Shown here: piece after piece, positions 1 to 10,018 of the stretch
Numbering within the stretch: the first letter of the stretch is position 1
How the letters are laid out: every line of letters begins with the position of its first letter
Virus record (IMG/VR): IMGVR_UViG_2695420596_000012
DNA: 10,018 nt
Origin: a virus
Lineage: Duplodnaviria > Heunggongvirae > Uroviricota > Caudoviricetes
Reading direction: 5' to 3' (one strand)
Program-made: the position numbers and the translations under genes
Notes under the pieces: model-generated
Databases searched by the model: none
What the model saw: the letters and a program-made list of their open reading frames with translations, nothing else
Told to the model about the DNA's origin: nothing

Positions 1-573
1 ATGTTTTGCGAAGAAAAAGTAGCTCAAATGGCTGCATACCTACTTCTTAAGAGAGGTGGGCGCATGGCATATCTGAAATTGATGAAGCTGCTCTATCTGT
101 CTAACCGCCAGTCGATTTTGAAGCATGGCAGGATGATCGGCGAAGATAGCCTTTACTCTATGAAATTTGGACCAGTCATGTCGAATACGCTGAACTTGAT
201 TCGCGGTAAGGCTGAAGGCATTGGTGACTACTGGTACAACTTGATAGAGACGAACGGGCATAATGTATCGTTGCGTTCAGATCCGAGGGAAATGGATGCA
301 GACGAGGTCTTTGATGAATTGAGTCGTGCAGATATCCGGATTTTAGATGAAATCTATTCTCGGTATGGGCATATGAACCGATTTGATCTCGCAAATATGA
401 CGCATTTAGAAAGCGTTTGTCCAGAGTGGCACGATCCTGGCAATTCTCGTAAGCCTATAGACCTGAAAGAAATGCTGATCAGTGAGGGTAAAAGCGAGGA
501 TGAGGCTAATCGCATAATTGGCAAAATGGAAGAATCTCAGAAACTTAAGGAATTTTCTTTGCAATTATCATGA
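1..573 (+). CDS. Panacea-domain (DUF4065) protein, SocA/GepA/PanA-like putative antitoxin; 190 aa. Start coincides with window edge, so the true 5' end could lie upstream.
   Basis: Translation MFCEEKVAQMAAYLLLKRGG..YLKLMKLLYLSNRQSIL..FGPVMSNTLNLIRG matches the remembered Panacea-domain pattern (A.yfl...KL.KLlY...GPV). Stop TGA 571-573 overlaps the next ATG (ATGA), indicating translational coupling. Confidence 0.65.
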   Translation: MFCEEKVAQMAAYLLLKRGGRMAYLKLMKLLYLSNRQSILKHGRMIGEDSLYSMKFGPVMSNTLNLIRGKAEGIGDYWYNLIETNGHNVSLRSDPREMDADEVFDELSRADIRILDEIYSRYGHMNRFDLANMTHLESVCPEWHDPGNSRKPIDLKEMLISEGKSEDEANRIIGKMEESQKLKEFSLQLS

Positions 574-989
574 CGGATTATCAGCCATACAGGAAAGGAA
601 CTGTGCTTGCCCCAACTGGACCATGCAATCATCTTCATGTGATTTGTAATGATCCTGTTTATTACCCCGTTAACGATTGTTATTGTGTTTTAGTTGTTAA
701 TATTTCTAGTATCAAGGATGGTGTCCCCCACGATCCGTCTTGCGTCTTGAATTCTGGTGATCATCGCTTTATCAAGCATCCAAGTTATGTTGTTTACGCT
801 GAAGCTATAATTTGGCGAGTGGATAACATGGTTAGAAAGCAGCGATCGGGTGAGATTTCTGTTCATGATGATATGCCAGAAGCTACATTCAATAGAATTC
901 TGGACGGTTTTGATATCTCTGATGAAGTTACGCCAAAGAACCTTAAATTTAAAAATAAATATTGCGTATCATCTATTGATGATGAGTAA
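570..989 (+). CDS. Hypothetical 139-aa protein, translationally coupled to the Panacea-domain gene; candidate toxin partner of unrecognised family, Cys/His-rich N-terminal half.
   Basis: ATG at 570 overlaps upstream stop by 4 nt. No Shine-Dalgarno of its own, consistent with coupling. No TM segment and no motif I recognise; CNHLHVIC...DCYC...H..C pattern hints at metal binding. Confidence 0.5.
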   Translation: MTDYQPYRKGTVLAPTGPCNHLHVICNDPVYYPVNDCYCVLVVNISSIKDGVPHDPSCVLNSGDHRFIKHPSYVVYAEAIIWRVDNMVRKQRSGEISVHDDMPEATFNRILDGFDISDEVTPKNLKFKNKYCVSSIDDE

Positions 990-1028
990 ACAACAGGAAT
1001 TGTTTCGGTATAACTTCTGGAGTTTTCT

Positions 1029-1202
1029 ATGGAAGATCAAAAAGCAACCAAGCCACAGCTTAAGTTCGACACAATGAAAGCATTCGCAGGTATGGGGGCT
1101 GCTGTTGAAGTTCTGATGAAGGCTGCTCCTAATGCGTTCACTCACGCTACTGTCTCTGGTAAAGAGCAGCAGGGTAAGCTTCGTCGTCGCAAAGCAGCAT
1201 GA
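1029..1202 (+). CDS. Small hypothetical protein, 57 aa (MEDQKATKPQLKFDTMKAF...GKLRRRKAA), not in the supplied ORF track; last gene before the terminator.
   Basis: ATG 1029 preceded by GGAG (1019-1022) with 6-nt spacer. Open to TGA 1200-1202. Followed 20 nt later by a strong intrinsic terminator. Confidence 0.4.
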   Translation: MEDQKATKPQLKFDTMKAFAGMGAAVEVLMKAAPNAFTHATVSGKEQQGKLRRRKAA

Positions 1203-1220
1203 TCATAGCTGGTGCTTTTT

Positions 1221-1250
1221 GAAAACCCGCCTTTAGGCGGGTTTTTTCTT
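1221..1250. terminator. Rho-independent terminator between convergent operons; stronger in the + direction.
   Basis: Stem AACCCGCC (1224-1231), loop TTTA, stem GGCGGGTT (1236-1243), then T-run 1242-1247. On the minus strand the same hairpin is followed by TTTTC. Sits between the + ORF ending 1202 and the minus ORF whose stop is at 1250-1252. Confidence 0.75.
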
Positions 1251-1531
1251 TAGTGATGTTCTTTGCCCTTCTGTTTGCCTGTTCTGACCTGTTCCCACTC
1301 GATACGTCCTTCTTCTCGTCTTTTGTCTATGTATTCCGCAAGATCCTGAATATTGATGCAACGTTTTGCTTTTTGTGATGTGCCGATGCGATATGTTGGA
1401 ACGGGCAACTTACAAGCGTTTGCTTTTGCTTCTGCTGTGGCTGGACTCATACCAAAGTACTTTTGGCTAACTGCTGAGAGTTCAATGTTTGAGGTATTGA
1501 ATTCAGCCATCAGTAAAAACAAGGTGTTCAT
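1250..1531 (-). CDS. Small DNA-binding protein resembling the pyocin-activator PrtN / excisionase-like family; 93 aa from the ATG at 1529-1531.
   Basis: Minus-strand ORF. ATG (MNTLFLLMAEF...) preceded by GGAG with 6-nt spacer; upstream in-frame codons lack a comparable RBS. Segment KLPVPTYRIGTSQKAKRCINIQDLAEYIDKRREE resembles the PrtN-family signature from memory. Confidence 0.5.
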   Translation of the reverse strand: MNTLFLLMAEFNTSNIELSAVSQKYFGMSPATAEAKANACKLPVPTYRIGTSQKAKRCINIQDLAEYIDKRREEGRIEWEQVRTGKQKGKEHH

Positions 1532-1571
1532 AAATTTCTCCATTATCCCGGCTGCACCCGAGGGTAATATA

Positions 1572-2438
1572 TTAATTAATAGCATCTTTGCTCTGAAGTA
1601 CAGCAAATGCCATTAATACCTCTAAAGTATATCGTCTATAAAACTTAACGAATCCAACATAAAAAACATAGACGAAGAAAAAGCTAAGTAGCGTCGAAAT
1701 AGAAATATAAGACACCGCCCCACCTTCTATAGCACGATAAATTAATGTTAGAAATGATATCCAAAATGTAATTACAAATACTAAACAAATATTTCTGCAA
1801 AAACCATATAATGCAACATAGTTTTGAATTTTTGTTTGATGTTGATTAGAAAATTCATAGACGTAATGATAAGCCAATCTGAAAAGATCATCATGAAGAC
1901 CTGTCCTGATGTTTAATAATTTATCGTCTATTCTGAATTTTTTTTCATAACCTTCTTTGATCATTAGCCATGTGGTATTAGCTAATTGAAATGGCAATGA
2001 TTGTGAATAACATAGTTTTTGAGTGGCGTAATCCCATGGTATTATCGGGAATAACATTACTTTGATTATGCAGTATTTTATTTTTCTCTTTGTGTCTTCG
2101 TTCTGTTTGTCACTTGATGGTGTTAAGACGTTTTTTTTGTCATCTGATAACTTATTAAATAGATATTCTGACGGATATTGCAATTCTTCGTTCATATATT
2201 TTTCAATAAAAAATGCGGATGTGATAGATATAAAGTGTCCAGCTATGTAAGATATGATTACTATTGAACCATAGTTCAAAATGCCAAAGATTTGACTTTG
2301 ACCTCTGAGCAATTCAGTTAAGTCAATAACAATATCTAGATCGAATGTCAAACCACAGAAATACATTAATAGGATAAAAAAACCACCTGGTATTAAATAT
2401 CCAAGAAAGTCATAGAATGAGAATGGATTTTGATTCAT
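1572..2438 (-). CDS. AT-rich integral membrane protein of unknown function: two N-terminal and two C-terminal predicted TM helices around a ~130-aa soluble core; 288 aa from ATG.
   Basis: Minus-strand ORF. The track's first codon is TTG; the in-frame ATG at 2436-2438 has GGAG with ~7-nt spacer. Hydrophobic stretches FLGYLIPGGFFILLMYFCGL, IFGILNYGSIVIISYIAGHFISITSAFF, ALYGFCRNICLVFVITFWISFLTLIY, YISISTLLSFFFVYVFYVGFV. Region is visibly far more AT-rich than its flanks. Confidence 0.6.
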   Translation of the reverse strand: MNQNPFSFYDFLGYLIPGGFFILLMYFCGLTFDLDIVIDLTELLRGQSQIFGILNYGSIVIISYIAGHFISITSAFFIEKYMNEELQYPSEYLFNKLSDDKKNVLTPSSDKQNEDTKRKIKYCIIKVMLFPIIPWDYATQKLCYSQSLPFQLANTTWLMIKEGYEKKFRIDDKLLNIRTGLHDDLFRLAYHYVYEFSNQHQTKIQNYVALYGFCRNICLVFVITFWISFLTLIYRAIEGGAVSYISISTLLSFFFVYVFYVGFVKFYRRYTLEVLMAFAVLQSKDAIN

Positions 2439-2546
2439 TGTTGCTCTCCAATAATTTTTCAATTTGTAATATAACCTATATCTATATGTTAATAAATTAC
2501 TTATATGTTCTTTTATGGCAGAGTTTGAATTCGTACGTGCTGATTT

Positions 2547-3071
2547 TTACGACTCAGTTAACTCTTTAAAGCGTTCCATAAACATCCCATAGGCATGGCC
2601 TGGCGACAGTGGAATAACTTTGAACATCTCTGTTGCCGGGATACCTTCCAGTACAGGCCAGAAAGAGCCATCATCAAGCCCGAGATCGCGGCGTTCGGTT
2701 GCCAGCATGATGAGATCGGCATATTTCACAGGCGTGCTCATAACCGTGGGTAACCCGTATTTCTCACGGATTACGGCGTCTATTTTTTCTTCCATCCGTT
2801 TATAGTCAGGAAGAAGACGTTTCAGCGGCGTGGGGATGTCCTGGCAATACGCTTCTGTTGCATCATGCATTAACGCTTCAAAAGCAAATTCCTGCGGCAC
2901 CAGCTGGCTGCAAAGCACCGCATGTTGGGCGACACTGTAGAAGTGTGAAAGATGACCGGCAAAGCGACAGATATTTGAAAGGGAAACCGCGATATCGTTA
3001 ATCACGATGTCGTCTTTATTTATCCTGTCATAATAAAAATGCTTCCCGGAAAAAGTTTTAATAAATGACAT
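2547..3071 (-). CDS. yfdR: HD-domain phosphohydrolase of the YfbR/YfdR 5'-deoxynucleotidase-like family; 174 aa from ATG.
   Basis: Minus-strand ORF. ATG at 3069-3071 preceded by GGAG with 6-nt spacer; the track's longer version starts at GTG. Motifs SVAQHAV and LMHDATEAYCQDIPTPLK resemble the YfbR H...HD...D signature (HDASEV..DLPTPVK). Symbol assigned from length and gene order matching my recollection of K-12 CPS-53 yfdP-yfdQ-yfdR, not from a search. Confidence 0.7.
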   Translation of the reverse strand: MSFIKTFSGKHFYYDRINKDDIVINDIAVSLSNICRFAGHLSHFYSVAQHAVLCSQLVPQEFAFEALMHDATEAYCQDIPTPLKRLLPDYKRMEEKIDAVIREKYGLPTVMSTPVKYADLIMLATERRDLGLDDGSFWPVLEGIPATEMFKVIPLSPGHAYGMFMERFKELTES

Positions 3072-3164
3072 TTTGTTCTCCGCGTATATGTGCTGCACCA
3101 CGCTGAATTCTGGTAAAAGGAAGCCCTCACCATCCGGCGATTATTGAGTCAATTACGTTTCCAT

Positions 3165-3186
3165 AAATGCCCCCGCAGGGGCATTT
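3165..3186. other. Perfect 9-bp-stem hairpin between the YfdQ-like and YfdR-like genes; possible weak terminator, attenuator or RNA-stability element.
   Basis: AAATGCCCC (3165-3173), loop CGCA, GGGGCATTT (3178-3186). Only short A/T flanks, no long U-tract. Confidence 0.4.
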
Positions 3187-3198
3187 GCAGTAATGAAA

Positions 3199-4023
3199 TC
3201 AGGCGGTGAAAGTACCAATAAAGGTTTCTACTTTGCTGTCTTTGAATTTCTCAACAAGCAGATCACGAAATTCGTTAGCCATTTCTTCCTGCACCGCCTC
3301 CAGCTGAATAATGCGCAGAACCAGTACAGGACGATCGCCAGTGATAATGCTGAGGCGTAATTTAAATGGACGTTCTTTCAGACCTTCAAACGGAACGCAT
3401 TTAAATTCAAATGCCACTGGCATAATATCTTTGGTTTTCGCTTCGACAGACTCCATCAGGGAGCGTTTGCCGCTGAAGTCATTATCTTCAAAATCAGCGG
3501 TCTGGTTTGCTTCAATCGTGATTTTACGGACAGCCGCAGCCGCTTTTGTTGCCTGAATAGCGTCACCATTAGCATCAAAGCCCACAAGGTAGTCGGCCCA
3601 GTCTTCAATCCATTCTGCCAGTGACTTCTGGGAATGACGCTCGCCATTAACAGACAACAGAGCAGAGAACGGTGCTGTCTTTTTCAGTTTGAGAGTGGCA
3701 GTGTTATCTGCGTGACCTGGCTCATCAATAGTACCCAGGTTAAGCACACTGACGGCACGCATATTATCGGCATCGATAAAGCAGCGGGTGCCTTCATCTG
3801 CAAGATCTTTAGAATAACGAGTAAAGTCATCGATGCTGGCAGTGGAAAGCGCACCACGGAAACGGAAACGATTTAAATTAAATTTTTCCAGATCATGAAT
3901 GCGGAAATTCTCAGGCAATGCCACAGCATCGGCACCAATCTTACTGATAATTTCATTAACACCCTGAGCAGAAATAAGGGCATGGATTTGATTAATTGCG
4001 GTTGCGTCTAAGTTCTGAGACAT
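3199..4023 (-). CDS. yfdQ: YfdQ-like (DUF2303-type) prophage protein, 274 aa.
   Basis: Minus-strand ORF with ATG at 4021-4023 preceded by GAGGA with 6-nt spacer. Length and position between a 120-aa upstream gene and an HD-domain downstream gene match my recollection of K-12 YfdQ. Family assignment is from memory. Confidence 0.65.
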
Positions 4024-4088
4024 AATAAGTCCTCACTATATAAAAATATTCAGTGATGAGAGAAATAATCAGTTTATTAAAAACGATA

Positions 4089-4451
4089 TTAATGACCTGC
4101 TGCGCGGAGTTTTCCGTCAGGTTCACCGGCAAGAGTCAGTAATTGTCCCTGGTCTTCCTGCAGAATAGTCAGGCGACCACCGCGATTGACATACATCGGC
4201 GTTTCGGTGGTGTCTTCTTCGGAAATTTTCCCGCGGTTAGTCGGGCGAACATATGAGAGTTTGTGTTTGATTTTCACACGGTTCTCATCAAATGGTTCGA
4301 TTTCCAGGTTGAGCGAGACCTTACCTTTGGTTTTCGTATTCATCACACCGGAAGCGACTTCACTGAGAACAGCGCCGATTTTGGTTTCAAATACGCCGCC
4401 GTCCAGCTCCCCGATAAATGCCTGCACATCAGTACTGCGTTCGCTAGCCAT
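4089..4451 (-). CDS. yfdP: YfdP-like prophage protein, 120 aa, starting MASERSTDVQ; first gene of the leftward operon.
   Basis: The track ORF 4089..4637 carries a 62-codon N-terminal extension I consider non-coding. ATG at 4449-4451 has GAGGAG with ~7-nt spacer. Symbol by length and synteny only. Confidence 0.55.
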   Translation of the reverse strand: MASERSTDVQAFIGELDGGVFETKIGAVLSEVASGVMNTKTKGKVSLNLEIEPFDENRVKIKHKLSYVRPTNRGKISEEDTTETPMYVNRGGRLTILQEDQGQLLTLAGEPDGKLRAAGH

Positions 4452-4499
4452 TTTGCTGCTCCTCATCATATCGACCCTGCAAGGTCGGTTGGTTTCTCC

Positions 4500-4598
4500 A
4501 CAAAACAGAGAAGAACACCTGCGGTGGCAGCCGCCCGGATGGATTGGGTTATGAGCCCGTCGGCCGGTGATGCTCTTCTCTGTTTTGTAAAAAGAGCG
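4500..4598 (-). promoter_or_regulatory. Candidate nut/put-like leader element: boxA-like motif followed by a long stem-loop in the 5' leader of the leftward operon.
   Basis: Minus-strand CGCTCTTTTTA (complement of 4588-4598) directly abuts a 15-bp perfect inverted repeat, ACAAAACAGAGAAGA (4500-4514) and TCTTCTCTGTTTTGT (4574-4588), separated by 59 nt. Lies ~50-150 nt upstream of the YfdP-like start. Confidence 0.3.
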
Positions 4599-5079
4599 GT
4601 ACCAGCCGGAAGCAAGTGTACAAACTGGTACCGCCAAAGCAGTGGCTGTTGTGGTGACCGGTGCTGATCTCCGGCTTGCGGTTATTTCAGACTCTCACGG
4701 GCGTTTAATTGCCCCGCCGAACAGCTCTTTTCCGCAATAGCTGCAATGTCTTTCGCGCATCAGCCTGCGCATTCACCACAACGCTGAGAGCACTTAGCCA
4801 GTTACGGCACCACACTTTGTCGCGGTTCCATAAATGCCCTCATCGTTGCACCCTGGTCTCTTCCCAGGTGTCAAACCGAACCGCCACGCTGGTTAGGCGT
4901 CTTATCAGCATCATCATTGACTTGCACATTCCGGCTACCTGGTTTGTTTGCTCGAGCAAGGAGTGGATTGTCCCCTTTAACGTCCCCAGACCGCTAACGA
5001 CGCATGTGCCATACGCCGTGTTACAACCAAATTTTGTTAGTACCTTGTTTGTTTGTCTGGAAAGAAAGATAAAATGAAG

Positions 5080-5118
5080 TTGCGCATTATGCAAGTGTTT
5101 TTATTGCGAGATATGCAA
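5080..5118. promoter_or_regulatory. Two operator-like palindromes (putative OL) and probable leftward early promoter region.
   Basis: TTGCGCATTATGCAA (5080-5094) and TTGCGAGATATGCAA (5104-5118), both TTGC-N7-GCAA, centres 24 bp apart. A third copy of the same motif lies in the cI-cro intergenic region. Confidence 0.45.
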
Positions 5119-5130
5119 TTTAAAGGGTAA

Positions 5131-5152
5131 TGAAAAGCCACCTTTGGGTGGC
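5131..5152 (-). terminator. Intrinsic terminator just downstream of the repressor gene (minus strand).
   Basis: On the minus strand: stem GCCACC, loop CAAA, stem GGTGGC, then TTTTC (complement of 5133-5152). Begins ~20 nt after the cI stop at 5174. Confidence 0.55.
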
Positions 5153-5173
5153 TAATTGATGAGGAGGTAAGGG

Positions 5174-5866
5174 TTAATTGTGTCGCTTAAGGGTTTGTGA
5201 CTGGCTGATTAAGACCTTTCCAAAGACCATAAACCGGTGTTCATTTTCGCTGGTAATTCCCCATTCACGGTAAATCTGGTTATCAGAAATCACCAGTAGT
5301 TTGTCAGGTATCATTTGCAGTCGTTTGACATAAATTTTATCATCAAAACCAAATACATAGATACCATCTCCATCAAACTGATTGATACTGACATCAACGA
5401 AGATGAGATCTCCTGGCTCAATGGTTGGACACATACTGTCCCCACGAACGTTGATAACTTTAATGTGATTGGCTGGCCGTCCGCCAAACATCGATACAGC
5501 ATTATCAGTTCTGTATTCAATGGCATGAATCACATCAATGACATCACCGCCCTGGATAAGGCCATTTCCCGCACTGGCACTGACATCCAGCATTTCAATA
5601 CGGAATACATCCTTCACCTGCGCAACATCCTCACTAATACTGTTTTTACATACAGTATTACTTTTGACGTCTGAGGTAAAGAGATCAGCAATATCAACAC
5701 CTAAGCTCCTGGCAATATTACTCAGGGCTTGTTCAGTGAATTGTTTCTGCTTACCTGTTTCCAGGCGTGAGATATTCGCCGCATCCACTCCTATTGCTTC
5801 AGCGAGATCGGCGATTTTCATGTTCTTCGCCTGGCGAAGTTGTCTGACTCGGTTTCCTATGTTCAT
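5174..5866 (-). CDS. cI: CI-type prophage repressor: N-terminal HTH (XRE type) plus C-terminal LexA-like S24 autopeptidase; 230 aa.
   Basis: HTH segment MKIADLAEAIGVDAANISRLETGKQ. Ala-Gly cleavage site in SASAGNG. Catalytic-Ser motif VRGDSMCPTIEPGD and Lys in YVKRL. Divergent from the Cro-like gene. ATG at 5864-5866 has almost no SD. Confidence 0.9.
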   Translation of the reverse strand: MNIGNRVRQLRQAKNMKIADLAEAIGVDAANISRLETGKQKQFTEQALSNIARSLGVDIADLFTSDVKSNTVCKNSISEDVAQVKDVFRIEMLDVSASAGNGLIQGGDVIDVIHAIEYRTDNAVSMFGGRPANHIKVINVRGDSMCPTIEPGDLIFVDVSINQFDGDGIYVFGFDDKIYVKRLQMIPDKLLVISDNQIYREWGITSENEHRFMVFGKVLISQSQTLKRHN

Positions 5867-5963
5867 GCGTTTATTACATTTCTTTATTGCGCGTTAAGCA
5901 AATCAACTTGCGCAAAATATTTGCGTGAAATAATATGCTCATCACGCAATATGTGGAGGTCAT
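5867..5963. promoter_or_regulatory. Divergent immunity promoter/operator region (OR with PR- and PRM-like promoters).
   Basis: 97-bp cI-cro spacer containing TTGCGCGTTAAGCAA (5887-5901, TTGC-N7-GCAA) and further TTGCG half-sites at 5908 and 5921. Candidate rightward -35 TTGCGC (5908-5913) and -10 TAATAT (5931-5936) with 17-bp spacer. GGAGG at 5955-5959 before the cro ATG. Confidence 0.5.
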
Positions 5964-6224
5964 ATGCAATCACCATTACGGAATGTGCGTAAGGCGCACG
6001 GATTTACTTTGCAGCATGTTGCTGCTGGCGTTCAGGTCAATCCAGCGACGCTGAGTCGTATTGAAAGACTGGAACAAATTCCATCTATCGATCTTGCAGA
6101 ACGTCTGGCCAATTTTTTTAAGGGTGAAATCAGCGAAATGCAGATTCTTTATCCGGCACGTTTTCAATCTAGCCAAAACCAGAATGGGTTTAAACCACAG
6201 GAACAGGAGGTAAGCCGTGGGTAA
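5964..6224 (+). CDS. cro: Cro-like small HTH regulator, 86 aa.
   Basis: HTH segment FTLQHVAAGVQVNPATLSRIERLE. Divergent from cI across the operator region. GGAGG with 4-nt spacer before ATG. Confidence 0.8.
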   Translation: MQSPLRNVRKAHGFTLQHVAAGVQVNPATLSRIERLEQIPSIDLAERLANFFKGEISEMQILYPARFQSSQNQNGFKPQEQEVSRG

Positions 6225-6774
6225 TCATCACTGGAAAGTGGAAAAACAGCCTGAGTGGTACGTGAAAGCTGTCAGAAAAACTATCGCGGCGTTGCCGGAG
6301 GGTTACGCTGAAGCTGCTGAGTGGCTGGATGTAACAGAGAACGCATTATTTAACCGCCTTCGTGCCGATGGCGATCAGATTTTCCCGCTGGGATGGGCAA
6401 TGATTTTACAACGTGCTGGTGGCACTCACTTCATTGCTGACGCTGTGGCGCAGTCTGCAAATGGCGTCTTTGTGTCTCTTCCTGACGTCGAGGATGTGGA
6501 CAATGCCGATATTAACCAGCGTTTACTGGAAGTCATTGAACAGATCGGCAGTTATTCAAAACAGATTCGTTCAGCAATCGAAGACGGTGTAGTGGAACCG
6601 CATGAGAAGACAGCAATTAACGACGAACTGTATCTTTCAATTTCGAAGCTCCAGGAGCATGCAGCACTGGTCTACAAAATCTTCTGCGCTCCAGAAAATA
6701 GTAACGCCCGCGAGTGTGCAGCTCCGGGCGTCGTGGCGTCGATTGCTTCTGGTTGTGGAGAAACTAACGCATGA
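6217..6774 (+). CDS. CII-position early regulatory protein (YdaT/CII-like by position), 185 aa, GTG start; function not established from sequence.
   Basis: GTG 6217 preceded by GGAGG (6206-6210) with 6-nt spacer. Overlaps the cro 3' end by 8 nt. Stop overlaps the next ATG (ATGA at 6771-6774). Confidence 0.6.
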   Translation: MGNHHWKVEKQPEWYVKAVRKTIAALPEGYAEAAEWLDVTENALFNRLRADGDQIFPLGWAMILQRAGGTHFIADAVAQSANGVFVSLPDVEDVDNADINQRLLEVIEQIGSYSKQIRSAIEDGVVEPHEKTAINDELYLSISKLQEHAALVYKIFCAPENSNARECAAPGVVASIASGCGETNA

Positions 6775-7099
6775 ATAGTTTAACGGCAAATAACCGTTTG
6801 TCGCAACAGCTGGTGGTCAGCGTCGCTGAACACCTGTTGTTACGGCATGAATGCAGATTACCAAATCACCTGGCTGTAAGTAACCACAGAGAACTTTACC
6901 TGACTGTGGGGGGCGAGTTGTGCAGGAACTTAACCGCTGGTTTCGTGACGGAAGAGGGCTTTATGTCCATGTTATTCGTTGGGAGCCAGAAACACAGCGC
7001 GTTATCTATCTTCGCAAAGACTACCCGCATGAGTGCTTTAGTCCTTTGTGGAAATTCAGGCGTGATTTTGTTGAGTGTGAAGGACCACCAGCATATTGA
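6771..7099 (+). other. Alternative model: ~109-aa product made from frame 0 (6771-6913) joined to the -1 frame (6914-7099) at a G6 tract; frameshifted gene, programmed -1 slip, or homopolymer sequencing error.
   Basis: Heptamer G GGG GGC (6908-6914) is in X XXY YYZ register for frame 0. The -1 frame opens at 6884 and translates to a protein-like sequence (RVVQELNRWFRDGRGLYVHVIRWEPETQRVIYLRKDYPHECFSPLWKFRRDFVECEGPPAY) ending TGA 7097-7099. Confidence 0.3.
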
Positions 7100-7931
7100 T
7101 TCTGCAATTCCGGGACGTTACACTGCTCAGGCACCTTATAAAGCGGGTGCCGGGATTGGCGTCCTGAAATTGTCAACGGCGATGTATGACGCGCCAGCGT
7201 CTTTTTTATCGTCCGCATTTGCTCACATCCAGATTATGGTGGGCTGGGCGGGGGCACCGAAAGGTGCGCCGGTCTCCGTTGACGCCGGTTACGCCAACCC
7301 CGTCCAGTTCACCACCAGTGAAATTGGCGTTTCCGGTGGTGGAAGTTTTTCACTGTCAACGGAGGCTGCCATCATGGCTACGATCCCAGCCCTCACCCAA
7401 CCTGAAATCACCATTGACAACGGCCAGGCCGTTACCACTTCTTTGGCTGTTGCCAACTTCTTCTCCAAGCGTCACGACGATGTGCTGAAAAAGATCCGCA
7501 CTCTGGATTGTTCCCCAGAGTTTTGTGCCCGCAATTTTGCGGAGACATCGATTTCGGTAAATCAACCGAACGGTGGTACACGCAAGCTCCCTTGCTATCA
7601 AATCACACGAGACGGTTTTGCGTTTCTTGCTATGGGTTTCACGGGTAAACGTGCTGCCCGGTTCAAAGAGGCATACATAAATGCCTTTAACCAGATGGAG
7701 AAACAGCTTTCAAAGCCCGCTGTACCGAGCGACGTTGCACATAACGCCAGCGTTCTCTGTTCCTACATTTCATCAATTCATCAGGTCTGGCTGCAGCAGC
7801 TTTATCCTATGTTGGCAAAAGCCGAATCTCCGCTGGCTGTTAGCTTATATGACTATATTAATGATGCTTCGGCGCTGGCCAGTCTCATAAATTTGTCGCT
7901 GAACCCTTCAGAGGTAAGGGGGCGCAAATGA
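6771..7931 (+). CDS. Long ORF (386 aa) whose C-terminal half is a Rha-family phage regulatory (antirepressor-like) domain; N-terminal ~200 codons are of doubtful structure, and the Rha core probably starts at ATG 7374.
   Basis: Residues from AVTTSLAVANFFSKRHDDVLKKIR to YQITRDGFAFLAMGFTGKRAARFKEAYINAFNQME match the Rha-domain signature from memory. Internal ATG 7374 is preceded by GGAGG (7361-7365). ATG 6771 is coupled to the upstream stop. Frame 0 has no stop between 6771 and 7931. Confidence 0.45.
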   Translation: MNSLTANNRLSQQLVVSVAEHLLLRHECRLPNHLAVSNHRELYLTVGGELCRNLTAGFVTEEGFMSMLFVGSQKHSALSIFAKTTRMSALVLCGNSGVILLSVKDHQHIDSAIPGRYTAQAPYKAGAGIGVLKLSTAMYDAPASFLSSAFAHIQIMVGWAGAPKGAPVSVDAGYANPVQFTTSEIGVSGGGSFSLSTEAAIMATIPALTQPEITIDNGQAVTTSLAVANFFSKRHDDVLKKIRTLDCSPEFCARNFAETSISVNQPNGGTRKLPCYQITRDGFAFLAMGFTGKRAARFKEAYINAFNQMEKQLSKPAVPSDVAHNASVLCSYISSIHQVWLQQLYPMLAKAESPLAVSLYDYINDASALASLINLSLNPSEVRGRK

Positions 7932-8152
7932 TCCGGAATATTTTCAAACGGTTTACCAATCATACTTTCCGTTGTCCTCGTCCGGGTCAGTGGTACACCA
8001 CGCCTGCTGGGCATGTTCTACGTGTTAGCCTGGTTGACCGTGAATGTCAGAAGGTGGTTTGTGAACCGCTGGGCCGTAATTACCGCGTCAGTATGCCGCT
8101 TATAGCCTTTTGCTCCGGAAAAATGTTTAAGCGTCTGGGAGGTGTGGCGTGA
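7928..8152 (+). CDS. Hypothetical small protein, 74 aa, with four Cys (possible small metal-binding fold).
   Basis: ATG 7928 overlaps the upstream stop (ATGA). Cys at CPRPG, RECQKVVC and AFCSG. Confidence 0.45.
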   Translation: MIRNIFKRFTNHTFRCPRPGQWYTTPAGHVLRVSLVDRECQKVVCEPLGRNYRVSMPLIAFCSGKMFKRLGGVA

Positions 8153-8290
8153 ACTGTTTTCAGTTTGTGTGCGGATGTGCTTTCGATAACCCGATTCAGC
8201 GCCTGATTATGTTGCGTGTTTTGATGTCGGGTTCCGGACTACAGCCCACTCCATATCTGATTTAATACACTATCCCGGCCGGGAGGAATA

Positions 8291-10018
8291 ATGACATTTA
8301 AACATTATGATGTTGTCAGGGCGGCGTCGCCGTCAGACCTTGCGGAAAAGCTGACACACAAACTGAAAGAGGGCTGGCAGCCGTTTGGTAGTCCGGTGGC
8401 CATAACCCCTTATACCCTGATGCAGGCGATTACAGCAGAAGGTGATGTGGTGGTCAGTGGTGCAACTGAGCCGGATTGGTACTACGTCATCGTACTGGCC
8501 GGGCAGTCCAATGCCATGGCTTACGGTGAAGGGCTTCCGCTGCCGGATTCATACGATGCTCCGGATCCGCGCATTAAACAGCTGGCGCGCCGCAGTACAG
8601 TTACGCCGGGTGGGGCTGCATGCAGATATAACGATATTATTCCGGCCGACCACTGCCTGCATGATGTGCAGGATATGAGTACGCTGAATCATCCGAAGGC
8701 AGACCTGAGCAAAGGGCAGTACGGCTGTGTCGGCCAGGGCTTACATATTGCCAAAAAACTGCTCCCGTATATCCCGAATAACGCGGGGATCCTGCTGGTA
8801 CCATGCTGTCGTGGTGGTTCGGCATTTACCCAGGGCGCGGAGGGGACATTCAGTGCGGACACGGGGGCCAGCCAGGATTCGGCGCGCTGGGGTGTGGGTA
8901 AACCGTTATATCAGGACCTGATTGCGCGCACCAAAGCTGCATTACAGAAGAACCCGAAAAATGTGTTGCTGGCGGTGTGCTGGATGCAGGGAGAGTTTGA
9001 CATGAGCGCCGCCACCCACGCACAGCAACCTGCGCTGTTTACAGCCATGCTGACACAGTTTCGTGCTGACCTCTCCGTGTTTAACGCGCAGTGCCATGGT
9101 GGCAGTGCTGCAGATGTGCCGTGGATTTGTGGTGACACGACGTATTACTGGAAAAATACCTACGGCACCCAGTACAACACCATTTACGGGGCGTACAAAA
9201 ACAGGGAGAGTGAGGGCGTTTATTTTGTGCCCTTCATGACAGACGGTAACGGCGTCAATACCGCCACTAACGCGCCGGCAGAAGATCCGGATATTCCGGC
9301 ATCAGGATATTACGGTGCGGCATCGAGAACGAATGGAAACCAGGTATCATCAAACCGCCCGACACATTTCAGTTCATGGGCGCGCAGGAGCATTATTCCG
9401 GATCGTCTGGCAACCGCTATTCTGAACGCAGCCGGGCGCACCTCAGCCTTCATCAGTGGTAAGGCACCGGAAATCAAACCCTCGCCCGGCGGCAACACGC
9501 CATCGGGTCCGTCTGCAGATACGTCCGTTCGCACAATCTCCCTGCTGCCGGCAGCCGGAGAGGCTGCTGCGCAGGGCTGGAGCATTAAGGATGGCGGAAT
9601 TCAGTTGTCAGATGGTGTATTTAAGATCACCAAGCAGAGCAATAAAACCTGGTCCCTGACGCATCCGGTGGATGACGCAATTACCCTGCTGACACAGGGC
9701 GGCAGACTGAACTGTAAGTTCCGCCTGTCAGGCGCACTGACCAACAATCAGTTCGGGCTGGGGATTTATCTGTATACGGATGCTCCCGTTCCTGATGGTG
9801 TGGCGATGACGGGTACCGGTAATCCGTTCCTGATGTCGTACTTCACTCAGACCACTGACGGCAGAGTGAATCTGATGCATCACAGGAAAGCCGGAAACAC
9901 GAAGCTGGGGGAGTTCGGCGATTACGGTAACGACTGGCAGACGCTGGAGCTGGTGTTCACCGCCGGCAGTGCCACGGTTACTCCGAAACTGAATGGAGTG
10001 GCTGGCCCGGCATTCCAG
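8291..10018 (+). CDS. Prophage-type sialate O-acetylesterase-like protein (NanS-p-like): N-terminal DUF1737, SASA/SGNH hydrolase domain, C-terminal beta-rich probable carbohydrate-binding region; 3'-truncated by window end (576 codons visible).
   Basis: Hand translation from ATG 8291 (GGAGG at 8282-8286) is open to the last base; absent from the ORF track, presumably because no stop falls in the window. Motifs VLAGQSNAMAYGEG (SGNH block I) and WMQGEFD (SASA W-QGE-D). N-terminus MTFKHYDVV...EGWQPFG resembles DUF1737. Confidence 0.8.
   Translation, partial: MTFKHYDVVRAASPSDLAEKLTHKLKEGWQPFGSPVAITPYTLMQAITAEGDVVVSGATEPDWYYVIVLAGQSNAMAYGEGLPLPDSYDAPDPRIKQLARRSTVTPGGAACRYNDIIPADHCLHDVQDMSTLNHPKADLSKGQYGCVGQGLHIAKKLLPYIPNNAGILLVPCCRGGSAFTQGAEGTFSADTGASQDSARWGVGKPLYQDLIARTKAALQKNPKNVLLAVCWMQGEFDMSAATHAQQPALFTAMLTQFRADLSVFNAQCHGGSAADVPWICGDTTYYWKNTYGTQYNTIYGAYKNRESEGVYFVPFMTDGNGVNTATNAPAEDPDIPASGYYGAASRTNGNQVSSNRPTHFSSWARRSIIPDRLATAILNAAGRTSAFISGKAPEIKPSPGGNTPSGPSADTSVRTISLLPAAGEAAAQGWSIKDGGIQLSDGVFKITKQSNKTWSLTHPVDDAITLLTQGGRLNCKFRLSGALTNNQFGLGIYLYTDAPVPDGVAMTGTGNPFLMSYFTQTTDGRVNLMHHRKAGNTKLGEFGDYGNDWQTLELVFTAGSATVTPKLNGVAGPAFQ

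What the first reader, a model, noticed from the sequence alone, without database searches (positions are those of the whole stretch)
1..1202. Panacea-domain antitoxin-like gene coupled to an unrecognised 139-aa partner: candidate novel PanA/PanT-type toxin-antitoxin or defence module
The first gene carries a clear Panacea (DUF4065) signature, a domain reported to act as a promiscuous antitoxin paired with many unrelated toxin families. Its stop overlaps the start of a 139-aa protein that matches no fold or motif I recognise (Cys/His-rich N-terminal half, no TM segments). A third, 57-aa RBS-bearing ORF follows before the terminator. Overlap, order and placement next to an AT-rich moron at the end of the leftward operon fit an accessory toxin-antitoxin or anti-phage module with an uncharacterised effector.
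Basis: partly seen in the sequence, partly recalled or inferred. Interest (0 to 1): 0.78.

Follow-up and report, generated by a model that had tools for sequence, protein, structure and literature searches.

The report
Prophage PanA/PanT toxin-antitoxin pair, MazF-fold toxin
The two overlapping genes are a real Panacea-type toxin-antitoxin pair carried on an E. coli prophage, but the "unrecognised" partner belongs to an already published, experimentally validated MazF-shaped toxin family, so this is a new member of a known kind.

Summary
ORF1 (1-573) scores as Panacea/PF13274 (70.9 bits against a cut-off of 25.7). Its stop overlaps the ATG of a 139-aa ORF (570-989) in an ATGA. A 57-aa ORF and a terminator follow.

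A PanA gene sits directly upstream in all 35 testable genome loci and in all 16 other loci examined. These lie in unrelated prophages, satellites and islands across Proteobacteria.

The pair is a swappable cassette of about 1.2 kb at the dusA-attachment end of a lambdoid prophage, present in 208 of 5426 complete E. coli genomes. The 57-aa ORF belongs to the phage backbone, not to the module.

Toxicity, RNase activity and any anti-phage role are untested for this copy. Novelty: new member of a known kind. Interest is low to moderate.

The parts
1..573 (+). panA: 190-aa antitoxin. Panacea domain at residues 27-137, plus a conserved C-terminal extension of about 50 aa (residues about 138-190).
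   Evidence: Pfam PF13274, E 2.2e-19, 70.9 bits against a cut-off of 25.7. RefSeq WP_000458584.1 is named 'Panacea domain-containing protein'. The alignment of 40+ partners shows a conserved N-terminus MFSE(E/Q)(K/R)VAQMAAYLL and a conserved C-terminal tail W-x-DP-x-GSS-x-PI.... A GAGG RBS and a weak promoter-like site lie upstream, outside the window.
570..989 (+). panT: 139-aa toxin with the MazF/Kid/CcdB fold, cluster T6 of Kurata et al. 2022. Translationally coupled to panA through an ATGA overlap.
990..1015 (.). Right-hand edge of the swappable PanAT cassette. Homology to prophages that carry a different cargo resumes at about 1016.
   Evidence: mEp460 and about 350 E. coli genomes without PanAT match only from 1016 onwards. 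The left edge lies about 190 nt upstream of window base 1, about 62 nt past the dusA' fragment.
1029..1202 (+). 57-aa ORF (PHROG 2741). It is a phage-backbone gene lying between the cassette and the terminator. It is probably co-transcribed but is not part of the TA module.
   Evidence: PHROG 2741, E 1.5e-35, full length. Present in 564 of 5426 E. coli genomes, against 208 for PanAT. Retained in mEp460 and in O157 and other prophages behind an unrelated 177-aa gene. Absent beside PanAT in Shewanella, Vibrio, Proteus, Pantoea and other E. coli loci.
1221..1256 (+). Intrinsic terminator (GAAAACCCGCC-TTTA-GGCGGGTTTTT plus a T-tract). It ends the rightward unit and lies just downstream of the convergent PrtN-family gene, whose ORF as listed by the ORF listing spans 1250-1606 on the - strand.
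   Evidence: Terminator scan on L001 7221-7246, equal to window 1221-1246: 11 pairs, 6 of them GC. The sequence was also read directly.

Best explanation
This is a type II PanA/PanT toxin-antitoxin module of the T6 class.

Anatomy and expression (inferred from sequence): panA and panT are transcribed rightward from the cassette's own upstream region, close to the prophage's dusA attachment end. They are translationally coupled through an ATGA overlap.

Toxin (fold shown; activity inferred from the homologue): PanT is a 139-aa MazF-fold protein that arrests growth by blocking protein synthesis. It most likely cleaves RNA.

Antitoxin (inferred from the homologue): PanA binds PanT directly and keeps it inactive. 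PanA consists of a Panacea domain plus a conserved acidic C-terminal tail of about 50 aa. That tail may be the neutralising element, by analogy with MazE and Phd-C tails.

Cassette (shown): the pair is a mobile cassette of about 1.2 kb, found in moron slots of many unrelated temperate phages and islands.

Biological role (inferred): its pay-off to the prophage is most likely abortive-infection defence of the lysogen, retention of the prophage (addiction), or both.

Shown here: domain identity, fold, homology to the validated toxin, strict gene pairing, and cassette boundaries. Inferred: toxicity of this copy, RNase chemistry, the neutralising role of the PanA tail, and the biological role.
For: PanA domain: Pfam, 70.9 bits.

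Link to the literature: Kurata et al. 2022 list cluster T6, annotated 'EndoA/PemK/MazF-family RNAses', antitoxin first, overlaps of -4 or -1. The list includes Pantoea septica LMG 5345, Yersiniaceae 2016Iso4, Salinivibrio socompensis S35, Halomonas meridiana, Halomonas stevensii and P. moraviensis BS3668. My genome scan finds this family in exactly those genomes: L024, L023 and L036, with gene spacings of -4 and +1 as tabulated for Pantoea and Salinivibrio. The Halomonas and P. moraviensis members appear.

Direct BLASTP to the P. moraviensis protein gives 43% identity and E 6e-34. That PanT was toxic, was neutralised by PanA, co-purified with PanA, and specifically reduced 35S-Met incorporation (PMC8832971).

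Pairing: 35 of 35 plus 16 of 16 loci. PanA and PanT scores fall together, from Enterobacterales to Alphaproteobacteria.

Contexts are accessory slots. They include: downstream of cI in Pantoea; beside the tail fibre and an Abi_2 gene in Proteus; a P4-like island in Shewanella; and a P2-like Pseudomonas phage.

Cassette swap: an unrelated 177-aa gene occupies the same att-proximal slot in other prophages.
Against: No experiment exists on this E. coli copy in the searched literature.

Kurata et al. found several predicted PanTs non-toxic in E. coli, so toxicity is not guaranteed.

There is no sequence-level link to PemK/MazF. Pfam gives none. Only 1 of 109 family members hits PemK_toxin, at E 0.11. 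The PDB profile search finds nothing. hhalign against MazF+ChpB gives probability 0.08.

The long beta1-beta2 loop that carries MazF's catalytic Arg appears to be missing. The family's conserved residues are His21, Asp55, Cys58 and His65. RNase chemistry is therefore assumed, not shown.

The promoter call is weak: 9 of 12 matches, and fewer sites than in shuffled sequence.

P0370 was matched to the validated WP_083201923.1 by genome and family, not by accession.

A defence role is only suggested by position. PADLOC has no model for either protein.
Confidence: 0.75

Rival explanations
1. PanT is a CcdB-like poison of DNA gyrase, or of another non-RNA target, rather than a MazF-like RNase. The module would still be a TA pair, but it would kill through DNA damage.
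Confidence: 0.07
2. The pair is not an active toxin-antitoxin system in E. coli. Either this copy is non-toxic, or the two proteins serve another phage function, such as regulation or counter-defence, and merely resemble a TA pair.
For: Several bioinformatically predicted PanAT pairs, including an E. coli prophage pair of cluster T1, were 'not toxic' when tested. Ernits et al. 2023 argue that the Panacea domain may be a sensor rather than a neutraliser. No experiment exists on this copy.
Against: The T1 pair is a different cluster. Its Salmonella phage member (Emek) is not hit by tblastn with this PanT, though I could not confirm that Emek is in the collection. This protein is a clear homologue of a validated toxin. 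The conserved core residues are intact in the window copy. The pair is kept together with an intact ATGA overlap across more than 50 loci and at 98-100% identity in 206 E. coli genomes.
Confidence: 0.13
3. This is a three-gene system in which the 57-aa protein is a functional third component, for example a chaperone, a regulator or a second antitoxin.
For: The 57-aa ORF lies 39 nt after panT on the same strand. It has its own RBS and sits before the only terminator.
Against: It is never found beside the pair outside this prophage lineage. It persists without PanAT in about 350 E. coli genomes and in phage mEp460. The homology break between cassette and backbone falls between panT and this ORF, at about 1015.
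Confidence: 0.05

Closest known systems
PanAT of Pseudomonas moraviensis LMG 24280/BS3668 (PanT cluster T6; Kurata et al. 2022, PNAS, PMC8832971)
   Same: Same gene order (antitoxin first) with overlapping or abutting genes. The PanA has the same length and N-terminus: the authors' corrected MIFSEQKVAQ fits the family consensus MFSEQRVAQ. PanT is 43% identical, E 6e-34. Neither has a Pfam or CDD hit, and both show MazF-like structure.
   Different: The host and vehicle differ: here an E. coli lambdoid prophage cassette at dusA, there a locus labelled 'NotPhage'. This copy has a 7-aa longer C-terminus. It has not been tested experimentally.
MazEF / Kid-Kis (PemIK) / ChpBS type II TA systems
   Different: The antitoxin is a Panacea-domain protein, not an AbrB/MazE-type DNA-binding protein. 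There is no detectable sequence similarity. The catalytic-loop region is short, and there are two extra C-terminal helices (residues 104-131). The conserved residues are His21, Asp55, Cys58 and His65 rather than Arg29 and Thr52.
SocAB (type VI TA, Caulobacter)
   Same: SocA is the founding Panacea-domain antitoxin. ORF1 shares that domain.
   Different: ORF1 fails the NCBIfam SocA equivalog model, at 14.4 bits against a cut-off of 190. The partner is not SocB, which is cluster T10 in Kurata et al.. T6 PanA binds its toxin directly rather than acting as a ClpXP adaptor (PMC8832971).
CcdAB (F plasmid)
   Different: It scores lower than MazF-type toxins. The validated homologue blocks translation, not replication.

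Membership tests
PanA (Panacea / DUF4065 / PF13274 antitoxins) | Pfam PF13274 match above the gathering score | tested here: met
   70.9 bits against 25.7, E 2.2e-19, residues 27-137.
PanA (Panacea / DUF4065 / PF13274 antitoxins) | Encoded no more than 100 nt from a partner gene in an architecture conserved in at least 2 species, and not part of a longer conserved operon (criteria of Kurata et al.) | tested here: met
   4-nt overlap here. A PanA gene lies directly upstream in 35 of 35 testable genome loci and in 16 of 16 further loci, from Gamma-, Beta- and Alphaproteobacteria. The flanking genes differ between loci.
PanA (Panacea / DUF4065 / PF13274 antitoxins) | Neutralises and physically binds its cognate toxin | not testable with these tools
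   Shown only for the P. moraviensis homologue (PMC8832971).
PanT cluster T6 (Kurata et al. 2022) | Sequence homology to T6 members, including the validated P. moraviensis PanT | tested here: met
   43% identity over 120 aa, E 6e-34, to P0370 (SDU72800.1, P. moraviensis, locus tag SAMN04490196_4922). The family is found in the T6-listed genomes Pantoea septica LMG 5345, Chimaeribacter/Yersiniaceae 2016-Iso4 and Salinivibrio socompensis S35. Caveat: P0370 was matched to WP_083201923.1 by genome and family, not by accession.
PanT cluster T6 (Kurata et al. 2022) | Toxic on expression, with specific inhibition of protein synthesis | not testable with these tools
   Reported for the homologue only.
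MazF/PemK/Kid endoribonuclease family (PF02452) | Sequence-profile match to PemK_toxin | tested here: not met
   No hit for the window protein. 1 of 109 diverse family members hits, at E 0.11. The PDB profile search is empty. hhalign against MazF+ChpB gives probability 0.08.
MazF/PemK/Kid endoribonuclease family (PF02452) | MazF/CcdB-type SH3-like barrel fold | tested here: met
MazF/PemK/Kid endoribonuclease family (PF02452) | Catalytic residues equivalent to E. coli MazF Arg29 and Thr52 (residue numbers from my own knowledge, not tested) | tested here: inconclusive
   The only hhalign segment puts Ser46 opposite Thr52, but it is not significant. No conserved Arg is present; His21 is invariant and lies at the start of strand 2.
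SocAB type VI TA | SocA equivalog model (NF047745) and a SocB-type toxin partner | tested here: not met
   14.4 bits against a cut-off of 190. The partner has the MazF fold, whereas SocB is cluster T10.
Known anti-phage defence systems (PADLOC-DB v2) | Match to a defence-system protein model | tested here: not met
   No PADLOC hit for PanA, PanT or the 57-aa protein at E up to 1.

The most novel reading that the evidence does not exclude
T6 PanT proteins may be a large sequence-orphan branch of the MazF fold. The family has about 3000 clusters at 50% identity and no Pfam model. Its members may have replaced the canonical Arg/Thr catalytic pair with a His21/Asp55/His65 constellation on a short-loop scaffold. 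They would then have a different substrate or chemistry from MazF, for example a specific tRNA or rRNA target, or a non-nucleolytic mode of action. In prophages the module would act as an abortive-infection system in which the Panacea domain senses a phage cue.
Probability: 0.22. Interest if true: 0.55.

Novelty: new member of a known kind. Interest (0 to 1): 0.3.

Why it matters
The result assigns a function to a gene pair that RefSeq labels 'Panacea domain-containing protein / hypothetical protein' in about 4% of complete E. coli genomes. These include O103, O25b:H4 and avian pathogenic strains.

It corrects the toxin's start codon. It also shows the pair to be a discrete cassette that alternates with another cargo at the dusA-proximal end of a common prophage lineage.

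The T6 toxin family is large (about 3000 clusters at 50% identity) and has no Pfam model. Its conserved residues differ from those of MazF. An E. coli-native, prophage-borne representative is therefore a convenient system for working out its target. It would also let one test whether PanAT modules defend lysogens against other phages.

None of this would surprise a specialist, because the family and its mode of action were published in 2022.

Tried and rejected
(1) Sequence-family searches for the 139-aa protein in Pfam, NCBIfam, PADLOC and PDB sequences gave only noise: ICMT, DapC and ynzC.

(2) A Pfam scan of 109 diverse family members, looking for a bridge to PemK_toxin, gave 1 of 109 at E 0.11, which I treat as noise.

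(3) hhalign of the 109-sequence profile against E. coli MazF+ChpB gave probability 0.08. The two-sequence template is too thin, so residue mapping to the MazF active site remains unresolved.

(4) A Zn-binding Cys/His site was considered because of the H21/H23/C26/C58/H65 pattern. I rejected it as an essential feature because C26 and C58 are replaced in some members (Met, Val), and H23 and C26 are not in the nearly invariant set across 109 members.

(5) I checked whether the family equals cluster T1, whose E. coli MOD1 and Salmonella phage Emek pairs were 'not toxic' in Kurata et al. I rejected this. T1 is a separate cluster, and Emek is not hit by tblastn, though I could not confirm that Emek is in the phage collection.

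(6) I checked whether the alternative 177-aa cargo is a diverged PanA. It shows no similarity and has no Pfam hit.

(7) The afdb50 fold library was unavailable.

(8) P0370 could not be looked up for its genomic context.

(9) The promoter scan upstream of panA gave one 9-of-12 site, which is not above the expectation from shuffles.

Full report
**Observation.** The window opens on the ATG of a 190-aa ORF (1-573, +). This ORF matches Pfam PF13274 (SocA_Panacea) at 70.9 bits against a gathering score of 25.7, over residues 27-137. RefSeq names it 'Panacea domain-containing protein'. Its TGA overlaps the ATG of a 139-aa ORF (570-989) in an ATGA. A 57-aa ORF (1029-1202) follows, with a GGAG 8 nt upstream of its start. 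After it comes a strong hairpin terminator at 1221-1246 with a T-tract.

One correction to public annotation. PGAP starts the second gene at GTG 603. However, the N-terminus MTxYxPYRKGTVLAP encoded from ATG 570 is conserved across 37 homologues. The 139-aa reading and the translational coupling are therefore right.

**Genomic setting.** The window is a lambdoid prophage of E. coli integrated in dusA. In strain E2 the order is as follows:
- zur, yjbLM, and a 5' dusA fragment;
- 253 nt further on, panA, panT and the 57-aa ORF;
- the terminator;
- then the convergent leftward operon: a PrtN-family gene (PHROG 'excisionase'), a 296-aa membrane protein, yfdR, yfdQ, yfdP, and a cI-like repressor.

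The module therefore sits at the extreme att-proximal end of the prophage and is transcribed towards the early-left operon.

**What the partner is.** The 139-aa protein has no hit in Pfam, NCBIfam, PADLOC or PDB sequences. With a 37-sequence alignment, AlphaFold2 gives a confident model (pLDDT 91.9, pTM 0.86). It shows a five-strand barrel followed by three helices.

**Link to the literature.** Kurata et al. 2022 (PMC8832971) surveyed DUF4065/Panacea neighbourhoods and defined 88 toxin clusters. Their cluster T6 is annotated by HHpred as 'EndoA/PemK/MazF-family RNAses'. It is antitoxin-first, with overlaps of -4 or -1. It lists Proteus vulgaris, Pluralibacter gergoviae, Pantoea septica LMG 5345, Yersiniaceae bacterium 2016Iso4, Salinivibrio socompensis S35, Halomonas meridiana and H. 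stevensii, several Alphaproteobacteria, and Pseudomonas moraviensis BS3668.

A scan of GTDB species genomes with my alignment recovered this family in Pantoea septica LMG 5345 (L024), Chimaeribacter coloradensis 2016-Iso4 (L023) and Salinivibrio socompensis S35 (L036). It also recovered Sphingomonadales, Rhizobiales, Acetobacteraceae and Burkholderiales. The gene spacings in Pantoea (-4) and Salinivibrio (+1) equal those tabulated.

Through a Pseudomonas phage homologue I reached the P. moraviensis protein itself: SDU72800.1, locus tag SAMN04490196_4922, on a 6.09-Mb contig. The window protein is 43% identical to it over 120 residues, E 6e-34.

That P. moraviensis PanT was toxic in E. coli and was neutralised by its PanA. 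It co-purified with PanA and specifically reduced 35S-methionine incorporation. The authors' corrected PanA N-terminus (MIFSEQKVAQ) fits the consensus of the PanAs paired with this toxin family, MFSE(E/Q)(K/R)VAQMAAYLL.

One caveat applies. I matched the protein to the published accession WP_083201923.1 by genome and family, not by accession string.

**Conservation of the pair.** In 37 genome loci, a PanA homologue lies immediately upstream on the same strand in 35. The other two are contig ends with no room to test. The same holds for 16 loci from five further homologues. PanA and PanT similarity scores decline together from Enterobacterales to Alphaproteobacteria, consistent with co-inheritance.

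The flanks are unrelated to one another, and all are accessory slots of mobile elements:
- a P4-like island in Shewanella, with AlpA and an integrase;
- next to an S24 repressor in a Vibrio element;
- after a polyvalent protein in another E. coli prophage;
- between the tail fibre and an Abi_2 / S8-peptidase island in Proteus;
- directly downstream of cI in Pantoea prophages;
- in a P2-like Pseudomonas phage, where the toxin gene is not even annotated.

**The cassette and the 57-aa ORF.** PanAT (1-989) occurs in 208 of 5426 complete E. coli genomes. The 57-aa-ORF/PrtN junction (1016-1300) occurs in 564. In the genomes without PanAT, and in phage mEp460, the same slot between the dusA fragment and the 57-aa ORF holds a single 177-aa gene. 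That gene has no Pfam domain and no similarity to PanA.

Homology between the two prophage types breaks about 62 nt past the dusA fragment and resumes at window position about 1016. PanAT plus about 190 nt of its own upstream sequence is therefore a swappable cassette of about 1.2 kb. The 57-aa ORF (PHROG 2741) is backbone, not a third component. The cassette is 38-44% GC. One weak sigma-70-like site lies in its upstream region (TTGACC-17-TAAACT), but this is not above the shuffle expectation.

**Mechanism.** The following is shown:
- the fold;
- homology to a toxin that blocks translation;
- coupling to a Panacea antitoxin;
- mobility of the pair as a unit.

The following is inferred. PanT arrests translation, probably by RNA cleavage. 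PanA neutralises it by direct binding. All PanAs of this lineage carry a conserved, charged tail of about 50 aa after the Pfam domain. Ernits et al. 2023 show that PanA extensions can be the neutralising element while Panacea itself may act as a sensor. By analogy the tail is a candidate for occupying the toxin's substrate groove, as the MazE tail does in MazF. This last point is a hypothesis.

The RNase assignment is weaker than the fold assignment. There is no sequence-profile link to PemK/MazF. The beta1-beta2 hairpin is short where MazF carries its catalytic Arg loop. Across 109 members at 25-43% identity, the invariant or near-invariant residues are His21, Asp55, Cys58, Gly63, His65, Phe67, Ser72, Tyr76, Gly113 and Ser117. 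The only hhalign segment puts Ser46 opposite MazF Thr52, but it is not significant. The MazF residue numbers (Arg29, Thr52) are from my own knowledge.

**Biological role.** The moron-type positions, especially the rex-like slot after cI and the proximity to Abi genes, fit a lysogen-expressed abortive-infection or exclusion function. Prophage addiction is equally compatible. No PADLOC model matches either protein. I found no paper that tests this family against phages.

**Rivals.**
- A CcdB-like gyrase poison is disfavoured by the ranking of fold matches and by the homologue's translation-specific effect.
- A non-toxic or otherwise non-TA pair cannot be excluded without an experiment, since some predicted PanTs were non-toxic. 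Those belong to other clusters, and this copy keeps all conserved residues.
- A three-gene system is contradicted by the distribution of the 57-aa ORF.

**Verdict.** This is a new, untested member of a published and experimentally validated PanAT class.

The residual interest lies in three things:
- the size of this Pfam-less MazF-fold family: 3017 clusters at 50% identity with E <= 1e-3, and 1284 with E <= 1e-10;
- its non-canonical conserved residues;
- the availability of an E. coli-native prophage copy for testing its target and any defence role.

Noticed in passing
window 1572-2462 (-): A 296-aa multi-pass membrane protein lies in a stretch of about 30% GC at the end of the leftward operon. 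It gives weak hits to SieB (Pfam, E 0.0014, below the cut-off) and to Csx27 (PADLOC, E 2e-5), and it matches PHROG 12528 (unknown function). It is a candidate superinfection-exclusion moron, next to but separate from PanAT.
   Followed up: partly
window 7131-7207 and 7232-7319 (+): Rfam finds isrK (62 bits) and C4 antisense RNA (81 bits) inside the 5' part of the ORF annotated as a 386-aa 'Rha family phage regulatory protein' (6771-7931). This looks like a P1/P7-type C4-antirepressor immunity unit, and the long ORF call probably over-extends upstream.
   Followed up: no
window 570-602; L057 1483-1878 (Pseudomonas phage Sirocco): Public annotation of the toxin gene is poor. PGAP starts it at GTG 603, losing 11 conserved residues. 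In phage Sirocco the gene is not annotated at all, and a small opposite-strand ORF is called in its place.
   Followed up: yes
L002 3284-3817 (mEp460_023); L058, L059 and L060 at about 2281-2817: A 177-aa protein (WP_000956557.1) of unknown function is the alternative cargo at the same dusA-proximal slot in most related prophages, including an O157:H7 strain. It has no Pfam hit and no similarity to PanA.
   Followed up: partly
window 8230-10018: This stretch matches part of a 'DUF6645 domain-containing protein' gene. In strain E2 that gene lies about 7.8 kb further from panA than it does in the window. The window's prophage therefore differs from E2 by a deletion or replacement after the Rha gene. 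The ORF runs off the window end, so the ORF listing does not list it.
   Followed up: partly
L001 5643-5808 (upstream of the window): The displaced 5' fragment of dusA and about 60 nt of conserved phage sequence mark the attachment junction. The PrtN-type putative excisionase is at this end, and no integrase lies between it and the junction. In mEp460 the integrase sits on the other side of the cargo slot, which suggests that attP lies between int and the excisionase gene.
   Followed up: partly

Follow-up and report, generated by a model that had tools for sequence, protein, structure and literature searches.

What kind of gene is carried by an AT-rich segment in the leftward gene string of a prophage, and whom does its product serve? 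The segment lies in a lambda-like (lambdoid) prophage of Escherichia coli, integrated at dusA, and it encodes one membrane protein. A preliminary description had regarded it as a foreign moron whose product could be an effector of superinfection exclusion or abortive infection. We analysed this locus within a window of 10,018 nucleotides, by which we mean the whole stretch of DNA that was studied. The features discussed below are collected in Table 1.

Table 1. Features of the insert, its gene and its flanks, with positions in the window
Feature	Positions	Strand	Remarks
AT-rich cargo insert	1561..2551		takes the place of the yfdS...exonuclease block of sister prophages
Upstream flank yfdR (HD-domain 5'-deoxynucleotidase)	2547..3071	-	conserved prophage backbone
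AT-rich spacer, 108 nt, GC 0.26	2439..2546	-	from yfdR stop to start codon; promoter possible, not supported
Shine-Dalgarno GGAG	2446..2449	-	7 nt upstream of the ATG at 2438; read from the sequence
CDS, 288 aa, predicted inner-membrane protein	1572..2438	-	ATG start; WP_001075213 in strain E2
N-terminal motif NPFSxYDFLGYLIPG, codons 4-18, predicted cytoplasmic	2385..2429	-	near-invariant in 110-sequence alignment
Predicted TM1, residues ~12-31	2346..2405	-	hydropathy, AF2 helix 8-31, charge distribution
Predicted TM2, residues ~55-77	2208..2276	-	invariant Y64, G67 and S74; near-invariant H68
Predicted cytoplasmic helical core, residues 78-211, about 130 aa, K/R-rich	1806..2207	-	charge, invariant columns, allele differences
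Predicted TM3, residues ~212-236	1731..1805	-	invariant R215 at cytoplasmic end
Predicted short periplasmic TM3-TM4 loop, residues ~237-244	1707..1730	-	residues 236-243 all differ between two E. coli alleles
Predicted TM4, residues ~245-264	1647..1706	-	followed by conserved cytoplasmic tail KFYRRYTLEVLMAF with invariant K265
Downstream flank, PrtN-family excisionase-like gene (xis)	1250..1531	-	40 bp past the stop of the membrane-protein gene
G+C-rich hairpin terminator	1221..1246		3' of xis; sole terminator-like site in the yfdR-to-xis string

A mobile cassette in a variable prophage slot

The composition of the segment agrees with the earlier view that it is AT-rich and foreign. The 991-bp insert has a GC content of 0.296, compared with a mean of 0.485 (sd 0.044, minimum 0.407) for 282 other windows of 991 bp, which corresponds to z = -4.3; likewise, positions 1572-2546 have a GC content of 0.295 vs 0.482 in the remaining sequence. 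GC3 of the membrane-protein gene is 0.26, whereas the ten neighbouring genes range from 0.31 to 0.54. Thus, codon choice adds to the AT bias beyond the contribution of amino-acid content. GC changes abruptly at both junctions: across 1560/1561 it falls from 0.41 to 0.30, and across 2551/2552 it rises from 0.24 to 0.46. Homology to sister prophages breaks off at 1560 and picks up at 2552 (L005, L006 and L009 have the same flanks but different cargo). These breakpoints are sharp, and their positions are those of the GC steps.

The slot itself is variable, as had been supposed. Of 5,426 E. coli genomes, 2,971 carry yfdR, at 3,880 places in all, and the membrane-protein gene is present in 205 of these approximately 3,880 slots (about 5%), with other cargo elsewhere. 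In K-12, the slot between yfdR and the excisionase gene holds yfdS/yfdT, so the earlier statement that CPS-53 carries a different gene after yfdR was correct; other prophages have methyltransferase, Ea22, DUF551 or exonuclease sets at this place. The identity of the excisionase-like flank is given by Pfam (PyocinActivator, 1.9e-22) and PHROGs (phrog_1300, excisionase), with which the RefSeq annotation is concordant. Lambdoid alleles of the membrane-protein gene occur in UTI89, poultry and ExPEC strains. A megablast search of sequenced phages returned no matches, and paralogues surfaced only in protein-level searches. The insert constitutes a horizontally mobile accessory cassette with a single gene, and it occupies a variable slot between the early-left backbone genes yfdP/yfdQ/yfdR and the excision/integration module.

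How the gene is expressed bears directly on whom it serves. As described previously, it sits in the leftward gene string and has its own ribosome-binding site; we find it downstream of a cI-like repressor. An alternative in-frame TTG start at 2462 would give 296 aa; RefSeq uses the 867-bp version, and all homologues begin with MNQNPF. The term moron is apt with respect to presence/absence and deviant composition, but consensus scans found neither a promoter-like site nor a flanking terminator. Similarly, the spacer that was said to be able to hold a promoter exists and is AT-rich, but a sigma-70 consensus scan of 2439-2546 found no promoter, a scan that weak or activator-dependent promoters in AT-rich DNA may escape. 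A terminator scan found none between yfdR, the membrane-protein gene and xis. A promoter of its own and expression in the lysogen are unsupported; that the gene is transcribed together with the early-left operon and xis is no less likely than that it is expressed in the lysogen. We also considered the spacer as a regulatory element since it is 100% identical in divergent alleles, and rejected this reading because yfdR and codons 1-40 are equally identical. The identity of all three indicates shared ancestry and is no evidence of regulatory constraint. That codons 1-40 are identical in divergent alleles places a recombination breakpoint inside the gene.

This arrangement could be that of a phage life-cycle protein, made with xis from an early-left (pL-type) transcript on induction and serving the induced phage rather than the resting lysogen. 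Such a protein might condition the inner membrane, time lysis, or keep the induced cell from being re-infected or taking up DNA. This reading would account for a gene that shares its strand with yfdP, yfdQ, yfdR and xis, is separated from them by no terminator and has no consensus promoter in its spacer. Additionally, an int or xis homologue was found within 1.5 kb downstream and on the same strand in 48 of 64 full-length IMG/VR loci, which involve three different integration modules, and in most enterobacterial loci xis and int follow the gene directly, which argues for a shared transcript. However, the gene is dispensable, as about 95% of related prophages are without it, and most members of the family outside Enterobacterales are not in recognisable phage operons. 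The copies in P2-like phages (see below) lie in an accessory hotspot rather than in an early or late operon, and lysis genes are not nearby. We therefore consider a life-cycle role, including any of the examples named, to be rather unlikely. Expression that is possibly confined to the early-left operon on induction also speaks against phage exclusion, as it would fit a phage-cycle function no less than defence of the lysogen.

The membrane protein and its relation to Csx27

The protein is annotated as hypothetical in every source, and its RefSeq accessions are not mentioned in the main text of any paper found. phrog_12528 matches it at full length, and the function of that PHROG is unassigned. 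We conclude that the gene is real from its 946 homologous clusters, from a dN/dS of 0.23 between alleles, and from an AF2 model with a pLDDT of 90.8. The clusters (at 50% identity) come from many phyla and form an unnamed family, for which there is no Pfam model and, in a Foldseek search of the PDB, no solved structural relative. The final AF2 model was based on an alignment of 110 sequences; an earlier run with 14 close sequences was poor (pLDDT 63.8).

Hydropathy and the AF2 model bear out the 288-aa protein with two TM helices at each end and a soluble core that was read from the sequence earlier. The predicted topology is N-in/C-in, with 2+2 TM helices around a cytoplasmic core. E79 and H191 are invariant in the core, and YPS88-90, E195, H200, K203 and an NYVALYG block are near-invariant. 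The core also contains two hypervariable loops (about 95-118 and 169-182), and its mean K+R count in the family is 18 vs 12.6 for D+E. Between alleles, dS is 0.6 in the gene vs 0.05-0.13 in the flanks, and the low overall dN/dS is accompanied by three hypervariable blocks, the periplasmic loop among them. Purifying selection together with hypervariable loops is an evolution typical of a conflict gene.

Holins are small (about 70-150 aa) TM proteins encoded next to endolysin and spanin genes. The protein studied here has 288 aa with a 130-aa cytoplasmic core, its gene neighbours are yfdR and the excisionase gene, and no endolysin or spanin gene is nearby. Neither a holin or other lysis protein nor a transporter finds support in Pfam, NCBIfam or PHROGs. 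The preliminary description had stated that membrane proteins at this position are classically superinfection-exclusion or abortive-infection effectors. This statement is loose, and the sole direct hint of such a family is a Pfam match to SieB (PF14163; E 0.0013) that covers residues 53-107 only. The match scores 18.8 bits, below the gathering cutoff of 26, and is seen in 1 of 110 members, as befits a chance match. An identity as an exclusion protein of the SieB type or as a holin is thus effectively refuted. The stator proteins MotA, PomA, ExbB and ZorA share the gross layout (two TM helices, a cytoplasmic helical domain, two TM helices) and gave the top rows of the Foldseek PDB search. A combination of significant structural similarity and a MotB, ExbD or ZorB partner was not found.

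A relationship that had been overlooked is that to Csx27, a membrane protein that is an accessory of type VI-B1 CRISPR-Cas13b systems. The PADLOC profile of Csx27 (PDLC01605) matches the lambdoid-prophage protein with E 1.8e-5, aligning residues 6-257 with positions 4-182 of 206; the NCBIfam profile CAS_Csx27 (NF040557) does not match it at E <= 0.01. At the level of the family, the PADLOC profile matches 83 of 110 members (best E 2.2e-10) and the NCBIfam profile 19 of 110. Matches to the Csx27 profile all begin in the N-terminal motif, at residues 6-8, corresponding to profile position 4, and extend to TM3 or TM4. As two independent Csx27 profiles match the family, the data point to homology across the scaffold and at the level of the superfamily, not to orthology, and support the placement of the family as a large stand-alone branch that is distantly related to Csx27. 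The lambdoid-prophage protein's own PADLOC score is modest (23.3 bits), and this, with the missing NCBIfam match, counts against the role proposed below.

Four predicted TM helices are common to both proteins, as Csx27 is described in this way where PMC7642515 cites Makarova 2019. The lambdoid-prophage protein has 288 aa compared with about 206 positions in the Csx27 profile, and the extra length is in the core between TM2 and TM3. Csx27 loci have cas13b and a CRISPR array, whereas all genes in the window are prophage genes, and neither cas13b nor a CRISPR array nor a WYL gene lies near the lambdoid gene. In other loci, none of the nine large neighbours is Cas13b, and there is no Cas protein among 145 immediate neighbours. 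Members of the stand-alone branch reside in prophages and islands, in Proteobacteria as well as in many other phyla. Makarova and colleagues reportedly placed the extended Csx27 family, in 2019, in operons with natural-transformation genes, multidomain proteins of the ubiquitin system or WYL-HTH proteins. No genes of these three kinds were found in the window or among the families shared by at least two of the 145 neighbours.

Csx27 reduces Cas13b interference up to 10^5-fold, also with a non-cognate Cas13b (10.1101/092577). By analogy, a homologue might be a regulator or counter-defence factor that damps or gates, at the membrane, an immune effector of the host or the prophage, and so avoids self-targeting of the prophage or protects the phage. 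However, no Cas13b is encoded beside the gene in E. coli or in the fetched loci (none of nine large neighbours), nor is there a conserved partner to be regulated, and both the regulatory activity and these purposes appear improbable to us. Repression of Cas13b, the only reported phenotype of Csx27, cannot apply in E. coli and is not a defence phenotype.

Neighbourhoods, the P2-hotspot paralogue and related systems

The features of the cassette recur throughout the family. In 75 of 76 loci, from many phyla, the gene is more AT-rich than its own flanks. All-against-all clustering of 812 neighbours found no conserved partner gene, the best neighbour being present in 4 of 78 loci. Batch annotation with Pfam and PADLOC showed the 145 immediate neighbours to be heterogeneous, and the gene stands alone in most loci. 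Distant members adjoin integrases, a transposase, type I/IIG restriction enzymes, MADS components and AbiEii-like ATPases, counted here as plain occurrences rather than as an enrichment.

Two further explanations can be judged from these neighbourhoods. In other phyla, a few members lie next to genes for glycosyltransferases or sugar-nucleotide enzymes (GT2 in three loci, WecG in two and an epimerase in two), and the invariant E79, H191, R215 and K265, with near-invariant H68, E195, H200, K203 and N206, cluster at the cytoplasmic interface. These facts would suit a lysogenic-conversion enzyme or transporter, that is, a membrane enzyme or a binder of lipid-linked or small molecules that alters the envelope or physiology of the host. 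We hold this to be unlikely: no member matches a Pfam or NCBIfam enzyme or transporter family, no solved structure is alike, there is no conserved pathway partner, and the glycosyltransferase neighbours are a small minority, polysaccharide loci being themselves variable regions. The His/Glu/Arg/Lys/Tyr constellation is strongly conserved across phyla, as one would sooner expect of an enzyme or a specific ligand site than of a protein that simply forms a pore, which is also a point against phage exclusion. It is very unlikely that the protein is toxic or addictive and in this way stabilises the prophage or island. Toxicity is common among small hydrophobic proteins encoded on mobile elements, and the same end of the prophage carries a Panacea-domain antitoxin-like pair; but the insert contains no cognate antitoxin gene or antisense RNA, the gene is alone in most loci, and purifying selection has long maintained it in hundreds of genomes.

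A full-length paralogue, WP_000193205 (280 aa; 44% identity over 284 residues, E 4e-66), is found in P2-like phages. The interval between gpA and gpQ in these phages is a validated defence hotspot (Rousset et al. 2022, PMC9122126), and Table S5B of that study lists, as system #3, 'DUF4760 + 4 TM' with 1,102 occurrences. WP_000193205 is protein 2 of system #3, and it has the same motifs and Csx27 match as the lambdoid-prophage protein. We found the P2-type paralogue between gpQ and gpA in P2-like phages. It is present in 289 of 5,426 E. coli genomes, and it also occurs in the ST131 strain EC958. Both proteins are E. coli prophage cargo in hypervariable slots, but of different phage families: system #3 lies in the gpA-gpQ slot and the lambdoid gene in the yfdR-xis slot. 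In P2-like phages the paralogue has a DUF4760 protein with one TM helix as its partner, whereas the lambdoid gene is without such a partner, as Pfam showed no DUF4760 homologue in the window and tblastn none in the fetched non-P2 loci. 'DUF4760' is missing from the table of evaluated systems of Rousset et al. (PMC9122126). The P2 paralogue and other family members are so far without a reported phenotype, which counts against an exclusion role. Taken together, copies in the xis-proximal lambdoid slot and in the gpA-gpQ hotspot occur in about 9% of complete E. coli genomes.

Membrane effectors of known abortive-infection and exclusion systems (lambda RexB, Kiwa KwaA, Csx28, T4 Imm, P22 SieA and lambda SieB) likewise reside in the inner membrane, are encoded by prophages or defence loci and target phages that enter the cell. 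Four TM helices are also present in RexB and KwaA (Table S1 of Rousset et al., PMC9122126, where this is noted for related systems), and Csx28 is a proven pore. PADLOC gave no match beyond Csx27, tm_4 and PDC candidates, and there is no sequence likeness to RexB, KwaA, Csx28, Imm, SieA or SieB. Their sensor partners RexA, KwaB and Cas13b are absent beside the lambdoid gene, and residues at the cytoplasmic face are far more conserved in the lambdoid-prophage protein than is usual for pore-formers.

A proposed role in phage exclusion

Based on these results, we propose a model in which the candidate gene acts in phage exclusion. This reading draws on the behaviour of the gene as cargo, its occupancy of hotspots (next to int or xis, and between gpQ and gpA), its defence and mobile-element neighbours, the homology to Csx27 and the conflict-type evolution. 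Exclusion was also the preliminary suggestion; it is still the best hypothesis, now on the basis of hotspot occupancy and the Csx27 relationship, and exclusion at the inner membrane appears to be the most likely role. We give an even chance to the specific proposal that the inner-membrane Csx27-branch protein of the mobile cassette excludes other phages at the inner membrane, to the benefit of the lysogen or the induced cell.

The first part of the model involves sensing. A polar cluster of E79, H191, R215 and K265, together with H68, E195, H200, K203 and the NPFSxYDFLGY motif, would be positioned at the cytoplasmic face of the membrane and may act as a sensor or binding site for a ligand or for a product of the phage. 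The second part involves the response. The 4-TM bundle, probably as an oligomer, may then block DNA translocation, which would amount to superinfection exclusion. Alternatively, the bundle may open and depolarise the membrane, leading to abortive infection. Our results show the cassette and its mobility, the predicted topology, the membership in the family, the occupancy of hotspots and the purifying selection with hypervariable loops; we infer the anti-phage phenotype, the choice between channel opening and a block to DNA entry, the oligomerisation and the timing of expression.

It is possible, although on balance doubtful, that the stand-alone Csx27 branch represents a new and widespread single-gene phage-exclusion system of the inner membrane, which would travel as AT-rich cargo and occupy two or more kinds of prophage hotspot in E. 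coli. If it proved to have no phage phenotype, the gene would be an ordinary cargo gene of a mosaic prophage. As a single E. coli gene of 867 bp, it can be directly cloned and challenged. Which phages can infect clinical lineages of E. coli is shaped by the exclusion and defence genes of prophages, and the system that includes the P2 paralogue ranks third in frequency within a validated defence hotspot. To our knowledge, repression of Cas13b is still the only known phenotype of Csx27 after ten years. The link between the families offers one experimental handle on both the action of Csx27 and the commonest unannotated cargo of the P2 hotspot. Should the stand-alone branch be such an exclusion system, action that is free of Cas13b, in a tractable host, would expose the biochemical activity of Csx27. 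Candidates for this activity are a channel with a gate, or a site for DNA translocation or facing the lipid that E79, H191, R215 and K265 would form. Such action would also explain the use of the membrane by type VI-B1 CRISPR systems.

A mobile single-gene cassette in a variable prophage slot

The window corresponds to a lambdoid prophage's left arm; its first 5 kb are 99.98% identical to E. coli strain E2, in which the prophage adjoins a dusA fragment. By rising coordinate, the minus strand carries xis, the membrane gene, yfdR, yfdQ (DUF2303), yfdP and the repressor. Three sister prophages (L005, L006 and L009) have both flanks in common with the window and carry different cargo. BLASTN homology to them ends at 1560 and resumes at 2552, and thus the insert measures 991 bp. 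Its G+C content of 0.296 lies 4.3 sd under that of 282 other 991-bp windows (minimum 0.407), and G+C steps exactly at both junctions (0.41 to 0.30 and 0.24 to 0.46). The AT-rich segment claimed in the preliminary description (1572-2546) is therefore real and sharply bounded: its G+C is 0.295 compared with 0.482 for the remainder of the window, and sliding windows agree (0.28-0.33 at about 1500-2550 versus 0.36-0.59 elsewhere).

The suggestion that this is a variable cargo slot was also borne out. Among 5,426 complete E. coli genomes, 2,971 contain yfdR DNA, at 3,880 places in all. The membrane gene is found at 205 places (24 at at least 95% identity and 181 at about 85%), roughly 5% of yfdR slots. 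Between yfdR and the excisionase, K-12 CPS-53 and EC11 carry yfdS and yfdT, which bears out the preliminary description's statement that K-12 has a different gene there. O157 has a yfdS-like gene, a methyltransferase and an exonuclease; 2014C-3097 has a run of small ORFs together with Ea22, DUF551 and an exonuclease; and C25, which has the same Panacea/PrtN end as the window, carries yfdS, a hypothetical gene and an exonuclease. These results firmly show a mobile single-gene cassette. One ~85% allele copy (NZ_CP148393.1, 13401-14369) lies on a 44.6-kb record labelled a plasmid, which may represent a phage-plasmid, or a prophage that was excised or wrongly assigned.

Features of the window
Feature	Coordinates	Strand	Remarks
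Panacea-domain (SocA/PanA-like antitoxin) gene	1-573	plus	Pfam 2.2e-19; first of pair 1-989
Second gene of pair	570-989	plus	139 aa; RefSeq version 603-989, hypothetical; phrog_19071, function unknown
Small ORF	1029-1202	plus	57 aa; hypothetical WP_000390069; convergent with xis
Hairpin terminator	1221-1246		G+C-rich
xis (PrtN-family excisionase-like)	1250-1531	minus
AT-rich insert	1561-2551
Membrane gene	1572-2438	minus	ATG, 288 aa; sole ORF in insert
Ribosome-binding site	2449-2446	minus	GGAG, 7 nt 5' of ATG
yfdP-repressor interval	4452-5173		About 720 bp; no RefSeq genes
Unsupported ORF	4709-5077	plus
Unsupported ORF	4840-5094	minus
S24/HTH cI-like repressor	5174-5866	minus
cro-like, cII/YmfL-like, Rha/Ash genes		rightward
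'Rha family' ORF	6771-7931		386 aa
isrK	7131-7207	plus	Rfam, 62 bits
C4 antisense RNA	7232-7319	plus	Rfam, 81 bits

Several other features of the arm were recorded. The Panacea gene overlaps the next ORF by 4 bp. Beside the dusA fragment at the outermost end of the prophage, the two resemble a PanA-toxin pair; PADLOC matched neither gene. The 57-aa ORF and xis have one hairpin in common, which could terminate both strands. The interval between yfdP and the repressor, of relatively high G+C (up to 0.55) and with unsupported ORFs only, is presumably the pL/operator and antitermination region. isrK and the C4 RNA fall in the Ash-domain part of the 'Rha family' ORF. This suggests a P1/P7-type antirepressor module under antisense-RNA control, and the ORF may be an RNA leader fused to the real Rha gene.

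The membrane protein and its relationship to Csx27

RefSeq annotates the 867-bp form of the membrane gene; a start at the in-frame TTG (2462) would lengthen the protein by 8 residues, and all homologues have MNQNPF as their N-terminus. GC3 is 0.26, compared with 0.31-0.54 in neighbouring genes. Hydropathy, an AF2 model and charge distribution give a layout of four TM helices (residues about 12-31, 55-77, 212-236 and 245-264), the two pairs enclosing a core of about 130 aa. The 288-aa protein with two TM helices at each end, a soluble core and its own ribosome-binding site thus stands as described. Judged by charge counts, both termini and the core are cytoplasmic, whereas the two short loops are periplasmic.

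All 534 close homologues are annotated 'hypothetical', and the full-length PHROGs match, phrog_12528, is of unknown function. In Pfam and NCBIfam the protein has no match except a sub-threshold one to SieB, which matched only 1 of 110 family members. We therefore rejected a SieB identity, and the chance that the protein is a SieB or a holin is practically negligible. An exhaustive profile search found 946 clusters at 50% identity, almost all of them full-length proteins of about 260-310 aa; 487 reach E <= 1e-10. With one genome scanned per species, relatives occur in Gammaproteobacteria, Bacteroidota, Bacillota, Acidobacteriota, Chloroflexota and others.

In an alignment of 110 members (mean column identity 27%), nine positions are invariant (F6, Y14, Y64, G67, S74, E79, H191, R215 and K265) and conservation is 90% or higher at about 30 more. 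The latter include an N-terminal motif NPFSxYDFLGYLIPG, YPS88-90, H68, E195, H200, K203, an NYVALYG block before TM3 and FxKF...E273 after TM4. From the charge-based topology, rather than from model coordinates, we place all the conserved polar residues at the cytoplasmic membrane face.

Comparison of the window allele with those of UTI89 and W409 showed essentially no difference from yfdR through the spacer to codon 40. Beyond that point, divergence is concentrated in codons about 90-130, 160-190 and 220-260, three blocks with conserved blocks between; dN/dS is 0.23 and dS 0.60, compared with a dS of 0.05-0.13 for yfdR and yfdQ. Thus, the E. coli alleles are mosaic, with a recombination breakpoint inside the membrane gene. 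The variable blocks correspond to two core loops with little defined structure and to the periplasmic loop between TM3 and TM4 with adjacent helix ends; only 2 of 66 residues differ across the N-terminus, TM1 and TM2. The protein combines a constrained scaffold with patches of hypervariable surface.

The only defence-library model matched by the window protein is PADLOC Csx27 (E 1.8e-5, residues 6-257 to profile positions 4-182 of 206). This model matched 83 of the 110 members (best E 2.2e-10), and tm_4, a second VI-B-associated TM model, matched 25. Ten further proteins, two phage paralogues and eight family members, were checked individually: nine matched Csx27, always from residues 5-8 at profile position 3-4, and six matches extended to positions 179-196. 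PADLOC's many other TM-protein models matched none of the 110, apart from a few weak PDC-M48A and PDC-S47 matches. NCBIfam's separately curated 'type VI-B CRISPR accessory protein Csx27' model matched 19 (best E 2e-6). The breadth, fixed N-terminal register and specificity of the matches, together with the NCBIfam agreement, led us to reject a composition artefact.

In 2019 Makarova and colleagues reportedly widened Csx27 to a larger family tied to natural-transformation, ubiquitin-like and WYL genes, for which they are said to have proposed an ssDNA channel. The branch that includes the window protein differs from Csx27 in a core about 80 residues longer and in lacking Cas13b among the nine large neighbours checked, and the 2019 contexts are absent from the families that recur among its 145 immediate neighbours. 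From these sequence comparisons we therefore class the family as a stand-alone branch within the Csx27 superfamily rather than as a Csx27. Csx27 is described as a four-TM accessory protein of type VI-B1 systems (PMC7642515), and its sole reported phenotype is repression of Cas13b interference (10.1101/092577). A Csx27-like regulator or counter-defence factor would fit this kinship, but with no Cas13b among the neighbours checked we consider it very unlikely. It is firmly shown that the cassette product is a genuine inner-membrane protein under selection, from a large uncharacterised family with homology to Csx27.

Genomic settings of the family

P2-like phages carry a full-length paralogue (WP_000193205, 44% identity) between portal gene Q and replication gene A, present in 289 of 5,426 complete E. 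coli genomes. Rousset et al. recognised the interval, home of old and tin, as a defence hotspot and validated it (PMC9122126). The paralogue's exact sequence is protein 2 of system #3 in their Table S5B ('DUF4760; 1 TM in protein 1, 4 TM in protein 2'), the third most common entry with 1,102 occurrences. 'DUF4760' is absent from their table of evaluated systems, which gives no sign that system #3 was tested. Unlike system #3, the window gene has no DUF4760 partner; no homologue was found in the window or any non-P2 locus fetched. The 165-aa DUF4760 protein always lies ahead of the P2-type paralogue (L103:3964-4461 in E. coli EC958; L092:4464-4961) and is unmatched by PADLOC; in ON470623 (L090) its ORF is unannotated and small opposite-strand ORFs are annotated instead.

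Four Enterobacterales backbones have the family gene as their final cargo before xis and int: the window's PrtN type, the UTI89 type, a Citrobacter DUF4224-int type and Klebsiella phage P7641. An int/xis homologue lies within 1.5 kb downstream on the same strand in 48 of 64 full-length IMG/VR loci, where a contig end falls within 2.5 kb downstream in 30 and upstream in 4. Distant members lie between integrases or beside a transposase. The gene is AT-richer than its flanks in 75 of 76 loci (median difference -0.09, to -0.27 in Pseudomonas, e.g. L039 and L048). By raw counts, the 145 immediate neighbours include integrases, type I specificity and methylase subunits, MADS components, AbiEii-like ATPases, ResIII helicases and glycosyltransferases; of the nine large neighbours checked, four are restriction enzymes of type I or type IIG. 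Two of the 145 gave matches to each of the type I R-M (specificity, methylase) and MADS (mad3, mad5) models. In four Pseudomonas/Stutzerimonas loci (L039, L048, L072 and L089; about 3.4-7.9 kb), ORFs of ~440 aa and ~960-1010 aa precede the family gene. Recurrence of family members in prophage cargo and defence hotspots is firmly shown. The best neighbour cluster is common to only 4 of 78 loci, so there is no conserved partner gene, and an addiction toxin is highly improbable.

Proposed function

We infer, with about an even chance of being right, that the membrane protein excludes phages at the inner membrane. It would do so either by blocking DNA entry there or by triggered membrane permeabilisation. 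We favour exclusion because of hotspot occupancy, mobility, hypervariable loops and kinship to a CRISPR-associated membrane protein.

Some observations weigh against exclusion. The strongly conserved polar cluster at the cytoplasmic face is more suggestive of an enzyme or of a ligand site than of a simple pore; a lysogenic-conversion enzyme or transporter is nonetheless quite unlikely. A consensus scan of the 108-nt spacer found no sigma-70 site, and the stretch from yfdR through the membrane gene to xis is uninterrupted by any terminator-like site. The gene therefore belongs to the leftward gene string, as the moron proposal had it, but the promoter of its own, needed for the independent expression that defines a moron strictly, was not found, and expression may be confined to induction. 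A function in the phage's own cycle is an outside possibility.

The gene was already present in databases and its paralogue, unnamed, in a published supplementary table. The assignment of these prophage genes to a stand-alone Csx27-superfamily branch, the xis-proximal lambdoid slot as the family's second recurrent home, and the conserved cytoplasmic-face motif set appear to be unreported in the literature searched. The candidate is well supported and directly testable, and the payoff of establishing its putative function would include the function of Csx27.

What the first reader, a model, noticed from the sequence alone, without database searches (positions are those of the whole stretch)
4452..5079. 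About 0.6 kb leader with no N-like gene; boxA-like motif adjacent to a 15-bp perfect inverted repeat
Between the putative leftward promoter/operators and the first leftward gene there is no convincing ORF. The track ORFs here have TTG starts or Ser/Arg/Thr-rich junk-like translations, and none has an arginine-rich N-type motif. On the transcribed (minus) strand a boxA-like CGCTCTTTTTA directly abuts a long stem (15-bp perfect arms, 59-nt interior). Smaller hairpins lie at about 4471-4486 and 4852-4868. This could be an RNA-based antitermination site (nut or put-like), a processing site, or a structured non-coding RNA.
Basis: partly seen in the sequence, partly recalled or inferred. Interest (0 to 1): 0.5.

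Follow-up and report, generated by a model that had tools for sequence, protein, structure and literature searches.

The report
Structured RNA leader with sRNA gene
The 0.6 kb gap after the prophage's leftward promoter has no gene for a protein but holds three conserved folded RNA elements: the supposed "boxA" is the terminator of a small-RNA gene distantly related to STnc100, and the long inverted repeat is the stem of a conserved, undescribed RNA structure just ahead of the first early gene.

Summary
The 15-bp perfect repeat (4500-4514 / 4574-4588), the CGCTCTTTTTA string, both small hairpins and the lack of a conserved ORF are all confirmed.

The nut/boxA reading fails. In related phages the "boxA" letters vary freely. 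What is conserved is a G+C-rich hairpin with covarying arms followed by a U run, which is an intrinsic terminator (T1, 4588-4635, minus strand).

T1 ends a roughly 210-nt RNA (4588-4797) whose body has a tRNA-like layout: a 9-bp closing helix, two hairpins whose loops pair with each other, and a variable centre.
- Rfam does not detect the window copy.
- A model built from that subfamily finds the SfV, ST64B and P1 copies and a gathering-score STnc100 (RF02076). It is therefore a divergent STnc100/PasD-type prophage sRNA.

The inverted repeat is the 25-bp closing stem of a second conserved element (4496-4595). Eight of its pairs show compensatory changes. Its invariant apex is identical to the anticodon stem-loop of E. 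coli initiator tRNA.

A third conserved module (4846-5031) has no Rfam family.

Function is inferred, not shown: an sRNA cassette plus a processed or regulated 5' leader.

The parts
5136..5153 (-). Terminator-like hairpin (AGCCACC/GGTGGCT followed by TTTTCATT) that ends the repressor gene transcript, upstream of the leftward operators.
   Evidence: terminator scan; sequence.
5080..5118 (.). Two operator-like palindromes TTGC-N7-GCAA (5080-5094 and 5104-5118), centres 24 bp apart. This is the presumed OL/PL region. The promoter hexamers themselves are not defined.
   Evidence: the only exact matches in the window are these two and 5887-5901 in the cI-cro gap. One search found no consensus promoter here.
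4846..5031 (-). Module D, a 186-nt conserved RNA element (ACACGGCGUAUGGCACAUGCGUCG ... CCUGGGAAGAGACCAGG).
   Evidence: It occurs in at least 120 viral contigs. In P1 it lies between trnI and ban, and in phiV10-like phages upstream of tRNA-Arg. Its terminal hairpin covaries (CCUGG/CCAGG, GCCGG/CCGGC, CCUCG/CGAGG). No Rfam family matches.
4588..4797 (-). STnc100/PasD-like small-RNA unit, made of a conserved 5' flank (AGUGCUCUCAGC), tRNA-like domain B, a linker hairpin and terminator T1.
   Evidence: It has the same order of parts as Rfam STnc100 (RF02076). Model R1, built from the window subfamily, hits a gathering-score STnc100 (L090) and the SfV, ST64B and P1 copies that STnc100 hits below threshold.
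4648..4782 (-). Domain B, with a tRNA-like layout. P1 is GUUGUGGUG (4782-4774) paired with CACCACAAC (4656-4648). After an AAU junction comes P2, GCGCA-GGCUGA-UGCGC (4770-4755). A variable centre spans 4754-4676. P3, GCCGG-AGAUCAGCA-CCGGU (4675-4657), abuts the 3' strand of P1. The P2 loop GCUGA pairs with the P3 loop UCAGC.
   Evidence: In 59 sequences 95.5% of cells are paired, against 27-55% when the partner is slid. Compensatory changes occur in P1, P2, P3 and in the loop-loop pairing (GACUGA with UCAGUA). The element is found in 859 of 5,426 E. coli genomes with no annotation.
4588..4635 (-). Intrinsic terminator T1. The stem pairs 4625-4634 with 4596-4605 (10 bp perfect, 12-13 bp in the fold) and the U tract UCUUUUUA lies at 4595-4588.
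   Evidence: (repeat I4). Nearly every homologue listed has a -17 to -33 kcal/mol hairpin with different, covarying arms followed by 5-8 U. Searches show the boxA letters are not conserved.
4496..4595 (-). It encloses a three-way junction made of helix CCGG/CCGG, the apical hairpin and a variable hairpin GCGG-CUGCCA-CCGC.
   Evidence: In 26 diverse sequences 94.8% of cells are paired, against 36-52% when slid. Eight pairs show changes on both sides (38 cells; 0 of 500 shuffles reach this). It occurs in at least 120 viral contigs, in almost every case between T1 and the first leftward ORF. No Rfam family matches.
4546..4558 (-). Apical hairpin GGG-CUCAUAA-CCC of module A. With the preceding C it is a 14-nt exact match to the anticodon stem-loop of E. 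coli initiator tRNA (metY).
   Evidence: comparison with K-12 metY fetched. It is invariant in the 26-sequence alignment apart from one loop base.
4472..4487 (-). Small hairpin (CGACC-CUGCAA-GGUCG on the + strand) between module A and the ribosome-binding site. Its structure is conserved but its sequence is replaced in relatives (for example GGCGG-UGGCA-GCCGCC).
4089..4464 (-). First leftward gene, YfdP-like (120 aa, ATG at 4451-4449), with its Shine-Dalgarno GAGGAG at 4464-4459.
   Evidence: phrog_204, E = 1e-49; 97% identical to K-12 yfdP.

Best explanation
Region 4452-5079 is the untranslated start of the leftward early transcript of an SfV/mEp460-type lambdoid prophage. It is a cassette of structured RNAs, not a nut site.

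In the direction of transcription (minus strand) it holds, in order:

1. **Module D (5031-4846).** A conserved 186-nt RNA of unknown role.
2. **A small-RNA unit of about 210 nt (4797-4588).** It belongs to the STnc100/PasD superfamily. It has a tRNA-like scaffold: a closing helix and two hairpins held together by a loop-loop pairing. Its centre is variable.
3. **Module A (4595-4496).** It starts inside the U tract of T1 and ends about 45 nt before the start codon of the first gene.

**What is shown:** the absence of coding, the three modules, their structures and covariation, the terminator, and the homology chain to STnc100.

**What is inferred, in decreasing confidence:**
- Most leftward transcripts stop at T1 and yield a stable sRNA. 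It would be Hfq-binding and base-pairing like its relatives, with the variable centre acting as the specificity region.
- Transcripts that read through T1 fold module A.
- The long perfect duplex of module A is a substrate for RNase III. Cleavage would free the sRNA 3' end and create the 5' end of the yfdP mRNA, as in the dicF, lambda N-leader and metY-nusA leaders.
For: **Non-coding:**

**Domain B structure and spread**
- An exact 24-mer finds at least 120 viral contigs, and the element is in 859 of 5,426 E. coli genomes.
- 95.5% of cells are paired, against 27-55% when slid.
- Compensatory changes include GUUGCGGUG/CACCGCAAC and GAUUGGAUG/CAUCCAAUC in P1, many in P3, and GACUGA/UCAGUA in the loop-loop pairing. 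The loop-loop pairing was not part of the search model, so this test is independent of it.

**Link to STnc100**
- Rfam hits the SfV, ST64B and P1 copies at 33-40 bits (E = 1e-5 to 4e-4).
- L090 5502-5707 scores 59.5 bits, above the gathering score of 47. It contains an R1 hit at 5566-5691.
- The layout is identical when the sequences are set side by side.

**Terminator:**

**Module A:**

**Strand**
- The U tract of T1 and the STnc100 hits are on the minus strand.
- In 52 loci both neighbouring genes lie on the element's strand, and in 22 more the downstream one does while the upstream one diverges.
- G.U cells outnumber A.C cells, 36 to 15 in B and 23 to 11 in A.

**Independent gene:** in Klebsiella T1-like phage 6991 the B element has its own TTGACA-17-TAGATT promoter and lies antisense to its neighbours.

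**Family biology:** the relative PasD is an abundant Hfq-bound sRNA, and both PasD and STnc100 are prophage-borne (10.64898/2026.05.13.724894). STnc100's own function remains unclear (PMC12370729).
Against: - Rfam STnc100 does not detect the window copy even at E <= 10. Membership rests on intermediates and on a shared layout.
- No promoter was found by consensus scan for PL or for the sRNA. Expression is not shown.
- Strand asymmetry from wobble pairs is only about 2:1.
- No exceptional complementarity links the sRNA to anything else in the window, so no target is identified.
- RNase III cleavage, Hfq binding and termination efficiency at T1 are all untested.
- If T1 is efficient, how the early-left genes are expressed remains unexplained.
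Confidence: 0.6

Rival explanations
1. Nus-factor (boxA) or N-type nut site. CGCUCUUUUUA would recruit NusB/NusE and the adjacent hairpin would act as boxB, making RNA polymerase resistant to termination.
For: In the window the string matches the GCUCUUU core of rrn and lambda boxA (consensus from my own knowledge and PMC3177189).
Against: - The core is not conserved: relatives have CGACCUUUUU, CGCCCUUUUU, CGUCCUUUUU or GCAUUUUUUU.
- The CGC is base-paired in the T1 stem.
- What follows is a 25-bp helix with a three-way junction, not a short boxB hairpin.
- There is no N-like ORF.
- The site lies about 480 nt from the promoter, at the end of the leader.
Confidence: 0.04
2. A put-like, protein-independent antitermination RNA. 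Module D or domain B would bind the transcribing polymerase and let it pass T1 and later terminators, replacing N.
For: - The modules sit between an early promoter and a conserved terminator in phages that lack N.
- The P1, P2 and P3 sequences of B are almost invariant across unrelated phages. That would fit binding to a conserved host machine.
Against: - There is no similarity to the HK022 immunity region, and put RNAs are two hairpins of about 70 nt (PMC9378689).
- SfV and ST64B keep T1 and module A but lack D.
- B occurs three times in tandem among tRNAs in the P1 ban operon.
- In phage 6991 B is a separate gene, convergent with its neighbour, with nothing downstream to antiterminate.
- Its relatives are terminated trans-acting sRNAs.
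Confidence: 0.12
3. tRNA mimics that act as decoys or hijackers. Domain B and the initiator-anticodon hairpin of module A would be processed like tRNAs. They would then titrate host factors such as tRNA-cleaving toxins (for example VapC, which cuts initiator tRNA), MetRS, IF3 with the 30S P site, or RNase P.
For: - B copies sit inside phage tRNA arrays at tRNA spacing. In L048 one copy abuts tRNA-Ser, and in P1 the copies follow tRNA-Asn and tRNA-Thr.
- A 126-nt gene that Rfam calls tRNA shares B's acceptor-like stem and upstream flank.
- Module A shares a 14-nt exact match with the metY anticodon arm, and it is invariant in homologues.
Against: - ARAGORN and the Rfam tRNA model do not accept the window elements.
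- There is no T loop or D loop consensus.
- The apical stem has only 3 bp.
- The match to initiator tRNA was noticed post hoc.
- No defence-related partner gene is seen.
- This reading is compatible with, rather than exclusive of, the sRNA reading.
Confidence: 0.12
4. Non-functional mosaic debris. The region would be made of remnants of tRNA arrays and recombination linkers carried along between modules, with hairpins that reflect tRNA ancestry rather than present function.
For: - The region is a patchwork whose pieces have different distributions.
- tRNA 3' fragments flank some copies.
- K-12 CPS-53 has lost all three modules.
Against: - Near-invariance of loops together with compensatory changes in stems, across T1-like, P1-like, phiV10-like and lambdoid phages, indicates selection on RNA structure.
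- The synteny sRNA - T1 - module A - first ORF is conserved.
Confidence: 0.07
5. A hidden small protein gene, for example the 49-aa ORF at 4466-4615 that matches phrog_33599.
For: -: phrog_33599, E = 7e-18.
- The ORF is unbroken in 107 of 159 loci.
Against: - It has a TTG start inside the T1 loop and no Shine-Dalgarno sequence.
- Indels in the variable hairpin are +1, +2 and +25 nt, so the frame is not kept.
- Its conservation follows RNA pairing.
- It has no Pfam family.
Confidence: 0.03

Closest known systems
STnc100 (Rfam RF02076) and PasD prophage sRNAs of Salmonella and pathogenic E. coli
   Same: - The order of parts matches: a closing helix (GcaUGGUG...CACCAugC in STnc100, GUUGUGGUG...CACCACAAC here), an AAU junction, a 5' hairpin, internal hairpins, a 3' hairpin that abuts the closing helix, a linker, and an intrinsic terminator. 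The total is about 206 nt.
- Both are prophage-borne.
- The model built from the window subfamily hits a gathering-score STnc100.
   Different: - The window copy scores below every Rfam reporting level.
- Its two hairpins have other sequences and a Watson-Crick loop-loop pairing (GCUGA with UCAGC).
- Its centre is hypervariable, from about 10 to more than 300 nt.
- It sits in the PL leader rather than in the late or moron region.
- It also occurs in lytic T1-like and jumbo Klebsiella phages and in P1.
C4 antisense RNA of P1/P7 and the P4 CI RNA (leader-encoded, RNase P-processed immunity RNAs)
   Same: Both are structured RNAs with a long closing helix and two internal hairpins, made from the untranslated leader of a phage operon. 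A true C4 and an isrK lie in the same window at 7131-7319.
   Different: There is no sequence or model similarity; Rfam C4 hits only 7232-7319. No complementary target sites were found in the window. Processing by RNase P is untested.
Leaders with RNase III sites: lambda N leader, dicF in the dicB operon, and metY-rimP-nusA
   Same: In each, a tRNA or sRNA (or a nut site) is followed by a terminator and a long double-stranded hairpin just upstream of the first ORF. In those cases RNase III separates the small RNA from the mRNA (own knowledge; the metY leader was read).
   Different: Here the cleavage is only inferred from the 25-bp helix. The helix encloses a conserved three-way junction with an initiator-tRNA-like hairpin, which those sites lack.
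HK022 putL/putR
   Same: Both are RNA elements in the early leaders of a lambdoid phage that lacks a functional N.
   Different: They differ in sequence, size and architecture (PMC9378689). The element here ends in a terminator rather than preceding one, and it can be a free-standing gene.

Membership tests
lambda-type nut site (boxA + boxB + N) | boxA core (GCUCUUUA-like) conserved in related elements | tested here: not met
   relatives have CGACC, CGCCC, CGUCC or GCAUU before the U run. Only the hairpin plus U tract is conserved.
lambda-type nut site (boxA + boxB + N) | Short boxB hairpin a few nt downstream of boxA | tested here: not met
   the next structure is a 25-bp helix that closes a three-way junction.
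lambda-type nut site (boxA + boxB + N) | Gene for an arginine-rich N-type protein as the first gene after PL | tested here: not met
   there is no conserved ORF. The first gene is YfdP-like.
HK022 put RNA | Sequence or structure similarity to putL/putR (two hairpins, about 70 nt) | tested here: not met
   only chance-level 10-15-nt matches to HK022 22000-32000. Architecture as described in PMC9378689.
HK022 put RNA | Acts in cis on RNA polymerase to suppress termination | not testable with these tools
   Needs in vitro transcription or reporter assays.
STnc100 (RF02076) / PasD sRNA | Rfam covariance model score at or above the gathering score (47 bits) | tested here: not met
   no hit at E <= 10 for the window. 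SfV scores 39.5, ST64B 35.1 and P1 33.4 bits. L090 scores 59.5 bits.
STnc100 (RF02076) / PasD sRNA | Homology through intermediates | tested here: met
   R1, built only from the window subfamily, hits SfV (41.6 bits), ST64B (45), P1 copy 3 (48.8) and the core of the gathering-score STnc100 in L090 (26.2 bits, E = 1.5e-4).
STnc100 (RF02076) / PasD sRNA | Architecture: closing helix, AAU, hairpins, 3' hairpin abutting the closing helix, then an intrinsic terminator | tested here: met
STnc100 (RF02076) / PasD sRNA | Hfq binding and trans base-pairing with mRNAs | not testable with these tools
   Known for PasD from RIL-seq, as cited in 10.64898/2026.05.13.724894. No target was found inside the window.
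tRNA | Recognised by ARAGORN or the Rfam tRNA model; D and T loop consensus | tested here: not met
   for the window. Only the layout is tRNA-like. One relative, L268, is called tRNA.
RNase III processing hairpin | At least about 20 bp of nearly perfect double-stranded RNA | tested here: met
   a 25-bp helix, conserved with 5 covarying pairs and one recurrent mismatch.
RNase III processing hairpin | Cleavage by RNase III in vivo or in vitro | not testable with these tools
   Needs comparison of rnc mutant with wild type, or an in vitro cleavage assay.

The most novel reading that the evidence does not exclude
Module A would be a previously undescribed class of phage 5'-leader RNA. Its invariant apex is a mimic of the initiator-tRNA anticodon arm (CGGGCUCAUAACCC). 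It would either decoy toxins specific for initiator tRNA, such as VapC of Shigella and Salmonella, or engage the 30S P site, IF3 or MetRS to gate translation of the first early gene.

Together with the tRNA-like STnc100 superfamily embedded in phage tRNA arrays, this would define a family of tRNA-derived regulatory RNAs that is widespread in enterobacterial phages.
Probability: 0.12. Interest if true: 0.8.

Novelty: new variant of a known kind. Interest (0 to 1): 0.55.

Why it matters
- **Correction of the reading.** What sits where N and nutL sit in lambda, in the large SfV/mEp460/cdtI/Stx2-phage group, is an sRNA cassette with its own terminator, not an antitermination site.
- **A larger STnc100/PasD family.** The family appears much larger and more diverse than Rfam captures. 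One subfamily alone is in about 16% of complete E. coli genomes, all unannotated. It also reaches P1 and lytic T1-like and Klebsiella phages.
- **An explanation for the family's shape.** The tRNA-like scaffold with a variable centre, embedded in tRNA arrays, suggests both an origin and a way in which specificity diversifies.
- **Two candidate new RNA families.** Modules A and D have no Rfam family.
- **An open question made concrete.** It is not known how these N-less phages express their early-left genes past a conserved terminator.
- **Likely spurious annotations.** P1 plp/upl, phrog_33599 and several "hypothetical proteins" appear to be translations of these RNAs.

Tried and rejected
- **tRNA genes.** ARAGORN finds none in the window. 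The short 92%-identical matches to many unrelated phages turned out to be the conserved P2 side of domain B, not a tRNA.
- **TraR/DksA-like zinc-finger pseudogene.** I considered this for the CxxC-rich translation around 4700-4800. I dropped it because the conservation follows RNA pairing and the frames are broken.
- **Hammerhead or other ribozymes, GOLLD/ROOL, riboswitches.** No Rfam hit appears at E <= 10, and the CUGAUG...GAAA resemblance is not conserved.
- **HK022 put.** No similarity.
- **Exact-sequence literature search.** Six conserved 25-mers gave 0 papers.
- **K-12 as a source of transcript data.** CPS-53 keeps yfdP, but homology stops 19 nt upstream of its start codon, so all three modules are missing.
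- **Cis targets of the sRNA.** Complementary 9-12-mers in the window are at chance level. The 10/11 complementarity between the B centre and the 3' arm of T1 (I3) is not kept where the same centre occurs elsewhere.
- **Module D structure.** RNAalifold gives a long-range model with only partial support. I do not commit to it beyond the terminal hairpins.
- **Promoters.** No consensus leftward promoter is found in 4000-6300 apart from one at 5957-5930.
Full report
**Context**

The window is an SfV/mEp460/cdtI/Stx2k-type lambdoid prophage. Region 4400-5180 is 96-99% identical to Escherichia phages PhiR63_1, mEp460 and phiSTEC1575-Stx2k, and to several Stx2a phages. The surrounding genes are:
- an S24/HTH repressor at 5174-5866 (-);
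- a Cro-like gene at 5964-6224 (+);
- a CII (CP76) gene at 6217-6774 (+);
- YfdP-, YfdQ- and YfdR-like genes running leftward from 4451.

Exact TTGC-N7-GCAA palindromes occur only at 5080-5094, 5104-5118 and 5887-5901, flanking the repressor gene. A terminator-like hairpin for the repressor transcript lies at 5136-5153. The consensus scan did not find the promoter hexamers of PL.

The 15-bp perfect inverted repeat is at 4500-4514 / 4574-4588, with 59 nt between the arms. CGCTCTTTTTA lies on the minus strand at 4588-4598. The small hairpins are at 4472-4487 and 4852-4868. The 4490-4640 RNA folds with z = -6.7 against shuffles.

No ORF stands up:
- Three annotators called different ORFs on different strands.
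- The 122-aa and 84-aa ORFs are intact in only about a third of homologous loci.
- Indels in the 49-aa ORF are not multiples of three.
- Pfam finds nothing.
- The single PHROG hit, phrog_33599, covers the conserved RNA element.

**The region is a mosaic of three conserved RNA modules**

Sensitive blastn showed that different parts of the 628 nt have different distributions:
- 4452-4637 is shared with SfV, SfIV, ST64B and Citrobacter phiNP.
- A segment of about 45 nt around 4749-4796 is about 92% identical in T1-like, jumbo Klebsiella, Edwardsiella, Erwinia and Cronobacter phages.
- 4776-5032 is shared with phiV10-like phages, where it lies next to tRNA-Arg, and with P1, where it lies between trnI and ban.

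**Domain B (4648-4782, minus strand)**

Alignment of 59 diverse copies shows a fixed scaffold around a centre of about 10 to more than 300 nt. The parts are:
- a 5' flank, AGUGCUCUYNNC;
- P1, GUUGUGGUG paired with CACCACAAC;
- an AAU junction;
- P2, GCGCA-GGCUGA-UGCGC;
- the variable centre;
- P3, GCCGG-AGAUCAGCA-CCGGY, abutting the 3' strand of P1;
- a pairing between the P2 loop (GCUGA) and the P3 loop (UCAGC).

The layout is that of a tRNA: an acceptor-like helix stacked on a T-like arm, with an "elbow" made by loop-loop pairing.

Pairing holds in 95.5% of cells, against 27-55% when the partner is slid. That set was selected with a fixed 5' 24-mer, so I built a covariance model (R1) and searched the loci I held. 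It found divergent copies with real covariation:
- P1 changes to GUUGCGGUG/CACCGCAAC, GAUUGGAUG/CAUCCAAUC and GUUGUGAUG/CAUCACAAC.
- P3 takes at least ten different arm pairs.
- The loop-loop pairing changes from GCUGA/UCAGC to ACUGA/UCAGU. The model knew nothing of that pairing.

The exact window variant is present in 859 of 5,426 complete E. coli genomes, on chromosomes and on P1-like plasmids, with nothing annotated under it.

**Terminator T1, and why boxA fails**

Directly after B comes a 10-13-bp G+C-rich hairpin (4596-4605 with 4625-4634) and then UCUUUUUA. Nearly every homologue listed has a strong hairpin here (-17 to -33 kcal/mol) with different, mutually compensating arms, always followed by 5-8 U. 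Examples of the arms are:
- GGCGGUACCAG;
- GUCGGCGUC...GACGCCGAC;
- GGCGGCGCCAG;
- GGCGGCAUC;
- GGCGGUUAUCCA.

In relatives they read CGACCUUUUU, CGCCCUUUUU, CGUCCUUUUU or GCAUUUUUUU. A conserved boxA is therefore not present, no boxB follows, and there is no N.

**B plus T1 is a distant STnc100/PasD-type sRNA**

Rfam finds nothing in the window's leader. It does, however, hit the R1-detected copies in SfV (39.5 bits, covering the whole 206-nt model), ST64B (35.1) and P1 (33.4) with STnc100, RF02076, just under the gathering score of 47. A locus that also carries a window-type copy holds a gathering-score STnc100 (L090 5502-5707, 59.5 bits), and R1 had hit its core.

The STnc100 consensus consists of a closing helix GcaUGGUG...CACCAugC, an AAU junction, a 5' hairpin, internal hairpins, a hairpin CCGGG-AGGCA-CCCGG that abuts the closing helix, a linker and a terminator. 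That is the order of parts found in the window at 4797-4588.

STnc100 and its relative PasD are prophage-borne sRNAs. PasD is an abundant Hfq-bound RNA in EPEC RIL-seq data. The function of STnc100 is still unclear (10.64898/2026.05.13.724894; PMC12370729).

Three further observations favour a stable, possibly processed, trans-acting RNA over a cis-acting antitermination site:
- In Klebsiella T1-like phage 6991 the B element has its own consensus promoter and lies antisense to its neighbours.
- In P1, three copies lie in the C1-controlled ban operon after tRNA-Asn and tRNA-Thr, overlapping the doubtful ORFs plp and upl.
- In L048, copies alternate with tRNAs at tRNA spacing.

The repeat is part of a 25-bp helix that begins inside the U tract of T1. 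It closes a three-way junction made of helix CCGG/CCGG, an apical hairpin and a variable hairpin.

In 26 diverse homologues 94.8% of cells pair, against 36-52% when slid. Eight pairs show changes on both sides, in 38 cells, and none of 500 shuffles reaches this.

The apical hairpin GGG-CUCAUAA-CCC is invariant. With the preceding C it is a 14-nt exact match to the anticodon stem-loop of E. coli initiator tRNA metY. I estimate a chance match of that length to any E. coli tRNA at roughly 1e-3, but I noticed it post hoc.

In almost every homologue compared, module A sits between T1 and the ribosome-binding site of the first leftward ORF, whichever ORF that is. It is nearly always preceded by an STnc100-type element. 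No Rfam family matches it.

**Module D (4846-5031)**

This 186-nt element is highly conserved. Its terminal hairpin (4852-4868) and one internal hairpin show compensatory changes. The RNAalifold long-range model is otherwise weakly supported. It is promoter-proximal here and in phiV10-like phages, and it follows trnI in P1. SfV and ST64B lack it but keep T1 and module A, so it is not an obligatory partner of the terminator.

**Strand**

The evidence for the minus strand is the following:
- The U tract of T1 and the STnc100 hits are on the minus strand.
- In 52 loci both neighbouring genes lie on the element's strand, and in 22 more the downstream one does while the upstream one diverges.
- The P1 ban operon runs in that direction.
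- Wobble pairs favour the minus strand only about 2:1.

**Mechanism**

Shown:
- the leader is non-coding;
- the three structured modules exist and are conserved;
- T1 is a conserved intrinsic terminator;
- a homology chain links B plus T1 to STnc100.

Inferred:
- Leftward transcription on induction yields an sRNA ended at T1, whose variable centre carries specificity.
- Read-through transcripts fold module A.
- The 25-bp duplex of module A is a likely RNase III site that separates the sRNA from the mRNA and sets the 5' end of the yfdP message. The dicF, lambda N-leader and metY-nusA leaders are the analogies (my own knowledge).

How the early-left genes are expressed past T1 remains open. A put-like role for D or B, and a tRNA-mimic or decoy role for B and for the initiator-like hairpin, are kept as rivals.

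**Verdict**

The nut/boxA interpretation is rejected, and the "structured ncRNA or processing site" alternative is supported. The thing itself is a divergent member of a known but poorly understood prophage sRNA family, flanked by two conserved RNA motifs that have no Rfam family.

Noticed in passing
window 7119-7406 (inside ORF 6771-7931): Rfam isrK (7131-7207, 62 bits) and C4 antisense RNA (7232-7319, 81 bits) lie inside the 386-aa "antirepressor" ORF. That ORF's Pfam Phage_ASH match (aa 117-212) covers exactly these RNA genes. Either the ORF start is mis-set, or the Pfam family partly translates RNA genes. The Rha domain proper is aa 222-311.
   Followed up: partly
L127 1773-1846, 2006-2123, 2267-2406 (P1 AF234172 about 69570-70205): Three STnc100/B-type copies lie on the ban-operon strand of P1 after tRNA-Asn and tRNA-Thr. 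They overlap the reverse-strand ORFs plp and upl, which are therefore probably spurious. A motif ACGGG(G/U)UCAUAUCCCAAUCUAC, resembling the apex of module A, occurs twice in the same stretch.
   Followed up: partly
L268 1800-1925: A 126-nt sequence that Rfam calls tRNA (40 bits) shares the upstream flank AGTGCTCTTACC and the helix GTTGTGGTG/CACCACAGC with domain B, while having true D and T arms. This hints that the STnc100 superfamily derives from a tRNA.
   Followed up: no
L059, L066, L077, L117 (variable centre of domain B): One centre variant (AGCTAGATGGTGAGGTAATGGCTCACCATGGCGACGACGGGTAG) resembles, from memory, E. coli 16S rRNA around nt 240-290. I did not test this.
   Followed up: no
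window 4466-4615 (-): phrog_33599 (unknown function) matches the 49-aa ORF that overlies terminator T1 and module A. The PHROG family is probably built from translations of this conserved RNA.
   Followed up: partly
L090 5137-5707: A canonical STnc100 (5707-5502) is followed about 200 nt later by a window-type B copy (5294-5137), so two subfamilies lie in tandem in one phage.
   Followed up: no
window 4721-4731 and 4590-4600: The centre of domain B (AAAAGAGCUGU) is 10/11 complementary to the 3' arm plus U tract of T1. This could be an alternative pairing, but it is not kept where the same centre occurs in other contexts, so it is probably chance.
   Followed up: partly
L300 7247-7604 (E. coli K-12 CPS-53, upstream of yfdP): K-12 keeps yfdP, yfdQ and yfdR, but homology to the window stops 19 nt before the yfdP start codon. 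The whole RNA leader and the immunity region have been replaced there.
   Followed up: yes
window 1182-1254 (+): A strong terminator-like hairpin (AAAACCCGCCUUUAGGCGGGUUUUUU) gives weak Rfam hits to several terminator-containing families (rnk leader, RNAI, sroH). It is probably just a bidirectional terminator between convergent genes.
   Followed up: no

Follow-up and report, generated by a model that had tools for sequence, protein, structure and literature searches.

An internal deletion very probably removed the replication genes and Q from an Escherichia coli dusA prophage and brought its immunity region close to a NanS-p-type esterase gene

Results

The two halves of the window belong to one prophage

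The stretch of DNA analyzed here (10,018 nt, hereafter the window) very probably corresponds to the attL-proximal 10 kb of a lambdoid, dusA-integrating prophage of the mEp460/SfV type, a common one in E. coli, which here carries one internal deletion of 7,789 bp at a TTC trinucleotide. Positions 1-8234 match positions 183540-191773 of NZ_CP104509.1, the prophage of E. coli E2, with 2 mismatches, and positions 8235-10018 match 199563-201346 of the same accession with 1 mismatch, both in the same orientation and 7,789 bp apart there. Each half is ~99.9-100% identical to one dusA prophage of chicken, bovine, and other E. coli strains; the same strains give the best match on either side, and Z1323CEC0008 and Z1323CEC0018 are 100% identical to the window on both. 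In E2, the window would start at the Panacea gene, a few hundred bases inside the dusA' end, where the dusA' fragment precedes the position of base 1 by ~250 bp; the integrase and dusA are ~48 kb away, and between the esterase gene and these two the E2 prophage has its lysis, head, and tail genes. The initial annotation had proposed either an internal deletion or an atypical genome layout. Collinearity of both halves with a single intact dusA prophage and a truncated replication ORF left as a scar directly support the former, whereas the latter is unsupported.

The deletion junction is located at 8232-8234. The parental sequences are GGGTTC on the left and GGCTTC on the right, sharing the 3-bp microhomology TTC (5/6 positions overall) and no repeat. 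Immediately upstream, positions 8149-8234 (plus strand) contain codons 1-28 of a 99-aa ORF, identical to 15050-15135 of the L001 sequence; in intact relatives, where this ORF is complete, it matches phrog_4617 ('replication initiation protein', E 4e-29). This stump reads on to a stop codon at 8263-8265, giving a 38-aa fusion ORF (8149-8265). The initial annotation overlooked this stump between the 74-aa ORF and the esterase gene. On the right side, the sequence upstream of the esterase gene is reduced to 56 bp (8235-8290, plus strand), including at 8236-8248 the right arm of a perfect 13-bp inverted repeat that has lost its left arm to the deletion. No target-site duplication or mobile-element ends were seen at the boundaries of the 7,789-bp block.

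The junction appears to be strain-specific and is known from one sequence, since megablast with positions 5100-10018 and a 211-bp junction probe did not find it among 5,426 complete E. coli genomes. Also, its exact 39-mer was not found in JGI metagenome contigs or in the GTDB species representatives, a scan of low weight given that this collection holds one genome per species, and the 38-aa fusion ORF was not found in the gene-position index. Homologous recombination between co-resident prophages was considered as its origin and ruled out because the junction has only 3 bp in common.

The missing block contains the replication genes and Q

Relative to the collinear intact prophage, the window lacks essential lytic modules. 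The 7,789-bp block, positions 15136-22924 of L001, comprises a replication initiator with an iteron-like array, Dam, RusA, KilA-N, DUF968, and Q, as well as an AraC-like gene, three tRNAs, TerB, DUF3927, and two strong terminators that precede the esterase gene. The replication initiator, or DnaD-like loader, is a 331-aa ORF matching the replication PHROG phrog_270 (E 2e-77), and the 12-bp array inside its gene (3.7 copies) is the probable origin. The deleted Q gene matches PF06530 (E 2e-51), and the deleted terminators have 9-bp stems (L001 22739-22760 and 22858-22879). In the window, a profile comparison with Pfam, PHROGs, and NCBIfam gave no ORF matching a replication initiator, a Nin-region gene, or Q, in agreement with what was first reported; a tRNA search over its 10,018 nt found none, and no terminator-like site was predicted in 7460-8700.

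The eight genomic contexts listed for the identical Rha protein are all of the intact type in this block. They have the 99-aa and 331-aa ORFs right after the 74-aa ORF, followed by RusA, KilA-N, DUF968, and Q, with the esterase gene present wherever the locus reaches far enough. Dam is present in seven of them, a group II intron occupying its place in the eighth.

Immunity region

The gene order originally described, CI-like repressor, cro-like gene, YmfL/CII-like gene, 386-aa "Rha" ORF, 74-aa ORF, and esterase, is present in the window. The CI-like repressor (5174-5866, minus strand) has an N-terminal HTH and a C-terminal S24 autopeptidase domain (Pfam Peptidase_S24, E 6e-19, plus HTH_3, HTH_26, and HTH_31), and its counterpart in E2 is annotated as an XRE family regulator. 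The divergent cro-like gene (5964-6224, plus strand) encodes an 86-aa HTH protein (Pfam HTH_3, E 6e-10) and matches in position the putative Cro of mEp460. The intergenic region between both genes (5887-5949) would be OR, with an exact TTGCG-N6-GCAA site at 5887-5901 and a copy with one mismatch at 5935-5949. Two further exact copies of this palindrome are found left of cI (5080-5118) and are putative OL operators, as suggested by their position and by the matching sites at OR. Taken together, divergent CI-type (HTH and S24) and cro-type genes with repeated putative operators flanking cI are the features of a lambdoid immunity region.

Downstream of cro, the gene at 6217-6774 (plus strand) encodes a 185-aa protein of the YmfL/CP76 family, matching PF06892 (Phage_CP76, E 7e-13), NCBIfam NF041471 (YmfL, 165 bits), and phrog_101 ('CII-like transcriptional activator', E 3e-70). 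This product is the regulator in the CII position, with a putative CII-like activity. It is followed by the annotated 386-aa ORF (6771-7931, plus strand), where Pfam detects a Phage_pRha domain. Rha directly after the CII-position gene is the usual layout in the mEp460, SfV, and ST64B group, Stx1_699 being similar. Of the direct juxtapositions that had been regarded as abnormal, only the missing replication-to-Q block is so; the position of Rha is normal for this group of phages, as in mEp460.

The 386-aa ORF covers a putative antirepressor control module

Judged from its sequence, the 386-aa "Rha" ORF is over-called; within its limits lie an isrK sRNA, a C4 antisense RNA, and a hidden DUF4222 ORF. 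Between 6771 and 7373, the annotated frame does not behave as protein-coding; the region has instead the DUF4222 ORF in another frame and the isrK and C4 genes. When compared with ST64B, the differences per codon position are 26/19/67 for codons 202-386 and 12/25/20 and 33/37/38 for the sequence upstream. The probable true gene (7374-7931, plus strand; annotated start 6771) would encode a 185-aa Rha-domain, antirepressor-like protein, with Phage_pRha at residues 21-110 (E 2e-28) and matches to anti-repressor PHROGs. An alternative in-frame ATG at 7236, corresponding to Gifsy-1 orf45, is found 46 codons before the ATG at 7374 with no stop between them, and the codon-position pattern of this stretch against ST64B is not coding-like.

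The unannotated DUF4222 ORF (6920-7099, plus strand, GTG start, 59 aa) is in a frame different from that of the overlying ORF and matches PF13973 (E 9e-14) and, over its full length, phrog_1343 (E 2e-36). It is retained in ST64B, where 14 of the 21 differences fall at the third codon position. Next to it, the isrK-type sRNA (7131-7207, plus strand; Rfam RF01394, 62.2 bits, gathering score 50) carries the a1/b1 C4 targets and an intrinsic terminator at 7188-7207; the RF03163 (c4-a1b1) match in this RNA reaches 22.5 bits, under its gathering score. A possible isrK promoter can be read as TTGATT (7096-7101) and TACACT (7119-7124) separated by 17 nt, and a generic promoter scan did not report it, the 8/12 matching positions being under the cut-off of the tool.

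The C4-type antisense RNA is located at 7232-7319 (plus strand; Rfam RF01695, 81.4 bits, gathering score 45), and in a comparison of four phages compensatory changes occur at 8 of its 27 pairs, with no pair broken. According to the complementarity search, its downstream a2/b2 targets (7324-7365, plus strand) are TTGGCGT at 7324-7330 and GTCAACGGAG at 7355-7364, which overlaps the Shine-Dalgarno sequence GGAGG at 7361-7365. The isrK and C4 pair is also found in mEp460, ST64B, and Stx1_699, and in the same search the two C4 recognition segments differ between mEp460 and the window, all four targets having changed along with them. Hence, two RNAs above their Rfam gathering thresholds precede an antirepressor-type ORF, with upstream a1/b1 targets and downstream a2/b2 targets over the ribosome-binding site that co-vary between heteroimmune phages, which points to a C4/IsrK antirepressor module, a type already known from Gifsy-1 and P1. 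By analogy with those loci, the isrK and C4 RNAs would control the 185-aa Rha product as a putative antirepressor; both the antirepressor activity and the RNA-dependent control of its translation are predictions.

The 74-aa ORF and the esterase gene

The 74-aa ORF (7928-8152, plus strand) accompanies the Rha gene as a conserved partner (SfV orf38 type) and matches phrog_1153 (E 4e-44). It has no match in Pfam or NCBIfam, and its single-sequence AlphaFold model is of low confidence (pLDDT 54). According to the initial annotation, divergent replication or antitermination proteins encoded in 6771-7373 or by the 74-aa ORF would refute a remnant or rearranged prophage, and no homology of this kind was detected for either with Pfam, PHROGs, or NCBIfam. 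As a separate observation, the hidden 59-aa DUF4222 ORF matches phrog_1153 weakly (E 0.008), and BLASTP between both ORFs gives an E value of only 0.088, a hint that they might be paralogous.

The last gene (8291-10018, plus strand) is of the NanS-p sialate O-acetylesterase type and continues past the end of the window, which includes 576 of its 616 codons and leaves the last 40 outside. An N-terminal DUF1737, SASA, and DUF6645 are detected as domains, and the structure matches are E. coli NanS (3pt5, E 4e-121) and the C-terminal domain of NanS-p (6yp6, E 2e-23). The product thus combines a catalytic SASA/NanS domain, a C-terminal domain, and DUF1737, as expected for NanS-p, and esterase activity is predicted for it. 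In Z1323CEC0008 and Z1323CEC0018, the same prophage carries an esterase 100% identical to this one. In Stx phages, the NanS-p esterase gene is located beyond Q in the late region (PMC10462455); the initial annotation had remarked on this, and the intact relatives agree with it.

Discussion

The comparison with intact relatives supports the following sequence of events. Illegitimate recombination at the 3-bp TTC microhomology would have produced a single 7,789-bp deletion that starts at codon 29 of the first replication gene and stops 56 bp short of the nanS-p-type esterase gene, so that the immunity genes abut the esterase because this 7.8-kb internal block was lost. The deletion took Q and, along with it, the late promoter region. 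It left in place CI (S24), cro, YmfL, the Rha antirepressor module with its putative RNA control, the 74-aa ORF, and the esterase gene; the downstream lysis and structural genes were presumably kept too, the integrase and the remainder of the prophage being outside the 10-kb view, which ends inside the esterase gene. From its gene content, the element would be able neither to replicate nor to switch on its late genes via Q, and it would therefore be a defective (cryptic) prophage still conferring immunity. Moreover, transcription that once entered the replication genes would now reach the esterase gene, with no predicted terminator between.

An assembly artefact, in which reads or contigs of an intact prophage or of two co-resident lambdoid prophages were mis-joined, could account for a junction that is unique among all the collections searched, and the esterase gene, with a median of 2 and up to 14 copies per E. 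coli genome, is a known source of assembly trouble. However, assemblers mis-join at long repeats, whereas only 3 bp (5/6) and no repeat are shared here, and both sides come from one prophage lineage with the same order and orientation, which makes this explanation very unlikely. It is most improbable, too, that the window comes from a rearranged but functional phage whose replication and Q modules were moved within the element or are supplied from outside the window. Lambdoid phages are mosaic, and with only 10 kb in view the genes past the esterase are out of sight; nonetheless, the 28-codon stump of a replication gene was left at the junction, the flanks are ~99.9-100% identical to a prophage of canonical order, and the E2 relative has only lysis, packaging, head, tail, and cargo genes past the esterase, with no second replication or Q module.

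The possibility that the short form is ancestral and that E2-type prophages gained the 7.8 kb by insertion draws on nothing more than the formal symmetry of an insertion/deletion comparison. This reading is hardly credible and was rejected because the conserved phrog_4617 ORF is cut at codon 28. Also, what the long form has in addition is the canonical lambdoid replication-Nin-Q region, ordered as it is in mEp460 and other isolated phages, and its boundaries show none of the signs of a mobile element. A different question is whether the deletion, instead of plain decay, is a selected rewiring that, with Q, the late promoter region, and both terminators gone, joined the esterase gene, and presumably the lysis cassette, to the early-right operon, no terminator being predicted at the join. 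This is very unlikely; if true, the element would be a non-replicating module, repressed by CI and under C4/IsrK control, in which an SOS/antirepressor signal would lead to a sialate O-acetylesterase expressed and released by a lysing subpopulation.

The internal deletion is ordinary prophage decay. Prophages disabled by such deletions, with immunity and cargo genes spared, are common in E. coli, and the present case has little significance alone. In prophage inventories of the source strain, though, the element should count as defective, and its esterase gene would be without the normal Q-dependent control, which is relevant for studies of nanS-p expression. The annotation is of broader concern, because two RNA genes and a hidden DUF4222 ORF lie under "Rha family phage regulatory protein, 386 aa", and the Pfam Phage_ASH match inside the 386-aa ORF probably spans the same three elements. 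This annotation is widely propagated and needs correction across the whole mEp460/SfV-type phage group.

The E. coli K-12 prophages e14, Rac, DLP12, and Qin are cryptic lambdoid remnants in which internal deletions spared some of the regulatory and cargo genes, e14 being the carrier of the name-giving ymfL gene. They are old, heavily eroded, and fixed in their lineage, whereas the deletion in the window is single and recent, its flanks differing from the intact relatives at 3 of ~10,000 bases. The closest of these relatives, the dusA prophages of E2 and of the Z1323CEC chicken isolates (NZ_CP104509.1, ~183.3-231.6 kb), are ~99.9-100% identical to the window in the immunity region, Rha module, 74-aa ORF, and esterase, and differ in having the block that begins with the replication genes and continues over Q to the tRNAs and TerB.

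A comparison with mEp460 (NC_019716.1), SfV, cdtI, and ST64B, ~95% identical to the window over most of 1016-8144, shows the same early-right order of cI, cro, YmfL-like gene, isrK/C4/Rha, and 74-aa ORF, but in the mEp460 group the last is followed by a replication protein, Dam, RusA, KilA-N, DUF968, and Q, which the window lacks. mEp460 itself differs in its C4 specificity, in its replication gene (HTH_36/DnaD_N, 272 aa), and in having no esterase annotated between Q and the holin. With the 933W-type Stx phages, the window esterase shares the NanS catalytic and NanS-p C-terminal domains, and the intact relatives have this gene at the same site, downstream of Q and upstream of the holin. In contrast to Stx phages, no stx genes are present, and the relatives carry TerB and DUF3927 upstream of the esterase; in the window itself Q, the late promoter region, and the upstream terminators are lost and the gene adjoins the early operon.

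Finally, the Rha control module resembles Gifsy-1 isrK-orf45-anrP, P1 immI c4-icd-ant, and P4 seqA-CI-seqC in its isrK RNA with a terminator, C4-type RNA, and antirepressor-type ORF, and in C4 segments complementary to upstream sites and to a downstream ribosome-binding site; IsrK has been related to P4 SeqA (PMC4825925). However, the module lies between the CII-position and replication genes of the early-right operon in the window and downstream of antQ in Gifsy-1, and, unlike in Gifsy-1, the frame equivalent to orf45 is fused in frame to the Rha ORF.

A deletion inside a known prophage

Rightward of the CI-like repressor gene (5174-5866, minus strand; HTH and S24 domains), profile searches place on the plus strand a cro-like gene with an HTH (5964-6224), a gene for a YmfL/CP76 "CII-like" protein (6217-6774), the annotated 386-aa Rha-domain ORF (6771-7931), a 74-aa ORF of phrog_1153 with no assigned function (7928-8152) and an esterase gene (8291 to the window end; DUF1737, SASA and DUF6645 domains), whose product matches E. 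coli NanS (3pt5, E 4e-121) and the NanS-p C-terminal domain (6yp6, E 2e-23). This is the gene order given in the initial annotation, and the ORF map and profile searches bear it out. They equally confirm its statement that replication, Nin-type and Q genes are absent, since no replication initiator, Nin-region gene or Q is matched anywhere in the window; no tRNA lies within the window either. Exact TTGCG-N6-GCAA sites flank cI on either side (5080, 5104 and 5887, with a one-mismatch site at 5935), and these putative operators would look like the expected OL and OR.

In megablast searches of complete E. coli genomes and of phages, the window emerges as part of a widespread mEp460/SfV-like lambdoid prophage, which in strain E2 (NZ_CP104509.1; locus L001) and in chicken, bovine and other isolates is bounded on one side by a displaced dusA 5' fragment and on the other by a dusA-adjacent integrase. 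Window 1-8234 corresponds to E2 183540-191773 with 2 mismatches, and window 8235-10018 to E2 199563-201346, in unchanged orientation, with 1 mismatch, whereas the 7,789 bp separating both stretches in E2 (L001 15136-22924) are missing from the window. The best-matching strains coincide on the two sides, and Z1323CEC0008 and Z1323CEC0018 are 100% identical to the window both left and right of the junction (8234/8235), which argues for a deletion inside one prophage and not for two prophages joined. The opposite polarity, in which the short form is original and the relatives gained an insertion, is ruled out by the intact layout. In all eight listed contexts of the identical Rha protein, a 99-aa and a 331-aa ORF directly follow the 74-aa ORF and are succeeded by RusA, KilA-N, DUF968 and Q, with Dam in seven and a group II intron in its place in the eighth; the esterase comes next in each listed context reaching far enough. 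In the isolated phage mEp460 the genes are ordered alike, and both a replication gene and a Q-like gene are present. The internal deletion proposed initially is therefore supported by collinear, almost identical flanks, the loss of 7,789 bp and a 28-codon scar.

However, the position of Rha right after the CII-position gene, regarded initially as an anomaly, is normal, because a Rha/Ant gene and a small ORF separate the CII-position gene from the replication genes in mEp460, SfV-type phages, ST64B and Stx1_699. That nanS-p belongs to the late region past Q, as stated initially, fits its published location (PMC10462455).

The two parental sequences read GTCGGGTTC up to the breakpoint and TTCAGACGG after it, and TCAGGCTTC and CGGACTAC, respectively, while the window reads GTCGGGTTCCGGACTAC. 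The parents have only TTC in common at the junction (5/6 bases), which is, at the level of sequence, a signature of illegitimate recombination. In intact relatives, the esterase gene is preceded by an inverted repeat made of two perfect 13-bp arms around a 21-nt loop (L001 22892-22938); the right breakpoint falls directly 5' of its right arm (window 8236-8248), so that the left arm and the loop are gone. A perfect 14-nt inverted repeat, TTTCAGTTTGTGTG / CACACAAACTGAAA (8158-8171 and 8355-8368), also brackets the junction, its arms lying 61 nt to the left and 120 nt to the right. It pre-exists in intact relatives with the arms ~8 kb apart, and arms lying no more than 250 nt from a given point would be expected by chance at roughly 2e-4, this being a post hoc observation.

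Known from this single sequence alone, the junction is absent from 5,426 complete E. coli genomes, GTDB species representatives and JGI metagenome contigs, and the 38-aa fusion ORF at the junction is absent from the gene index; the deletion junction thus looks strain-specific.

Consequences for the element

The deleted block begins within the 99-aa ORF (phrog_4617 replication initiation protein, E 4e-29), of which 70 codons at the 3' end are gone and the first 28 remain as a scar at 8149-8234. Also lost are the 331-aa replication initiator/DnaD-like loader (phrog_270, E 2e-77), Dam methylase, RusA, the KilA-N protein, DUF968, the Q antiterminator (PF06530, E 2e-51) with the region downstream, a 148-aa ORF (minus strand), a 65-aa ORF, an AraC-type regulator, one tRNA-Ile, two tRNA-Arg, TerB, DUF3927 and two strong terminator hairpins just 5' of the esterase (L001 22739-22760 and 22858-22879). 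Within the 331-aa gene, a 12-bp unit, TACAGAGATTAC, is repeated 3.7 times (L001 15894-15937) and encodes TEITTEITTEITTE; this iteron-like array is the probable origin of replication. With initiator, origin and Q lost, lambdoid replication and late-gene activation would not be possible, so that the element would be a defective prophage still encoding immunity.

No terminator-like site is predicted in window 7460-8700, so transcription once bound for the replication genes should run into the esterase gene. Of its own 5' flank, this gene retains only 56 bp.

Over 10 kb, just three positions separate the two flanks from intact relatives, which indicates a recent deletion. Other strains with this prophage (loci H1 [NZ_CP148461.1], L005, L006 and L007) bear independent lesions: the Rha region has received an IS481-family insertion, the Dam region a group II intron (RVT_1/GIIM) as well as an IS3-family element, and cI and dam are split. 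This prophage lineage decays repeatedly, ongoing decay being the norm, and the event, as read from the DNA, is ordinary, recent, strain-specific decay in a known prophage family.

Features of the left end

The outermost attL-side part of the prophage encodes a SocA/Panacea-domain protein of 190 aa (1-573, plus strand), overlapped by a 139-aa ORF without family match (570-989, plus strand); the two may form a toxin-antitoxin or defence pair. A very AT-rich island (1572-2462, minus strand; GC ~0.29-0.31 against ~0.45-0.5 around it) stands where mEp460 has its exonuclease/DUF551/Ea22 block. It codes for a predicted membrane protein of 296 aa that matches SieB below threshold (E 0.0014), and the island has the look of an acquired exclusion or moron gene. 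The ~0.5 kb from yfdP to cI (4640-5170) reaches a GC of 0.54, more than any other part of the left half; the putative OL sites lie here, and no N-like gene is recognised. It has no RefSeq-annotated gene in relatives, whereas mEp460 has two small plus-strand ORFs annotated there (gp36 and gp37).

A composite Rha ORF with isrK and C4 RNAs

The 386-aa "Rha" ORF is composite. Differences from ST64B (a Salmonella phage) distribute over codon positions as 26/19/67 in codons 202-386, which is coding-like, but as 12/25/20 in codons 1-116 and 33/37/38 in codons 117-201, which is not coding-like in the annotated frame. Another frame contains an unannotated 59-aa DUF4222 ORF with a GTG start (6920-7099, plus strand; PF13973 E 9e-14, phrog_1343 E 2e-36). 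ST64B retains this ORF, 14 of the 21 differences lying at the third codon position, and it weakly matches phrog_1153, the family of the 74-aa ORF (E 0.008). Rfam models detect, above gathering score and on the plus strand, the isrK sRNA (7131-7207), with an intrinsic terminator at its end, and the C4 antisense RNA (7232-7319). The Pfam Phage_ASH match (PF10554; residues 117-212, window 7119-7406) overlies the DNA of isrK, C4 and its targets, a stretch whose substitutions are not of a coding type, and this "Ash" domain may probably represent translated conserved RNA genes. Had region 6771-7373 encoded a divergent replication or antitermination protein, the initial reading would have been refuted; it is instead regulatory RNA plus the small DUF4222 gene.

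Sites within isrK (7156-7179, plus strand) and downstream of C4 (7324-7365, plus strand), the latter comprising 7324-7330 and 7355-7364, are complementary to two segments of C4, CTCCGTTGAC and ACGCCAA; target 7355-7364 covers GGAGG, the ribosome-binding site 8 nt 5' of ATG 7374. Between mEp460 and the window, the two recognition segments and the four targets are all altered together, and such joint change is the heteroimmunity pattern known for the C4 RNAs of P1 and P7. Moreover, among four phages, 8 of the 27 pairs in the C4 fold have changed in a compensatory way and none is broken. The isrK and C4 pair also occurs in mEp460, ST64B and Stx1_699, and the module carries no annotation in RefSeq relatives. 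By analogy, the locus would correspond to the characterised isrK-orf45-anrP module of Gifsy-1, in which IsrK turns on antirepressor translation (PMC4825925), and it is also like P1 immI and P4 CI.

Follow-up and report, generated by a model that had tools for sequence, protein, structure and literature searches.

Probable overlapping ymfM and DUF4222 genes followed by an RNA switch, rather than a frameshift site, upstream of a phage Rha domain

Described systems and the layout of the locus

Small phage genes can lie nested out of frame within larger ones, as in the lambda Rz/Rz1 pair. In the satellite P4, the timm terminator is Rho-dependent. It was reported that translation of P4 Eta prevents termination and that eta is coupled to the gene upstream of it (PMC10111431). 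The C4 antisense system of P1 and P7 is credited to Citron and Schuster (1990, as cited in PMC8201110). In Gifsy-1, the intrinsic terminator of isrK was found to be leaky, and orf45, the ORF beyond it, was found to be translated, to be coupled to the antirepressor and to drive its translation, its nucleotide sequence being conserved and its amino-acid sequence not (PMC4825925).

The window analysed here is a stretch of 10,018 nt from a Caudoviricetes virus (IMG/VR record IMGVR_UViG_2695420596_000012). A preliminary description had drawn attention to a G6 tract between two protein-like frames at 6771–7373. Inspection of the sequence bore out the layout it gave. Frame 0 runs from ATG 6771 to TGA 7929–7931 with no earlier stop (386 codons), the -1 frame has no stop between 6884 and TGA 7097–7099, and the tract, at 6908–6913, stands in the frame-0 register G GGG GGC (6908–6914). 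The Rha domain lies in the C-terminal half of the 386-aa ORF (aa 222–311 by Pfam) and has its own start, ATG 7374, with GGAGG upstream at 7361–7365. The description had doubted that this ORF is one simple gene, and the ORF was indeed found to be a composite that includes YmfM-like, RNA-module and Rha parts. The protein-coding features are as follows.

6217–6774, + strand: ymfL / CII-like gene (Pfam PF06892 Phage_CP76, E = 6.6e-13; PGAP name YmfL)
6771–7931, + strand: composite frame-0 ORF of 386 codons (YmfM-like N-terminus, DUF4222 overlap, 'Ash' stretch, Rha domain)
6771–6919, + strand: YmfM-like N-terminal part of frame 0 (~50 codons) before the start of the nested gene
6908–6913, + strand: G6 tract, 6 nt before GTG 6920; predicted Shine-Dalgarno (SD) element for DUF4222
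6920–7099, + strand: DUF4222 gene of 59 aa, starting at GTG and lying within frame 0 in the -1 reading frame (Pfam PF13973)
7374–7931, + strand: Rha-family antirepressor, short form of 185 aa, in phase within frame 0 (PF09669, E = 8e-28)
7928–8152, + strand: downstream gene of 74 aa, 54% identical to the gene after DUF4222 in locus L093

It is probable that 6771–7373 comprises two overlapping genes and then an RNA switch, with one open frame through all of them, and is not a frameshift site. The first part has a close counterpart in ymfL-ymfM of e14, which has the same gene order, the same ATGA coupling (in the window the ymfL TGA overlaps the frame-0 ATG at 6771–6774) and a nested 59-aa DUF4222 ORF that the ymfM frame overlaps in +1 phase. 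In contrast to the window, e14 has no isrK-C4-Rha module; the stop codon of its ymfM precedes that of DUF4222 by 20 nt and the replication gene by 9 nt. The N-terminal segment of e14 ymfM is also of another sequence type, with 10 more codons than in the window. The lambda Rz/Rz1 pair resembles the window in that one ORF wholly encloses a small gene of another frame that has a start and SD of its own. The outer frame of the window differs, however, in that it avoids stops without amino-acid constraint in the overlap, which suggests selection for ribosome passage and not for two folded products.

The nested DUF4222 gene and the G6 tract

The preliminary description had judged the -1 frame to be convincingly protein-like, and it proved to be coding. 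Its product scored 50.4 bits on the DUF4222 profile (PF13973; cut-off 27, E = 1.6e-13) and also matched phrog_1343 (E = 1.9e-36). The protein was conserved at 61–98% identity in at least 12 enterobacterial genera, always with its own start codon, and its homologues fell into 33 clusters, mostly of 59 aa. Stand-alone 59-aa forms starting with ATG, GTG or TTG were found in E. coli, Salmonella, Citrobacter, Kosakonia and other genera. Changes at the three codon positions of the DUF4222 frame numbered 22/12/62, the third positions being the variable ones. In the overlap, 21 synonymous and 15 nonsynonymous variants were counted in the DUF4222 frame versus 5 and 31 in frame 0. On these sequence comparisons, the DUF4222 frame was judged to be under purifying selection. 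The AlphaFold2 model of the protein was a predicted beta-barrel with a pLDDT of 85.5. NCBIfam held no model for DUF4222 or for the YmfM frame, and in searches of the open-access literature no study of DUF4222 function and no mention of an ORF overlapping ymfM came to light.

A single G6/C6 run was present in the window, compared with 2.46 ± 1.99 expected from dinucleotide-preserving shuffles, and the tract itself is statistically not unusual. What exceeds chance is the protein-like -1 frame together with the long open frame 0. The duplex of the tract with the anti-SD sequence was calculated to be -9.7 kcal/mol, close to that of the Rha site (-9.5) and within the top 3% of local 18-nt windows (background -2.7 ± 2.9). 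Comparable purine-rich elements were found upstream of DUF4222 in all 26 distinct regions examined, with a mean duplex energy of -9.1 kcal/mol. The 59-aa protein would thus be made from its own GTG at 6920, with the G6 tract as its SD element. In some relatives, the spacing between the SD and the DUF4222 start is long (11–12 nt). As first posed, the finding of a G run is ordinary: it is a probable ribosome-binding site and gives no hint of recoding.

The length of the tract in homologues was surveyed in a viral-contig scan of close relatives, which are 95–98% identical in the matched DUF4222 protein and were not used for the selection tests. G6 was the normal state, occurring in ~82 of the 86, finished phage genomes included. 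The question raised earlier, whether homologues carry G5, G6 or G7, was therefore answered in favour of G6 as the usual length, with one G5 and one G7 departing from it. Together with an adjacent 1-nt deletion, these made up 3/86 rare variants. The length variants break the frame-0 chain and leave DUF4222 unaffected; they mean either that some prophages can do without that chain or that these assemblies contain errors.

Two of the explanations offered in the preliminary description are addressed by this survey. One is that G6 is a sequencing or assembly error, or that it marks an inactivated gene whose intact form has G7 or G5. Homopolymers are error-prone, and the three variants just described do occur. 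Nevertheless, the ~82 relatives with G6 were assembled independently, and with G6 both frames are intact and match distant relatives (offset 2 mod 3, frame 0 open), whereas the length variants disrupt the frame-0 chain and not DUF4222. Slipped-strand inactivation is also at odds with the independent start of DUF4222 at GTG 6920 and with the stand-alone protein of many genera. We regard error or inactivation as extremely unlikely. The other is a slipped-strand contingency locus whose output would alternate among read-through ORF, fusion protein and truncated product. It would be in keeping with the one-base differences in or beside the tract in 3/86 close relatives, whose consequences for the frames differ. 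But G6 is short for efficient slippage, relatives with the same gene arrangement carry GGGGGA or non-G sequence, the variants are rare singletons in draft assemblies, and an SD element is a simpler role for the tract. Phase variation by slippage is considered very unlikely.

A programmed -1 frameshift at G GGG GGC, which would fuse 47 N-terminal codons to the DUF4222 frame in a protein of ~109 aa, was also weighed. Relative to frame 0 the tract has the X XXY YYZ register, the -1 frame is open from 6884, DUF4222 is always -1 relative to the upstream ORF, and the G7 variant L007 encodes exactly the 109-aa fusion. The slippery heptamer was nevertheless not conserved, being confined to a close E. 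coli group. ST64B and C. braakii carry GGGGGAT, and between it and the GTG the DUF4222 frame contains a TGA; a -1 slip there would end immediately and give no fusion. In L123, L127, L097 and ST64B, the -1 frame opens only 0–3 nt before the DUF4222 start, while e14 and sequence types B and D show neither a G run nor a slippery heptamer where the frames meet. Distant relatives keep the relative phase of the two frames without any G run, which speaks against both programmed and phase-variable frameshifting at the tract. All loci have a GTG, ATG or TTG start and an SD-like element for DUF4222, and no stimulatory structure was identified. To our knowledge, G GGG GGC is not an efficient slippery sequence in bacteria. 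On balance these observations do not support programmed frameshifting at 6771–7373, the probability of which appears negligible.

A structured RNA or boxB-like hairpin in 6775–6919 was considered as well and set aside, because the frame-0 dN/dS of other sequence types explains the conservation better. Conserved nucleotide blocks had suggested it, as had a CCACAG/CTGTGG pairing that might occlude the G tract.

The ymfM frame and the e14 division inhibitor

Frame 0 of the window is the homologue of e14 ymfM; its aa 1–112 were 33% identical to e14 YmfM and matched phrog_1170 (E = 1.6e-10). The preliminary description had envisaged that homologues might show a single conserved protein in frame 0 and no similarity in the -1 frame; instead, both frames were found to be conserved as an overlapping pair. 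Diverged loci were taken from protein look-ups and a species-level genome scan, and the coupled ATG was conserved in 34 of the 37 such loci listed. The overlap of frame 0 with DUF4222 was found in every relative, and the spacing of the coupled ATG and the DUF4222 start was always 2 mod 3 (143, 149, 167, 176 or 179 nt).

Over the first 52 codons of DUF4222, frame 0 was stop-free in 35/35 distinct genes, the chance of which is 0.02–0.15 per gene under a codon-usage null. The third frame, unlike frame 0, carried 2–6 stops per gene. Leu, Val and Ile codons standing before a purine-starting codon ended in A or G in none of 160 cases, versus 56 of 161 before pyrimidines (p = 8e-20; the counts come from related sequences, so that p-values overstate independence). 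As a control, the corresponding codons in the neighbouring ymfL genes ended in A or G in 214/424. In loci without the RNA module (n = 31), the frame-0 stop was always built on an NTA codon; it was located at DUF4222 codon 53 or the aligned equivalent in 30 of them and 9 nt before the ATG of the next long ORF in 28. This usual end of YmfM (~20 nt before the DUF4222 stop, giving 108–115 aa) is absent in the window, ST64B and L097, and in the window frame 0 reads on past it to 7931. The AlphaFold2 model of the 386-aa product, made with no alignment supplied, had a pLDDT of 33 throughout, the Rha domain included, and so gives no guide to the segments that fold.

It might be argued that frame 0 upstream of 7374 is untranslated, only ymfL, DUF4222, two RNAs and the 185-aa Rha being real, and that the 386-codon ORF, e14 ymfM and the Pfam Ash domain are artefacts of a frame that is stop-free by chance. 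The amino acids of frame 0 are indeed unconstrained in the overlap, and within the window's own sequence type the N-terminal 50 codons showed no clear coding signature. Against this, stop avoidance was specific to frame 0 (0/160 compared with ~50% in the control genes), and the stop position was fixed, on rare NTA codons. Moreover, all indels in the YmfM-like segment among diverged loci were multiples of 3, and in three other sequence types the N-terminal part of frame 0 had a dN/dS of 0.24–0.40, the other frames being at ~1. That frame 0 is untranslated is regarded as unlikely, and so is the joint claim that all three annotations are artefacts; further evidence on both sides comes from the RNA module below.

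From the stop avoidance and the precedents in P4 and Gifsy-1, we infer that frame 0 is probably translated straight across the nested gene. Selection would keep the frame stop-free but leave its amino acids in the overlap free, and the role of frame 0 there appears to be ribosome passage or a sequence-tolerant tail. The open frame may keep the early-right operon translationally coupled from ymfL, at the stop of which frame 0 starts at ATG 6771, across the nested gene to the next gene.

This arrangement bears on the division inhibitor of e14. The published pBAD-ymfM clone includes DUF4222 codons 1–53 with their own SD and TTG start, and the ymfM deletion removes both ymfM and DUF4222, so that the existing experiments do not separate the two. 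The published inhibitor "YmfM" cannot at present be distinguished from the nested DUF4222 protein, and this lead is new. The 40-year-old SfiC phenotype is credited to a gene that overlaps a small protein which is better conserved and unstudied. We tentatively raise the possibility, which we consider the less probable one, that the ymfM frame is open mainly for ribosome passage and that DUF4222, instead of or besides the 112-aa YmfM, is the SOS-inducible SfiC.

The RNA module and the Rha gene

Downstream of DUF4222, the following features were assigned.

7097–7125, + strand: putative internal sigma-70-type promoter (-35 TTGATT 7097–7102, 17-nt spacer, -10 TACACT 7120–7125)
7131–7207, + strand: isrK-like RNA, equivalent to P4 seqA and P1 a1/b1 (Rfam RF01394, 62.2 bits, gathering score 50)
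7156–7162 and 7172–7179, + strand: putative C4 targets a1 and b1 within the isrK-like RNA, by complementarity to C4
7188–7207, + strand: intrinsic terminator of the isrK-like RNA (stem 7188–7201 plus T6), from a terminator scan
7232–7319, + strand: C4-type antisense RNA, equivalent to P4 CI (Rfam RF01695, 81.4 bits, gathering score 45, E = 3e-15)
7274–7283, + strand: C4 loop b', CUCCGUUGAC
7291–7297, + strand: C4 segment a', ACGCCAA
7324–7365, + strand: putative downstream C4 targets a2 (7324–7330) and b2 (7355–7364), with perfect 7-nt and 10-nt complementarity

The -35 element of the putative promoter overlaps the DUF4222 stop codon. The promoter was recognised from its conserved position only: a -35/-10 pair occurred at the same position before isrK in 14/14 loci, near consensus in several, and the stretch 7097–7125 was invariant in five phages. 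A consensus promoter scan of 6771–7400 found none, missing this candidate because it has only 8/12 consensus matches. The isrK-like RNA gave in addition a weak match to RF03163. C4 loops and targets covaried across 13 phages, the region 7100–7400 had a fold z of -6.96, and target b2 covers the Rha SD GGAGG (7361–7365).

It was found that the Pfam Phage_ASH match of the window (aa 117–212, E = 3.7e-21) is the translation of this module; a Pfam "protein" family thus coincides with two structured RNA genes. In the module-free locus L093, the homologue of the 74-aa gene stands directly after DUF4222, so that 7097–7927 stands out as an inserted module. The phage lineage has acquired a P1/P4-type immunity module directly after DUF4222. 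The long frame through the module was open and in phase with the downstream ATG in 8/8 'embedded' loci (the window and 7 others) and in 0/6 loci of P1, P27, phiV10 or APSE-2 type, and represents a distinct architecture.

For the possibility that frame 0 is untranslated, these results cut both ways. The coincidence of the Ash domain with RNA genes, and the intergenic position of the same module in the P1, P27, phiV10 and APSE-2 type loci, would be in line with it. The clean split of the architectures (8/8 versus 0/6) and the reports of translated equivalents, P4 Eta (PMC10111431) and Gifsy-1 orf45 (PMC4825925), argue for translation.

The likeness to P4 eta/kil is close. There, too, an internal promoter, an isrK/seqA-like RNA and a C4/CI RNA all lie within a long ORF that is coupled to the gene before it, and a shorter gene nested in the same phase begins at an 'EAAIMAT' junction. 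The P4 ORF at 8168–8812 (- strand) spans both RNAs in phase with Kil, and Eta aa 37–161 match Pfam Ash (E = 4.5e-23). The nested gene of P4, however, encodes the 65-aa Kil and that of the window a 185-aa Rha-family antirepressor; P4 is a satellite, whereas the window module sits in the early-right operon of a lambdoid prophage. The long ORF of the window, unlike that of P4, begins as a ymfM homologue overlapping another gene, and its first RNA ends in an intrinsic terminator, unlike P4 timm. As in immI of P1/P7 (c4, a1/b1, a2/b2, icd, ant), the C4 segments are complementary to an upstream and a downstream target pair, the latter lying over the ribosome-binding site of the gene that leads to the antirepressor, and C4 specificity covaries between phages. 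In contrast to P1/P7, the window has no separate icd and the regulated start codon would be Rha's own; in P1-like RCS47, stop codons separate C4 from the ATG and the module is intergenic. Gifsy-1 isrK-orf45-anrP shares with the window an isrK with its own promoter and an intrinsic terminator, followed by an ORF across a C4-like stretch. The window AUG equivalent to the orf45 start is at 7236 in frame 0, and no SD was found before it (anti-SD duplex +0.4 kcal/mol). Whereas orf45 ends in an AUGA overlap with anrP, the window frame joins Rha in phase and stays open a long way upstream too.

By analogy with P4 eta/kil and Gifsy-1 isrK-orf45-anrP, the module may work as a switch between lysogeny and induction. 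In the lysogen, only the internal promoter would fire, short RNAs would accumulate, and C4 would keep Rha from being translated at ATG 7374. Once the phage is induced, ribosomes on early-right transcripts would read frame 0 across the terminator and the C4 targets, and this translation would suppress termination and antisense control, allowing expression of the Rha-domain protein and the downstream replication genes. The P4 eta design, in which a translated frame passes through an antisense-RNA immunity switch, would then extend to lambdoid prophages, where it precedes Rha antirepressors.

Public annotation of such loci was inconsistent in three ways, giving a 383–386-aa "Rha", DUF4222 plus a shorter antirepressor, or ymfM alone. 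The Rha product of the window also matched TIGR02681, and its stop overlaps the next ATG as ATGA. The 'EAAIMAT' junction was common to the window Rha, P4 Kil, and Icd-like and Ash proteins.

Layout of the locus

The window comes from a lambdoid prophage of E. coli (the e14 / SfV / mEp460 / ST64B kind), of which it makes up the immunity and early-right region. The genes stand in the following order.

5174-5866, minus strand: cI-like repressor gene
5964-6224: cro-like HTH gene
6217-6774: YmfL, CII-like (Pfam PF06892)
ATG 6771 to TGA 7929-7931: 386-codon ORF (frame 0)
7928-8152: 74-aa gene

As stated in the preliminary description, frame 0 was stop-free for 386 codons from ATG 6771 until TGA 7929-7931, a G6 tract was located at 6908-6913 in the register G GGG GGC of this frame, and the Rha start (ATG 7374) was preceded by GGAGG. 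The -1 frame was likewise open from 6884 to TGA 7097-7099, with a translation ending in VVQELNRWFRDGRGLYVHVIRWEPETQRVIYLRKDYPHECFSPLWKFRRDFVECEGPPAY. A G6 run as such was not unusual (one observed on both strands versus 2.46 ± 1.99 expected). The annotation of the 386-codon ORF was found to be inconsistent between public records. One Rha or antirepressor protein of 383-385 aa was annotated in mEp460, Stx2a_1447, ST64B and by PGAP; a 59-aa -1-frame protein plus a shorter protein was annotated in phage 1720a-02, and by PGAP for SfV-like prophages. At 1182-1254, weak sub-threshold Rfam matches (rnk leader, RNAI, P9, sroH) were stacked on AAAACCCGCCTTTAGGCGGGTTTTTT, which looks like a strong intrinsic terminator and not like a member of any of these four families.

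The DUF4222 gene and the G tract

The -1 frame is a genuine independent gene. Its product matched Pfam DUF4222 with 50.4 bits (cut-off 27, E = 1.6e-13) as well as phrog_1343, and changes fell mostly at third codon positions (22/12/62 by position; 21 synonymous versus 15 nonsynonymous variants among close relatives), bearing out its suspected coding nature. By protein search, 33 homologue clusters were obtained from E. coli, Salmonella, Citrobacter and Kosakonia at identities down to 63%. Most were exactly 59 aa long and named "DUF4222 domain-containing protein", and all started with M(Q/R/Y)xLNRWF. When one genome was scanned for each species, 32 further loci came up, in Raoultella, Kluyvera, Enterobacter, Phytobacter, Atlantibacter, Buttiauxella, Silvania and others.

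Within the open stretch of the -1 frame, GTG 6920 is the sole start codon; it was aligned with the ATG, GTG or TTG starts of all homologues and lies 6 nt downstream of the end of the G6 tract. The predicted duplex of the tract with the 3' end of 16S rRNA was -9.7 kcal/mol, equal to that of the Rha site (-9.5) and within the top 3% among 18-nt windows of the surrounding 2.2 kb. Over 26 distinct regions 5' of DUF4222 starts the mean was -9.1, against a background of -2.7 ± 2.9, and relatives carry GGGGGA, GGGAG, GGAGGG or AAGGAG at the position of the tract. In the stretch 6775-6919, nucleotide blocks (GTTTAACGG...CCGTT, GTAACCACAG and GTGGGGG) are kept across genera, and CCACAG may pair with CTGTGG, which would sequester the G-tract Shine-Dalgarno (SD) sequence and hints at an extra RNA-level control of DUF4222 translation.

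Ribosomal slippage, a homopolymer error, an inactivating frameshift or a phase-variable switch at the tract had earlier been named as possibilities. Comparison of 86 close loci gave about 82 with G6, one with G7, one with G5 and one lacking a base between tract and GTG. The foreseen 109-aa fusion of the N-terminus to DUF4222 is indeed encoded by the G7 record (L007, IMGVR_UViG_2526164601_000020, 33-362). Frame 0 was truncated at 53 codons in the G5 locus (L034) and in the one with a 1-nt deletion 3' of the tract (L014), and DUF4222 was intact in all three; these length variants may be real alleles or homopolymer errors. Fusion by a -1 slip was excluded in ST64B and C. braakii, because GGGGGAT puts a TGA of the DUF4222 frame between tract and GTG, and in the related loci L123 and L127, because that frame opens merely 0-3 nt 5' of the start. 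Both frames were kept without a G run in e14 and two further sequence types. With a separate DUF4222 start, G6 as the usual state and stops or no G run elsewhere, the sequence comparison gave no support to programmed frameshifting, and tract-length error and phase variation were likewise rejected.

Frame 0 as a ymfM homologue kept open

Frame 0 is homologous to e14 ymfM, and at every locus it overlaps DUF4222. In K-12 (NC_000913.3), ymfM is b1148, a 112-aa "cell division inhibitor YmfM" starting from an ATGA overlap with ymfL; in PGAP K-12 assemblies the nested 59-aa DUF4222 ORF is annotated in its place (e14 loci L095 3055-3413 and L136 2823-3161). PHROGs contains both, as phrog_1170 (YmfM) and phrog_1343 (DUF4222). 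The first frame-0 ATG overlapped the ymfL stop in GCATGA/GCATGG context in 34 of 37 diverged loci; in L090, L100 and L116 it was another ATG, or none was recognised. The coupled ATG and the DUF4222 start lay 143, 149, 167, 176 or 179 nt apart, in each case 2 mod 3. Frame 0 of the diverged loci had 108-115 codons or continued into the RNA module (isrK-like RNA and C4 RNA), except for 86-102 codons in three with an internal first ATG.

No frame-0 stop was found within the first 52 DUF4222 codons in any of 35 distinct genes, versus 2-6 per gene in the third frame; by resampling of synonymous codons, the probability of no stop in frame 0 was 0.02-0.15 per gene. Leu/Val/Ile codons were NTA or NTG in 0/160 cases before a purine-starting codon versus 56/161 before a pyrimidine (p = 8e-20; such p-values are upper bounds on significance because the compared sequences are related). 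In the adjacent ymfL genes, used as control, 214/424 were NTA or NTG, with 1.85 stops per 52 codons in that phase. Alignment columns alternated between NTT and NTC, and NTA or NTG was seen only where the next codon begins with C; the pattern therefore arose repeatedly.

The position of the stop was also constrained. In all 31 module-free loci (among L087-L128), the frame-0 stop was built on an NTA codon (ATA, TTA or CTA; GTA in L093), which places it at nt 157-163 of DUF4222 (nt 196 in L093). In 30 of them this NTA codon was DUF4222 codon 53 or the one aligned with it, and in 28 the stop preceded the replication gene's ATG by 9 nt, within that gene's SD (TAGAGG..., TAAAGGA...).

5' of DUF4222, frame-0 dN/dS was 0.24, 0.40 and 0.33 in three sequence types, versus 0.59-1.5 in the other two frames (about 1 or above in five of six comparisons); in the window's own type, the 15 synonymous and 27 nonsynonymous changes (codon positions 10/19/13) gave no clear coding signal. 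Within the overlap, frame 0 had 5 synonymous versus 31 nonsynonymous changes, indicating that its amino acids are unconstrained. Together with stop avoidance, this argues that frame 0 is kept open by selection on openness and stop position, not on the peptide. Selection would favour ribosome passage, which would couple translation of ymfL with that of the next gene and protect against polarity; a tail tolerant of sequence change is a possible alternative.

The searchable literature yielded neither the ymfM/DUF4222 overlap nor evidence for selection on the openness of the ymfM frame rather than on its sequence. The SfiC phenotype, division inhibition by e14, has been attributed to ymfM by Ansari et al. 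(bioRxiv 10.1101/2020.11.19.390815). Owing to the overlap, the DNA behind this assignment also contains codons 1-53 of DUF4222, complete with an SD and start codon of their own, and the published clone would express these residues too. Whether ymfM or DUF4222 causes the phenotype is a testable lead of moderate interest.

The RNA switch within the long frame

Between DUF4222 and Rha, the following RNA elements were located.

7097-7125: putative internal promoter, TTGATT-17-TACACT (-35/-10), just 5' of isrK
7131-7207: isrK RNA (Rfam, 62.2 bits, gathering score 50)
7188-7201: stem, followed by T6, of the intrinsic terminator of the isrK part
7232-7319: C4 antisense RNA (Rfam, 81.4 bits, gathering score 45)
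7274-7283: C4 loop CUCCGUUGAC (b'), pairing with b1 (7172-7179) and b2 (7355-7364)
7291-7297: C4 segment ACGCCAA (a'), pairing with a1 (7156-7162) and a2 (7324-7330)

The b2 target covers the Rha SD. The C4 segments and their four targets varied between 13 phages and always matched within each phage. At least five a' sequences were found and b' differed at almost every locus examined, which points to a large number of immunity specificities in Stx, SfV-like, P1-like, APSE and Hafnia phages. The -35/-10 pair was at the same position in 14/14 loci compared and near consensus in several, and the fold z-score of 7100-7400 was -6.96. In module-free relatives DUF4222 is directly followed by the 74-aa gene or the replication gene; 7097-7927 is therefore an inserted module.

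Both isrK and C4 lay within a frame that shares the phase of the downstream ATG in all eight loci of the embedded kind (the window, 1720a-02, Stx2a_1447, ST64B, an SfV-like locus, C. braakii, Hafnia phage yong2 and an Icd-like island), versus none of six with intergenic RNAs (a P1-like phage, P27, phiV10, APSE-2, Stx2a_F765 and a Yersinia phage). Similarly, in P4 an ORF at 8168-8812(-) covers isrK (seqA) and C4 (CI), shares its phase with the 65-aa Kil and carries an Ash domain; its Kil start reads "EAAIMATT", and the window junction "EAAIMATI". It was reported that the P4 transcript from the internal promoter is terminated via CI/seqA interaction, yielding CI, and that Eta, whose translation prevents termination, is coupled to the gene before it and translated only on transcripts of the upstream promoter (PMC10111431). 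Gifsy-1 has a translated ORF (orf45) downstream of IsrK that is coupled to the antirepressor gene anrP and conserved in nucleotide but not in amino-acid sequence (PMC4825925); its AUG corresponds to 7236 in the window, which lies in frame 0. Known precedents exist for the RNA switch, for the P4-type enclosing ORF and for genes nested out of frame.

From the observed module parts and their conservation, a working may be proposed. In the lysogen, the early promoter would be off, and the internal promoter would give the isrK-like RNA and, via read-through, C4, which would occlude the Rha SD. Upon loss of repressor, ribosomes on early transcripts would pass from ymfL into frame 0 and translate on over DUF4222, the terminator and the C4 targets. 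Such translation would cause terminator read-through, give the Rha-domain protein independently of the blocked SD and couple into downstream genes via ATGA at 7928; DUF4222 would be made in parallel from its own start.

The Pfam Phage_ASH match of frame 0 (aa 117-212, nt 7119-7406) falls on the DNA of the RNA module. PF10554 coincided with translated isrK/seqA and C4/CI RNA genes in every case examined (window 7119-7406; P4, L137, 8168-8812(-); the related loci L094 and L096), and this 'protein domain' may largely be a reflection of RNA conservation.

Follow-up and report, generated by a model that had tools for sequence, protein, structure and literature searches.

A prophage-borne, three-domain NanS-p-type sialate O-acetylesterase gene beside an apparent deletion junction

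Results

An open frame encodes a NanS-p-type sialate O-acetylesterase

The open frame that occupies the right-hand end of the 10,018-nt stretch of viral DNA analysed here (hereafter the window) is an unexceptional gene, well known from E. coli prophages, that specifies a three-domain sialate O-acetylesterase of the NanS-p type. In our main reading, to which we give a probability of roughly 90%, the window carries a prophage-borne, three-module NanS-p-type esterase, a late gene that a deletion has joined to an early operon. The features of NanS-p that can be tested in a sequence, namely a DUF1737 domain, a NanS-like catalytic domain and a C-terminal lectin-like domain, are all present. Descriptions of NanS-p esterases go back to about 2014, and the gene family, the window allele and the outline of structure and function are already published; crystal structures exist for the chromosomal homologue NanS and for a NanS-p C-terminal domain. 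The gene and its parts are as follows.

8281..8286, + strand: Shine-Dalgarno-like GGGAGG, about 5 nt 5' of the ATG (read from the sequence)
8291..10018, + strand: nanS-p-type gene, codons 1–576 of 616, running off the window (open frame; WP_338925074.1; PHROG 143)
8297..8440, + strand: DUF1737 domain, residues 3–50 (Pfam PF08410)
8465..9427, + strand: NanS-like SGNH/SASA catalytic domain, residues 59–379 (3PT5; PF03629)
9551..10018, + strand: C-terminal lectin-like jelly-roll domain (DUF6645), residues 421–576, lacking its last 40 residues (PF20350; 6YP6)

Re-translation of 8291–10018 on the plus strand gave 576 sense codons and no stops, in agreement with the initial annotation, which had reported at least 576 codons from the ATG at 8291. 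The probability of such a frame arising by chance, calculated from the base composition of the stretch, is ~6e-11, and the frame is still open at the last base of the window (10018). Because an in-frame TGA lies at 8258–8260 and no ATG, GTG or TTG occurs between this codon and 8291, the ATG at 8291 is the sole possible start, and PGAP places the same start on the gene in near-identical genomes. The ribosome-binding site is kept as GGGAGG in the prophage of strain E2 and in phi24B, and is found as GGAG (one G fewer) in H-19B and as GGGAG in phage 434. At the other end, the window protein is identical to residues 1–576 of the 616-aa RefSeq protein WP_338925074.1 (100% over 576 aa), which places the stop 120 nt plus a stop codon past the window; going by this record, 40 residues (VIKDSLTLGLNALTLTDVTKNAAYGVEIESLVLEINAPAA) lie beyond the window edge.

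The mechanical list of open reading frames contains only ORFs of 51–91 aa within 8442–9883 and lacks the esterase frame, because the tool omits ORFs that run off the source. The remark in the initial annotation that short, out-of-frame ORFs hide the main gene was correct, and the cause is purely technical. Real genes are hidden wherever ORF tracks drop frames at contig edges in this way. Independently of the window, the esterase gene is also unannotated in the GenBank record of H-19B and in several records of Stx phages, and near-identical copies carry three different RefSeq names.

Domain structure and catalytic blocks

We judged Pfam domain calls against the curated gathering cut-offs, and all three domains scored above them. 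DUF1737, which the initial annotation had proposed for the N-terminus, scored 57.8 bits (cut-off 24), and SASA (residues 66–262) scored 48.8 bits (cut-off 24.8). The match of residues 59–379 to the crystal structure of E. coli NanS/YjhS (3PT5) at E=4e-121 further bears out the SASA-type SGNH domain that had been proposed. [quoted passage not shown] Since these matches are to solved structures, we regard the folds as settled. The DUF6645-type C-terminal domain of NanS-p has been described as a lectin-like jelly-roll (reviewed in PMC8065619). Along its full length the esterase also matches PHROG 143, a family that has no assigned function, and a search of NCBIfam with the protein returned zero families. 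As NCBIfam has no family for the protein, PGAP names it by its domains.

For 3PT5, four blocks are given in a survey of SGNH active sites: 17-GQSNA-21, 120-RGGSAF-125, 178-MQGEFD-183 and R-x-SHFS-303 (PMC10792757). The window protein contains all four, as GQSNA (71–75), RGGSAF (174–179), MQGEFD (232–237) and RPTHFS (356–361); the GQSN and W-QGE-D motifs noted in the initial annotation correspond to GQSN at residues 71–74 and WMQGEFD at 231–237. The positions of these blocks identify Ser73 as the nucleophile and His359 as the base. Mutagenesis of NanS confirmed the catalytic roles of the Ser and the His, and no acidic third residue was identified (PMC10017367). In the phi24B/933W type the His block reads RSSH or RASH, as against RPTH in the window allele; the RPTH spelling is a known NanS-p variant, seen in Stx2a prophage 86 (PMC10462455). 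The homology and the conservation of the catalytic blocks suggest that the window allele encodes an active enzyme.

Distribution and relatives of the gene

Similar DNA occurs in 2205 of the 5426 complete E. coli genomes (~40%), a single genome holding as many as 14 copies (median 2), and the genomes closest to the window are those of poultry and bovine isolates, not enterohaemorrhagic strains. The initial annotation had likened the gene to the NanS-p esterases of enterohaemorrhagic E. coli. The architecture and the NanS-p identity stand, but the gene is not confined to such strains.

The allele itself is that of H-19B, YYZ-2008 and dozens of Stx1a-converting phages, which share 98.7–99.2% nucleotide identity with the window gene over all 1,728 bases. 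CPT_434_71 of phage 434, annotated as a "SASA family carbohydrate esterase", is 95.5% identical in nucleotide sequence, and the genes of phage 434 and of the RefSeq relatives have the same annotated length of 616 aa. Some phage records call the gene "yjhS". Relatives share the order Q, tRNAs, either stx or TerB/DUF3927, esterase, holin and endolysin, and the esterase lies between Q/stx and the lysis cassette in every relative examined. Within the H-19B/Stx1a/434 group it follows stx1 or Q-region genes and precedes a class II holin. In the closest genomes, the TerB and DUF3927 genes adjoin the esterase and stx is absent. The window differs from all of these on the upstream side, where a deletion junction takes the place of the Q/stx-side context.

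Comparison with the NanS-p proteins of phi24B and 933W

The NanS-p proteins that have been studied structurally and biochemically, vb_24B_21 (gp84) of phi24B and 933Wp42 (z1466) of 933W, have the same order of three domains and the same SGNH blocks as the window protein. The window allele belongs to the H-19B/Stx1a-phage/phage-434 type and is 56% identical overall to vb_24B_21. This identity is unevenly distributed, being highest in residues 1–34 (82%), intermediate in the catalytic domain (71%) and lowest in the C-terminal domain (37%). At 616 aa the window allele is shorter than vb_24B_21 (645 aa), and both of its interdomain linkers are shorter.

Residues Y510, Y515, Y540 and F611 of the phi24B protein have been proposed to bind carbohydrate (PMC10462455). 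The equivalent residues in the window allele are F488, Y493, F518 and L584, such that one of the four aromatics is kept (as Tyr), two are changed from Tyr to Phe and one is a Leu. Because of these changes and the 37% identity of the domain, the ligand specificity of the C-terminal domain may differ from that of phi24B. At the N-terminal end, the DUF1737 domain of the phi24B protein was seen by cryo-EM as a hexamer inserted in the hexon at the centre of each capsid face, and two SSP motifs in the same protein were proposed as self-processing sites (preprint 10.64898/2026.04.10.717836). In the window allele both SSP motifs are absent and the anchoring loop, which in phi24B carries the Tyr42 "tooth", is 3 residues shorter, with Tyr41 present.

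Proposed function of the esterase

E. coli imports and catabolises free, de-O-acetylated Neu5Ac, but not the O-acetylated form. In the function that we propose, the SGNH/SASA module would de-O-acetylate sialic acids, Neu5,9Ac2 among them, by means of the Ser73–His359 pair and the oxyanion-hole blocks RGGSAF and MQGEFD, the C-terminal jelly-roll module is thought to bind carbohydrate, and the DUF1737 module corresponds to the part that in phi24B anchors the protein to capsid hexons. The known substrates of NanS-p are O-acetyl groups on Neu5,9Ac2 and on mono-, di- and tri-O-acetylated mucin sialoglycans, and the jelly-roll C-terminal domain has been proposed to target the enzyme to glycans (PMC8065619; PMC8319020). 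All tested nanS-p alleles of EDL933 and O104:H4 are active and support the growth of lysogens on Neu5,9Ac2 (reviewed in PMC8065619; PMC8319020).

By inspection, the N-terminus of the esterase lacks a hydrophobic signal-peptide core. Release of the protein presumably depends, for want of such a signal, on the lysis cassette located behind the esterase in relatives, and the protein would reach mucin sialoglycans once phage lysis genes open the cell, or would be carried there on virions. The esterase gene of relatives is a member of the Q-dependent late operon, placed between Q/tRNAs (or stx) and the holin. Expression of nanS-p rises by 1–2.4 logs with mitomycin C in Stx2a strains (PMC10462455).

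The protein might instead serve the phage and not the lysogen, as a part of the virion that DUF1737 fixes to capsid hexons, with the esterase and lectin modules keeping the phage in mucus or stripping O-acetyl groups as the particle approaches the host surface. We hold this possibility tentatively, as somewhat doubtful. It draws on the finding that the phi24B homologue gp84 is among the most intense bands of the virion, with the DUF1737 hexamer in the central hexons (preprint 10.64898/2026.04.10.717836), on the closeness of residues 1–34 to those of phi24B, on the constant location of the gene within the late operon of relatives and on a review in which a role in the phage cycle is posed as a question (PMC8065619). 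Nevertheless, the shortened tooth loop and the missing SSP motifs set the window protein apart from that of phi24B, and phi24B is a T=9 podovirus, whereas the relatives of the window prophage have lambda-type terminase, portal and S49 protease head genes. In addition, the window element is unlikely to produce virions with Q deleted. A role on the virion is, moreover, compatible with a metabolic role.

An apparent deletion joins the esterase to the early region

Positions 1–8234 of the window constitute the early region of a lambdoid prophage, with a Panacea-domain gene, PrtN, YfdR, YfdQ, YfdP, a cro-like HTH gene, a CII/CP76-like gene, Ash/Rha and a 74-aa gene. These 8,234 bp match 14 complete genomes at ~100%, yet in those genomes the esterase region (8229–10018) lies 7.8 kb further on. 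The features bearing on this difference are as follows.

5174..5866, − strand: S24 cI-like repressor, in the early region of the prophage
8149..8265, + strand: 38-codon fusion ORF, made of the first 28 codons of the 99-aa gene WP_000995577.1 and 10 new codons (translation)
8232..8234, no strand: deletion junction with TTC microhomology (breakpoint alignment against strain E2)
8235..8290, + strand: remnant of the native esterase leader, comprising the 3' arm (GGACTACAGCCC) of a conserved 13-bp hairpin and untranslated leader (reference sequence, fold, and leader alignment with H-19B and phi24B)

Alignment against strain E2 showed that 7,783 bp of the closest genomes are missing in the window at the junction, which falls 57 nt upstream of the esterase ATG. 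The left flank is identical to E2 up to ...GATGTCGGGTTC, the right flank resumes at TTCCGGACTACAG, and only the TTC is shared. In each of the genomes concerned, the two halves of the window align to a single prophage with 7,783 bp between them, and, the junction microhomology aside, the left part (8,234 bp) has 2 mismatches to relatives and the right part (~1,790 bp) has 1. The junction did not figure in the initial annotation.

The first part of the lost stretch holds the rest of the 99-aa gene, which in strain E2 is intact and follows the 74-aa gene, together with a 331-aa gene and the genes for a Dam methylase, RusA, a KilA-N protein and a DUF968 protein. The second part comprises the Q antiterminator, two small genes, tRNA-Ile, tRNA-Arg, tRNA-Arg, TerB and DUF3927. 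Also lost is most of the 400-bp spacer that precedes the esterase, in which two terminator-like hairpins with T-runs are followed by a perfect 13-bp hairpin. The right breakpoint lies within the loop of this 13-bp hairpin. We considered whether the hairpin cut by the deletion might be an intrinsic terminator and rejected the idea, as a T-run does not follow it. The leader with its hairpins is kept in H-19B and phi24B, though not in phage 434. The 38-codon fusion ORF created by the junction ends 25 nt 5' of the esterase ATG.

We searched for the junction in several collections. None of the 5426 complete E. coli genomes contained it at a query coverage of 80% or more, an exact 30-mer spanning it had 0 matches in each of the genome, viral and metagenome contig collections, and the junction-spanning 38-aa ORF had no record in the gene/assembly index. 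Among the 10 neighbourhoods of the 74-aa gene that were listed (24 of 3,141 index blocks covered), none had the deletion and all had intact 99-aa and ~331-aa genes. Because the junction is in no collection searched, it is either a private deletion of the source strain or an artefact of assembly. The clean 3-bp microhomology within the hairpin loop looks more like illegitimate recombination than like misassembly of short reads.

Proposed control of the esterase after the deletion

The deletion would attach the esterase, complete with its ribosome-binding site, to the tail of the early rightward operon, and the lost sequence takes in Q, the stretch that should contain the late promoter, three tRNA genes and the two terminator-like hairpins. 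If the junction is real, the normal late-gene control region has gone and Q-dependent control is lost with it; the esterase would then be transcribed only by read-through from the repressor-controlled early promoter. No terminator-like site was found within 7800–8400 of the window, and a simple scan detected no consensus sigma-70 promoter for the early operon. This rewiring of transcription is one that we infer from the arrangement of the genes.

Alternatively, the esterase may be a silent remnant, a dead passenger of a decaying prophage that a deletion or a misassembly has cut off from its promoter and from Q. We consider this unlikely, though not by a great deal. The absence of Q, of the presumed late-promoter region and of 7.8 kb of nin-type genes is what such a remnant would look like, the junction is unique to the window among the collections searched, and IS insertions at the same region in relatives of the prophage point to ongoing decay. 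Set against this, the coding sequence is undamaged and shows no difference from relatives across the 576 visible codons, the ribosome-binding site is kept, and the esterase points the same way as the early operon, from which no terminator-like site separates it, so that read-through is possible. A recent deletion would have left no time for decay, and the intact frame is thus not proof of expression in either direction.

A further possibility is that the deletion is real, that a late, Q-dependent gene has become Q-independent, and that the esterase, presumably along with the lysis cassette, is now read from the cI-repressed early operon. We regard this as improbable, and put it forward as speculation.

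The gene is not chromosomal nanS

The chromosomal homologue NanS (PDB 3PT5), the E. coli 9-O-acetyl-N-acetylneuraminate esterase, shares with the window protein a homologous catalytic domain containing all four SGNH-type blocks, among them the Ser and His validated by mutagenesis, but NanS is a single-domain protein of the nanCMS operon (PMC10017367), whereas the window protein is phage-encoded and adds a DUF1737 and a lectin-like domain. Despite a catalytic domain about two-thirds identical to NanS over ~320 residues (alignment, by eye) and the yjhS label in phage records, the notion that the gene is nanS (yjhS) of the nanCMS sialic-acid operon and not a phage gene has a negligible probability, being refuted by the domain architecture (three domains, 616 aa) and by a phage context that is seen upstream in the window and, in relatives, to either side of the gene. 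The 3PT5 construct has 337 residues and aligns with residues 59–379 only, the catalytic core in the window being extended by DUF1737 and a C-terminal domain of ~200 residues. The neighbours are all phage genes (cI-like repressor, cro-like, CII/CP76 and Rha; relatives also have holin and lysozyme genes downstream), and as many as 14 copies of the gene occur in one genome.

Discussion

As both RefSeq and the classic phages H-19B and 434 already contain the allele, the discovery of the gene as such matters little. What the window may offer lies in its control region and in its allele class. Should the esterase be read from the early operon as proposed, the element would represent a domesticated, SOS-triggered module for lysing the cell and releasing the esterase, within a prophage that has no Q-run late programme. 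The allele class to which the window gene belongs would serve as a natural test of DUF1737 capsid decoration beyond phi24B, since it combines shorter linkers, the absence of the proposed self-cleavage motifs and a divergent lectin domain, and is also carried by lambdoid phages of the siphovirus type.

A putative deletion junction upstream of the esterase gene

Relative to the closest genomes, one of which (strain E2) was used for breakpoint alignment, the region immediately 5' of the nanS-p-type sialate O-acetylesterase gene (window 8149–8290, junction at 8232–8234) lacks 7,783 bp, and the microhomology at the join is TTC only. The missing segment includes genes for Q, three tRNAs, TerB, DUF3927, RusA, Dam, KilA-N and DUF968, together with two terminator-like hairpins. 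A 13-bp hairpin is conserved 5' of the esterase gene, and the right breakpoint falls within its loop. The junction had no match in the public collections searched. The G+C content of the esterase gene (window 8291–10018) is 56%, with a GC3 of 61%, against 46% for the whole window. This contrast is consistent with separate origins for the esterase gene and the lambdoid early region.

The leader and annotation of the esterase gene in related phages

The nanS-p leader could be followed in reference loci carrying it:

L002 16378–16399, 16497–16518 and 16533–16577: leader elements, with equivalents in L003 and L004 (phage H-19B)

Within this leader a terminator-like hairpin comes first, followed by a GGGCTGTAGTCC/GGACTACAGCCC hairpin that has no T-run. 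H-19B, phi24B and a prophage that lacks stx all conserve this leader, which in phage 434 is replaced by other sequence. It may serve in processing or stability, or may instead mark a recombination boundary.

In the H-19B GenBank record (AF034975.3) the esterase gene, at 2501–4223, carries no annotation, and a 2.8-kb gap from stx1B to S is free of features. The gene is likewise unannotated in many Stx-phage records, several of them from the LC series. Near-identical copies appear under the names "DUF6645 domain-containing protein", "SASA family carbohydrate esterase", "DUF1737 domain-containing protein" and "yjhS".

Gene pair, intergenic interval and RNA matches in the early region

The following features were found in the early region:

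1–573, plus strand: SocA/Panacea antitoxin-domain protein gene (70.9 bits)
603–989, plus strand: next gene, encoding a 128-aa protein
5153–5136, minus strand: terminator-like hairpin directly 3' of the cI-like repressor gene
6771–7931: annotated "Rha family" CDS, 386 aa
7131–7207, plus strand: isrK Hfq-binding RNA (Rfam, gathering-level, 62.2 bits)
7232–7319, plus strand: C4 antisense RNA (Rfam, gathering-level, 81.4 bits)

The first base of the window is the A of the Panacea gene's ATG. In strain E2 this gene and its neighbor are flanked, at the edge of the prophage, by a tRNA-dihydrouridine synthase gene in truncated form. The 128-aa protein, for which a Pfam search returned no match, could be the toxin partner of the antitoxin-domain protein. 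Further downstream, approximately 720 bp (4452–5173) separate yfdP from the cI-like repressor gene, an interval in which relatives annotate no gene.

Both RNA matches fall within the "Rha family" CDS and overlap the Pfam Phage_ASH match of the same ORF (residues 117–212), an arrangement reminiscent of a P1 immI- or Gifsy-1 isrK-type antirepressor switch. The 386-aa CDS may in part represent translated RNA genes, as perhaps may the Ash protein family itself.
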